Origin: Octopus sinensis
Lineage: Eukaryota
DNA length: 64,000 nucleotides
Assembly: GCF_006345805.1 (NCBI RefSeq)
Contig: NC_042999.1
Location: forward strand, 34,286,001-34,350,000
Direction of reading: 5' to 3'
Part shown: piece after piece, positions 1-64,000 of the stretch
How the letters are laid out: each line of letters begins with the position of its first letter
Numbering within the stretch: the first letter of the stretch is position 1
Program-made: the position numbers and the translations under genes
The notes under the pieces: model-generated
The model's database searches: none
What the model was told of the DNA's origin: nothing
What the model saw: only the letters and a program-made list of their open reading frames with translations

Positions 1-720
1 ACGGACTTAAATTTCACTTTCTAAATTTAAGTAGGCACTGAGATAAAGCAAAATTATTAGAATAATTTCCCTGTTAGCCAAGCAAAGTTTGCATCGTCTG
101 CTTCCATTGGAATATGGACGAGACTATCCCAGGAGCTTCCATTTAGTCCTGTATAGCGTTTCCTCTTCCTTTGAACTCCATAGCTGGTCAATCCCTCAAT
201 ATTACGCATCTGGAATCATAAACGTGAACTTATGATTAGTTATTCAGAGCTCAAAGGGCCCCACCGTTGCTCCATATTTTCATTGCTGTGTTCCTACGGT
301 ATTAGTGCTGCTACCGCTGCTATTGCCGAACAGCATACCGCCTCATAGTCCACGGCCTTGGAGTTGCATCGAGAGGGCACTCGTTAATAAATCTTCGTGA
401 ACATTCTATCTTTGTGCAGGGTGTAGGAACGGTCACTATTATCTTTTTAGATTGAGCTCACTGATGAATGAGACTTAAGTTCTCTCTACTAAATATTCGT
501 CCGTATCTATAGGAATAAGTGAAGTACTTATCTGCTAATCTTAGATACCACCCGCACGGGTTTTGGCGTTGAGTGATAAGTGTAGGGCAAAACCTTTTGT
601 TGACTACTAAACAACCTTAACCAACGTCTACATAAAATATTACTGCTCAAAAAGTTTTTGTAGGATTTATGGACATCTGAATGATTATATGTGCGTGTGC
701 GCGCGCGCCTGTGTGTAACT

Positions 721-1085
721 ATGGGCAAATGTCTTCTATTATAACTGCAAACCGACCAGAACCTTGTGAATGAATCTGGTAGACCGAAACTCTGTGTGTG
801 TGTATCTCTGCTTGTCCCCAATCACTGCTTGAAAGCCACATACTTTCAGGTTCAGTTTCATTACGTGGTACATTAGGTAAGTGCCTTCTTCTGTAGCCTC
901 GTGCGATCCATGTCATGCAAGGGGATTTTGGTATAAGGAGTACCTGAAATATGCCCGACGTATGTACATGTACGTTTGTGTGTGTCTGTGTGTTTGTGTG
1001 TGTATGTGTGTGCGTGATTGTGTCTGTATTTGTCCCCTACTACGGCTTGACAACCGGTATTGGTGTGCTTCGGCAAAGGAGAATC
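721..1085 (+). mobile_element. Degenerate fragments of tRNA/CORE-type SINE (family B)
   Basis: GGGCAAATGTCTTCTATTATA...GGTAGACCGAAACT and CTTGACAACCGG...TTCGGCAAA resemble the better-preserved copies at 18898-19320 and 42368-42803. Confidence 0.5.
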
Positions 1086-1784
1086 ATTAATGAAAAAAAC
1101 GTTTAAAGTTGTATACACACTTACACAAAAGCACACACAGGAGGCGGAGCTGAAAAGTTCCTGGAGTTACGGGGGTCGCAAAAGGCCTAGTTGGGGGGCC
1201 CACCACCATAGATGTTTTACAGGGTTTAGGAAAATTGAAGGGCCGCTGTAATACGTGTGTATCTGTTACAATGGAAATGATACACCCCTCCCGCGGGTCA
1301 AGTGATATGTGGGAGCGACTATAAAGTGAGCCGACATCAACCACTACAGTGTCGTGTATGACTTCTGAGTTAGAGTTAAGCGTCAGTTTCGCGTTATATT
1401 CGAGTTCGAGTCACAGTTAAGTTAGACGTTTCAAATTCGGTGTCTTGCAGAGCTATCAGTAATAACACGATAGACGAAGCGTTGTATTGCCATTCCGGTA
1501 TAGAAAGACGCTATTCGATACCATGAAAATATCGTGCGCACACACACATATAATCATTCAGATGTCCATAAATATCATGAAAATACACGACAGAATAGCT
1601 ACGATCACAACAGCGGAGACACATTATAACTGCGGGGAACACAAACAATTCACGTAGACGACATCAAAACAACGTTTTTCACGCGAAGGAATTGGAAAAC
1701 AAAATTCACGTGGAGAAATTAACAACTCGATAGAGGAGTAACAAACGTTTTTTTGTACACATTTTACGAAAAGTCCGTAAAATA

Positions 1785-2300
1785 ATGGAAAACATGGCGG
1801 GGTTAATTGAGTTGCAAAAACAGCGACAACAACAACTCAAAGGACAACAAGAACAACAACAAATGTTAAAGCAACAAATACTACAACTAATGAAGTAGCG
1901 AATTCAATAAATGAATTTAAATATGACCAAAAAGAAATTGTCGCCTCCGAGGCATATTACCGAAGACTCCAACAAATTCACGAAAAAGAATGTCAAGGTT
2001 GGACTGGCGAAAAAGAATGTCATGGTTGCACTGACGAAATGAAAACGCGTCTAATTTTGAGGAAACTGGTGAGAACAGAGCACGAAAATTACAATAGCTT
2101 TATACTGCCTAAAATATCTGACATATATTTTACGGGCAGAATTGGCATTTTATATAAGATGTTCAGTGAAAAATCATGGTTGTTCAGCACACGTTGGAAG
2201 TGTCTGAACATACAGAAAAACGATGACGCACACTTTACCACATGCAAACTTTACTACGCTGACTGAACAGGAAATGCGAGTGGTTTAATATGTCGGTCGA
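1785..2300 (+). pseudogene. Ty3/Gypsy (K02A2.6-like) gag relic
   Basis: Translation ...EMKTRLILRKLVRTEHENYNSFILPK...LYKMFSEKSWLFSTRWKCLNIQKNDDAHFTT resembles gag of K02A2.6-type LTR elements; frameshifts and stops; sequence switches to mariner after ~2330. Confidence 0.7.
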
Positions 2301-2394
2301 AATTATTAAAGAAAAATGTACTTTCGAAGGGAGTGGTGTTAATGTTGGTGGAGGTAACAACAATGTAAAAAAGAATTTCGGGATTGACATCTAT

Positions 2395-2910
2395 TCTCTC
2401 CATTGTCGCGAAGTCGTTTCACCCTTTTTGGATAGATTTGTGACAAGTGACGAAAAGTGGATCTTCTATCGAAATGTTAAACGTCGTAAACAGTGGTTTG
2501 GTAAAAGGGGAACCACGACTGAGAATGGAACTTCATGGGAAAAAGTTTCATCTCTCTATCTGTTGGGATTGCAAAGTAGTAACTCACTTTGAATTGTTAC
2601 GACCTAATGCAACAATCAATGCTCAAGTCTAAAGTCAGGAATTAGAGCGTTTGAACCAAAAAAATATCCGCTTTAATGAAGCGAAAAGGCGTGATGTTTC
2701 ATCAGGTCAATGCGTGAAGCCACACTGCAAAAATCACATCATAGAAGATCGAAGAGCTTGGTTAGGAAAAAATTCCTCATCCACCTTATTCTCCTGATCT
2801 TCCTCCTTCAGACTACCATTTGTTTTGTAGTTTACAGAACTATTTGGGGGACATAACTTTCCCAAGCCAGGAGGAGGATGAAACTAACATTTCAGCCATT
2901 ATTTACAACT
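2395..2910 (+). mobile_element. Mariner transposase relic (catalytic half)
   Basis: FLDRFVTSDEKWIFYRNVKRR, HGKKFHLSICWDCKVVTHFELL, MFHQVNA, HPPYSPDLPPSDYHLF motifs across frameshifts. Confidence 0.9.
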
Positions 2911-3024
2911 GAAGGGTATTTGGCATAATATTGTAAGTTGTTAACACAACGTTCTAGCTGATATACCCTCCAACCTTCATCGGGTGTCTTGGAGAAATTT
3001 CGAACTTGGGTTCTCATTATTAAG

Positions 3025-3640
3025 TTATTATTATTATTATTATTATTATTATTGCTTTTGCACAGCTTCTAACGCTGGAGATGTTCTAGAGTGTCAGCTG
3101 TTCCCTACCAGTGAACTAAGGTAGCACCTCTTATTTATCGAGCACCTTCCGGAGTATTCGAGCGGTTCCAAGCAGTGCTGATATTGCAGCCCCTACTTGT
3201 TCCACGTACTTCTCGAGATTTTTGCTCACTGTTTACAGGGCTCCGACAATTATTGGCACTACTGTTACCTTTTTCATCGACCACAACTGCTTAATATCCC
3301 AAGCTAACCTGTCATATCTTTCAACTTTTCTTTCTTCCTTATCCTTATTGTCAGCTGGGCATGCTATATCTATGATCCAGCATAGTTTGTTTTCTTTCTC
3401 AGTTAAGACTATGTCCGGCTTCCTATTCTCTATCTCCTGATCGCACTGAATCATGAAATCCCAAAGGATCTTTGCAGTTCTATTTCGACAGTGCTGTCAG
3501 GCTTGTGGTGGTATCAATTTTTTGCTCTGTCAAGCCCATTCTTGTTGCAGAGTGTCCAATGGACAATCCTGGATATACCGCCGTAGCGTCTCTTATATTC
3601 TTTCTGGGCTAGTGGCGTACATTGGCTGGTAATATGCCAT
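3025..3640 (-). mobile_element. 3' end of REL-endonuclease non-LTR retrotransposon (R4/Dong-like)
   Basis: HITSQCTPLAQKEYKRR...IVHWTLC, then RKPDIVL...IIDIACPAD...KVERYDRLAWDIKQLW...VVPIIVGAL (PD..D REL domain); short 3' UTR ending in (TAA)n at 3025-3053. Confidence 0.85.
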
Positions 3641-3876
3641 ACGTATTTCTTTACTACCCACAAGGGGCTAAACACAGAGGAGACAAACAAGGAAAGACAG
3701 ACGGATTAAGTCGATTATATCAACTCCAGTGCGTAACTGGAACTTAATTTCTTGACCCCGAAAGGATGAAAGCCAAAGTCGACCTCGGCGGAATTTGAAC
3801 TCAGAACGTAATGGCAGAGGAAATACGGCTACGCATTTCGCCTGGCGTGCTAACGGTTCTGCCAGCTCGCCACCTT
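3641..3876 (-). mobile_element. tRNA-derived SINE (family A, Meta-like central domain)
   Basis: Reverse strand GGCGAGCTGGCAGAA...GAGTTCAAATTCCGCCGAGGTCGACTTTGGCTTTCATCCTTTCGGGGTCAAGAAA; near-identical copies elsewhere; TAATATGCC flanks both sides. Confidence 0.85.
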
Positions 3877-4135
3877 AATATGCCGTAAAATGCCATACAG
3901 TTATATAACCCTATCGCTTCTGTCTAGTCATGAACGACTCATTAATTAATAGTCTGTTAAAAATTGTAGTAACTATATTGGGGTTTTCTGCGCTGGGCCT
4001 AAAATTCAATGTGGAAATGAAAGAGCGCATGTGTTTAGATAAAATATATATTTATAAATAACAATAGTAATAAAGTATCATTTAATATGTGATTTATCTA
4101 AACTTGGAGGAACTCAAATGCCCAAATAGGTATAC

Positions 4136-4144
<9 letters not shown>

Positions 4145-4202
<58 letters not shown>
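4145..4202. repeat. (TG)n microsatellite, one example of many (TA)n/(CA)n/(TG)n tracts throughout the window
   Basis: Direct reading. Confidence 0.95.
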
Positions 4203-4203
<1 letters not shown>

Positions 4204-4511
4204 ATTTGCGCACACATGAGTATTTTCTCAATCTACTTGCCTGCAACTATACGACGATGCCATGTATGTGTCTCTCTTATTTGAATCTTTGAATTCTTTA
4301 ATTTATTGGTTATTTTGTATTGTAAATGTACAATATCCTCTGAATATTTTAACAACAGACTTTTCAGTAATGTATCGTCACAAATATCCTCGTGTATTCT
4401 CATACGATTCTCTACTAAAAAATATTTTGTTATATGTTGCCTATTTTATTTGCTATTGTTAACTATATTTGTCTGCTTGCACAAACAAAGCAGAATCAGA
4501 TTATATACCTA

Positions 4512-4877
4512 TTTATTTACTACCCACAAGGGACTAAATACAGAGAGGACAAACAAGGACATACAAACGGTTTAAGTCGATCACATCGACCCCAGTGCGT
4601 AACTGGAACTTATTTTATCAACCCCGACAGGATGAAAGGCAAAGTCGACCTCGGCGGAATTTGAACTGAGAACATAACGGCAGACAAAATACGGCTACGC
4701 ATTTCGCCTGGCGAGCTAACGTTTCTGCCAGCTCGCCGCCTTTGAATCAGATTAAATACCTATTTCTTTACTACCCACAAGGGGCTAAACACAGAGGGGA
4801 CAAACAAGGACAGACAGACGGATTAAGTCGATTACAACAACCCCAGTGCGTAACTGGTACTTATTTCATCGACCCCG
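4512..4877 (-). mobile_element. SINE family A: full copy (4512-4741) plus adjacent 5'-truncated copy (4757-4877)
   Basis: High identity to 3641-3876; GAATCAGATTA and GATTAAATACC repeated at the junctions. Confidence 0.85.
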
Positions 4878-4979
4878 ATTAAATACCATTGAACCTCCCA
4901 CCCAACTTCGGCATGATTAAGGCCAGAATATAACCAAAACTGATAAAGTAGCAGTAGTTGACGACAACAACAGCAGTGT

Positions 4980-5160
4980 GCAGGCGAAATGACCCAGTGG
5001 ATAGGGCTGCGGACTCGCGGTCGTAAGAACGCGGTTTCGATTCCCGGTCCGGGCTTTGTGAGTGTTTATTGAGCAAAAACACCCTAAGCTCCACGAGGAT
5101 CAGGTGGCTGGGGGGGGGGGGAACCCACTGTACTCTTTCACCACAACTCTCTCTCACTCT
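4980..5160 (+). mobile_element. tRNA-headed SINE (family C), partial
   Basis: GGCGAAATGACCCAGTGG...GGTTTCGATTCCC head (A/B-box-like) and body matching 47550-47933. Confidence 0.75.
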
Positions 5161-5499
5161 TTCTACATACTTCTGTCACAAAGCAGAGGAACCATGGTGT
5201 AACCCACTATAGTGTGGTAAATTTTCAAACCCTAGTCTAGATTGCGAATCGTCCGTACCCCAGGTTGGTTCAGCTCTCCACCCGTTAAAAGCCACTGTTT
5301 ACAGAATGAGGATAACCTCGTAGCTTTCGCGCTCGTGCAACCGTCAGTCTATCGCGGGTGGATGGTGGATCTTCAAGGTGCCACACACATTCCTAGTAGC
5401 TCAAAGTAGGTTCGAATTAGAGATTATTCTTTGTGGCTAATGGAGTGAGTCCTTATTGGAAAGAGAAGAACAACAACACCAGCAGTATAAAAACAAAGA

Positions 5500-7370
5500 A
5501 AGGATACAATGCCGACACAATAACTAGTCTGACACGGAAATACTCGACATTCTCATTAACTCATGGTTCATTCTTTCCCAAACTGAAAACATTCACGCCT
5601 CACGTGTAAATCTCATAGCCAAAAGCGTTGTTGATCTTTTTAATAAAAGCCAAGAGATACAAATTCCAAACAAAGTAAAGCAAATTGCTACCTCATACCT
5701 ATTTCTTTACTACCCACAAGGGGATAAACACAGAGAGGACTAACAAGGACAGACAACGGAGTAAGTCGATTATATCGACCCAGTGCGTAACTGGTAGTTA
5801 ATTTATCGACCCCGAAAGGATGAAAGGCAAAGTCGGCCTCGGCGGAATTTGAACTCTGAACGTTACGGCAGACGAAATACGGCTACGCATTTCGCCCGGC
5901 GAGCTAACGTTTCTGCCAGCTTGCCGTACCATAATCACCCACGTAAATAAACTCACTCAAATCAACCTACTTCAGCCCAAGATGAGCAGAAGTGACAAAA
6001 ACAACAACTACAACAATGACCATATCAGCAGCAAAAAGCCGACAACAACAATTCCAACTATTACAACAGCAACCACAACGACAGCAATGTCTTCTAAGGA
6101 GTCATACCACAATAGACCATCATCATCATCACTACTACCGTCGTCAAATACCATTTCTTCATTTTCTTGATCGTCTGCTTCTTCTTCTCCTCCTCATTGA
6201 CCAACCTTAATCAATCCATTCTAACCTTAGGAGTGATCAACTTAACTACTACTCTTTTCTCCCTCTCATATCATTACTTACTCATTGTGAACACTACCAA
6301 GCTCAAAATCTATAGGAGCACTAATGTTTTAGACAACCGACAAAACCACAACTTCAGCTCCGTACGCCCTTCTAATTTTATCCAACCTGGCAAAAGTGAT
6401 TCGGAAAAGAATCTGAGCTATCACGCAGCACCTGCACCGGTCACTACCCAAGTGCAGAAACAACCTTCCTCACTGCCAGTAAGTTATATGTCTCTTTGAA
6501 GCACTATTCCAGCCTCCAATTTTTGTTTGATGACTGCACAAGGCATCAATAGACTATTTGATTCAGAATGATGGACGATTCAATGCATTGAAGATTGATG
6601 TTGCCAACAATCCTCATCCCACTTCTTTCTTAGCTCTTATTGAGTCCCCCCTTAAAAAGTCTCGCTTGGAATTGGTGATATTCCTCATTTGGAACCTGAT
6701 GTAAAAGTGAGATATAATACCACCATTCGTGGAGACTGTACCGGTAGGAGAAAGGGGGAGTTGATATTTTCTACACAGCTCATTTACCACAGACACAAAT
6801 GTATCATTCTCCAACACCTATTGTGAACGAGAGTATATGTACAACCAATCTAGTGATTTAGCAACGACTGGGCTCCACAGACCAACCCAATCGCCATTGT
6901 CGTCCTTCAAAGAATGACCCGTGAAGAACAAGATCTTCATTCAACAATGTCAATTTGATAGTGCTTTAATAATAGGTGACTTTAATTTTCGACTAGGTGG
7001 AGTGGTGTACGCATATCTTGAAGAGAGGTGGGTACAATTCAACCCTAGGGAAGATAGCTGTGGAATCACTACAGAAATTCACAGACGAATTTTTCCCACC
7101 CCAATGAAGTTCAGCAGAAACTTATTGGAACTAGTGTTTAGAAATCACATTAACACTATCCATAATATTGGAATGGAAAAAAAAACTCTGCTTTCTGACC
7201 ACGATATTGTTTTCTGTAGCTTGCGATTCTGACAACCCAAAGTGACACAGAACGATCTCAGTCGAGCACAACATGATCCACAAAATGCTAACTGGAGGGC
7301 AATTATTCACTATCTTTCACTAGTAGGCTGGCCTTCCATTCACTCTCTAGTGCTTTGCAAAATGCAGTTA
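5500..7370 (+). pseudogene. Degraded LINE (CR1/L2-type): ORF1 remnant and AP-endonuclease domain
   Basis: TIRGDCTGRRKGGVDIF, ALIIGDFNF, NLLELVF, LLSDHDIVF motifs, then NANWRAI similar to KANWKSI in the 58.5-60.7 kb ORF2. Confidence 0.7.
5697..5926 (-). mobile_element. SINE family A
   Basis: Near-identical to 3641-3876. Confidence 0.85.
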
Positions 7371-9639
7371 AATATGTCTCTCTTCGTCAATTTTACAAAG
7401 ATTACTTCTTGCCAACTCTGACACTTTATGCGAACGCCGTCAGCAATTAATCGAACTTTTCAGTTCAGTCAATATACAGTGTTGTCACCATGTTTGAGCG
7501 TTTCTGCGGTGATTTCATCCAATCGAACAGCTTTGTTGTTTTTCTGATACAGTTTCGTTAAATAACGCTATTTCAGAAATAAATTTGTTAAATAAGAATT
7601 GCTTCCCTATGACGTTTCAGTAAATGAGACTTAGTTTCCTATTCAGATTAGCTAAATGAGACGCGCTGCTTTATATATATTTTTAATTGGGTATAATCTT
7701 GTTGAATGTATTGCATATATGCATTATACATTAATGTGTCACATATTTTTCAACATAATGAAAGGTAGTTAAATATTTAGTTCCATTTTAGCTTATTTTT
7801 TATTCGCAAGCTATTTTTTAATGTCTGTTCGTTGCTGTTCTGCTTTATTCCTAAGCACGCCACCATCTATCTTTGCTAGAAGAATTTTTTCTGTATTGTT
7901 TCTTAATATAATTTAGTGTTAAAAATTTACATAAGTCTTGTTTTTCTTTGAGTTGCCAATTGGTCTTGGCACATATTCGGAATCTTCATTTTATGCCAGT
8001 TTCCCTCTTGAATTATATTCATTATATGAACTACCCGAAGCAATTGTTCTACCTTTTTTTTATTTTGTTTTGTTTTTTGTCTCGCGAATGGAAACCGATA
8101 ATATACACAAGTAAGTTCATAATTACCATTCCATGGCAGTTTTGCCTTCGGTTATAAGACATGCAGATAAAACATGTCAATGTAGATAAAAATGTGCAGT
8201 ACAGACGAGAAATAAAAAGGGAGAAAGGGAAAATATAAATATAAGGGTGAATACAAATCTCATTGGCATTCTTTCAGTATTAACTTATCCGCTGTTTCAT
8301 CTAGGTAACTAAAGAGCATTTAATCAATGCATATTTAAAGTCAGAGCAATCGTATATGGCAAATATAATCAAACGACTAGTAATTTATATTTATATTTAT
8401 ATTTATATTTTACAGCCTAAGCGATAGAACGTCGTCAAATGCATTTTATAATTAATCAATGACGTAGTCATATCAGCAATCAACCACATGTATACACATT
8501 GAGGCAGGTGCTATGCTAATTTGTTTTTTTTTTTCTTTTTCTATATACAAGTGAAATTTTTATCGGAAGTCTTGGTTCTAAAGCATTCCACTATCTCACT
8601 TAGAGCTCTAGAATTTACATCATACCAATGTACATGGGACGAAGAGTAATAGGAATAAAAATTAAGATATCCCACACGAATTTGATTTAGGGAGTTCGTG
8701 AAATGTGTTGAGCTGTAGGACCCTAGTGCGAGGCTAAACATAAAATGAATCTGAATGAACAATTAGTTTGGAATGTCATTGAATAATCTGATTCAGGCGG
8801 AGCCGGAGACATTGAACAATATATATCCAACCGTATAAATTCACAGAAGGGTAGAAAATGCCGATGGTAGGGGAGGGTACATGGCATAGTTGTCATAGCT
8901 TTAAAAGACCAGTCAGCTCAAAGCCTTCTGCACCACCAACAATAGAAAGTGACAGCAGAAAAAAGGCCTCCACTACTACAAATACCACACATATCAAAAG
9001 CAACAACATAAGCAGCAACTGCAACGTCAAGAACAAGAAGAGATAGAATCAACCGCAGTGAAAACGTAAGATAAAATTACTACAAGTGCTAATACATAAC
9101 TGACGACTGTGACAACAAAATCAACTGAAAGCAGCTAAGCAATCTCATAAAGAACAATAACAAGTCAAAATATACATACATATCTCCACCTCAGACCACT
9201 CAGTGTATTGTGGGGTACGTGACGTAAGATATACAAAATGAACAATTGGCCAATAGAAAGAAATAACAAAACATCAGTCCAACAAACACAGTTAGAATAT
9301 TAAAATGAAAGATTATTTTGACAGCGATACCCCATCACTACCTCCAGTAGCAGTACCGGTACTAACAACACGATCGTCGTCAACACCACCACTACCGCAA
9401 CAGATATCACGCTCAATACAAATAGAAACAGAACCTAATTCATGCGCGCAGATCACCCAGAAGACTACCCTCAACACGAACACTAAACGAATCATTGCTG
9501 ACACTGCCAGAGACACAGGCGGCAACATGTAAAGGAATAATGTATATCAACATACAAACATCAGATAGCTAGATCACACAAACAGACGACATAGAGACAC
9601 ATATAAAAGTCTTCTGAATTGTATTAAATGATCTTTTCC

Positions 9640-10190
9640 GATTCGAGTAACCCAATGGGATAGAGTTGCGAACGAATATTAACAAAATACGATACAAATT
9701 GTCTGGGAAAACATCCCAATTTGTTAGTGGAACGGTGCATCTCACCTCCCTCGAAAATGCGCTAAGTTATCTTCCAACTTTCATCCTTATATCTAACGTA
9801 GCTTTACTTGCGCTATGCTGCATAGATGCATAAGGTCTTATCTCGCATTGACAGTAGGGTCAAATGCTCCGTGACATTAGGTCGACATAGCAGCAGCGAA
9901 ACCAGAATTTCCGATACCGATTCTTCACGTCCATATTCGAAGACTACGAGGCAGGCACTTCTCCAATCTGCCGGAGATAGAAATAAACAAGCGCAGTTAC
10001 GAGAGCGATTTCCACAGGTAACCATCGGATTCTGGAATTATCTTGGTTAACATTGTATTATTACAATGTTTTTGCTTTCATTTTGTTCCCGCATAACACA
10101 CCGTTGTCTTTTCCATAACTTTGTCCTTGAATGTACTCGACTTTGTGTGTTCCCCGGTGGCTAATAAAGAAGTCATTATCTTATCTATTA
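9640..10190 (+). mobile_element. Probable LINE 3' end
   Basis: LRERFPQVTIGFWNYL resembles the LINE ORF2 C-terminal F..R....WN.L motif, followed by GGTGGCTAATAAAGAAGTCATTATCTTATCT tail. Confidence 0.45.
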
Positions 10191-10617
10191 TGATTTATAA
10201 TTGTTGCTGTTTTTCATGTTGTTGTAGTTTTTGTTGGTTGTGGTGATGGTGGTGGTGATTATGGTGGTAGTTGTAATGTTGGTGTTATTTTGTTGTTGTA
10301 GTCATCATCATCTTTATTGTTGGTGTTGTAGATGTTATTATCATCTACTTACTTATTTAGTCCTTCGGTGTTTACCCGTCTCGTACAAGCGTCATTGTAG
10401 TTGACCAGGAGCAAGAAAATGATTAATTACTTCCTTCTACGAATAGATGGTGTCTCATTCAACATTACATTTCACCACCAAACAAGAGACATAAGTCATA
10501 TATGTAAGGCAAACTTGATATAAAAATGAAATGTAAATATAAAAGTACAGGGTGAATAATAAAATGAAAGTATAAAATATTTAGGCTAAAACAATATTAA
10601 TATTAATTTTCAGCTAG

Positions 10618-10990
10618 GAGGGCGAGCACGCCGGATGAAATGCTTAGTCCGATTTTACGTTCTGAGTTCAAATTCTCCCGAGGTCGACTTTGCCTTTTAT
10701 TCTTTCGGTTGATAAAATACGTACTAGTTGAGCAATGGCGTCTATTTAATCGACTTATCCCCTGCCCCGAACCTGTTGGCCTTGTGTCAAAATTTTAAAC
10801 CAGTATTAATTTTGAGCTTCTTAAGCGGCGAATTGGCGAAATTGTTTGCACGCCGGACAAAACGCTTAGTGGCGGTTTGTCTGTCTGTCTTTACGTTTGG
10901 AGATCAAATCCCGCCGAGGTTGACTGTTTTTTACCCTTTCGGGTAGTCGATGTGATCGACTTCGCCTGGCCCCCGAAATTGCTGACATCG
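10618..10990 (+). mobile_element. Two diverged SINE-A-related copies in tandem
   Basis: TTCTGAGTTCAAATTCTCCCGAGGTCGACTTTGCCTTT and CAAATCCCGCCGAGGTTGAC share the family A core. Confidence 0.6.
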
Positions 10991-11209
10991 TGCATAATTT
11001 GGAACTAATATTTATTTGGGCTTTAAATTTCACACGAATATGCATATGTCGGGGGGATATTTTCATAAATTGCACAGGCTGTCGAAAGAGCACATTTTGG
11101 CTCTGTACCTCTTCCTCTATTCAGAGTTTTCTTCATTTCCGTCATCATTGCAGACAATTACAAGAGGCCAAACAGAAGCATTGTGCCTTCATTTAATTCT
11201 TGACGATTA

Positions 11210-11440
11210 AGGATACAAGGTGTCTAACATCCACAGACGAATACAGGTTGCTTACGGAGATAACGCTCTAGAAAAACCAATGGGCAAAAATGAATGAAGT
11301 ATTTGAAAGAAGTGTAAACTACCATCGAAGAAATATTACGAAGTTGGAGACAGTCATGTGCGATCAGTGACGGAAATCGCCAGTGAATTGACGAAATGCT
11401 TTGTACAGACAGACGAGTCACAATCCTCCTGTTCAGCTGG
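11210..11440 (+). mobile_element. Mariner transposase N-terminal relic
   Basis: GYKVSNIHRRIQVAYGDNAL...IDEMLCTDRRVTI. Confidence 0.6.
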
Positions 11441-11769
11441 ATTATGGAATTACCAAAGACGGTGAAAGAAGTGGGTTACTGAAATTGTATGCAAAGTAGG
11501 TATCAGTTGGTACCGAATGTAATTGAGAGAGGAGTGGATGTTTGCTCTAATCTACTGGAAGCACCTGAAACCAATGAAAACAGGTTTACTTTTCCTTTTT
11601 TCTTTTCTTTTCCTTACTTATCTGTTGACAAAGTTATTTTAGACTAAAATGAGAAAGATAAGTGGGAATCACAAAATTTAAGAAACGCTACATTTATTTA
11701 CATAGTTAAATTGGAAGGAATCTTCGTCGTAGTTGCACTGTAATATTTATTGCTGTTTATTGAGTTTCT

Positions 11770-12460
11770 TGAAATGATTGTTCAGCTGGAGCACTTCATA
11801 TTAGAGCACTTGCTGGCTGACAAAGTCGTTAAGATTCCGGATGAAACGGTTTACATTCTGAGTAATGCCGCCCATGTTGGCTTTGCCTTTCTTCCTTTCG
11901 GAGTCAGTAAAGTAAGATCTAGTTGAACACTCATACCAATGTAATCGACTAAGTACCTTCCCCCAAATGTCATGCCTAGTGCGCCAGATGAATCCAAAGC
12001 TAATGAAGTGTATATGCCTTGCCCTAGATGCGGCAGCTGGCACTTTTGGAACGGAGATGTGGCCTCCATTTGTAGGTGCGGTATAACTCAATCGCAAATG
12101 ATGGTGCCAGACTCTTCAGTATCTACCATTCATATAACACTGTGTGTGCCTCACGTCTTTGCTCCAAGAAGTACGATCGTAGCTCCTTTACTCGCTCCCA
12201 GTGGCTCAGCAATGTTCCTCGTGTACTATCTCAGAATTACCTGCAGTTCAGCAATTTTTTAAAGGGTGAAAATTGGCCATAGTTGAGAATATTAATCTAG
12301 ACGGCTAAGGACAAATTTCCTGCAGAGGACTAGCACAGTTTCCTGGTGCCTCGTACTGATGTTTCTCGGAATCTGGCCATATATTGAACGTAGACCGAGG
12401 AGGAGGTGTCAGTAAGAACAATGAGCCCAATACAAAGTAGTCCGTGTAGAAGATATTGGA
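11770..12460 (-). mobile_element. RTE-clade LINE RT C-terminal relic
   Basis: Frameshifted segments resembling YLGS...D.SS..DV..R, ATV..LLYGAETW and TPKGRK..P..TW. Confidence 0.5.
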
Positions 12461-12469
12461 TGAAATTTT

Positions 12470-15400
12470 TGATTAAAATGTTTGGTGAAAATATTGAAAA
12501 GGTGTGCTGAAAATGTTTCATTAAAATGTTTCATGAAAATGTTTCATGAAAATGTTTCATGAAAATATTTGAATATTTGATGAAAATATCTGATGAAAAT
12601 GTTCGAATGTTTGATGAACATGTTTGATGAAAATGTCTAATGAAAATATCTAATGAAAATATTGATGATAATGTTTGATGAAAATATTTGATGAAAATGT
12701 CTGATGAAAATGTTTGATGAAAATGTGTGATGAAAATTTCAGATGAAGATATCTAAGGAAATTGTTGATGATGTTTGATGAAAATTTTTGATGAAAGTGT
12801 CTGATGAAAATTATTTGATGAAAATGTTTGAGGTTATGTTTGGTGTTATTTTGTTGTTGTAGTCATCATCATCATTATTGTTGGTGTTGTTAATGTTATT
12901 ATCATCTACTTACTTATTATCATCTATTTAGTCCTTCGATGTTTACCCGTCTCGTACAAGCGTTTGTCAGTCATTGTAGATGACCAGGAGCAAGAAAATT
13001 ACTTACTTCTACGAATAGATGGTGTCTCATTCAACAGTACATTTCACCACCAAACAAGAGACATAAGTCATATATGTACGGCAAAATTGATATAAAAATG
13101 AAATATAAATATAAAAGTACAGATTGATGAAAGTGTTTGATGAAAATGTTTGATGAAAATGTCTGATGAAAATATCTGATGAAAATGTTTGATGAAAATG
13201 TCTGATGAAAATGTTTGAGGAAAATGTCTGATTAAAACATTTGATGAATATGTTTGACGAAAATGTTTGATGAAAATGTCTGAGGAAAATGTTTGATGAA
13301 AATGTTTCATGAAAATGTTTGATGAAAGTGTTTGAATGTTTGAAAGTTTCATGAAAACATCTGTTGAAAATGTTTGAATGTTTGAATGTTTGAATGTTTC
13401 ATGAAAATGTTTGATGAAAATGTTTGATGAAAATATTTCATAAAAATGTCTGATGAAAATGTTTCATTAAAATGTTTGATGAAAATGTTTGAAAGTTTGA
13501 TGAAAATGTGTGATAAAAAAGCCTGAATGTTTGATGAAAATGTTTGATGAAAACGTTTGATGAAAATATCTGATGAAAATGTTGATCAAAAGGTTCGATG
13601 AATATGTCTGATGAAAATGGTTGATGAAAATGTATAAAGAAATGTTAGATAAAACTATCTGATGAAAATGTCTGATGAAAATGTTTGATGAAAATCTTTG
13701 ACGAAAATACTTGATGAAAATGTTTGATGAAAATGTCTGATGAAAATGTTGATCAAAAGTTTCGATGAATATGTCTGATGAATAGGTTTCATGGAAATGT
13801 TTCATGAAAATGTTTGACGAATATGTTTGAATATTTGACAAAAATGTTTAATAAAAATGTTTGATGAAGATGTCTACTGAAGTATTTGATGAAAATGTCT
13901 GGTGAAAATGTTTGATGAAGATGTCGGATGAAAATATTTGATATGTTTGTTGAAAATGTTCGATGGAAATGTTTGGTGAAAATATCTGTTGAAAACGTTC
14001 CATTTTAAGGTTTGATGAAAATGTTTGATGAATATTTCTGACGAAAATATTTGATGAAAATGTTTGATGAAAATGTCTGTAGAAAATGCACAATGAATAT
14101 GTTTGATGAATATGTTTGGTGAAAGTGTTTGATGAAAATGTCTGATGAAAATGTTTAATGATGAATATGTTTCAGGGAAATGTTTGATGAACATGTTTGA
14201 TGAAAATGTCTGATGAAAATGTTTGAGGAAAATGTTTGATGAATATGTCATGAACAAGTTTGATGAACATGTTTGATGAAAATTTCTGACGAAAATGTTT
14301 GATGAAAATGTTTTATGCAAACATCTGAAGAAAATATTTGATGAACATATCTGATGAAAATGTTTGATGAAAATGTCTGATGAATATGCTTGATGAATAT
14401 GTTTGATAAATATGTTTGATGAAAATGTCCGAATGTTTGCCGAAAACGTTTGACGAAAATGTTTGAAGAAAATGTTTGATTAAAATGTCTACTGAAATGT
14501 TTGATGAAAATGTCTGATGAATTTGTTTGATGAATATGTTTGATGGAAATATTTTGATGAAAATATTTGATGAAAATGTTTGATGAAAATACTTGATGAA
14601 AATGTCTGATGAAATTGTTTGATGAAAATATTTGATGTTTGAAGAAAATATTTGATGGAAACGTTTCTCGAAATTTTTTATGATGTTTATTGAATATATT
14701 TGATGAAAATTTTTTATGAAAATGTCTGAATAAAATGTTTAATGCAAAAGTTTGATGAAAATATCTGATGAAAATGTTATTGGAAAATGTTTGATGGAAA
14801 TGTATGATGGAAATATTTCATGAAAATGTTTGTTAAAAATGTTGATGAAACAGTTTAATGGAAATGTCTGATGAAAATATTTGATGAATATTTTTGATGA
14901 AAATGTCTGATGAAAATGTCTGAGGAAAAAGTTTGATGAAAATGTCTGATGAAGTATCTGATGAAAAGTTTTGATGAAAATGTCTTATGAAAATGTTTGG
15001 TGAAAATGTCTGATGAAAATGTTTGATGAAAATGTCTGATGAATATGTTTGATGAAAATGTTTGATGAAAATGTTTGATGAAAATGTTTGATGAATTTGA
15101 TGAAAATGTTTGATGAAAATATCTGATGAAAATGTTTGATGAAAATGTCTGATGAATATGTTTGATGAATATGTTTGATGATGTTTGATGAAAATGTTTG
15201 ATAAACATCCGATGAAGATGTTTGATGAAAATGTTTGATGAATATGTTTGATGATGTTTGATGAAAATGTTTGATAAACATCTGATGAAGATGTTTGATG
15301 AAAATATCTGATGAAAATGTTTGATGAAAATGTTTGATGAAAATGTTTGATGAAAAAGTTTGATGAAAATGTTTGACGGAAATATATGATGAAAATGTTT

Positions 15401-15495
15401 GATGAAAATGTTTGATGGAAATGTTTGATGAAATTTATTGATGAACATATCTAATGAAAATGCTTCGTGAAAATGTCTGATATGTTTGATGAAAA
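12470..15495. repeat. ~3-kb satellite of 13-bp unit TGATGAAAATGTT (variants ATGTCTGATG, ATATTTGATG)
   Basis: Direct reading; the 13-bp period explains the 13-aa HFHQTFSSNIFIK periodicity of the minus-strand ORFs. Confidence 0.95.
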
Positions 15496-15499
15496 TGTC

Positions 15500-15760
15500 T
15501 CCTGTCCTCGGAACATTCCAGTAAATCTCATTCTCGGAATTTTCCCGGAACTCACATCCTCGGAACTTTCTATTAAGTCCTCCGATTTTTCCAGGAAACC
15601 TAAATCTCGGAAGTTTCCATGATATCTCCCATCCCCGTAACTTTCGAGTATGTTCTCGGAATTTTCCTGGATGTTCCAACCACGGAACTTTCCATGTAGT
15701 CTCTCATCCTTGGAACTTTCCAGAAAGTCTAGACCTTGAACTTTCCAGTAAGTCTCTCAG
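15500..15760. repeat. Short degenerate array of CTCGGAACTTTCC motifs spaced ~20-35 bp
   Basis: About nine variants of CGGAACTTTCC read directly. Confidence 0.75.
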
Positions 15761-16602
15761 TTAGGGTTAGACTTATGAGCGAAACAACGCTCCTCTGAAG
15801 TGATCTTCTTAGTTAACCGCGTCAGGATCACGGTTGGTAATGCTTTTAATATTTCCTTTTTGTATACATTAATCTGAAATTGTCGTATACATTTCTTCGC
15901 AAATTAGGTAATTTCGGGGCTGGTCTGCAATCCTTTGTAGTTAAACGTTTCCTTTCAAAATCTGTTTTCTTATTTTTTTTATTAAACTGGACTAGTATTT
16001 CGAACGAGCATAAATATCAAAGCATTTAACAATGAGCATCAAATATCATAATATCCTAAATGAGAAAACCGATATGACTGAAAGAATTTTAAAAGAGCTT
16101 TTATTTTTAGGCTGAGGTCAAACAGTCGAATCCATTCACCCATGTCATCAGTCTTTAGCGCCATCAACTACAAAGAACTTGAGAGAGGTGACAGACAGAG
16201 AGAAGACAAAAACCTTCACAAATTTTCAGCATTACAATAATTCGGAGTTATTTTTGTCAGAATAGAGCTGTCTTCAAGAATCCAAGTAATGCTACGTATT
16301 GAAGAGTAGCCGTAGATGCTGGTCATGTTGTTGTTCTTGTTGTTTGCTGCTACTGTTGTTGTCATATAGTTTTTATTTTGATGCTACTTTGCTTCAGAAG
16401 TTAGTTAGTCATAAATTCCCTTGGGAATTTTAAGCCCAGTTTCATCACTTTTATTTATTTATTTTGGTTCTTTGTTTTTGCTTTGAAACGAAATCTAGCT
16501 TCAAGCATCTTATACAGATAATTCTTTAGACACTATTTTCTGAAACTGGTAAAATTACGTAGGGGTGCAAATTTTGATCTTGCGTCACCTGTTCCCGGCC
16601 CT

Positions 16603-16697
<95 letters not shown>

Positions 16698-17241
16698 TAG
16701 TGGTACATATGCATATATATATATATTATATATATAAATGATAAATATATATGCACATAGTATATACTTATATTTAGACACACATAATGTATATATAAGA
16801 ATTCATATCATATTATATTCAGCACGTGTATATGTGTTCTATAAAACGTGTACTGCCACAGAACAGCCGCTACTTATATGCTAGAAATTATAAAATTATA
16901 AGCGTAAAATCTACATTAATGATAAATGCCACTAAGTATTCATACATTGATAACTTACATATGTGTATGTGTGTGTACTGTGTGTGTGCGCGTGTGCGTT
17001 TATGTGTAAGCACTTTTACTAATATTACCAAACCTAAATTCTGTTTTCCTTTTTCCTTTTTCCTATTTAAATAACATATCACCATGTTAAACGAAAAGAA
17101 CGTTGTCAAAGGGGAAAAACAGAAATTTACAATACAAAATTTATAAAGTTGCTACTTTTCATTCCCTCAAGCTCTTACGTTTATAAACTAGGTTAGAGTT
17201 TCTATAAACATTTTGAAAGCTAATATATATATGTATATATA

Positions 17242-17302
<61 letters not shown>

Positions 17303-17460
17303 TTTATTTTGTAATTCAAATTTCGTTGCCGATTAAAATTCGAACAGGGATGGAAGTCTAAAAAATTCTATTACTATATTTCTAAGTATATTTACGTGTG
17401 TGTGCGAGTGTGTGTGTTCATGTTTGTATGTACTTAAACATATACATCTTTGTATGAGTA

Positions 17461-17499
<39 letters not shown>

Positions 17500-17584
17500 A
17501 ATCTGAAGTATGCACCAAATATTTCTTCACACTTTCTTGAAACAGTAAATGAAAACCTGAAAACCACGTTGGTTTTTACATCTG

Positions 17585-18819
17585 AGGTTGAGTCAAAGAT
17601 TTTTCATATTTCAAACTTTAATTAATAGTCCAAGCAAATTATATGCGAAAAGCGTTTAATCATCAAAATACACCCCCTTGTATTTTATTGTCCCTTGCCA
17701 TTCACACGTTCTGCCAGACGATCAATTCCATACATATATCATCTGACTAGCTTAGATGCAAAAACTCCTTTTACAGGCCCTTCCAAATCGTTGAAACTCC
17801 GTGTGTGCAGGAAATAAACCATAGCTTGGAAATGGTCATATAATAATGGTGCAGGTTCGAATATGTAGAAGCAGCACTTCCAGTATCTTGAGTTCCATAT
17901 ATTCGTGCTTAGTCACATTAGCAGTGTGTGCTGAGGCATTGTCATGCTTTAAGTGTGTGCATTTTTGACTGACCAATGGCGGGTAGCAGAGATTTCAAAA
18001 TGGCATATACTCTCTGCTGGTGCTGCGGTTAAAGATTAGCGTTATCAGCGTGACCCTCTGAAACAAGTTCAATGTAAGACCCGCACATGAAAATCCACCA
18101 TGCATACAATATGAACAACTGCTCAAAATACACTTGTCTGACTACAGGTACTGAAGCCTGTGCGAAACGAAGTCACTGCTGCCTCCTTTCTAGGTTTACA
18201 GTTCGACCCCAAAAAGCACATCCCAAGGATTTGCCACCAGTCTTTTACAAATGTTCACACTTCATCGAACCTGGCCACTGGTCAGTTTATGAGGGACTTC
18301 TGAAGATCAACAATGCCTGCTCTCAAGACCGAGCTTATGGTAGTATCGATTGATATTTCTTTCTGAAGAACCAAGTTCTTCCCATAATGTACGAGTGCTT
18401 GTGCTTGGCGGTTGTTCAAGCATTTCCAGCAAAGCCTCATCTACCACAGCAGAAGGTTTTCTCGACCTTAGTTTGTTTTCGAGTTTGGTGACCCCTTCCT
18501 TGAAGCGTCTGAACCCGTTTTGCCTCTCACGATCGTTCATTGTTCCTGGGCTTTCCAAACCATTAATTTATTTTGCCGCTGTCCTGAGACTCAGACAGGT
18601 AGCAGGAAATGGGCTTAATTTTTTACCACTCATTATCAAAACAATACAATGAATAATATGAATAATAAACGATTAATACTTACATGTTATGTATGAATAT
18701 AAGGAATAAATAATTCGGCAACGATCTGGAAACACGTTGTTTCAAATTAATGATATAACTAGGAGATGCAATTAGGCAACAATCTTCAGTAAAAATCTGA
18801 CAAACATTTAACTCAACCT
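17585..18819 (-). mobile_element. Near full-length degenerate mariner (~1.24 kb)
   Basis: 27-bp TIRs at 17585-17611 and 18793-18819 (AGGTTGAGTYAAA.., 5 mismatches); FRRFKEG...RSRKPSAVVDEALLEMLEQ N-terminus; LHDNASAHT motif. Confidence 0.85.
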
Positions 18820-18897
<78 letters not shown>

Positions 18898-19319
18898 AGT
18901 GGATGTGTGGTAAGTAGCTTCTTTAGCAACCACATCGTTCCGGATTCAGTCCTACTGCGTGGCACCTTGGGCAAGTGTCTTCTACTATAGCCTCGGGCCG
19001 ACCAAAGCCTTGTGATTGGATTTGGTAGACGGAAACTGAAAGAAGCCCGTCGTATATATGTATATATATATATATGTGTGTGTGCGTGTATGTTGCGTGT
19101 ATGTTTGTGTGTCTTTGTTTGTCACCATAGCATTGCTTGACAACCGATGCTGGTGTGTTTATGTCCCCGTCACTTAGCGATTCGGCAAAAGACCTAGAAT
19201 AAATACTGGGCTTACAAAGAATAAGTCCCGGGGTCGAGTTGTTCGATTAAAGGCGGTACTTCAGCATGGCCGCAGTCAAATGACTGAAACAAGTAAAAGA
19301 GTAAAAGAGAGAGTAAAGA

Positions 19320-19320
<1 letters not shown>
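18898..19320 (+). mobile_element. SINE family B, near full length (tRNA head, CORE-like GGCACCTTGGGCAAGTGTC, internal microsatellite, LINE-like tail)
   Basis: Matches reverse complement of 42368-42803; ends in (GTAAAAGA)n. Confidence 0.85.
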
Positions 19321-19360
<40 letters not shown>

Positions 19361-19614
19361 CGTAAGGCAGAAATAAATCTAGCATAGTTACCAGTAGCTG
19401 CTGAGAGTATTTTTGTATGCCTTTAATATACATTCTGTATTTAAATACTGCAAGTCCACGAGAGATACGATCTTACAACGAATAACAAAATAAATTTGCT
19501 TTTCTTCAGGTATCCATGTTAACGTTGATACATACATATCTATTTTTAACTTAATACTTTTTGTGCTGCATTCAAAATTTATACACACACACACACACAC
19601 ACACACATACATAC

Positions 19615-19668
<54 letters not shown>

Positions 19669-19845
19669 ATTTATTCTCTGGTATTTGTTATATAGAATTT
19701 TACGTTAAATTAATTCTCTCGATTTTAAACGGATATCTACTAAAATACACACGCACATATACATATGCAATATATATACATATAATTATATATACGTGTT
19801 TTATACATTCATGTGAAAACACACATATACACACACTCATATATA

Positions 19846-19899
<54 letters not shown>

Positions 19900-21129
19900 A
19901 TCTTTATCATAAATTTATAAATATTTATGTATGGAAAGCACTTCTCTTCAGTCTTGAATAAATGTGTATGCATGAGAATTACCTTCCTTTGTGCATCAGA
20001 GGTTTGGTTAAAATTCTGTTTAAGATAAGTTGTGATTTTCTCTTTGTATGTTTTTTTTTATTTTTTCCTTATTTAAGTTGAAGATGTGTCTATTCTACAA
20101 TATTCGCCTTCACTATCCTTAATTTTTATGTTTTTAGCAAAGGAAATATCGTTTGAAATATGCTTATTTATAATCTCAGTACCACCTAGCAAGAATCTAA
20201 TCTGAACATTTTAATTGTTCTAAACACATACAAAGTTTCATAAACACAATCTCATCACAATATAAGCATCATTCAAAATAAAACTGCTGAAAATTTGTGT
20301 GCGTGTGGAAGTAAGAGGCAGTCATTAAAAAAAATACATTTATTATTAGAAATAGTAGAGCGTTATTCAAAATTCACGAAATGGTATTTAGGTCAATCAC
20401 GCCGGGTGTCATGCATAATTTCCGATAGTCTCCACTCTACATTAGTCAGGTTTGCAAAACGTTTAGGCTAAGAGTACAAAATCCTTTCCTTTTTACAGTG
20501 TGCCATTTCTTGGTAGGCTTACTCCCTCAATGTATCACTGGGGGTTATTTATTTTCAGCTAAGAATACCAAGAGTCATCATTTTATCTTTTACCGGTTAT
20601 ATTTACTGGACTTCAGTCATGCTGAGACAATGCTAGAAGGGTTTACTAGAAGTACTTATTTTCTTTTTAAATCGCGTATTGATCCTACCGGTCTCTTTTG
20701 TCGAACCATCATGTTGTTGGAATGTAAACAAACCAACATCTGTTAGTAAGTAGTACTAAATGACAAAACAAACACATAGATACAAATATAGTCGTATACA
20801 CATACATACACCGATCTTCTTTCAGATTCTATTTACCAAATACATTTACAAAATTTTGTAGGTTCGGTACTAAAGAAGACACTCATACAAAGTGACATGA
20901 TGTGTAACTGAACCCGGAACTGAACATTTTTTCCACATATGCCACACATGTAAAGTGAAGTGCTTCCCTGCTGGCCACAACGTGCTTTTTGGATTTAGAA
21001 TCGAAACCATGAGCCTATGAATGTGAGCCTAATGGGCTAATCCTTAGGCTACACCCGGCATTCGATGATATAACTCACCAATGAAGTACGGAGAGGATTG
21101 ATTTGACTATGTCGCTCAAGCCAGTTTAA

Positions 21130-21365
21130 AACTTCATTCTTTTATTCTTTTATTTGTTTCATTCATCTGATAGCGGCCATGCTGGAGCACCGCCTTGAAG
21201 GATTTTAATTTTAAAAAATTGACCCCAAGATTCATTTTTTTTAAGCCCAGTACTTATTCTATAGTTTCTTTTGCCGATTCGCTAAGTTACGAGGACGCAA
21301 GCACACCAACAACGGTTGTCAAGATGTGATGGGGAGGGTCAAATAGCGACACACAAACACACATA
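21130..21365 (-). mobile_element. SINE family B 3' half (further degenerate pieces at 20600-20935, 31917-32065, 32610-32785, 61915-61975)
   Basis: GCGGCCATGCTGGAGCACCGCC and CCAACAACGGTTGTCAAG diagnostic segments. Confidence 0.75.
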
Positions 21366-21369
21366 GATA

Positions 21370-21432
<63 letters not shown>

Positions 21433-21479
21433 GTATGTATATATATATATATATGTGTGTGTGTATATCTAGATATGTG

Positions 21480-21519
<40 letters not shown>

Positions 21520-21710
21520 TACATGGTACAAATTTATAGACAAAACAAAGACGAAGACAAGTGTAGGAAAAAAAGCCAGAGTATTAGTTTGACGATCAGG
21601 AAAGATACAAAAGTCTTTTAAGTTTCGAGTCAACGCTCTTCGTCAGAAAGGAATTAGAGGAAATATATACAGAGAGAATGAACGTAGAGTGTAAAAGTTC
21701 AGAAAGTTCA
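21520..21710 (-). mobile_element. Penelope-type terminal repeat fragment with minimal hammerhead-like motif
   Basis: Reverse strand CTTT CTGACGAAGAG CGTTGA CTC GAAA CTTA AAAG at 21615-21650, adjacent to (TA)n; related to 36850-37040. Confidence 0.55.
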
Positions 21711-21819
21711 GTAAGTTCACAAGGGGCTTCTTTCAGTTTCTGTCTACCAAATGTATGTGTGTAGTTGCATATATATGTGTGTATATATGTTCGTGTGTGT
21801 CTTTGTATTTGAGGGAGAG

Positions 21820-22265
21820 GAGGTGGAGTTGAGGTGAGGGATTGTGATGGTGGTGGCGACGATTCCAATGATCATGGTGGTGGTAATGGGTATAGCAGTG
21901 CTGCTGGTGCTGCTGATTCTGCTTATGCTGCTGATGCTGCTGCCGTTGCTTCTGATGATGCTACAGATGATGATAATGATGATGACGACGACGATCATGA
22001 AGATGGCGACAGTAACGGCAGCGTTGCTGTTGACAACGCTACGATAACGGTAAAAAGTACTCTTGGTATTACTGGTATTGCTCTCTCTATCTGTTGGTGA
22101 CGACTATGACGACGACGACGACTATGAAGAAGACCACGATGACAACGAAAACAACAGATGACAATGATGATGACGACGATGGTGACTACGACGACGACGA
22201 CGATGATGATGATGAGGAGGAGGAGGAGGAGGAGAGGAGGAGGAGGAGGAGGAGGAGGAGGAGGA
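21820..22265. repeat. Compound trinucleotide region (GAT/GCT/GAC/GAG)n
   Basis: Direct reading; pure (GAG)n near 22214-22265. Confidence 0.9.
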
Positions 22266-22849
22266 ATTTGATGTTTAGCCACTGAACATCTATGACAACA
22301 TTTATGATTGAATAAACTAAATAATAAAATTGTTGATGCTGAAACATTTTCGTATTCGTCTATGAAACTTAGTGTAAGCAAGATTTCATTCCAAACCCAT
22401 GTGACCTCCATTCCTTAAACCCAAAATGCTTCTGCTCTTTCTTAATAGGTTTAGCGACCTTCTAGATGAATAATGTTTGTTGACATATAAAAGCTAGGCA
22501 ATGTTAAATTACTTCATTAATCATATTATTGATACAGTGCTTTCCTAACAATTACACCATTAAAAATTGAAATAAATAGCAAATAAGCATATCACTACAC
22601 TCATTTTAAGTGTTAAGTATGTTCAATACCTGGTCTCAGGCCATACTGTAGTGTAGCACAAATATTTCGATAGGGCATTGTACAGACACAATTAATTCTT
22701 ATTGTTGTTCCGTATTTTATTGGTATGTATTTATCGAGTAGCATCGCTTAAGTTGCTTCTAACTTGAAGGTATATTTACGACTATGTAACTATACTATAA
22801 TTTACCAATTGCAACAGCCAAGTACATAAGCACACAACACGCACGCGCA

Positions 22850-22891
<42 letters not shown>

Positions 22892-22899
22892 GACAGAGA

Positions 22900-23221
<322 letters not shown>

Positions 23222-23523
23222 TCAATTGAAATACACAATTCAAATAAATGAATAATGAAATTAACGGACAAAAATAGGACATACACAAGGAAGGCATTAG
23301 CTTGACACTCGATAAAAACAGATACCCTGACGTTAGGAGCCTAGATCTTCGTCGGAAACGAGAAAGGAAAAAGTCCACAGAAGGATAAGAAATCGCCAAC
23401 AGTGCTAGCGTGGCTGCAGGTGCGTGTATATATAATGTGTGTGAATGTGCATATGCTTACGTGCTTCTATATATATCTGTACCAAGGACTTCAGCCGTTT
23501 TCCATTATATATATGAATGTGTA

Positions 23524-23586
<63 letters not shown>

Positions 23587-23588
<2 letters not shown>

Positions 23589-23760
23589 TATCAGTATAGC
23601 CCGGCATGGTTCGGGTTTGATTTTTTTAGTTGCGCTTAAAACGGTTTTTTAGACAGTTTTTTTCCATTCCTTTTTTTCCTCATTCTTTTTTTCACAACAC
23701 ATTCTTGACAGAAAATTCACAATTTTCTTCTTAACAGAAATAGTTCACATTTTTGCCACC
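23587..23760 (-). mobile_element. Helitron-like 3' end fragment
   Basis: Reverse strand CCCGAACCATGCCGGG hairpin then CTATACTGATAG|T (degenerate CTAG), similar to the 31011-31394 terminus. Confidence 0.5.
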
Positions 23761-23779
23761 AAAATGTTTATTCCAAATG

Positions 23780-24946
23780 TATTACCTCCTTCTTGAAATT
23801 TTCCAGCTTTGTATAGTCCACAACCGGCAGCCTTCCATTTTAGTACACGGGCCTCTCCATTCCTGCCATAAACTCACTATCACACACCTTTCCTACTCTG
23901 GGAGCCACCACTTAGGAAGTTTCACTCTCACCAAATTTTTCCCACTTTGGTATTTTCTTCTCTACGCCTATTGATTTCTTGTAAAAAATCAGGACTCCTT
24001 TTATGCTCACATTTAAACTCACGGGTCTTTGCACCTTCTGGTCTTTTCTCTTCTTCTTGTGTTTCAGGCAGCTCTATATCCTTTATGTCCGTCTTCTGTA
24101 ACACTTCCCTTGATTTTCCCTTCTTCATTCTCTTGGGGCTCCCCTCTTTTTTTGCTTTTGTTTCTTTCGCTATCCCTTCCTTCTCTTGCTCACAGTTCTT
24201 TTTTTTTTCTGTTTCTCTCTCCATCCTTCCTTGCATTTCCATTTTTCCCTCTGTCACCTATTTCTCGCTCTGTATCGGCTCGTTCTGTTTATATTTATAT
24301 TGCGGGCACTTCAATTTCATATGTCCCCTTTTACTGTAGATGTAGGAATTAGGTCTGCGACCCTCTACTATTACATTCAGGGAATTTTCCCCTTCAATCT
24401 CCATTTGGTAGGAAAGCCTCCCTATATATTCAAATGTGGTGCAGAGTCACATCTCAACTCCGCTACCCCACCAATTGAGTATGTCTGTTCTTCCAACTTC
24501 TGTGAGATCTGGACTATCTTCTGTGGTCTTTATGATAGCTACTATCAACCACTCTTTCTTTATATCAGGTGGTACCCTTGCTATCCTGACCCGGACGTGG
24601 CGCCTTTCCTTATACGTAGGTAACAGCAACAACTTTTCCGATCTTAGGACAGCTGGGGTGTGTGCGGCCGCTTCTTCTTTTGTTGCAAACATCAATTCTA
24701 CCGTGCCATATCTTCCTCAGCTTGCGAATGTTTCCTTCTGCCTTATACTTCCTAGGCATTCCGTTTTCTCAATCTTCTCTTCACTAGACTCTTGAGGAGG
24801 GACCAGCTTAATTGCGCCATCCTACTTTTTCACCAATCTCAACCCATTCGTTATTTCTTTTTTATCAGCATTCTGATAAAAAGCCATTTCCTGGCTTCTA
24901 ACGCCGTAGCTGCCTTGACCGCAGCGGTTTTCGCGTAGCTTGCCAT
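23780..24946 (-). pseudogene. L1/Tx1-type ORF1 relic
   Basis: Starts MASYAKTAA; RVRIARVPPDI; degenerate zinc knuckle GRRPNSYIYSKRGHMKLKCP; K/E-rich tail; stops present. Confidence 0.6.
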
Positions 24947-25069
24947 AAGGTTACGACCCGCCCCACCGACCAATGGGGAGAAAAGGAACAAAAACAACAG
25001 CAGCAAGTAACAACAACGCGCGTGAGACGCTTCAACAATACTATCAACAGTTTTCACCTTCCTCGCACG

Positions 25070-25104
<35 letters not shown>

Positions 25105-26300
25105 TACTGTAGTTTCAATTCAGAGCTGCGGCCGTGCTGATGCACCACCGTTTTGTTACACTGTTATGACTGAGAGCTTCCTCCAATATGTGGCACTTGG
25201 TGAGGAATGGAGTTTCATGTAGCTACCTTCATTTGGTAGGTTCATCTGGGACTCTCAATTGGAAGAGGTCCAGCCTTGATTTAAAAACGCCTACATCTAC
25301 ATTGTGTAGGTTCCTCAAGTTCTTTGGGAGAATATTAAAAAGCCGTGTGTCCCTGAAACCCAGGCTGTTGCAGTAACTGTTCCCGAAGCGCGATGGCGTT
25401 GCTGGGATCTTTGGTACTATGGCAATGGTGTAGCTTTCAATGCCAAATATGGCACAATTCTTTCTAGGATCTTCGAGATGTATATTACTGCATACCTCTT
25501 CCGTCTTTGCTCTCGGGAGTAGAACCTTAGCTGTTACAGCCTTTTCCAGTAGCTGCGTAGTTGCTAAGAGGCGATCTTCTTCGTGAAGCTTCGCTGGATT
25601 GCTTCAAGGTCTGCTGTTAATTTTACACGGTTGGGTGACCATAGCTGGGAGCAGTAATCCAAGTGGCTGAGGACGAATGTCCTCCATAGGACCATCATGG
25701 TTTCCTTATCTCTGGTTCTGAATGTTCTCAGAATCCAGCCAGCCAGCCGTGTGCACTTTGTCGCCATCCTGGTAATGTGCACTTGGTAAGAGGTATCATC
25801 ACTCATCGATACCCAGGTCCCTCACTGATTTAGGCTCTGGGATTGGAATTCCCTGTGGACGAGATTATCCTGTAAGTTTCATATTCAGTTTTGGACGCTG
25901 GTAGTGGAGGTCTTGGAATTTTTAAGCATTAATCTACATATTATCCTAAGCCACCTGTAAATTGAGTCCAACTCCTGTTGCAGATGTGCAACATCGCTGG
26001 GATTGTGTATTTCCTGCAAGATATTCGTATCGTCTGCGTAGTTAGCAATTGCAGCTATCCGGGCAGTTGAGGGCATATCTGAGAGGGCCACTATCAAAAG
26101 CAGTGGTCCAAAGACAGTGCCCTGTGAAACACTGTTCATTATTTGTGTTTTTTCATTGAGGTGGCTGCATTGGCCACTACATCCTGACTTCTATCTTTCA
26201 GAAAGTCATATAACCACTCTCCAAGTTTTCCAGCTATGCTGATATCACGCGGTTTGTGGCATATCATACAATGATCCACGTTGTCAAAAGCTTTTGAGTT
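25105..26300 (-). mobile_element. 5'-truncated CR1/L2-type LINE (RT relic and 3' tail)
   Basis: AFDNVDH, SQGTVFGPLL, YADDT, RLAGWILRTFRTRD, LDYCSQLWSP; same family as 58284-60690. Confidence 0.9.
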
Positions 26301-27401
26301 GTTGTATTGGTGGAAATAGCACAGACGTAAGTCTAAGACATTTCAATTTAAAAGAGAATTTAATAAAAAATTATTTTTAAAATATTTTTTTAAAAATATT
26401 ACTGGTTTTGATGAATTTCATCAAATATCAGTGAGAATTTATAAATGTTTAAAGTTAGAACATTTTATCTTCTGTCTGAAATCAAGAATATGTCTGGAGA
26501 TTTTTCGTTGAAGTTTTCTTTAAATATAGTTTTGTACAACGTTCAAAGTGATAGAGAGTGGGAGAAGTGTTTATTGTCTAAAAGAAATCTTTGTGAGTTC
26601 CTGCCAAGGAAGTGGCTAAAAAGTTATTGAATATGTTTTATGTCGCCCTGTGTATGTGTGTGTGTGTGTGTGTGTGTGTTTGTAAGTGCTTGTGTGTGTA
26701 TTTTGTTGAATGGTTTTTCAATATGTTTGGAAAGTGCCCAGCTGTGAGTTGATAGGTGTACATGTTGTGATTATTGTCTTGTTGAAGAAAGAATTAGGAT
26801 TTTCCTTTGGCTTAGATGTATTCTTTTAAGTCTCCACCGGGTATGTATCTGGTCTCCAGCTGTGTGTATATGCGCGTGTCCGTGTGTGGGTGTGGGTGTT
26901 TGTGTGGGTGTGTTTCTGCGTGTGTATGAGTAATGTTTTTCTGCGATGTCTTCTTTGTGTGTGTATTTTTGTGATGTTTTCTTTTGTATGTGTGTGTGTG
27001 AGTGTTTGTATGCGTTTTTGTGTGTATGTGTGTTTGTGATGTTTTCTTTTTGTATGTGTGTACGCTTGTGTGTGTTTACATGTAAGTGAGTGTAAGTGTG
27101 TATGTGTGTATAAGTGTATGTAAGTGTATGTATTTGTGTGTGTATGTGTGTGTGTGTGTACTGGCATATAAATATTGGAAAAAGATTTAGAAAATGATGG
27201 GAAATATCTTTCAAAATGATTATATGTATACAGTTGTTTTTAAGTGTCTGTTATTATTTATTGATTGTATTTTGGTCTATATTTAATTGTCCATATTTAA
27301 TAGGGGTACAAGGATTAGATGTACTTAAGGCTACTATAAAATAATAATGATAACAATAATAATAATAAAATGATAGATGTATGTATGTGTTTGGGTGGGT
27401 G

Positions 27402-27448
<47 letters not shown>

Positions 27449-28147
27449 ATATGAAAGTATACAGATCAACATACAGACGGATAGGTACATAGGTTATTTG
27501 AACAGACAAGCACAGATACGCATGAAGACTGAAATACATAACCATATATACACACACACTTCCCTTCACACAAGGACACATATGGAGACACACGTCCACA
27601 TATATAAAGATGCACATCCATACATACAAACACGGTACATAGTTGCAAAATACACACTCAGACGTGCACACAAAAGGAGACATAGGTACACGCACATATA
27701 CAAACACACGCAGAAACACACACACACGCACACACACATAACACACACAAACACGGACACGCAAACACATAATTATGCAGAACAAGTAATACAAATGTAC
27801 ACATACATACATGTATACATATACACACACATACATGCACACACATACATGCATACATACATGCATGCATGTACAGGCCCACACACACACACATGCGCAC
27901 AAACAAACAACAAGAAATGCAGTGTGAATAACGGACACAGTCAAAACTATTGAAAAGGTTGCAAGACGCAACGAAAATTTTAGAAAAATAAAAAAAATGT
28001 GTATAAAATATTTTATTGAATGTCATATTTGTTTAAATACGTCACGTCTTATTACTTTTATTTATACAGGCTAACCAGTGGTAATAATTATGTTCATTTA
28101 TTACCCTCGTATTTACGATAGTTATATATATATATATAATATATATA

Positions 28148-28187
<40 letters not shown>

Positions 28188-28191
28188 TATG

Positions 28192-30550
28192 TTAGAGTGA
28201 CCCTTAGCAATAGATAATTTTTTTAAAGTTACAATTTTGCTGTTCCCACCTCCGGATCCTGTTCCAAGAAAGAAAACAATGCGGAGTGCATTGTATAAGC
28301 AAAAATTAATTCTGTTCAAAAGCTATATACTGTTCACTTTCTCGACCATTTTCTTTTTTCTTCTGAGAGAAATTTACGTGGACAAATCCAGGCAACTCCA
28401 ACTGAAGCTTAAATGCATTCGGAATCAAATTTACCAATAGCTTATTTGAAAAATTTCAGATATAAGGTGAAAAACTTAAGAAATATTAGGTTTTCTTAAT
28501 AAAGCACACAGCCTCTATAAGACAAACGCATTTTTATTTGCAACATTAACTTTTATAGAACGAAAAACATAATGTGAACACTGAACGCAGAATACTGAAC
28601 ATTATTTTTGCATAAGAGATGACTTAGTGGCAGTTGGGTATGCTTTATGGATTTATGGTAACGATCTGTAAAACAAATTGTTTCCCAGTTTCATCTTTTA
28701 TGCGAATGTTATTGTAATCATTCACAACAACAGTCCTCGCAAGATTTTCAAATCCACTTTTGTAACAAGGATCATCCTTCCGTGTTAAAGTGTCTTTATC
28801 GAGGAGATTTGTGCTAATAGAAAATCTCGCGAAGAAAGATTTTCTACCAGGAGTTACAAAAGACGAAAACTCAATGTTTGTAACGGAAGAAGAAAAGTCA
28901 TTTTGGTGCAGATGGTACCTCTTCAGTTGATTTTTTCTTCCTTCTGTTCTTCACCTTTGTCTGCTTCCAGTATATATTGAGCAACATTTACCTTCACTTC
29001 TGTTGGAACATTGTCATCAAATATGGATAGGCCCTCAGTTTCGGGAGTTAAGTACCAGAGATGGATGGAATGATTTTTTTTCGAAGCTGCCTTACTGGGT
29101 CCTGGATGAATATTCTGATAATTTATCAGTTGACTCATGAATAGGAAATCATGATAAGGTGCTTTAATTACTTCTGATGACAGGTACTAGGCTCGAAATA
29201 CACTTGAGCAAGAAATATAGATATTCCTCTTAACGAGTTCTTTTCCCCGAGAGATAACTGAAATTGATCTTCAAACAGATATATCTTGAATGCATAAACT
29301 GCTTTCAACATCAACCTAGCATGACTTACATCTGGAGTACGAAATAATATACCGCTCTTCGGAATGGCGGCAAAAAGAGCTGATCGTTAACGACAACAAT
29401 TGTCGGTAATCACTTCGCTGTGGTTTCTGCATAGAAATGTAGTATTCAAGAAATCCTAGAATGGTAGAGCGGACATTATCAGGTACTTCATTGCTACCAG
29501 TTATGTAAACTATCTTGTTGAATTTCGTCCAGGTTTCTCTCAATCTGTTGTAAAACGCCATGTCTGGACCAGAAGTTTCACCCATCAGTGAGTGAAAGCA
29601 GCTCCTAAAAACTAACTAAAAACTGCGATGATGCCAGTGAAGTACAGCATGTCGCGTTTGAACAACTTTTCTAGATTTGTACTGGCACCATTCCCTAGAC
29701 TTGTGTTGCTTGCTGTCGTATCACTGCAAAGTGCTTGAATCTTGTTGGTTATACCCCACTTCTCTACTGTTTGGTACACAAACATGGCTTACTCTTCTCC
29801 TGAAGATGTTGGAATTTCATGGACTCCTGGCAATTGCTCTTGCCTTGAAAAGTCATTATTATTGCCAGTCTATCAACCATTTTAACGCTCCTGAATGCGG
29901 CAAGCAGCTTTCCATTCCAGCGCAACACTAATTCTTGTTAGTCGTTTAGATTTACAATGTGCAGTCTTTCAAGGCGTCTCGCTTCTCTAAATTTTGTTCT
30001 AAGGCATTGATAATAAGTATACAAAACACATAACATTATAAAAACGGAGAGGCTATAAACATGATATTGCAACTTTGTTAGGGCTACCAATAGAACAGGG
30101 GAAGCTCTATATCAGAATGCGCCAAAACAAAATGAACGAGTGCTTACAAGTTATTACAAATAAATTTATTTATATTTGCAAACGCGGACAAGTCATTAGA
30201 TCACTGTTTGTCACTAACATATACTTCTTAATATTTTATTTCTCAACACTACCATTAGGTGTAGTACAGTTATTTCAACGGATGAGCGCAACTCACAACT
30301 TCACTCGCTCACGTCTGGCCGCCGACTGGATGGCGGCGAAAAAATAGGTGTTTGACATATAACTGCGCTGTCTCCAGTTTTGCAAGTTGCCTCCTCCATT
30401 ATATTTATCGCCACTTATCCTTCTATTACCAAGAATAAGTCCGAACAAATTTATAATTTAATAGAAAATTTTATGAGATAAAGAATTTTTTGTGAAAAAT
30501 GCCTTTCCGGGCGAATACTTCCAAATTTTATAGTCGATGAGGGTCGCCTT
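28192..30550 (-). mobile_element. hAT-superfamily (hATm-like) DNA transposon relic
   Basis: DTTASNT, RDMLY..HH, TSGPDMAFYNRL, QRSDYRQLL, HLWYLTPE motifs across frameshifts; left end TTAGAGTGACCCT and degenerate inverted match near 30533-30550. Confidence 0.7.
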
Positions 30551-30691
30551 GCAGTTGTTGAAATGAACTACAATTTTGCATAGATTGTTTTTGTTGTTGT
30601 TGTTGTTGTAGTTGTTGTTATTGTTGTTAACTGGAACAAGATAGGGGCATGAGTTCCAAATTTTAGAAAGTTGAAAAATAGAGCCTCTCTA

Positions 30692-30749
<58 letters not shown>

Positions 30750-31010
30750 AATGGAGTTAAACGCAGGTATTATTCAAGGAAGTAAAAGGATTTGAATAAC
30801 ACCTGCGTTTCAGTCTATTTATTTATTTATCTATATTGATCAGAAACCTTTCGCCCAGGTCTGAACTTTCTACTTTTAGAAGTAGGCTGCAACATCCATG
30901 GTACTATGGGAATTTTGGGAAACTATTTATTTATTTTTCATGCTATTTGTAAACTTAGAAAAAATAAACATACATTCATATGTGTGTGTTTTATTCTTCA
31001 TATATATATA

Positions 31011-31394
31011 TCTTTATATATAAAAGTCAAGTTGTGTGTCTGTCTCCTACGATTTAGATTCCTAACTACTCCCACATTTTGCCCTGCAGTTTAACCAAAA
31101 CCGGGTTTCTTATAGTCGTGATTCAACTCGAGCCCTTCTGGGTATTAGGGCGCGTCTACGATGAGTCTACGATTAAAAAAAAAATTACCATCATTTTTTT
31201 TCCATTTTAATGCATTTTTTCGCTCTTATATAAGGAAGGTAACTCTCTAAAAATGTCTACGATGAGTCAACGATTTAAAGAAAATTACCATAATTTTTTT
31301 CCATTATTTTGCTATTTTTTGGCTATAACTCTCTAAAAATGCTTATATAGTTATTTCCCTTACAAACCCGAGCAACGCCGTGCGATACTGCTAG
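31011..31394 (+). mobile_element. Non-autonomous Helitron (384 bp)
   Basis: A|TC 5' start (TCTTTATATATAAAA), subterminal CCCGAGCAACGCCGTG hairpin, CTAG|T 3' end, no TSD; internal duplication of TCTACGATGAGTC block; a second Helitron-like start follows at 31395. Confidence 0.85.
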
Positions 31395-31724
31395 TAAATA
31401 TATAAAACTGAGAATGCGTGTCTGTCTGTTTATATATGTGCATCACCAAGCTCAACCGATTTCATTCAAATTTTATACATGCCTTACGTAGGGTGCATGC
31501 AGTGGCATGGTCCAAAACATTTTCAACTTCTTGTCTAATGCGAGCCCGGACCATTTTTTAATCTTTTACACTATTTCAGTATAACGTGTCAAAAATCAAA
31601 CAGAATAATCTCTATTGTAATGTGAGATAATAATTTCACTTTTACTAGTTTCACTATGTCGATAATATATACATAGTGAAACTATTAATAATGAAACTAT
31701 TATTTCACTTACATACATACATGA

Positions 31725-31801
<77 letters not shown>

Positions 31802-32109
31802 GCATATATATATATATAATGTATATATATATATATATAAATATATGTAGATGCATATCTATAGATGTATATGTACACATGCATATGTATACATGCATAT
31901 CTATATTCGTATACATGTATTCTTTTGTTTCAATCATTTGTCTGTGGCGATGGTGGAGCACCGCATTTAGACGAGTAAATCTACTCCAGGTCTTATCCCG
32001 CTAAGTGACGGGGACGTAAACACACCAGCATCGGTTGTCAAGCGATGTTGGAGACAAACACATACACAGACATATACATTCATATATATATATATAATAT
32101 ATATATATA

Positions 32110-32166
<57 letters not shown>

Positions 32167-32175
32167 ATATATATA

Positions 32176-32448
32176 TATGAATAAAAAATGGAGTTAACGC
32201 AGGTTTAAACAAGTATTTTTACTTTCTACATATGTTTCAAAAATTCCACTGATACTTATTCAAAAGAATAAAAGGTATAAACAATGCAATCTTCTCTTCG
32301 GGAAAGTGAAAAAACGAAACTTGTAAAGAGAAGATTGCATTGTTTATACCTTTTATTCTTTTGAATAAGTATCAGTGGAATTTTTGAAACATATGTAGAA
32401 AGTAAAAATACTTGTTTAAACCTGCGTTAACTCCATTTTTTATTCATA
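32176..32448. repeat. Perfect 123-bp inverted repeat with 27-nt spacer
   Basis: 32176-32298 is the reverse complement of 32326-32448, no mismatch found by eye. Confidence 0.95.
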
Positions 32449-32922
32449 ATATTCAAATATTCAACGTAAATACGAAGTTTCAACCTTTATAAACAAGGAG
32501 TTACAACATCTTTACTTGTGAGATTTTTGCTGCCCTGGTAACTATTCATTCATTTATCCGTGTTAATTGTTAACAAGGTAAGATACACTCATCTATTTAT
32601 ATATATATATACGACGGGCTTCTTTCAGTTTCCGTCTACCAAATCCACTGAGAAGACATTGGTCGGTCCGAGACCATAGAAGAAGACATTTACCCCAGAC
32701 ACTTACTACAGAGTGGGATTGAACACGGAACCATGTTGTCGGTAAGCAAGCTACTTACCAACGTACCACACAGCCACCCCTGCGGCTATATATATCACAC
32801 AGCAAGTCGTTTTCTTTAAGGAATGCCATTAGCTTCCCTCTCACTATTCGTTCTATGTCTTTGCTGATTTTTGAAGTCAGGGAGTCAGGCCTATAATTTT
32901 GGCATCGAATATACATTCTTCT

Positions 32923-32970
<48 letters not shown>

Positions 32971-33746
32971 TTTTTTCTTTTTTCTTTTTTCTTTTCTTCT
33001 CCCCTTTTTTCTTTTTTCTTTTTTCTTTTCCTTTTTTCTTTTTTATTTTTTATTTTTCCTTTTTCTTTTTTCTTTTTCCCTTTTCTTGTCTCTTTTCTTC
33101 TCTTTCCTTTCTTTTCTTTTCTTTGCTCCACAAAAAAATTCCTTCAGCCTTTAGAAGTCATAACTTAGCAGTCTTGTGAAAAGAACAGTAATGTGGCAAG
33201 TACCTTATCATATAGCATGAAATGATACCCACCTCATTGTGGATTAACCATGGATAAATTCATCGTCTGTGAGTATGAAATTCCTCCTCATATCTCTGGA
33301 AATTTACATCTACACTACGGATTAATTCACCTTCTCTGTGAAGCTAATAAGCTTTTTTTAAAAACCTGTGATAAGACTGTGCATCATCATTAAGGAACTT
33401 CGGAAATCTGTTTACAACCTAAATCTGCTTTTAATGAAATTATCTCCAATACTTCATGAGTATAGCCTCACCCACTAAGATGTTTGGAGAACTCATATGT
33501 ATTTTAGCTGATGAGTACGGGACAATTTTATCTGCTGCAATTTTTGCAACTTTTAATAAAGCCTGTCTTTGTATGAAACAATTGTACTAAAAACTAATCC
33601 ATTCTTGTTGCTTCTTTCTCGTTTATAATCACCCCACATTACTGTATGGTTAACACCATATAGTTTTCTGGTGCATCTAAGTTAAGTACCGCATTCAAGT
33701 CAATTCATTAGAATTGACTTGAATCTTAATTGCTTTTATTGTATAT

Positions 33747-33805
<59 letters not shown>

Positions 33806-34360
33806 ATGTAAGGATAAAATCTGATTAAAAGATTTTGTAGTGGTCAGTATATGAAAATACCTTTTAAGGTGAATATTATAAATACAATTATAAATAAGGG
33901 CAAAAAGAGTGTGTGTGTGTGTGTGTATTGTTATATGGCTGCTAAGTAAATTTCTGAAACATATATCTATTTCCACGTCTCAAATCTTTCAAATACGTAT
34001 ATTTACTCTGATGAACGATTACATGTTATTCCTTCAAGCATTATTTTTACGTCAGCGGCGATTTTCTCTCGAAATTAGTTGGTATTATCTGTCTGTACAA
34101 TCGTCGATTGATTTCATTGTTTGCATCGTTGAGCATGTTCTATGGAGTAGGTATTGTGCCAGAACATTACAATTTCAGGTTTTAGATTGTAAACCTTAGT
34201 TTCCAATAATCAATTATAAGAAAGCCTTACTTATATTATGTAGCTGGGATTATATCGATGGTTTCTCCCCTAAAGGATAAATATATTATTCCTGTTTCAT
34301 ATATTAAGCTATTGATTACACTCCATCAATTCGTTTACACATACACATCCTTGCATAACT

Positions 34361-34585
34361 TATTTCTTTACTACCCACAAGGGGCTAAACACAGAGGGGA
34401 CAAACAAGGACAGACAAAGGATTAAGTCGATTACATCGACCACAGTGCGTAACTGGTACTTAATTTATCGACCCAGAAAGGATGAAAGGCAAAGTCGACC
34501 TCGGCGGAATTTAAACTCAGAACGTAACAGCAAGCGAAATACGGCTACGCATTTCGTACGGCGTGCTAACGTTTCTGCCAGCTCT
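34361..34585 (-). mobile_element. SINE family A
   Basis: Near-identical to 3641-3876. Confidence 0.85.
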
Positions 34586-34619
34586 CATCCTTGCATAAGT
34601 AATACTCTACTTTTCTCCA

Positions 34620-34950
34620 TATATACTCTTTACTCTTTTCTGTCTTTTGCTCTTTTACTTGTTTCAATCATTTCATTGAGGCCATGCTGGAGCACCGCCT
34701 TTTGTCGAGTAAGTCGACCCAGGACTTATTCTTTGTAAGCCTAGTACTTATTTTATCGGTGTGTTTTGCCGAACCGGTAACTTACGGGGATGTAAACACA
34801 CCACCATCGGTTGTTAAGCGACGTTGCGGGGGAGGGACAAACACAGACACACAAACATATACACACACATATATGTATATATATATATACATATATACGA
34901 CGGGTTTCTTTCAGTTTCCGTCTACCAAATCCACTCACAGGGCATTGGTC
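34620..34950 (-). mobile_element. SINE family B, 5'-truncated
   Basis: Matches 42368-42690; flanked by 100-bp direct repeat. Confidence 0.85.
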
Positions 34951-35113
34951 GAACGTAACAGCAAGCGAAATACGGCTACGCATTTCGTACGGCGTGCTAA
35001 CGTTTCTGCCAGCTCGCATCCTTGCATAAGTAATACTCTACTTTTCTCCACAGGGCATTCTTAGTAGCTTTAGAGTTGGCTCGAATTAGAGATTAGTCTT
35101 TGTGGCTGATTAG

Positions 35114-35328
35114 GAGAAGAAGAAGAAGAAAAAGAAGAAGAAGAAGAAGAAGAAGAAGAAGAAGAAGAAAATGAACAAGAAGAAGGAGAAGAAGGAGAAG
35201 AAGAAGAAGAAGAAGAAGAAGAAGAAGAAAATGAGGAGAAGGAGGAGGAGAAGAAGTAGAAGAAGAAGAAGAAGAAGAAGAAGAAGAAAAGAAGAAGGAG
35301 AAGGAGAAGAAGAAGAGGAAGAAGAAGA
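35114..35328. repeat. (GAA)n/(GGA)n purine tract
   Basis: Direct reading. Confidence 0.95.
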
Positions 35329-35742
35329 TAGCAATAATATCACCAATCACAGCGACAGCAGCAGGAGAGCTGGTAACAACAACAATAATAACAGTGAGCA
35401 GGAACAGCGAAAGCAAATGGAACGACAGCAACAAGAGTAGCAACAGCAACGACGCTAGCAGCGACGGAGAAACGGTAGAGAATAAGTTTTAAAAAAGTAT
35501 CAAGAGATCTGGTCTCCCCGTCAGAATCATGAGATGAGGTCTCACTGGCTCTCCCACACAAATGACCCACCAGACGTACGTATGCTGCCTGCACCAATGT
35601 CAACCAACGGATAGCGTCTTCATTCATAAAAAGCATTTTCTTTTTTTTATTTTACAATGTGCATTTTCGTTGATTTTTCTTATTTTCCCCTTACTGCTTA
35701 TTTTCCACGTGTATTTTGGATTTTCTTTCTGTAATATATTTC

Positions 35743-35786
<44 letters not shown>

Positions 35787-35807
35787 TATATACACATATA
35801 TATATAT

Positions 35808-36086
35808 CATCATCATCATCATCATCATCGTTTAGCGTCCGTTTTCCATGCTAGCATGGGTTGGACGGTTCAACTGGGGTCTGTGAAGCCGGAAGGCTTC
35901 ATCAGGCCTAGTCAGATCTGGTAGTATTTCTACGGCTGGATGCCCTTCCTAAAGCCAACCACTCCGTAAGTGTACTGGGTGCTTTTTACGTGCCACCCGC
36001 ACGGGTGCCAGAAAGAGCTGGCAAACGGCCACGAACGGATGGTGCTTTTTATGTGCCACCGGCACGGGGGCCAGGTGAGGCTGGCA
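35808..36086 (-). mobile_element. SINE with Nin-like central domain and RTE-type 3' tail
   Basis: Reverse strand TTAGGAAGGGCATCCAGCCGTAGAAA and AACCCATGCTAGCATGGAAAACGGACGCTAAAC(GAT)n; internal duplication of CCCGTGC.GGTGGCAC..AAAAAGCACC. Confidence 0.7.
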
Positions 36087-36564
36087 TATATATGTATCAA
36101 AAGAAAAACAAGACGCAAAGGATTCTGCGGCAACATATGTATCGCAAAATCCTTTGCGTCCTGTACAAAGCCATACCATCCCGTGCCATGTTCCACCTCT
36201 ACCACCACCGACATCGTGATGGGATTTCTCCATCGGGATACCAGCGAGGAGGATGGATGTAGTTAACCCAAGTATTACACATACACCTCATTAGGGAGAA
36301 AGCAACTAGCCTGAACCTCCGTAATGGTTTGGACACGTGGAAGCACATCTGCTGCTTCTAGGATTTCTAATCGGCGCTAGCTTGTCATCATCAAGAAAGA
36401 CCAGAAATAGCAAAGTCAGAATCATGGATTCGAAAACGCTCAGAAGATAAGCTACAATAACCAGCAGCAAGGCACACTGCAGGTCGCACGCCATATACAG
36501 GGTAAACAATCTGACTTTCTACCTTCATACTAATCTGTCTATATATCTGTCTGTCTCTCTGTTC

Positions 36565-36845
<281 letters not shown>

Positions 36846-36849
36846 CTAT

Positions 36850-37040
36850 CAACATACCTACCCACCTTCATACCTCTCCTTGTTTCTCTCTTCGTTTTTT
36901 CTGTGTCCCTTTCTGTAGAAGAGCGTAGGCTTGAAACGTAAAATACTTTTTCTATTCCTGAGCGTTCTACTAATACATCTGTTTGTTTTGTACACCACCT
37001 GTCTTCGTCTTTTGTTTTATTTCGTAAACTCTCCCTACAT
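36850..37040 (+). mobile_element. Penelope-type terminal repeat fragment with degenerate minimal hammerhead motif
   Basis: CTTT CTGTAGAAGAG CGTAGG CTT GAAACGT A AAAT at 36909-36944; related to 21520-21710. Confidence 0.5.
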
Positions 37041-37450
37041 ACATACCTACCTACCTACCCACCTACCTACCTACCTATCTATCTACCTACTTATTTACTT
37101 TCATGTCTACTTTTATGCACAAAACATTTACAAATCTTTAACCTTTATATCCATAAATTTTTTAAACTTTTAAAACATTTATATACATTGCGAAAAATTA
37201 ACTGAATTATAGTTCATTGCACTGTACTATATTCTATTCCATTTTACACCCCCGCTTTTCCCATTTTATTTCCTTTCAATTCCTCCATTACCTTTTTCCT
37301 TTTATAACCTTTCCACTAACGGTGATATCCTGTTAAATGATAATGTGCCAACCATATTATCTGAGATACATCTACACGTTATACGTATACAAAAATGTAT
37401 GTGCGCATGAGTGTATATATATATATATATAATATATATATATATATATA

Positions 37451-37834
37451 CTAGCATTAGAGCTCGGCGTTGTTCGGTTTAGGTTTCTTTTCGACCCTTT
37501 CGAATTGGAATTTTTGAATAGTAAAACTTTTGCATTATGTAGCTTGTGAAGATTTTTCTGGTTGAAATATACCAGAAAATGGCGACACAACAGTCAAAAA
37601 GTCGTAAAAAATAGGGATTTTTATAGAACAAAAGCACCTTTTTATGTAAATAATTTTTAGTCTTAACATGATCCGATTTGAATCTTTCCTTCTACAGAAT
37701 GAAGAGGAAGCCTTCTTCTAACATACTCTCAAATTTTGTCAACTTGCGCCGAAGGGTCTCGGAGGAGATAGTGTTAGTTGAAGCCTACCAAACCTGCCAC
37801 ACACACACACAGACAACTTCAGCTTTATATATAT

Positions 37835-37835
<1 letters not shown>
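37451..37835 (-). mobile_element. Non-autonomous Helitron
   Basis: Reverse strand starts TATATATAAAGCTGAAGTTG and ends CCGAACAACGCCGAG...GCTAG|T. Confidence 0.7.
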
Positions 37836-37898
<63 letters not shown>

Positions 37899-37940
37899 CA
37901 TACATACATACATATAGAGAGAGATGTATATGTATGTATG

Positions 37941-37980
<40 letters not shown>

Positions 37981-38282
37981 TATATAAGCACAAACAATCA
38001 TATAGATATGTGTCTCAATGTTTGGATGTATTATTTAAGCAAGAATAAGTTTGTGTAAATGAAGGAGTAGAAGTATATAGGACTGAAATCAACTATAAAA
38101 AAAATATCGGAGATGTGATATAGCCAGCCATTGGCAAGAATATTTTTATACAATGTCAGCTATATCATATTTCTAAGGATTTTGTTCCTATAATTGATTA
38201 TTGGAAATTAACAGCTATAAGGTTTCTGTTGACCCAAATTGTTATGTGAAATAAAAAAAATATTTTAATATAATATGCCTAT

Positions 38283-38339
<57 letters not shown>

Positions 38340-38341
38340 TA

Positions 38342-38413
<72 letters not shown>

Positions 38414-38974
38414 AATGCAAATTATTATCGACCGATAACACCAATAGACTTTCTTGAGTATGAAGTGAGCTGATTATAACCAACACATGCACATGAAATA
38501 GTTTCTATAGTTTCTAAAATATATATTAGTAACTGAAAGATCTTGAACTTGGATGCAGTCATGGGTATGTATTTCAGGAATTCGATTCACTGCTCTGTGG
38601 TGGCAAAATTTGATGTTCATGTGCTGTTTCTTGAGACTGTGTTTGTTTTTGTAGCATAGACTAGGTCTGATTCAAACTTGCTACTAAAATATCGGTAAAC
38701 GAATAATCACACACACGCACAAGTACACGAACACACTTATTCCTGCATATGCCTATACCAGGTGCATAACAGTAGATTTGCAAATGTTTGAAGGTAGGCA
38801 GTTATGACAGTTCTATATTGTTGTAACCTTAATTCATCATTACCATCCATTTATTATGCTGACGTAACAACATTATTATACCAGAATGAAAGAGAAGATG
38901 GTAACAGCACTTTGAAGATATCCTTACTGTACACAGATTGTCGCAGCTGACTGTTTTGCAGAATGCAGTCGGGA

Positions 38975-39110
38975 CATGAAGACAATTTGGAAGCAAGCTA
39001 TGCAATACATTTATTAAAGTTAACAAAAACGCAAACGAAACTTATGACATTCTCGAAACTGCTTATAATGGCTGTTGCTACTGTATGTCTGAATTTAAGT
39101 CGAAATCTCA
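38975..39110 (+). mobile_element. Mariner N-terminal relic
   Basis: ASYAIH...KLNKNANETYDILETAY resembles the mariner N-terminus QRYAIKF..KL.K.A.ETY..L..AY. Confidence 0.45.
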
Positions 39111-39166
39111 TTATCTGGCAGCAGCAGACGGTTCGCTTCTGTCAATGATATATATATATATATATC

Positions 39167-39547
39167 GAAAAATGTGTTGCTGAAAATGCACTTAAATTTC
39201 AAAAACTCGTGTATGTTTAAAATACATTTATTTACATATGTACCAAACTAGTTTCAACAATGTTTTTTGTTTATCAATGGTAAAACGTTGTACATTCTAA
39301 CACATTAATATACAGTTTTAATTTCAAAATTACACCTTCTGTTTTGAACATGATAATTTATCAACATTGAAATATTTAAATTTAATTTTGATTTGTCCAT
39401 ATTGAAATTTATAACGATGTTTTTACACTTTTACCATTGATAAACAAAAAAATATTGTTGAAACTAGTTTGTTACATATGTAAATAAATGTATTTTCGAC
39501 ATTCACAAGCTTTTGAAATGTAAGTGTATTTTCAGCAACACATTTTC
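39167..39547. mobile_element. MITE/fold-back element with ~119-bp terminal inverted repeats
   Basis: 39167-39285 is an imperfect reverse complement of 39429-39547; next to (TA)n. Confidence 0.8.
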
Positions 39548-39589
39548 CTACATATTTTTTCCGGCGTGGAAACACCACTCCCTCTTTTG

Positions 39590-39623
<34 letters not shown>

Positions 39624-40939
39624 GAGTGCTTTTATGCATCACGAGTTCAAATGAGACTTCTCAAGATAAATAACGCAGTATTCGGTGTTGAAACACGTTA
39701 CCTTGGGGGTAAATATTGCTTTTTGGTATTAATTCTACTTCAGTCGCTTTTAATTGTGTGTGTGTGTGCGTGTAAGTGTGTGTGTGTGTCTGTGTATGTG
39801 TGTGTGTGGTGTCTGTGTGAGTCTGTGTGTGCATGTTGTGTACGTCTACGTGTTTGGATACACCGGTGAAAATTGGTGTAAGTGTCATATGATGTCTTGG
39901 ATCCCTAAATAGGGAACCTCCAACATTTATATTATTCAGATGAAGTCAGTCATTTGATAAACAAGTAAAAACATGCAAAAGAGAAAGAATTACTGAGCCA
40001 AGAGAAAATAAACCATAAAACATATTTTACGCACAGCTCCAGTATGGTCGGAGACCAATAAATAATAATAGTCGGTAGGGCAAGTGGTGCAGGCAACTAA
40101 TTTATGCATATTGTTTTCTAAAGGCTAATATGTTAGTAACGTGGTTACAAAATAAATTTTATGAATATAGCTGTCTCAATGAGTGTTCAACAAGGATTAA
40201 TAAAATATCAACCTTTCCACAGCATAACTGATAACATAGAATACACCCGTGGTGTATTAAAATTATTGCTATATGAGCTTAACTCTTTCCTCCAGTCATA
40301 ATACTGTGTTGTCAATTGTAAGCGACAATTGAGTCTGTAATGAAGTGAATTTTTTATGTTAATTCTAACCTCATTTGTATGCCTACCGGTACATATGCAT
40401 ACTCATACATGTACACATCTATAAAGGATTGAAATACTCTGGTTTTCCATGCGGTCAAAAATGCTCGTCATCTGATTGTTAGTAAGTTGGATCCACAATA
40501 ACATTGACGAAGTGTTGAATCCCTGATCTGGGATGCATTGTTTACTTTAGAATGAGACTGTATTTCTTCTTGCTGTATTCGATGTAACAGAAAATGAGAA
40601 CGGGAGGCAACTCACTGATTAGCTGGCGATAATCATGCGTCACTTCCGGAGTTGCTGGTGAGCTCCCAGTTGCTTTTACTCCTCACAAAAACAATTGCAT
40701 AAGTATACCTTGCGACAGACAGGGATTGAGATTCGAGCATCTTTCTATCGTCTTATACCGATATGCAATCTAGTTCGAAATACATGTGCTCTAAGTTCCG
40801 AGGTTTTAACTTCTAGATCATGGTCTAAATATAAAATAGGAATGCTTTCTTATAGCTGATCCCATGTATACTGTCCGTTGATTCAGTCGAGATTAGGAAT
40901 AGCAGTTAGAAAGTGAAGATCCTTAATACCTAAGTGTTA

Positions 40940-41163
40940 ATATAGTAAACTGACACAAAATCGCTGAGGGTTAGTAAGGAGAGACACAAATAAGAAAGAA
41001 AGCAAAGGACCACTGACGCGGTCAGAGGAATGTGACGAAAGAACTCTGGCCGAAATAAGATTAAGATTAATGAAAAAATATATAACACTGAAGCAAAGTA
41101 ACACCAAATATATAGTGCGTGTGTTTTTATTGGCTAAACTGGCAAAATGACCATTGTGAAATA
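40940..41163 (+). mobile_element. Diverged terminal fragment of the 48721-49446 element family
   Basis: Reverse-complement similarity to 48721-48925, including TTGGCTAAACTGGCAAAATGACCATT. Confidence 0.8.
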
Positions 41164-41411
41164 CAACAAAAACTGACACAAAGCTGTATTTAAAAGATCG
41201 ATATAGATATGCAACAATTTTGATCAATGATGAAATTATGATAACAATTGTAGGGCAGCGTGTCAGATGTTATGCAACGTCATTTTAATAGTCATAAATA
41301 TAAATTGTAGCTATTCTTGCATATCTATATCTCTCTATTGTGTCTGAGGAGAGTCATTTTCTTTTTTAACATACTCACCCGTAAAATTTCAACTTATTTT
41401 TCTTTTCCTAA

Positions 41412-41492
41412 AATTTTGGTTGCGTCTTGCAAACTTTTCAATAGACTTGAGAGTCAAGACTATTGAAAAGGTTGCAAGACGCAACGAAAATT
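41412..41492. repeat. Hairpin with 39-bp arms and 3-nt loop
   Basis: 41412-41450 versus 41454-41492, 3 mismatches; same arm sequence also near 27940-27985. Confidence 0.9.
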
Positions 41493-42367
41493 GTGTTAAA
41501 ATATAAGGCACAAAAAGAAAATGACTTTCCCCATACACAACAGAATATGCTTCAACATACGAACTCATATAAGGAATCATGCAAACCAAATCCAAAAATG
41601 AAATCTAGCTATCTAGCTATATGTCTGTCTGTCTGTGTTTGTGTGTGAGTGTTGTTATGATGCACATGAATTCATGTGAGCGTTTTAATAGTACAAGGAT
41701 ATGTTTGTGAAAACAAAGATAGAGTGTAATGAAATATTCCATGTATAGCAGAGAAATGATATATTTAGCCATAGGCAGAAATATTTCGATATCATGTCAG
41801 CTACAAGGTATTTCTAAGGATTTTATTCATATTCTTTTTATATTGGAAAACAACATTAGTAAGGGTTCCATTCGCGCAGATTTACATTAAAATTTAATTC
41901 GAATATTCTGGTAAACTACATAATACATAACAAATGATTAACAATACCAATATCGAAATCAAGACGAAATGTTACGAGGTGATAGCCCCAACAAATTATC
42001 ATAAAAAATTATGGCATATCTTGAAATTAACATAAGGCGGGCAAATATTGCTGCTTAGATATTGTAAACTACAGTCGCCGTGATGCCTCGATTTTACGAG
42101 ATTCGTAGCTCATTTTGCTTAAATCTAACCTATCTACGTCTTCTAAGAGATATGTATGGGACAGAAATGATGTCAATCGAGAAGAGTAGCCAATAGTATT
42201 TCAAGGTAAACTTAAGTTTTGAGAAAACTGGAACGTATTATTTAGTGTGTAGGCTTTTTTAGATATGCCATCTGGTTATATATTTTTTTACAACGAATAT
42301 ATCCAAAGGAAAAAGGTATCGATGTCCTATGCAGTCAATTATTCGGAGAACTAAATCAATATTATAA

Positions 42368-42596
42368 CTCTTTACTCTCTTTTTACTCTTTAACTTGCTT
42401 CAGTCATTTGACTGCGGCCATGCTGGAGCACCGCCTTTAATCGAGCAACTCGACCCTGGGACTTATTGTTTTATAAGCCCAGTACTTATTCTATCGGTCT
42501 CTTTTGCCGAACCGCTAAGTAACGGGGGCGTAAACACCCCAGCCTCAGTTGTCAAGCAATGCTAGGGGGACAAACACAGACACACAAACACACACA

Positions 42597-42645
<49 letters not shown>

Positions 42646-42803
42646 GACGGGCTTCTTTCAGTTTCCGTCTACCAAATTCACTCACAAGGCTTTGGTCGGC
42701 CCGAATCTATAGTAGAAGACACTAGCCCAAGGTGCCACGCAGTGGAACTGAACCCGGAACCATGTGGCTGGTAAACAAGCTACTTACTACACAGCCACTC
42801 CTG
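42368..42803 (-). mobile_element. SINE family B, full length
   Basis: tRNA-like head, CORE-like segment, internal (TA)n/(CA)n, GGCGGTGCTCCAGCATGGCCGCAG tail. Confidence 0.9.
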
Positions 42804-42819
42804 CTTTTATTAAAAAAAC

Positions 42820-43310
42820 TCAATGAGTTATTGATGCTAAGAGCACTGAGTACGACCATGTGGTGATGGACAGTTTCGACAATTCAGGAGTGTTGAAATG
42901 AAATTGTCTGGCACCTTCCAGCAAGATCAGGCTTAGATGTCCCATACAGAAGTTAAATTAATATGTGAGTGCGATTATAGTGCCAGATGGCTTAATAGAT
43001 TGAAGAAACATCATGGAATTTTATTCAGCAAAGTGTGTGTACGTGTTTGTGATTGTGTATATATGTTAGTGCATGTGTTGGCGTGTGTGTGTGTGCGTGT
43101 GTACAAGAATAATGTGAATATTCAGGAACGGGACGATGGAACTTTTAATGAATTCAAGTAGGTTATCTTCAGGCTGTAGTAACCACAAATAACTCAAATC
43201 TTTAATCAGGGAAGTGCTAATTTTAGAACTATCTTTGAAATAACAGAAATGTAATCTTAAAATGCAACTAAATACAAAGCCGTGTTCCAGTATGAACATA
43301 CACCAGCAGT
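42820..43310 (+). mobile_element. Tigger/pogo transposase relic (CENP-B HTH region)
   Basis: CDYSARWLNRLKKHHGILFSKVC resembles the pogo motif S.GWL..FK.RHGI..C. Confidence 0.55.
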
Positions 43311-43576
43311 TCAAACTAATTAAGAAACAATTGTCTAATCAATGAAGTAGCACGTATATTGTTGCCACGAAGGGAAACTTCTTCATGGGATTGACTCATC
43401 AGCTTAAGAATTTTCTCTATTATCATCAGTAAAAAAAACTGGTTCTTCTGAACATAGGGGAAAACAGGTATTAAGGTGACTTCTCATTTGCAGTATATTC
43501 AAGCGTAAACTACCAATAATATAATATGATATATATTAATATAACTGATATAATATGATAAACTAATAATACATCA

Positions 43577-43898
43577 GTGGAGGCACATGGTCTAGTGGTT
43601 AGAGTAGCGGAATCGCGGTTGAGGGATCGCGGGTTCGAATCTCAGACCGGGCGATGTGTGTGTTTAGGAGCGAAACACCTAAGCTCCACGCGGCTCCGGA
43701 AGAAGCTAATGGCGAAACGTCTGCTGACTCTTTCGCCACCACAACTTTCTCTCACTCGTTCCTCCCTCCTGCATCTTGCAGTTCACCTGCGACAGACCAG
43801 CGTCCAATCCAGGTGGGGGACCTATACAACAAGGAAACCGGGAAACCGGCCCTTATGAGCCAGGCGTGGCTGGAGAAGGAACAAATAACAACAACAAC
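43577..43898 (+). mobile_element. Full-length tRNA-headed SINE (family C head, V-like body)
   Basis: 12-bp TSD AATAATACATCA at 43565-43576 and 43899-43910; A/B boxes; (ACA)n tail. Confidence 0.9.
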
Positions 43899-44619
43899 AA
43901 TAATACATCACGCATCACGCTTAACAATTTCACTAGGTCCTACTCTTACATTTGAAATATTTTCAGAGGTAATCAATACGAGCATCACAAACATAACAAA
44001 CACCATTTCCACCAATATTTCCAATGCTTCTGCTGCTATTGGTTATTTTACTACAAACACAATTACTACACCAGAATAATGTATTCATATAGAGCGAAGA
44101 GAAGCACGATTAGAGATTGTTAATCCAGCAATAGCCACGAAAGAGGGTAAACTGATATGGAATAATGAACATTGATGATACATATAATGAGATTCCAAAA
44201 CATTTCATGATGCGACCGAATATCATTAGATTATATTATTGAGGTCAAATATATCTGAATTGACCTGTTTGTTCCTCGAATATCTCCTGGCATTACGTCA
44301 TCAGTGAGTCCTCCATATCAGATAACATTGTCTCAACTAAAACTTTAATATCTTTTCTCTCTAACGCCGTTGACTCTCCTTGAAAAATAGGAGACTTAAA
44401 AAGTCATCAAATTTAGCCCGAACACCCTATACATTCACATATATATACGTACATACATACACACATAGAAGAATTTTCCATCTTGTATTATTATGGGAAC
44501 AGATGCACACACATGGATGCCTGCATCAATATTTCAACCAACACATCCACATTTACAGTCAGCGGGGACAGTAAAATATTTTTGTTCATCTGTTAACGAT
44601 CAGCATGAACTTTCTCAAT

Positions 44620-45140
44620 AAGAACTTAATAAAAAAATCAAACAAAATCATTCATACATGGCCAGCAGATATTAACATAACCCCGAGGACAAAGAAATAA
44701 GTACTCACAGTATGGTAGAAGCCATAGCCACTCATCATAAAAAGGTGTACTGGTGGAATGTTCCAGTGAAAACCTCAATAAAATCTAAGCACAACATACC
44801 TGATATAATGATTTTGGATAGAGAAGAGTAACAGAGAAGAGTAATTTGTGGAAATTACGGCCCAAGGGATATTAATATAAAGCTGCAGGTTAGTGTAAAA
44901 GAGAACACCTATACTGAACTATTGAGAAATCTACCGTTACTCTATCCAGAATACAAGTTCTGGTTTATACCTGTAATTATTGGGGTCCTAGGATATCTAA
45001 CACATTGCCTAAATACTAATCTTGAGAAATTTGGCTTCTCAAAACCAGAAAGGAGGAAGCTAACTCGAAGACTGCAGATCCAGTACATCACTAGAACTGT
45101 AAAAATCTGTAAAACATTCCAGAAATTTATCAGTTAACAT
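44620..45140 (+). pseudogene. REL-endonuclease LINE 3' fragment
   Basis: YWWNVPVKTSIKSKHNIPDIMI...FIPVIIGVLGY...TVKICKTFQKF. Confidence 0.8.
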
Positions 45141-45399
45141 CTTTAGATATGCAAATATATGCATGATAATATATACATAAAGCAAAACATACAAATCTGC
45201 ACATACACATACATACATCCAAACAAAACTACCATGTTGTTGATGTTGAAATTCCAATAAAGAAGACCTGAATGTACGTTAGAAACTGGCTCTTTCTCCA
45301 TTAGCAAGAAATATCGAATTAAAATTGAACAATGACATACATACATGCATGCATATATACATACATAGGCAACATATGTTAACTACCAAGTGTTGAAGT

Positions 45400-46105
45400 G
45401 CCCCCCTTGACCAAGTTTGCATACACGAGGCTGATAACATCATAAGACTTGGAAGACAGCTCTTTGATCAACATTCCTTGTCTGATAACCTTTAATATAC
45501 ATGCCGAGAGAATCGTCAGATGAAAGGATGAACATATATGAGCAGATTATGCATAGATATGTTAGTAGAAAGCTCCGAGATGATAGTAACACTGATCATC
45601 AAAGCAGTCTATCACAGACCAATAGCCGTTTTAATACCGCCGACGTTGAAGGGTAAGTATTTGCAATCCAGGAACAGGAAATTCCAAAACCTACCTGATG
45701 CACAAAGGTGATAAAGATGCTGGAAAAGCAGTAAAATGTGACATCCGATGCAGACTTTGTCGAGTTAAGACCGAAGATATCATCCACATAATAAACAATT
45801 GTCCGAAAATGTCATCACGGTTTCATCTACCAAAGTGACATGATGTTGGAGCTAGGACACTCTATAATGAAATCTGTCGGAAGGATAACTCGAGGACAAA
45901 TAAATAAATACTCACTCTTTGGTAGAAGCCATAGCCATTCATAATAAAAAGGAGTACTGGTGGAATGCCCCAGTAAAATCCTCAATAAAATATAAGCAGA
46001 ACAAACCTGATATAATGATTTGAAATATAGAAGAGAAACTGTGTACAGGTGAGAAAAAATAGTTGCTCAGCAAATCTTAACATAAAGCAGTAGATGAGTG
46101 AAAAA
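45400..46105 (+). pseudogene. Second REL-LINE fragment with CCHC knuckle, interrupted by mariner
   Basis: FAIQEQEI, CRLCRVKTEDIIHIINNC, HD motif, YWWNAPVKSSIKYKQNKPDIMI; resumes briefly after 47243. Confidence 0.8.
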
Positions 46106-46107
46106 TA

Positions 46108-47241
46108 TTGAGTTGTCTGGAAAATACGTGCCGATTTTTAAAGGAAAGAAAAAGGTCAATAAATACTTGCTATTACATTTTTATCAACCATTTTTCATCA
46201 ACCAAATATAAACCATTTTGTTGCACAATGCGTCTCCATCTTTCCTTTAACTTGAAAATACCCTCTTCCTAGAATTGAGGTGGTTTCATGGCAAAGAATT
46301 CATCAAGATATCTTTTTACGTTATCCAAGGAATTGAAAGTGTTACCATTAAGACTATTCTGCAAAGACCTGAATAAATGGAAATCCGAAGGAGTAATATC
46401 TGGTAAATATGGAGGGTGGGGTAACACATCTCAGCCGAGCTGCAGCAACTTTTTGTCTGGTTCCCAAAGGAACGTGCGGTCTTGCATTATCGTGTTGGAA
46501 AACAACACCCTTCCTGTGTGCCGTATTTCTCAGAATTAATTGTCTGGTTACTTGGTAGAAGCTCAGATTACAGAATTCCTTTCCAATCCCACCAGACACA
46601 AGCAACACTTTTTTAGATTGAAGACCCGCTTTTGGGGTGGCTAAGAGTGGCTCATGTCGCTTACTCCAGGATCGCTTTCTCTGAACATTTCGGTAGATAA
46701 TCTATCACAGATGGAAATGCGATCCAAAAGGTGCCCAAATGTCGTAGAGATTTGTGTACCCAAGCTTTACCAGGTACTCATGAACGTCGGATTTTGATAG
46801 GTTGAAGCTTTCTGCCAATTCTCGGGTTGTACAATGTGAGTTATTCTCAATTAATGACTTGATTTGGTCATCATCTGTAGGGATGGTCTGCCTGATCACT
46901 CTTTATCAGTAAGGCTACAATCTCCAGCTCGGAACCTTGCGAAACACTTCCGTACAGTTCTTTCGGATAAAGAAACATCACCGTAAACTGCGCATATTTC
47001 TTTAGTTGCTTGTGAGGCATCTTTCCCTTTACGGAAAAATGAACTTTCTTATCTTCCATTTTAAAGGGTTACAGAATTAATACAGGTTATAGGAACATTA
47101 ACCTTCTTCCACGAAAAGATAGCTTAAACTGTGCTCTGAATGGAGGTGTAGTCAAATCCTATTTTATGAACTCAACCATGTTATGAAAAAAGTGGGAAGG
47201 TAAGCTACTATAAATCGGCGCGAACTTTCCAGGCAACCCAA
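46108..47241 (-). mobile_element. Mariner element (1134 bp, internally deleted and frameshifted)
   Basis: TA TSD at 46106-46107 and 47242-47243; ~30-bp TIR TTGRGTTGYCTGGAAA..CG.GCCGATTT; MEDKKVHF start, VFQHDNARPH and HPPYLPDITPSDFHLF. Confidence 0.92.
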
Positions 47242-47549
47242 TAGAATACCTACCTGAATAATGGCAGTCATACATATGTTGATACATATATTAATTTCTA
47301 CTTATTCGAAGTCTAATGTTTAAGGATAACATAGATTTTGTGAACGGATTCTTCGTTATTGCCGAGAAATTTTAAACGTAATATCACAACCTACTTATGT
47401 TCGCACACACACACTCATACACACAAACACACACATACACACACACATGTGCACAAAGATACATACATGCGCATAAAGGATCGATCTCAGCACTCAATAT
47501 ACCATGGAACAGCAATGTATCTATGCACTGCTGTCTTCTACGTTAACAT

Positions 47550-47933
47550 GGAGGCGCAATGGCCCAGTAGTTAGGGTAGCGGACTCGCGGTCATAGGATC
47601 GCAGTTTCGATTCCCAGACCGGGCGTTGTGAGTGTTTATTGAGCGAAAACACCTAAAAGCTCCACGAGGCTCCGGCAGGGATGGTGATCCCTGCTGTACT
47701 CTTTCACCACAACTTTCTCTCACTCTTACTTCCTGTTTCTGTTGTACCTGTATTTCAAAGGGCCGGCCTTGTCACTCTCTGTGTCACGCTGAATATCCCC
47801 GAGAACTACGTTAAGGGTGCACGTATCTGTGGAGTGCTCAGCCACTTACACGTTAATTTCACGAGCAGGCTGTTCCGTTGATTCGGATCAACCGGAACCC
47901 TCATCGTCGTAACCGACGGAGTGCTTCCATCCA
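47550..47933 (+). mobile_element. Full-length tRNA-headed SINE (family C head, alternative 3' body)
   Basis: 13-bp TSD TCTACGTTAACAT at 47537-47549 and 47934-47946; GGCGCAATGGCCCAGT...TTCGATTCCC head. Confidence 0.92.
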
Positions 47934-48627
47934 TCTACGTTAACATTAACATCATGTAAGTGTACTCAAAGTGACCCAACAGAAGAGTGAGGTGAATTTA
48001 CACATTGCCGAAATGCAAGTTGTGCATTTGCTTGAAGGAAACTTACTCAAATACAATTTTTCCTCCACAACTAAATTTTTGGTCTTTATGATATTACAGA
48101 ACTTGCAAACATCCCTAAGGCTAAAAGCACGATGTGTCTAGTCCATTAGTGAAATTTCTTTTGCCAATTGCAGTATGATGCCTAAAGGAAATATATTTAT
48201 AAATGTATTATTTGCCTATGGATTTTCTTTGCAGCTATTTAACTGCCGAATAATGGTTGACAGAATATTGTTAGTTGTTGTCAAGTTTATTAATTCTGTG
48301 CATGCACAAACACGGCAACATTTTATAAAGCTGTTAGCACAATCACTTACTGTAATTTTTATTTTTACTTTTTTCCTGTTACTTGCACGTAAATGAAATC
48401 ATGATCCCGATTCTGTTCATACACGGCATGTGTAAAAACAAATAGATCCAACCAAGAACTAAACCCAGTTTACATAAATTATATAGTTTACATACACACC
48501 ACACCACACCACACCTACACTCATACACACATGCGTATGTCTGTGAGTACAAATATGTATGTATGTACAGATGGATGTATATGTATGTATATATATATGC
48601 ATATAAGAAGTATATATATATTATATA

Positions 48628-48659
<32 letters not shown>

Positions 48660-48688
48660 GTACATATATATGTATGCAGATATATATA

Positions 48689-48720
<32 letters not shown>

Positions 48721-48723
<3 letters not shown>

Positions 48724-49189
48724 CGGAATGGTCATATTGCCAGTTTAGCCAATAAAACACACGCACTATATATTTGGTGTTATTTTGCTTCAGTGATATT
48801 TATTATTTACATTAATCTTAATCTTATTTCGGCCAAAGTTCTTTCGTTACACTCCTGTGACCGCATCAGTGGTCCTTTGTTTTCTTCTCATTTATTTGTG
48901 TCTCTCCTTACTAACCGTCAGCCATTTTGTATTTCTATTGTATGTCTTCATTTGCGCATGCTTATATCTCTATGTGCGTCTATGTTTATTTAGTGTGTGT
49001 GTGGGGGATGCCTGTAATATTTGTATCTTCTGTTTATATACATTCTTGTAATTTGTATTTTGTTTTTGTTGTTGTTGCTTTTGTTCTAATTTTGTTCATG
49101 TGTTTACATCCACCCATTATTATCATTACATATGCTTGTATGTATGTATAACAACAATATTAGTAATAATAATAATAAATCTAATCGAA

Positions 49190-49243
<54 letters not shown>

Positions 49244-49446
49244 CACACATATATACACATATACATATATATATATATACACATATACATACATAGATAT
49301 ATATACATATATATAGTTATTCATTTCTATTTCTTTAATTATCTGTGTATTTATTATGTTTGCAGAATCCACTATCGTCATATGTTGTGGTGTGTGCTAT
49401 TGCTCCATTCTAGTTTGGCTAAACTGGCAATATGACCATTCCGAAA
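48721..49446. mobile_element. 726-bp element with perfect 32-bp terminal inverted repeats, in TA context
   Basis: TTTCGGAATGGTCATATTGCCAGTTTAGCCAA at 48721-48752 and its exact reverse complement at 49415-49446. Confidence 0.85.
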
Positions 49447-49514
49447 TATAACGATATCTGTTTCAACACACGACTTTACATAAAAAATCTTGCACAACAA
49501 ATATTTAAACGTAT

Positions 49515-49581
<67 letters not shown>

Positions 49582-49711
49582 ATATATATCAACAATCAAG
49601 GAACGGCCATAATAGGCCATTCACCCACTAGAAATAACAGCCAAAGCTTCAACCGCAAATAAAAATCAATTCCGTAAACCAGGAGAAAATTTTAAAAACA
49701 TTTACCCTGTA

Positions 49712-49818
49712 ATTTCTTATACGATGCACCGTTTCATCTGCTGTTTAATGGTAAACTAACCTGATTAAATTAAATCAAGCCAATCTTCCATAGGCCCTCA
49801 GATTCTTCAGTAAGAAAT
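49712..49818 (-). ncRNA. Type I hammerhead ribozyme, copy 1
   Basis: Same fold as 51089-51195 on the reverse strand; predicted cleavage 3' of the A complementary to 49720. Confidence 0.85.
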
Positions 49819-50201
49819 AGCCCAAGTCGGAACAGATATTTTCACGAGGCATTTCCGACCCTGCCAAGGTAATATCTGACCTAAAATTTTCAAATCGTCG
49901 CACTCGCGCCAAATTTATCGGCAGCAAATAAATATAAGCCGTCGATTACATTACGGAATTAACCAGAAAATTCATAATTAATCAACATAGGGTGGCAAAA
50001 AAAATTTTGTAGAATTTTTTGCCACCAGCGGCCTAGTGGGAAAAAATTAAATAGTCATAGACCATTTTTAAGTTCAACATCAACAAAAAGGAACGGCCAT
50101 AATAGGCCATTCACCCACTAGAAATAACAGCCAAAGCTTCAACCGCAAATAAAAATCAATTCCGTAAACCAGGAGAAAATTTAAAAAACATTTACCCTGT
50201 A

Positions 50202-50308
50202 ATTTCTTATACGATGCACCGTTTCATCTGCTGTTTAATGGTAAACTAACCTGATTAAATTAAATCAAGCCAATCTTCCATAGGCCCTCAGATTCTTCAG
50301 TAAGAAAT
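50202..50308 (-). ncRNA. Type I hammerhead ribozyme, copy 2
   Basis: Intact core and stems on the reverse strand. Confidence 0.85.
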
Positions 50309-50692
50309 AGCCCAAGTCGGAACAGATATTTTCATGAGGCATTTCCGACCCTGCCAAGGTAATATCTGACCTAAAATTTTCAAATCGTCGCACTCGCGCC
50401 AAATTTATCGGCAGCAAATAAATATAAGCCGTCGATTCCATTACGGAATTAACCAGAAAATTCATAATTAATCAATATAGGGTGGCAAAAAAAAATTGTA
50501 GAATTTTTTTGCCACCAGCGGCCCAGTGGGAAAAAATTAAATAGTCATAGACCATTTTTAAGTTCAACATCAACAATCAAGGAACGGCCATAATAGGCCA
50601 TTCACCCACTAGAAATAACAGCCAAAGCTTCAACCGCAAATAAAAATCAATTCCGTAAACAAGGAGAAAATTTAAAAAACATTTACCCTGTA

Positions 50693-50799
50693 ATTTCTTA
50701 TACGATGCACCGTTTCATCTCATGTTTAATGGTAAACAAACCTGATTAAATTAAATCAAGCCAATCTTCCATAGGCCCTCAGATTCTTCAGTAAGAAAT
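50693..50799 (-). ncRNA. Type I hammerhead ribozyme, copy 3 (stem II weakened)
   Basis: Core intact; stem II 3' strand reads UGAGAU, giving 4 bp then a G.G mismatch. Confidence 0.75.
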
Positions 50800-51088
50800 A
50801 GCCCAAGTCGGAACAGATATTTTCACGAGGCATTTCCGACCCTGCCAAGGTAATATCTGACCTAAAATTTTCAAATCGTCGCACTCGCGCCAAATTTATC
50901 GGCAGCAAATAAATATAAGCCGTCGATTCCATTACGGAATTAACCAGAAAATTCATAATTAATCAATATAGGGTGGCAAAAAAAATTTTGTAGAATTTTC
51001 TTGCCACCAGCGGCCTAGTGGGAAAAAATTAAATAGTCATAGACAGGGTCGGAAATGCCTCGTGAAAATATCTGTTCCGACTTGGGCT

Positions 51089-51195
51089 ATTTCTTACTGA
51101 AGAATCTGAGGGCCTATGGAAGATTGGCTTGATTTAATTTAATCAGGTTAGTTTACCATTAAACATCAGATGAAACGGTGCATCGTATAAGAAAT
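51089..51195 (+). ncRNA. Type I hammerhead ribozyme, copy 4 (reference copy)
   Basis: Stem I ATTTCTTA 51089-96 with TAAGAAAT 51188-95; CTGAAGA 51097-103; stem II ATCTGA 51104-09 with TCAGAT 51166-71; GAAA 51172-75; stem III ACG 51175-77 with CGT 51184-86; H17=A 51187. Confidence 0.88.
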
Positions 51196-51583
51196 TACAG
51201 GGTAAATGTTTTTTTAAATTTTCTCCTGGTTTACGGAATTGATTTTTATTTGCGGTTGAAGCTTTGGCTGTTATTTCTAGTCGGTGAATGGCCTATTATG
51301 GCCGTTCCTTGATTGTTGATGTTGAACTTAAAAATAGTCTATGACTATTTAATTTTTTCCCACTAGGCCGCTGGTGGCAAAAAAATTCTACAAAATTTTT
51401 TTTTGCCACCCTATATTGATTAATTATGAATTTTCTGGTTAATTCCGTAATGGAATCGACGGCTTATATTTATTTGCTGCCGATAAATTTGGCGCGAGTG
51501 CGACGATTAGAAAATTTTAGGTCAGATATTACCTTGGCAGGGGTCGGAAATGCCTCGTGAAAATATCTGTTCCGACTTGGGCT

Positions 51584-51690
51584 ATTTCTTACTGTAGAAT
51601 CTGAGGGCCTATGGAAGATTGGCTTGATTTAATTTAATCAGGTTAGTTTACCATTAAACAGCAGATGAAACGGTGCATCGTATAAGAAAT
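51584..51690 (+). ncRNA. Hammerhead copy 5 with core mutation CUGUAGA (likely inactive)
   Basis: A6 replaced by T at 51595. Confidence 0.7.
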
Positions 51691-52073
51691 TACAGGGTAA
51701 ATGTTTTTTAAATTTTCTCCTGGTTTACGGAATTGATTTTTATTTGCGGTTGAAGCTTTGGCTGTTATTTCTAGTGGGTGAATGGCCTATTATGGCCGTT
51801 CCTTGATTGTTGATGTTGAACTTAAAAATGGTCTATGACTATTTAATTTTTCCCACTAGGCCGCTGGTGGCAAAAAAATTCTACAAAATTTTTTTTGCCA
51901 CCCTATATTGATTAATTATGAATTTTTGGTTAATTCCGTAATGGAATCGACGGCTTATATTTATTTGCTGCCGATAAATTTGGCGCGAGTGCGACGATTT
52001 GAAAATTTTAGGTCAGATATTACCTTGGCAGGGTCGGAAATGCCTCGTGAAAAATTCTGTTCCGACTTGGGCT

Positions 52074-52180
52074 ATTTCTTACTGAAGAATCTGAGGGCCT
52101 ATGGAAGATTGGCTTGATTTAATTTAATCAGGTTAGTTTACCATTAAACATCAGATGAAACGGTGCATCGTATAAGAAAT
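52074..52180 (+). ncRNA. Type I hammerhead ribozyme, copy 6
   Basis: Intact; H17 at 52172. Confidence 0.85.
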
Positions 52181-52564
52181 TACAGGGTAAATGTTTTTTA
52201 ATTTTCTCCTTGTTTACGGAATTGATTTTTATTTGCGGTTGAAGCTTTGGCTGTTATTTCTAGTGGGTGAATGGCCTATTATGGCCGTTCCTTGATTCTT
52301 GATGTTGAACTTAAAAATGGTCTATGACTATTTAATTTTTTCCCACTAGGCCGCTGGTGGCAAAAAAATTCTACAAATTTTTTTTTGCCACCCTATATTG
52401 ATTAATTATGAATTTTCTGTTTAATTCCGTAATGGAATCGACGGCTTATATTTATTTGCTGCCGATAAATTTGGCGCGAGTGCGACGATTTGAAAATTTT
52501 AGGTCAGATATTACCTTGGCAGGGTCGGAAATGCCTCGTGAAAATATCTGTTCCGACTTGGGCT

Positions 52565-52671
52565 ATTTCTTACTGAAGAATCTGAGGGCCTATGGAAGAT
52601 TGGCTTGATTTAATTTAATCAGGTTAGTTTACCATTAAACAGCAGATGAAACGGTGCATCGTATAAGAATT
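52565..52671 (+). ncRNA. Type I hammerhead ribozyme, copy 7
   Basis: Core intact; distal stem I mismatch (TAAGAATT); H17 at 52663. Confidence 0.8.
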
Positions 52672-53054
52672 TACAGGGTAAATGTTTTTTTAAATTTTCT
52701 CCTTTTACGGAATTGATTTTATTTGCGGTTGAAGCTTTGGCTGTTATTTCTAGTGGGTGAATGGCCTATTATGGCCGTTCCTTGATTGATGATGTTGAAC
52801 TTAAAAATGGTCTATGACTATTTAATTTTTTCCCACTAGGCCGCTGGTGGCAAAAAAATTCTACAAAATTTTTTTTGCCACCCTATATTGATTAATTATG
52901 AATTTTCTGGTTAATTCCGTAATGGAATCGACGGCTTATTTTATTTGCTGCCGATAAATTTGGCGCGAGTGCGACGATTTGAAAATTTTAGGTCAGATAT
53001 TACCTTGGCAGGGTCGGAAATGCCTCGTGAAAATATCTTGTTCCGACTTGGGCT

Positions 53055-53161
53055 ATTTCTTACTGAAGAATCTGAGGGCCTATGGAAGATTGGCTTGATT
53101 TAATTTAATCAGGTTAGTTTACCATTAAACATCAGATGAAACGGTGCATCGTATAAGAAAT
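53055..53161 (+). ncRNA. Type I hammerhead ribozyme, copy 8
   Basis: Intact; H17 at 53153. Confidence 0.85.
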
Positions 53162-53545
53162 TACAGGGTAAATGTTTTTTAAATTTTCTCCTTGTTTACG
53201 GAATTGATTTTTATTTGCGGTTGAAGCTTTGGCTGTTATTTCTAGTGGGTGAATGGCCTATTATGGCCGTTCCTTGATTCTTGATGTTGAACTTAAAAAT
53301 GGTCTATGACTATTTAATTTTTTCCCACTAGGCCGCTGGTGGCAAAAAAATTCTACAAATTTTTTTTGCCACCCTATATTGATTAATTATGAATTTTCTG
53401 GTTAATTCCGTAATGGAATCGACGGCTTATATTTATTTGCTGCCGATAAATTTGGCGCGAGTGCGACGATTTGAAAATTTTAGGTCAGATATTACCTTGG
53501 CAGGGTCGGAAATGCCTCGTGAAAATATCTGTTCCGACTTGGGCT

Positions 53546-53652
53546 ATTTCTTACTGAAGAATCTGAGGGCCTATGGAAGATTGGCTTGATTTAATTTAAT
53601 CAGGTTAGTTTACCATTAAACAGCAGATGAAACGGTGCATCGTATAAGAATT
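53546..53652 (+). ncRNA. Type I hammerhead ribozyme, copy 9
   Basis: Core intact; TAAGAATT variant; H17 at 53644. Confidence 0.8.
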
Positions 53653-54036
53653 TACAGGGTAAATGTTTTTTAAATTTTCTCCTGGTTTACGGAATTGATT
53701 TTTATTTGCGGTTGAAGCTTTGGCTGTTATTTCTAGTGGGTGAATGGCCTATTATGGCCGTTCCTTGATTGATGATGTTGAACTTAAAAATGGTCTATGA
53801 CTATTTAATTTTTTCCCACTAGGCCGCTGGTGGCAAAAAAATTCTACAAATTTTTTTTGCCACCCTATATTGATTAATTATGAATTTTCTGGTTAATTCC
53901 GTAATGGAATCGACGGCTTATATTTATTTGCTGCCGATAAATTTGGCGCGAGTGCGACGATTTGAAAATTTTAGGTCAGATATTACCTTGGCAGGGTCGG
54001 AAATGCCTCGTGAAAATATTTGTTCCGACTTGGGCT

Positions 54037-54143
54037 ATTTCTTACTGAAGAATCTGAGGGCCTATAGAAGATTGGCTTGATTTAATTTAATCAGGTTAGT
54101 TTACCATTAAACAGCAGATGAAACGGTGCATCGTATAAGAAAT
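54037..54143 (+). ncRNA. Type I hammerhead ribozyme, copy 10
   Basis: Intact; H17 at 54135. Confidence 0.85.
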
Positions 54144-54527
54144 TACAGGGTAAATGTTTTTTAAATTTTCTCCTGGTTTACGGAATTGATTTTTATTTGC
54201 GGTTGAAGCTTTGGCTGTTATTTCTAGTGGGTGAATGGCCTATTATGGCCGTTCCTTGATTGTTGATGTTGAACTTAAAAATGGTCTATGACTATTTAAT
54301 TTTTTCCCACTAGGCCGCTGGTGGCAAAAAAATTCTACAAAATTTTTTTTGCCACCCTATATTGATTAATTATGAATTTTCTGGTTAATTCCGTAATGGA
54401 ATCGACGGCTTATATTTATTTGCTGCCGATAAATTGGCGCGAGTGCGACGATTTGAAAATTTTAGGTCAGATATTACCTTGGCAGGGTCGGAAATGCCTC
54501 GTGAAAATATCTGTTCCGACTTGGGCT

Positions 54528-54634
54528 ATTTCTTACTGAAGAATCTGAGGGCCTATGGAAGATTGGCTTGATTTAATTTAATCAGGTTAGTTTACCATTA
54601 AACATCAGATGAAACGGTGCATCGTATAAGAAAT
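54528..54634 (+). ncRNA. Type I hammerhead ribozyme, copy 11
   Basis: Intact; H17 at 54626. Confidence 0.85.
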
Positions 54635-55019
54635 TACAGGGTAAATGTTTTTTAAATTTTCTCCTTGTTTACGGAATTGATTTTTATTTGCGGTTGAAGC
54701 TTTGGCTGTTATTTCTAGTGGGTGAATGGCCTATTATGGCCGTTCCTTGATTCTTGATGTTGAACTTAAAAATGGTCTATGACTATTTAATTTTTTCCCA
54801 CTAGGCCGCTGGTGGCAAAAAAATTCTACAAATTTTTTTTTGCCACCCTATATTGATTAATTATGAATTTTCTGTTTAATTCCGTAATGGAATCGACGGC
54901 TTATATTTATTTGCTGCCGATAAATTTGGCGCGAGTGCGACGATTTGAAAATTTTAGGTCAGATATTACCTTGGCAGGGTCGGAAATGCCTCGTGAAAAT
55001 ATCTGTTCCGACTTGGGCT

Positions 55020-55126
55020 ATTTCTTACTGAAGAATCTGAGGGCCTATAGAATATTGGCTTGATTTAATTTAATCAGGTTAGTTTACCATTAAACAGCAG
55101 ATGAAACGGTGCATCGTATAAGAAAT
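55020..55126 (+). ncRNA. Type I hammerhead ribozyme, copy 12
   Basis: Intact core; H17 at 55118. Confidence 0.85.
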
Positions 55127-55356
55127 TACAGGGTAAATGTTTTTTAAATTTTCTCCTGGTTTACGGAATTGATTTTTATTTGCGGTTGAAGCTTTGGCTG
55201 TTATTTCTAGTGGGTGAATGGCCTATTATGGCCGTTCCTTGATTGTTGATGTTGAACTTAAAAATGGTCTATGACTATTTAATTTTTTCCCACTAGGCCG
55301 CTGGTGGCAAAAATTCTACAATTTTTTTGTTTTTGCCACCCTATATTGATTAATTA

Positions 55357-55402
<46 letters not shown>

Positions 55403-55531
55403 CATAAATATGTATGCAGATATATATAATATATATAAATATGTATATATATATATGTACATATGTATATGTACATATATATATGTATGCGGATATATAT
55501 ATATACATATATATATGAGTGTGTGCGTGCG

Positions 55532-55576
<45 letters not shown>

Positions 55577-55599
55577 TGAAAGCGCATAGCTTAATTCTT

Positions 55600-55910
55600 A
55601 GGGTGCTGCACTCAAATTTCGACAAAACAATGGAAACGCCTGAAAGTTTCAAACACATTTATTTTAATATGGGGTAGGACCGCCTTTAGCAGTAATTACA
55701 GCTTGAATTCTACGAGGTATGGACTAATACAAAGTTCGAATTGTTTGCAAAGGAATTTTCGTCCATTTTTCAGCTAAAACTGTCACCAGTTCTTGTAGTG
55801 ATGATGGTGGAGGATATCGACTCCTTTGCTATTTTTCTAAAATTCACCATGAATGTTCAATAATATTGAGTTCTGATGACTGTGCTGGCTAAATAAGATG
55901 TTCAACTTCA
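55600..55910 (-). mobile_element. Tc1-type transposon 3' end
   Basis: PAQSSELNIIE...RYPPPSSLQELVTVLAEKWTKIPLQTI...SIPRRIQAVITAKGGPTPY stop. Confidence 0.85.
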
Positions 55911-56239
55911 CAAGATCCCACAACCATAAGATGAATTTGATTAGATAAAATGTTTAATTAGTCTTCACTATTAATTTTGCCACGAACGGAAAGCAATCGG
56001 TAGGCGGAAGTCCAAGATATAGGACCTCAGGTCATCACATATCATTCTAGCATGTTTATCAAGAAAGTAATAAAATAAAGGGAAAGCCAATCTCGAAGGA
56101 GGGAGTTAAGGGTGAGAATTCGAGGGCAGTATGTAAGGGTTGGTCAAAAGAGAGGAAGGCGTCTAGTTATTCGCGGAAGAGTGACGGCGCACCGATTCAG
56201 TCATCGTTAGCATAACTGTATATTTCGGGAGTGGGACCA

Positions 56240-56760
56240 AAGAATCATGAGGATATTTGGTCTTCAACGTAGCCAGCGAACAGTTTCGCATTGTTCGCAT
56301 GTGTGAAAAAAGCGATGGTTGCATGTGCTTAGTGCCTCACTATGTTTATTTAGCAGTGCTGGAGAGTTGTGCTTTAATATTTGTAATGCCTCCTTCAGGC
56401 AAAGCTTGCAGGTTGAGCGTTGACCTCGGTAGGGAAGCCCAGAGTCCAGTATGAACCATGACAGAGTGTAGGATGCAAAGCTTGCAGGTTGAGCGTTGAC
56501 CTCGGTAGGGAAGCCCAGAGTCCAGTATGAACCATGACAGAGTGTAGGATATATTTGTATTTTTGAGATGATGTATGTGGTTGGCGAGCGTTGTAGATTT
56601 ACTATGTTTATTGCATCGATAAGAATGGAGGTGAGTGGCATATCGTTGCTTAAAATGTTTGGTTGATCCTATGAATATGGCTGTGTAACATATTAAGGAC
56701 AGTGCATTTGTAAATTACATTATATCTTCTGCAATTACAATTAGGTGAATTTTGGGGATA
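56240..56760 (-). pseudogene. Penelope-like GIY-YIG endonuclease relic
   Basis: NVIYKCTV...FIGSTKHFKQRYATH...STTLANHIHHLK...YTLSWFIL...PY....TCKLCLKE...LLNKHSE...CNH; 76-bp tandem duplication at 56399-56550. Confidence 0.85.
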
Positions 56761-57123
56761 GTGTTCAGTAATAGGGGAGGTAATATCGTCGGAAGAGGGG
56801 TTATAAAAAGGGTTAGAAGATTCTATATTATTAGTATTATTAACGTTATCATTACCATCATTGCTATTATTACTATTGTTGTTATTAATTTAATATTTTT
56901 AAGGGTGTTAGAGATTGTGGTGGTGTTCCTGGCAGTGTCAGTAGGATGTGTTTAGTTGTTGTAAGTAGGATGGGTTAGGTTGTTGTTGTGGTCTAATGTA
57001 AGGATATCATGCTGGAGCTGTGTGTGTGTTGAGTGTTCGTATTACTAGAGTTGTAGTATGTGAGTTTTGATAGTAAAGAGAGAGGTTTTGCTTATTAGAG
57101 GCAGCTACATGCATATAGATATG

Positions 57124-57185
<62 letters not shown>

Positions 57186-57689
57186 CATGGTATATATATG
57201 TATATGCATGCCTACCTCGGCTGGTGTCGTTTCCATTGAAGTTGTTCTCGATTATCCGCTGGTTTCCAAAAATAATATCTGGAAAAATAAAAATCAATTT
57301 AAGCAAATTCACTCGACTTTACGTCCGTCGGTCACAAATATTGGAATCGTAAAGTCGCTAGAAAACTGTTAAAAGCACATAAAATTATGTTACCGTATAT
57401 TAAATAAGAATCAAAGCATATAAAATCATATTAAAATACGTACAGTAAATGTTAAGATACATACCATAAAGTATGTACAAAATCATGAAATAAGCTCTGT
57501 TATCTTATTGGGCTTTCGGAGCTCATATTGCACTATAGGTCCAACATTTATAATCAGGCATTGCTGTAACTCGTGATATCTGCGATTATTTTGAATTCAG
57601 GTTTGTTTACTTTTTCATTCTCATTCATTAGTGACATACATATATATGTTTATTAGTAGTGATACTACTAGGTATTTAATTAATAAACA

Positions 57690-58185
57690 CAATATTTATA
57701 ATAAGAAACGGAAATCAGTAACATGTAAAGCCTCCTCATCAACTGTTATTAATGATTTTTCTTATAAAGCATGTGATCGTAAAAATAAAGTTAGCTGTAT
57801 GGTTAAAAATTTAAGTAAAATTAAAAATGCAGTATACCAATGTGAAGTTACCATAGAAATTAATAATAAATATATTTATATTGGATCAACTAAAAAAGAA
57901 ATTAAGAATCGTTTATCAACAAATTTATATACATTTCGGAATAGGAGATTCAACGGGTCTAAGTAAATTCATATGGAAGCTTAAAGATCAACGAATAAAT
58001 TTAATCTCGAATTGGATATGTAGGTTACTGCACCTAGCTATAATATACGAAATAAGAAGTGTGTTCTTTATTTGAATGAGAAATTATTTATTATAATGGC
58101 TACACTTCCTTTACTTAAATTGCGGAATGAAAAATTAATTCTTGCCTACATAAAAATAAATATGTATTTACTAGATATAAATGAT
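57690..58185 (+). pseudogene. Penelope-like GIY-YIG endonuclease relic
   Basis: NAVYQCEVT...YIYIGSTKKEIKNR...GLSKFIWKLKD... with frameshifts. Confidence 0.8.
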
Positions 58186-58283
58186 TTTTATTACTTATTA
58201 TTATAGGCTGCTATATTGAAACCTTATGATAGATAATTTTATCTATTATTTAAAGCAAATAAATAACTTTCATGATTATAAAT

Positions 58284-60690
58284 CCTTAAATCCTTAAATC
58301 CTTAAAAATGTTTTAGCCCGAAGGCCGCGGCCATGCTGGGGCACCACCGCTGAATGAGCTACACTAGTTTGTGAATCCACCTCTGATACGTGGCACTTGA
58401 TCAACAAGGGAGTTCGATGCTGCTGCCCGCATCCGTGTCTCCTGTCGTGAGGTAGGTTCATCTGGGACTCCCAACAAGAAGAGATCCAGTTTAGTTTCAA
58501 AGAAACCCACATCCACACCATGTAAGTCTCTCAGGCATTTAGGGAGGATGTTAAAGAGCTGTGGTCCTCTGAAACCAAGCTGTTGCAGTATCTGGACCTG
58601 TATTTTGATGGTGATGTTGGAATCCTTGGCACCACGCAGCGGCGCCCCGTTCTGCGGTTGGAGTAACTTTGAATGCCAAAGTTTGGGACAAGACCCTCCA
58701 GGATTTTCCAGATGTATATCACTGCATATCTCTCCCGCCTCCGCTCCAGGGAGAAGAGGTTTAATACCTTCAGTCTTTCCCAGTAGCTGACATTTTGCAT
58801 TGAGACGATTTTCTTTGTGTAGCTTCTCTGAGTTGCTTCGAGTTCTGCTGTTTGTTTTATATTGTGTGGTGACCAAAGTTGGGAGCAGTAGTCCAAGCGG
58901 CTGAGGACAAATGTTTTCCATAGGACCATCAGTGTCTCCTTCTCTCTTGTTCTGAAAGTTCGGAGAATCCATCCAGCTAGCCGTCTGCATTTTATCACCA
59001 GATTAGCAATATGCATTTGGAAAGATGCATCATTGCTCATGTCAATGCCCAGGTCACGCACTGATTTTGACTCAGGGATTGCAATTCTTCCTGGGCCAGT
59101 GTATCCAGTCTTCACGTCATTTACCTTTGTGTGCCAGTAGCGCAGGGCCTGGAACTTACCTGCATTAAACTGCATGTTGTTGTCCTCAGCCCACCTGTAT
59201 ATTGTGTCCAGCTCATGTTGCAGATGCGCAATATTTTCAGGGTTTTGTATTGCGTGGGAGACTTTTGTGTCATCTGCATAGCTAGCAAGGGTGGTCATCG
59301 TAGCAACTGAAGGCATGTCTGAAAGGGCCACTATGAACATCAGTGGCCCCAAGACAGTGCCCTGTGGGACACCGCTTGTTATTTGCGTTTCCCTGGAGGT
59401 GGCTCCATTGCTCACAACTGCCTGTTTTCTGTCTTTTAGGAAGTTGTGCAGCCACTCTCCAAGTTTCCCGCCTATGCCGAGACCACGCAGTTTGTGACAG
59501 ATCATACCATGGTCGACTTTATCAAAGTCAAGATATATTACATCCACATTTGAGCCATTTAGTAGCTGTTTCAACACCCAGTCATAGTGTTGCAGGAGCT
59601 GTGTTAGGCAGCCTCTACCTGGTCGAAATCCATGCTGGGTGTCAGACAGTAAGTCATTTTCTTCAAGGAACATGATTAGTTTCTTACGGACTATTCGTTC
59701 CATGACTTTGCTGATGTGTGAGGTCAGAGAGATAGGCCTATAATTTTTAGCATCTGCTCTGCTACCTCCCTTATGGATAGGGCATATTACCCCCTCTTTC
59801 AGTTTGACTGGGAGCTTACCACTTGCAAGAAAGCTCTGAAAAAGAAGCTGTAGCGGTTTTGCAAGGGCTCGTTTGCACGATTTGAGAAGGATCGCTGGGA
59901 ATCCATCAGGTCCAGCAGCTGAGTTTGTGTCAATCTCATCAATGGCTAGTGTGATATCATCTTCTTCGATGTTGATGTACTCAATTTTTGTCTCTTTGGT
60001 CGCTGGTAAAGTGGCAAAGAATTCTTCTGGGTTGTTTACTTGCCTGTGTCCTAGAGGTGTAGTGAACACACTTTGGAACTGTTCATTCAGTATTTCACTT
60101 ATCCTCGTGGGATTTCCTGTGAGAGAGCCATCTTTTTGGAAGAGAGGTCCTATTCTCTGGTGCACTGTGGCTGTCTCTTTGGCAAACTTAAAGAAAGCTT
60201 TAGGGTTTGATTTTATATTTTCTATTACCCAAGCTTCTTTATCTGCTCTCTCCTTTTCATGGGACTGATGTAGACTTTTCTCAGTTTCCATTAGCATTCT
60301 TTCGAGCCGAGACTTCTCACCACTTTTGGTGTGCTTGCTCAGGCGGTTTGCAATCCTTGTCCGTCGTCTCATAAGAATCCTCCTTTCTCTAGGGATCCTG
60401 TTTTTGTTCTTGTGTGTGCTGGCCCTGCACATTGGGACATATTTGTCACATATGGCTTGTATTATGGACATGAAGTGTTTGTGTTTCGTGTTTATGTCCG
60501 GTGTGGAGAGACATTCAGGCCAATCCTGTTTGAGGATCTCTTTCTCAATCGACTTCCAGTTGGCTTTATGAAAGTTTAAGTTGGAGAGATGGTGGGTGCT
60601 TCGTATAGGCTGTGTGTCTGCGGGGGCTTTTGTTCCATACATAGACAGCTCTATTATGTTGTGATCCGAGATCATTGTCGGCATCACACT
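58284..60690 (-). mobile_element. Young 5'-truncated CR1/L2-type LINE with 3' UTR stem-loop and (TTTAAGGA)n tail
   Basis: Continuous ORF2 from end of APE (SDHNII) through RT; tail at 58284-58305. Confidence 0.92.
58531..60687 (-). CDS. LINE ORF2 reverse transcriptase, 718-aa open frame (5'-truncated, frameshift near C-terminus; probably non-functional)
   Basis: NYRPISLTSHISKVMERIV, QHGFRPGRGC, GVPQGTVLGPL, YADD, YLDF[AKAF missing]DKVDH; natural C-terminus continues in the 58364-58990 frame. Confidence 0.85.
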   Translation of the reverse strand: MMPTMISDHNIIELSMYGTKAPADTQPIRSTHHLSNLNFHKANWKSIEKEILKQDWPECLSTPDINTKHKHFMSIIQAICDKYVPMCRASTHKNKNRIPRERRILMRRRTRIANRLSKHTKSGEKSRLERMLMETEKSLHQSHEKERADKEAWVIENIKSNPKAFFKFAKETATVHQRIGPLFQKDGSLTGNPTRISEILNEQFQSVFTTPLGHRQVNNPEEFFATLPATKETKIEYINIEEDDITLAIDEIDTNSAAGPDGFPAILLKSCKRALAKPLQLLFQSFLASGKLPVKLKEGVICPIHKGGSRADAKNYRPISLTSHISKVMERIVRKKLIMFLEENDLLSDTQHGFRPGRGCLTQLLQHYDWVLKQLLNGSNVDVIYLDFDKVDHGMICHKLRGLGIGGKLGEWLHNFLKDRKQAVVSNGATSRETQITSGVPQGTVLGPLMFIVALSDMPSVATMTTLASYADDTKVSHAIQNPENIAHLQHELDTIYRWAEDNNMQFNAGKFQALRYWHTKVNDVKTGYTGPGRIAIPESKSVRDLGIDMSNDASFQMHIANLVIKCRRLAGWILRTFRTREKETLMVLWKTFVLSRLDYCSQLWSPHNIKQTAELEATQRSYTKKIVSMQNVSYWERLKVLNLFSLERRRERYAVIYIWKILEGLVPNFGIQSYSNRRTGRRCVVPRIPTSPSKYRSRYCNSLVSEDHSSLTSSLNA

Positions 60691-60854
60691 AACATTATGG
60701 ATAATTTAAATTATAAATAGAACTTAATTATTTTTCCCATTCTAAAAATGTATGTAAATATAAATTGTTGAAGATATTTGTTGGTCCTTGTATATATATA
60801 CGCATGCACACACACACACGCACACACACACACACCACACACACACACACACAT

Positions 60855-60890
<36 letters not shown>

Positions 60891-61185
60891 CATATTTACA
60901 CATCCTTATACATGGAAAAAGTCACGTACACATATGTGAAGGTGTTTGTGTATATATGACGGTGTATATATCAGAATATATATGTGTCCAGGTATATATA
61001 AGGGTATATATGTAAGTATAGGTGTATTTGTGCGTATATATATTTATCTAGGCACATATGAGTAGCTATGTGGGTATATGTATGTGCATATATGTAAGAC
61101 TGTGTATATATAAGTGCATATGTATGTGCAAATGTGCGTATATATATATGCATACTAATGCATAATTACATACATATATACATAC

Positions 61186-61241
<56 letters not shown>

Positions 61242-61613
61242 TTATTTATTATATACATCATACTAATGCAACTACATAGCTGCCTATAATGGGATACACA
61301 TGAAGATATGGCGTATTTATCTTGTTTAATTTGTTGTTCGGCTCGCTGTTCGTACTAGAGACATTTGCTTAATATTGGTATTACTTTGGTTTTGATGTAT
61401 GTGTAGAATTTATTTGTCTATGTCTGTATAGATTAAGTTTCGTTTTTCGTTTTCTTTAAACGTATCGATATGCGTATATGAGAGTAAATGAATAACTTGA
61501 TATATGTGAAGATATAGCGTATTTATCTTGAATACTGTTTTATTTTGGCTCGTTGTTTGTATTTGTATCACTTTGTTTTTGTTGTATGTACGCACTTTAA
61601 TTGTTTATTCGTT

Positions 61614-62376
61614 AACCGTATCGAGTTGTTTTTGTTTTTCGCATTGCTTCTATAAATGGGAAAGTAGTCCCGCTATATATACTTTAAACTATAATTTAAA
61701 TAAATTGTAAGTAGGATTTATATTATAAATTCTTCTATTTAGATTTGAATTAATATATAACACAACGTTTTACCATAACTATATAGGCATGTGTGTATGG
61801 AAATGTATATGTATGCATTTTGTAAAGATATATATATTTATATATATATATATATATCTTTATATAGATATATAGATATAGCTATGTATATATGAATATA
61901 TGTATATATGAATATTCTTTTACTCTTTTATTCTTTTACTTGTTTCAGCCATCCGGCTGAGGCCATGCTGGGGCATGTATATATGAATATATGTATTATA
62001 ATGAAATCGATTATAGAAGTAGATAATAATAGATTTAAATTTAGGAATCTACGTAATTTCAGTTAAATTATTTATTTAAAATTAAGCTCGCTCTCAAAAC
62101 GATTTTTTTGTTGATTTTTTTTTTGAGCGTTAACAGTTATAAAAAGTTTCAATCGTTAATTTTCATGGATTATTTATGAAGATATGTTAATCCAATAAAA
62201 GCTAATTATATCTAAACATTCTTGAAAAACATGGGTTCATTAATGAAGTGGAAACAGTTGTAATTTATGAGACGTGTCATTTATTAGTATAAAATAATTG
62301 AAAGCAATTGAATTTATTATTTAATAATTCAATTCTGTAATTGTCCAATTTGTTGTTTTGGTTTCCATTTCTAATT

Positions 62377-62432
<56 letters not shown>

Positions 62433-62781
62433 CATATATATTATATATATACAAACGTACACTATCCATTTATGTATATATACATACACACACATACATA
62501 TATACATATGCATATTCGCATACACAAGTTTATATATTCAGTTATATCTATACCTATATACATATATCATTACAAAATGCATACTTATACATTTCCATAC
62601 ACACATGCCTATATAGTTATGGTAACACATTGTGTTATATATTAATTCAAATCTAAATAGAAGAATTTATAATATAAATCCTACTTACAATTTATTTAAA
62701 TTATAGTTTAAAGTATATATAGGTGGACTACTTTCCCATTTATAGAAGGAATGCGAAAAACAAAAACAACTCGATACGGTT
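61614..62781. repeat. 152-bp inverted repeat pair (61614-61765 and 62630-62781)
   Basis: About 3 mismatches by eye; encloses ~860 bp of microsatellite-rich DNA; adjoins a PLE relic. Confidence 0.85.
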
Positions 62782-63049
62782 CAGTGGAATATTGGTATAC
62801 ACGCACATAATTTTATGAACTTTTTAATAATTCCTTCTGGAAATTATCGTTTACATTTTCTTGAGAATGTATATATTTGTTTTAATCTTTTGTGCCCAAT
62901 ATTTCAATGGACTTGTTAAACAATTTTATGTTCTTAACAAGCTCTTGTCACCAAAGAATGTATATATATATATGTATTGTAGTACTCTGTGACAACCAAT
63001 ATTCTGTGCGTGTTTGAATATACAGATACAATACCAATATCCCACTGAA

Positions 63050-63205
63050 CTTTTTAATAATTTTAAGGCACTGGAACAAAAGAAAAGCGACACAATTATC
63101 TAATCATATTTGGTCTTTAAGAGATAAAGGTGTCGATTATAACATACAATGGAAGATTTTGGCCAGATGTAAGAAAACAGATAGAACATGCTTTCTATGT
63201 TATGT
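63050..63205 (+). pseudogene. Penelope-like GIY-YIG C-terminal fragment
   Basis: TQLSNHIWSLRDKGVDYNIQWKILARCKKTDRTCFLC. Confidence 0.8.
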
Positions 63206-63387
63206 CCCAAGAAGAATTTATATATTTTTATATATTTTTATATATTTTTTATGTATTTTTATATAATTTTTACATAATTTTTATGACGAAAAATGCGAGC
63301 GATGTATAAGTACGCAGGCAAGCAGAGTTATAACAGAGTAATTTCCCTTTAAATAACGGTATTTTTTCATAACGTTTTCAAATAGCC

Positions 63388-63450
63388 AGATAACCGAAGA
63401 GATGGTATTGTGGATTTCCACTTCGGCATCTGAAACTCAGAGTTTTATCT
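63388..63450 (+). ncRNA. Degenerate type I hammerhead downstream of the PLE fragment
   Basis: AGATAA/TTATCT stem I; CCGAAGA core (U4 to C); GATG/CATC stem II; TGAAA; palindromic ACTC-A-GAGT stem III; GUU triplet. Confidence 0.55.
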
Positions 63451-63545
63451 TGACTACCGAGTAATGTAACATATTGTATAGATAAATTTCCTCTATTTAC
63501 ATAATATTGAGGTCTCTTTCTTTCTTTTGTTATCTTACCGTATTA

Positions 63546-63653
<108 letters not shown>

Positions 63654-64000
63654 ATATACATATATATATATGCAGAAATCCATTTACTTTGATAGCTACA
63701 CATTTGAAAATTGTTTTGCTTCATTTGTCTTCTCAACTAACGTTCCTTTCAATAAACTGTTGCATGAAATATCAAATTGTGGCTTAAAATCATATTATAA
63801 AAATCGAAGAAAACCTTAAATCAAGAATAACTTATGAAGAGGGAAATAGGCCTGAATTCCCGGCGTAAATAATTAGCTGTAAAAATAATAATAAAACTAA
63901 ATTAATAATATAAAAGATATATCCGTTTAACAAATTTTCACGTTAAAATACTTTATTCATCTAGCAATACATACACATTCCAAGCAATCTTTAGTATACT

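What the first reader, a model, noticed from the sequence alone, without database searches (positions are those of the whole stretch)
49588..55361. Tandem array of 12 hammerhead ribozymes in ~491-bp monomers: candidate cephalopod non-LTR retrozyme
Seen: each unit has AUUUCUUA-CUGAAGA-AUCUG(A)...(U)CAGAU-GAAA-CG-GUGCAU-CGU-A-UAAGAAAU. That is a perfect 8-bp stem I, canonical CUGANGA and GAAA cores, A15.1-U16.1 pair and GUA triplet in type I topology. Predicted + strand cut sites at 51187, 51682, 52172, 52663, 53153, 53644, 54135, 54626 and 55118 are spaced 490-495 nt apart. Established: tandem type I HHR repeats in other metazoans (non-LTR retrozymes, newt satellite 2) are transcribed, self-cleave to monomers, circularise and are thought to be mobilised by Penelope-like elements. 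Inference: this locus encodes a ~491-nt circular RNA replicon-like element. I do not recognise a described cephalopod family with this monomer, but could not search.
Basis: partly seen in the sequence, partly recalled or inferred. Interest (0 to 1): 0.93.

Follow-up and report, generated by a model that had tools for sequence, protein, structure and literature searches.

The report
Hammerhead-ribozyme tandem repeat (retrozyme) in microsatellite
A 5.8-kb block of ~491-bp repeats, each carrying a self-cutting hammerhead RNA motif, looks like a new family of the known animal "retrozyme" mobile elements, and its layout resembles the insertion pattern described for Penelope-like retrotransposons.

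Summary
The repeat and the motifs are real. TRF finds 3.0 copies (49588-51044) and 8.8 copies (51044-55361) of a 490-491-bp unit at 97% identity.

Three corrections:
- It is not one head-to-tail array. A 3-copy block on the - strand and a 9-copy block on the + strand meet head-to-head at 51044.
- One copy has a dead core (CUGUAGA), two have a stem I mismatch, and one has a weakened helix II.
- Rfam does not recognise the motif at any threshold.

A generic HHR descriptor is expected 0.003 times per window by chance. The unit fits the sequence-level criteria for metazoan non-LTR retrozymes: 36% GC, non-coding, a strongly self-paired predicted circle, and a quasi-palindromic helix III. The whole block sits inside a (TA)n microsatellite with an inverted, 5'-truncated partner. 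That is the insertion pattern described for Penelope-like elements.

Cleavage, circles, copy number and covariation could not be tested, because no other family member was retrievable. The host looks cephalopod only from one LINE hit at 57% identity (Argonauta hians). Verdict: probable new member of a known kind, of moderate interest.

The parts
49512..49589 (.). Left flank: (TA)n microsatellite abutting the 3' end of the minus-sense block. Presumed half of the target site.
   Evidence: TRF; sequence
49588..51044 (-). Minus-sense block of 2.97 units. Read on the - strand it starts at monomer position 148 (at 51044) and ends at position 131 (at 49588). It is the inverted, 5'-truncated partner of the main array.
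   Evidence: TRF; blastn of the monomer; alignment
49712..49818 (-). HHR copy with intact core. Predicted cut between + coordinates 49720|49719.
50202..50308 (-). HHR copy with intact core. Predicted cut between 50210|50209.
50693..50799 (-). HHR copy with intact core. Helix II is weakened to 4 bp by a C to G change. Predicted cut between 50701|50700.
51040..51048 (.). Head-to-head junction of the two blocks, with a 1-nt overlap (C at 51044). It is asymmetric (monomer position 148 on one side, 348 on the other), so it is not a mirror-image fold-back.
51044..55361 (+). Plus-sense array of 8.8 units. It starts at monomer position 348 and ends at position 241 against (AT)n.
   Evidence: TRF
51089..51195 (+). 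HHR copy, intact. Cut after 51187.
51584..51690 (+). HHR copy with core mutation CUGUAGA (A6 to U), predicted inactive. The cut site would be after 51682.
52074..52180 (+). HHR copy, intact, 6-bp proximal helix II. Cut after 52172.
52565..52671 (+). HHR copy with a stem I mismatch (UAAGAAUU). Cut after 52663.
53055..53161 (+). HHR copy, intact. Cut after 53153.
53546..53652 (+). HHR copy with a stem I mismatch (UAAGAAUU). Cut after 53644.
54037..54143 (+). HHR copy, intact core. Cut after 54135.
54528..54634 (+). HHR copy, intact. Cut after 54626.
55020..55126 (+). HHR copy, intact core. Cut after 55118.
52356..52392 (+). Example of the 13-bp hairpin GGUGGCAAAAAAA...UUUUUUUGCCACC present in every monomer (monomer positions 184-220). 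It is a conspicuous structural element of the predicted circle.
55360..55516 (.). Right flank: (AT)n microsatellite abutting the 3' end of the plus-sense array. Presumed other half of the target site.
   Evidence: TRF; sequence

Best explanation
The locus is a genomic insertion of a non-autonomous, non-coding retroelement of the metazoan non-LTR retrozyme kind. The unit is a ~491-bp, AT-rich monomer with one type I hammerhead ribozyme.

Inferred life cycle:
1. Multimeric sense transcripts fold the HHR, either alone or as a double hammerhead through the quasi-palindromic helix III.
2. [quoted passage not shown]
3. A host RtcB-type ligase circularises the monomers into a branched, highly paired circle.
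4. A reverse transcriptase supplied in trans, most likely from a Penelope-like element, copies the circle or an uncleaved multimer by target-primed reverse transcription.

Shown here: the motif, the repeat, the composition, the predicted structure, and the architecture of the insertion. That architecture is a position inside a (TA)n tract, multicopy head-to-tail units, and an inverted 5'-truncated block at the 5' end.

Inferred only: transcription, cleavage, ligation and the identity of the mobilising enzyme.

This particular copy has since evolved as DNA. Shared variants are interleaved among non-adjacent units, and some ribozymes are damaged.
For: - Repeat: period 490/491, 97% matches.
- Motifs: 12 motifs with C3-A9, G12-A14, A15.1-U16.1 and H17 = A. 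Eleven have an intact core.
- Chance expectation: 0.003 per window for the loose descriptor, 0 of 300 shuffles for the strict one.
- HHR fold: the canonical fold is only 1.4 kcal/mol above the MFE (-29.9 vs -31.3). The motif region has z = -4.3 against shuffles.
- Helix III: ACGGUGCAUCGU forms a 12-bp intermolecular duplex at -17.5 kcal/mol. This matches the palindromic helix III described for metazoan type I HHRs that act as dimers (PMC4209133).
- Predicted circle: -138.3 kcal/mol, z = -4.9, 61% paired, GC 36.4%. The antisense strand folds much worse, at -97 kcal/mol.
- Coding capacity: ORFs are at most 69 aa and have no homologues.
- Published retrozyme criteria: low GC, tandem type I HHRs, no LTR/PBS/PPT, self-paired circles (PMC7229834, PMC7761336). 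Consensus lengths of 51-972 bp are reported (bioRxiv 10.64898/2026.07.22.740005).
- Insertion pattern: (TA)n on both sides, while only about 4.4% of the window is (TA)n (my sum of the rows). The inverted 5'-truncated block lies at the 5' end. This matches the PLE insertion description and the (TA)n target preference in PMC8557442.
- 3' ends: neither block ends at the cleavage site (monomer positions 131 and 241). That argues against priming on a self-cleaved linear monomer and fits a circular or multimeric template.
Against: - No Rfam hammerhead model matches at any threshold.
- Pair 10.1-11.1 is A-U rather than the highly conserved G-C.
- Helix II is about 68 nt, and no canonical loop 1/loop 2 tertiary contacts can be recognised. 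Catalytic efficiency is therefore uncertain.
- There is no covariation. All substitutions in helices among the 12 copies break pairs. The HHR is not significantly more conserved than the rest of the monomer: 8 of 107 variable columns against 44 of 392.
- No other family member, transcript or circle could be found.
- No PLE reverse transcriptase lies in the window. The only RT ORFs are LINE-type.
- Shared variants interleaved among units (P3/P5/P8/M2 and P4/P6) are not what a single rolling-circle cDNA would give.
- (TA)n tracts are frequent here, about one per 1.8 kb, so the target-site argument is only moderately strong.
Confidence: 0.68

Rival explanations
1. It is a fossil satellite. A ~491-bp tandem repeat, originally derived from a hammerhead-bearing element such as a PLE pseudo-LTR, has been amplified and homogenised purely at the DNA level by unequal crossing-over, gene conversion and inverted duplication. 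It no longer has, or never had, a circular-RNA cycle.
For: - Shared variants are interleaved among non-adjacent units.
- One core is dead and three helices are weakened.
- All stem substitutions disrupt pairs and the HHR shows no excess conservation.
- No transcripts or other loci were found.
- Hammerhead satellites of about 500 bp are known, such as pDo500 of cave crickets (PMC2837043).
Against: - Eleven of 12 cores remain intact.
- The sense strand keeps a strongly non-random fold (z = -4.9).
- A position inside (TA)n with an asymmetric inverted 5'-truncated partner is the pattern of retrotransposition by PLE-type machinery, not of satellite expansion.
- The two explanations are not exclusive: known retrozymes also behave as satellites after insertion.
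Confidence: 0.2
2. It is the pseudo-LTR part of an autonomous Penelope-like element, or a deleted PLE, rather than a separate non-autonomous family.
For: - PLE pLTRs carry type I HHRs and form partial tandems with inverted 5'-truncated copies.
- Retrozymes have been argued to derive from pLTRs.
- A GIY-YIG-like ORF remnant lies about 0.9 kb to the right of the array.
Against: - There is no RT or EN coding sequence inside or contiguous with the array; ORFs are at most 69 aa.
- Nearly nine uniform 491-bp units is not the usual layout of ORF plus pLTR.
- The GIY-YIG-like ORF is separated from the array by microsatellite and other sequence, is antisense to the main block, has no adjacent RT, and its homologues are mostly short proteins without RT.
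- PLE hammerheads are usually minimal, lacking helix III, unlike this one.
Confidence: 0.08
3. The hammerhead resemblance is a coincidence inside an ordinary AT-rich satellite.
For: No Rfam match at any threshold. Non-canonical A10.1-U11.1 pair. Very long helix II.
Against: - Descriptor expectation is 0.003 per window, and 0 of 300 shuffles for the strict form.
- Beyond the descriptor, the motif has a quasi-palindromic helix III, a stable helix II hairpin and tandem context. All are independent hallmarks of metazoan type I HHRs.
- A second, unrelated HHR-like motif in the same window (33502-33592) scores 19.4 bits against Rfam Hammerhead_1, below the gathering score. It hints that such elements may live in this genome.
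Confidence: 0.03

Closest known systems
Metazoan non-LTR retrozymes (Cervera & de la Pena 2020, PMC7229834), e.g. the Mytilus galloprovincialis, Acropora millepora and axolotl families
   Same: - Type I HHR once per unit.
- Head-to-tail tandem repeats.
- GC below 45%.
- No coding capacity and no LTR/PBS/PPT.
- Predicted highly self-paired circle.
- As in the mussel families, no archetypal loop 1/loop 2 contacts.
- Proposed dependence on PLE machinery.
   Different: - The unit (491 nt) is above the 170-400 nt range of that paper, although within the 51-972 bp range of the 2026 preprint.
- Helix II is a 68-nt extended hairpin instead of about 4 bp plus a loop.
- Pair 10.1-11.1 is A-U.
- Stem I is 8 bp.
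- Rfam does not detect it.
- Expression and cleavage are untested here.
pDo500 satellite of Dolichopoda cave crickets (PMC2837043) and newt/axolotl satellite 2
   Same: Tandem satellite units with an embedded hammerhead; pDo500 units are about 463-505 bp. Double-hammerhead cleavage through helix III has been proposed. Natural variation at pair 10.1-11.1 is recorded in pDo500.
   Different: Those families have demonstrated self-cleavage and cross-species conservation with compensatory changes. Here there is only one locus and no covariation. There is no sequence similarity, and the helix II architecture differs.
Penelope-like element pseudo-LTR hammerheads (PMC4209133) and PLE insertion architecture (PMC8557442)
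   Same: Type I topology, dimer-capable helix III, partial tandems, an inverted 5'-truncated copy at the 5' end, and insertion into (TA)n microsatellites.
   Different: No RT/GIY-YIG ORF is associated with the array. [quoted passage not shown] This one has a 3-bp helix III with a 6-nt loop and no bulge.
Rfam Hammerhead_1 (RF00163)
   Same: Same core boxes, same type I topology, same cleavage triplet class (GUH).
   Different: No match at any threshold for the array motif. The unrelated solo motif at 33502-33592 scores 19.4 bits, below the gathering score of 34.

Membership tests
Hammerhead ribozyme, type I (structural definition) | Core C3-U4-G5-A6-N7-G8-A9 and G12-A13-A14 | tested here: met
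   CUGAAGA in 11 of 12 copies (one is CUGUAGA). GAA is present in all 12.
Hammerhead ribozyme, type I (structural definition) | A15.1-U16.1 pair, H17 not G, cleavage 3' of H17, open helix I | tested here: met
   GAAA-CG...CG-U-A|UAAGAAAU in all 12 copies. The 5' and 3' ends lie in helix I.
Hammerhead ribozyme, type I (structural definition) | Three helices around the core | tested here: met
   Helix I is 8 bp. Helix II is 5-6 bp plus an extended hairpin. Helix III is 3 bp. The constrained fold is -29.9 against an MFE of -31.3 kcal/mol.
Hammerhead ribozyme, type I (structural definition) | Conserved G10.1-C11.1 pair | tested here: not met
   The pair is A-U in all 12 copies. Variation at this pair is recorded in the self-cleaving pDo500 family, so this weakens the call without excluding it.
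Hammerhead ribozyme, type I (structural definition) | Loop 1/loop 2 tertiary contacts | tested here: inconclusive
   No canonical loops are present. Helices I and II both end in internal or multibranch loops. Mussel retrozyme HHRs also lack the archetypal contacts.
Hammerhead ribozyme, type I (structural definition) | Self-cleavage | not testable with these tools
   Needs in vitro transcription.
Rfam hammerhead families (RF00163 and clan CL00010) | Score at or above the gathering threshold | tested here: not met
   No hit at the gathering score, at E<=10 on 6.2 kb, or at E<=10 on 151 nt.
Metazoan non-LTR retrozyme | [quoted passage not shown] | tested here: met
   8.8 + 3.0 units of 490-495 bp.
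Metazoan non-LTR retrozyme | Low GC (below 45-50%), non-coding, no LTR/PBS/PPT | tested here: met
   GC 36.4%. ORFs are at most 69 aa and have no homologues. No tRNA-like or terminal-repeat features were found.
Metazoan non-LTR retrozyme | Monomer predicted to fold into a stable, highly self-paired circle | tested here: met
   Circular MFE -138.3 kcal/mol, z = -4.9, 61% paired.
Metazoan non-LTR retrozyme | Multiple genomic loci and a family with a conserved HHR and compensatory changes | not testable with these tools
   No eukaryotic genome collection was searchable. Exact-pattern scans of metagenome, viral and prokaryotic contigs found nothing. Within the locus there is no covariation.
Metazoan non-LTR retrozyme | Expression as linear and circular RNA | not testable with these tools
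   No RNA data were available. ORF-based look-ups in assemblies found nothing.
Metazoan non-LTR retrozyme | Co-occurrence with Penelope-like elements in the genome | tested here: inconclusive
   No PLE RT lies in the window. A GIY-YIG-like remnant at 56264-56730 has uncertain affiliation. Octopus genomes do contain PLEs (PMC13282606), but the source species is not established.
Autonomous Penelope-like element | RT plus GIY-YIG ORF flanked by pLTRs | tested here: not met
   No such ORF lies in or next to the array.

The most novel reading that the evidence does not exclude
The unit may define a lineage of hammerheads with a long, structured helix II domain and an A10.1-U11.1 pair that Rfam models do not detect here. 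The locus may also preserve a footprint of how such circles are integrated: two cDNAs primed from the two nicked strands of a (TA)n target on a circular or multimeric template and joined 5'-to-5'. That would be locus-level structural evidence that Penelope-type target-primed reverse transcription mobilises retrozymes. A by-product is a 1.46-kb inverted repeat. If read through, it would give long dsRNA, a possible trigger for small-RNA or ADAR targeting of the family.
Probability: 0.2. Interest if true: 0.6.

Novelty: new member of a known kind. Interest (0 to 1): 0.4.

Why it matters
If the family is active, it would extend circular-RNA retrozymes to cephalopod-like molluscs. It would also supply a hammerhead variant (68-nt helix II, A-U at 10.1-11.1) that Rfam models fail to detect here, so covariance-model surveys could under-count such elements.

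The more useful point is architectural. The same three features that characterise Penelope-like insertions are visible at a retrozyme locus: a (TA)n target, head-to-tail multimers, and an inverted 5'-truncated partner. This turns the proposal that PLEs mobilise retrozymes into something that can be tested genome-wide, by asking whether other copies show the same junctions.

The natural A6-to-U copy is a ready-made negative control for cleavage assays.

Tried and rejected
- Rfam at the gathering score on the whole window, at E<=10 on the array, and at E<=10 on a single 151-nt motif gave no hammerhead. The only hits near the array were low-complexity miRNA look-alikes in the flanking (TA/TG)n tract.
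- I looked for other family members. The recurrent 66-aa array ORF had no exact gene record and no homologue. A 21-mer and a 26-mer from the HHR gave nothing in metagenome contigs (two scans), viral contigs or prokaryotic genome contigs.
- blastn of the monomer against the rest of the window found no dispersed or degenerate copies.
- Species identification through the LINE RT gave, as the best named hit, Argonauta hians at 57% identity. The closest hits (73% and 63%) are unnamed Logan/ENA contigs. Accession strings were not found in the literature.
- I tested whether the GIY-YIG-like ORF next to the array is a PLE endonuclease. The Pfam match is sub-threshold, the word-based search found nothing, and the exhaustive search gave 726 mostly short homologues without RT. 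The link to PLEs is therefore not shown.
- A Tc1/mariner-like C-terminal fragment that I thought I recognised at about 55650-55900 (- strand) got no Pfam support.
- A fold-back assembly artefact as the source of the inverted block is rejected. The junction is asymmetric (monomer position 148 against 348), and the minus copies carry private variants.
- tRNA/SINE ancestry: no tRNA-like sequence was found.

Full report
OBSERVATION

Tandem Repeats Finder reports two adjoining arrays. One runs 49588-51044 (period 490, 3.0 copies, 97% matches). The other runs 51044-55361 (period 491, 8.8 copies, 97% matches). Reading the sequence and aligning units cut at the predicted ribozyme sites shows that the left array is the reverse complement of the right one.

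A pattern scan finds 12 motifs, nine on the + strand and three on the - strand. Each has the form AUUUCUUA-CUGANGA-(68 nt)-GAAA-CGGUGCAUCGU-A-UAAGAAAU. The - strand sites fall between 49720|49719, 50210|50209 and 50701|50700.

Not every unit is canonical:
- Copy 51584-51690 reads CUGUAGA. This is A6 to U in the invariant core.
- Two copies (52565-52671 and 53546-53652) have a U/U mismatch in stem I.
- Copy 50693-50799 has lost one helix II pair.
- The sixth helix II pair is A-U in five copies and A/G in seven.

IS IT MORE THAN CHANCE?

I wrote a generic type I descriptor: stem I of at least 5 bp, CUGANGA, helix II of at least 4 bp with up to 90 nt enclosed, GAAA, helix III of at least 2 bp closed by A15.1-U16.1, and H17 not G. 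I ran it on 300 dinucleotide-preserving shuffles of the window, with the array collapsed to one unit. The mean was 0.003 hits per shuffle. The strict form (I >=8, II >=5, III >=3) gave 0 hits in 300 shuffles.

The motif region folds better than shuffles (z = -4.3). The canonical hammerhead fold is only 1.4 kcal/mol above the unconstrained minimum (-29.9 against -31.3 kcal/mol).

Rfam 15, however, gives no hammerhead match. This holds at the gathering score, at E<=10 on 6.2 kb, and at E<=10 on a single 151-nt stretch. The likely reasons, which are my inference, are:
- the 68-nt helix II;
- the 6-nt loop 3;
- an A-U pair at 10.1-11.1, where the G-C pair is described as highly conserved (PMC4209133).

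Changes at that pair do occur in the experimentally self-cleaving pDo500 satellite (PMC2837043).

ANATOMY OF THE UNIT

The 492-nt consensus has 36.4% GC. As a circle it folds to -138.3 kcal/mol, with z = -4.9 against 200 shuffles and 61% of bases paired. The antisense circle reaches only -97 kcal/mol. This asymmetry fits a functional sense RNA.

Helix II is a long imperfect hairpin. Its distal 14-bp stem is stable. Each unit also carries a 13-bp hairpin, GGUGGCAAAAAAA...UUUUUUUGCCACC.

Helix III plus loop 3 (ACGGUGCAUCGU) is a quasi-palindrome. Two copies form a 12-bp duplex at -17.5 kcal/mol. This is the arrangement that lets metazoan type I hammerheads with weak helix III cleave as double hammerheads in multimeric transcripts (PMC4209133; PMC7229834).

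ORFs in the array are at most 69 aa. The recurrent 66-aa ORF has no gene record and no homologue. There is no tRNA-like sequence.

ARCHITECTURE OF THE INSERTION

I number the monomer from the cut site.
- The + block begins at position 348 (coordinate 51044), runs through eight full units, and ends at position 241 (coordinate 55361), directly against (AT)n at 55360-55516.
- The - block, read in its own sense, begins at position 148 (coordinate 51044), runs through two full units, and ends at position 131 (coordinate 49588), directly against (TA)n at 49512-49589.

So two sense-outward blocks are joined 5'-to-5' with a 1-nt overlap, and both 3' ends lie in a (TA)n tract. The junction is asymmetric and the minus copies carry private variants. 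It is therefore not a mirror-image fold-back artefact.

Summing the TRF AT-dinucleotide rows, (TA)n covers about 4.4% of the window outside the array. A random insertion would land in such a tract about one time in 23.

Neither block ends at the ribozyme cut site. This argues against priming on a self-cleaved linear monomer. It fits a circular or uncleaved multimeric template.

EVOLUTION WITHIN THE LOCUS

Full units differ at 3-14 positions. Variable columns number 8 of 107 in the hammerhead and 44 of 392 elsewhere, which is no significant difference.

On the 35 pairs of the hammerhead structure there is no covariation. Every departure is a broken pair.

Shared variants are interleaved among non-adjacent units: P3/P5/P8/M2 share one variant, P3/P5/P8 share another, and P4/P6 share two. 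The present array is therefore not a pristine copy of a single circle. Either a heterogeneous multimer was the template, or DNA-level exchange followed insertion.

So this locus gives no evidence for or against selection on the ribozyme. Other family members would be needed, and I could not reach any.

SURROUNDINGS AND HOST

The window is AT-rich and packed with microsatellites and transposon debris.
- A 718-aa LINE-type RT ORF lies at 58531-60687 on the - strand (RVT_1, E = 4.7e-25). Its best named relative is an Argonauta hians protein at 57% identity. The closest hits (73% and 63%) are unnamed. This is weak support for a cephalopod, octopod-like host, and nothing more.
- A degenerate second RT fragment lies at about 25.2-26.2 kb.
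- No PLE reverse transcriptase is present.
- About 0.9 kb right of the array lies a GIY-YIG-like ORF remnant at 56264-56730 on the - strand. It is broken by a perfect 76-bp tandem duplication at 56399-56550. It has 726 mostly short homologues without RT. A link to PLE endonucleases is possible but not shown.

A SECOND HAMMERHEAD-LIKE MOTIF

The descriptor also hit + 33502-33592: UUUUAG-CUGAUGA-(60 nt)-GAAA-CAAUUGU-A-CUAAAA, with a perfectly palindromic helix III.
- A descriptor requiring a palindromic helix III found 0 hits in 200 shuffles.
- Rfam Hammerhead_1 aligns end to end with a 54-nt insert in helix II, at 19.4 bits (gathering score 34, E = 0.016 on 136 nt).
- The motif is unrelated in sequence to the array unit.
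- It sits in a 617-bp unique segment with a (TA)n tract directly on its right side; on the left it abuts (TTCTTTT)n, with (AT)n beyond that.
- Its hammerhead fold is unfavourable (-6.3 against -12.4 kcal/mol). It is probably a decayed solo copy of another family.

It hints that hammerhead-bearing elements with long helix II may be a feature of this genome.

MECHANISM

Most likely (confidence 0.68), this is an inserted copy of a non-LTR retrozyme. The following steps are inferred from the published model (PMC7229834, PMC7761336), not shown here:
1. Sense multimers are transcribed.
2. They cut after GUA, singly or as double hammerheads.
3. The 491-nt products are ligated by a host RtcB-type ligase into circles.
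4. The circles are reverse-transcribed in trans.

The insertion architecture adds locus-level support for PLE-type target-primed reverse transcription, with cDNA primed on both strands of the (TA)n target and joined 5'-to-5'.

Rivals:
- A DNA-level satellite that merely retains a hammerhead relic (0.2). This is not exclusive of the main explanation.
- The pLTR part of a PLE (0.08).
- Coincidence (0.03).

COMPARISON AND NOVELTY

The class is known. Non-LTR retrozymes have been described in cnidarians, molluscs (mussel), rotifers, arthropods and amphibians. Unit lengths of 51-972 bp are reported in a 2026 survey. Hammerhead satellites of about 500 bp are known from cave crickets. The giant squid genome paper already counted 235 Rfam Hammerhead_1 loci (PMC6962438).

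I found no paper describing a cephalopod retrozyme family or this unit, but Dfam and Repbase could not be searched.

The locus is therefore best filed as a new member of a known kind, with two unusual traits:
- a 68-nt helix II and A10.1-U11.1, which make it invisible to Rfam;
- an informative insertion structure.

Interest: 0.4.

Noticed in passing
window 33502-33592 (+), within the unique segment 33125-33741: A second, unrelated type I hammerhead-like motif: CUGAUGA, GAAA, perfectly palindromic helix III ACAAUUGU, 6-bp stem I, and a 60-nt helix II with four G-U pairs. Rfam Hammerhead_1 scores 19.4 bits (gathering score 34), and 0 of 200 shuffles match the palindromic descriptor. Its hammerhead fold is weak (-6.3 against an MFE of -12.4 kcal/mol). 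The segment has (TA)n directly on its right; on the left it abuts (TTCTTTT)n, with (AT)n beyond. It is probably a decayed solo copy of another hammerhead-bearing element.
   Followed up: partly
window 56264-56730 (-), duplication at 56399-56550: A GIY-YIG-like ORF remnant (Pfam GIY-YIG E = 0.066, sub-threshold) broken by a 100% identical 76-bp tandem duplication that shifts the frame. It has 726 mostly short homologues in the representative library, none shown to carry an RT. It lies about 0.9 kb from the array, and its relation to Penelope-like endonucleases is unresolved.
   Followed up: partly
window 58531-60687 (-), and 25232-26190 (-): A 718-aa LINE-type reverse transcriptase ORF (RVT_1). 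It lacks the N-terminal endonuclease present in its ~1000-aa homologues, so it is 5'-truncated. The best named relative is from Argonauta hians at 57% identity. A degenerate fragment of a related RT lies at 25.2-26.2 kb.
   Followed up: partly
window 12459-12831 and 13124-15498, then 15503-15759: A large 13-bp satellite, (TTGATGAAAATGT)n, with about 187 copies at 74% matches. It is followed by 25-26-bp and 75-bp repeats. It creates long spurious ORFs on the - strand.
   Followed up: no
window 61614-61852 and 62543-62781: An inverted repeat with 239-nt arms, 95% complementary, separated by 690 nt. It may be the termini of a DNA transposon or a fold-back element.
   Followed up: no
window 55411-55548: Sub-threshold Rfam matches to mir-297, mir-466, mir-3149 and similar families fall entirely in the (TA)n/(TG)n microsatellite next to the array. 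They are low-complexity artefacts.
   Followed up: yes
window 49588-51044 versus 53357-54257 and other + units: The inverted blocks give arms up to 901 nt long at 99% complementarity. Any read-through transcript would form a long perfect dsRNA hairpin.
   Followed up: no
whole window: (TA)n/(AT)n tracts are very frequent: 32 TRF tracts covering about 4.4% of the sequence outside the array. There are no tRNA genes and no Rfam family at the gathering score.
   Followed up: yes
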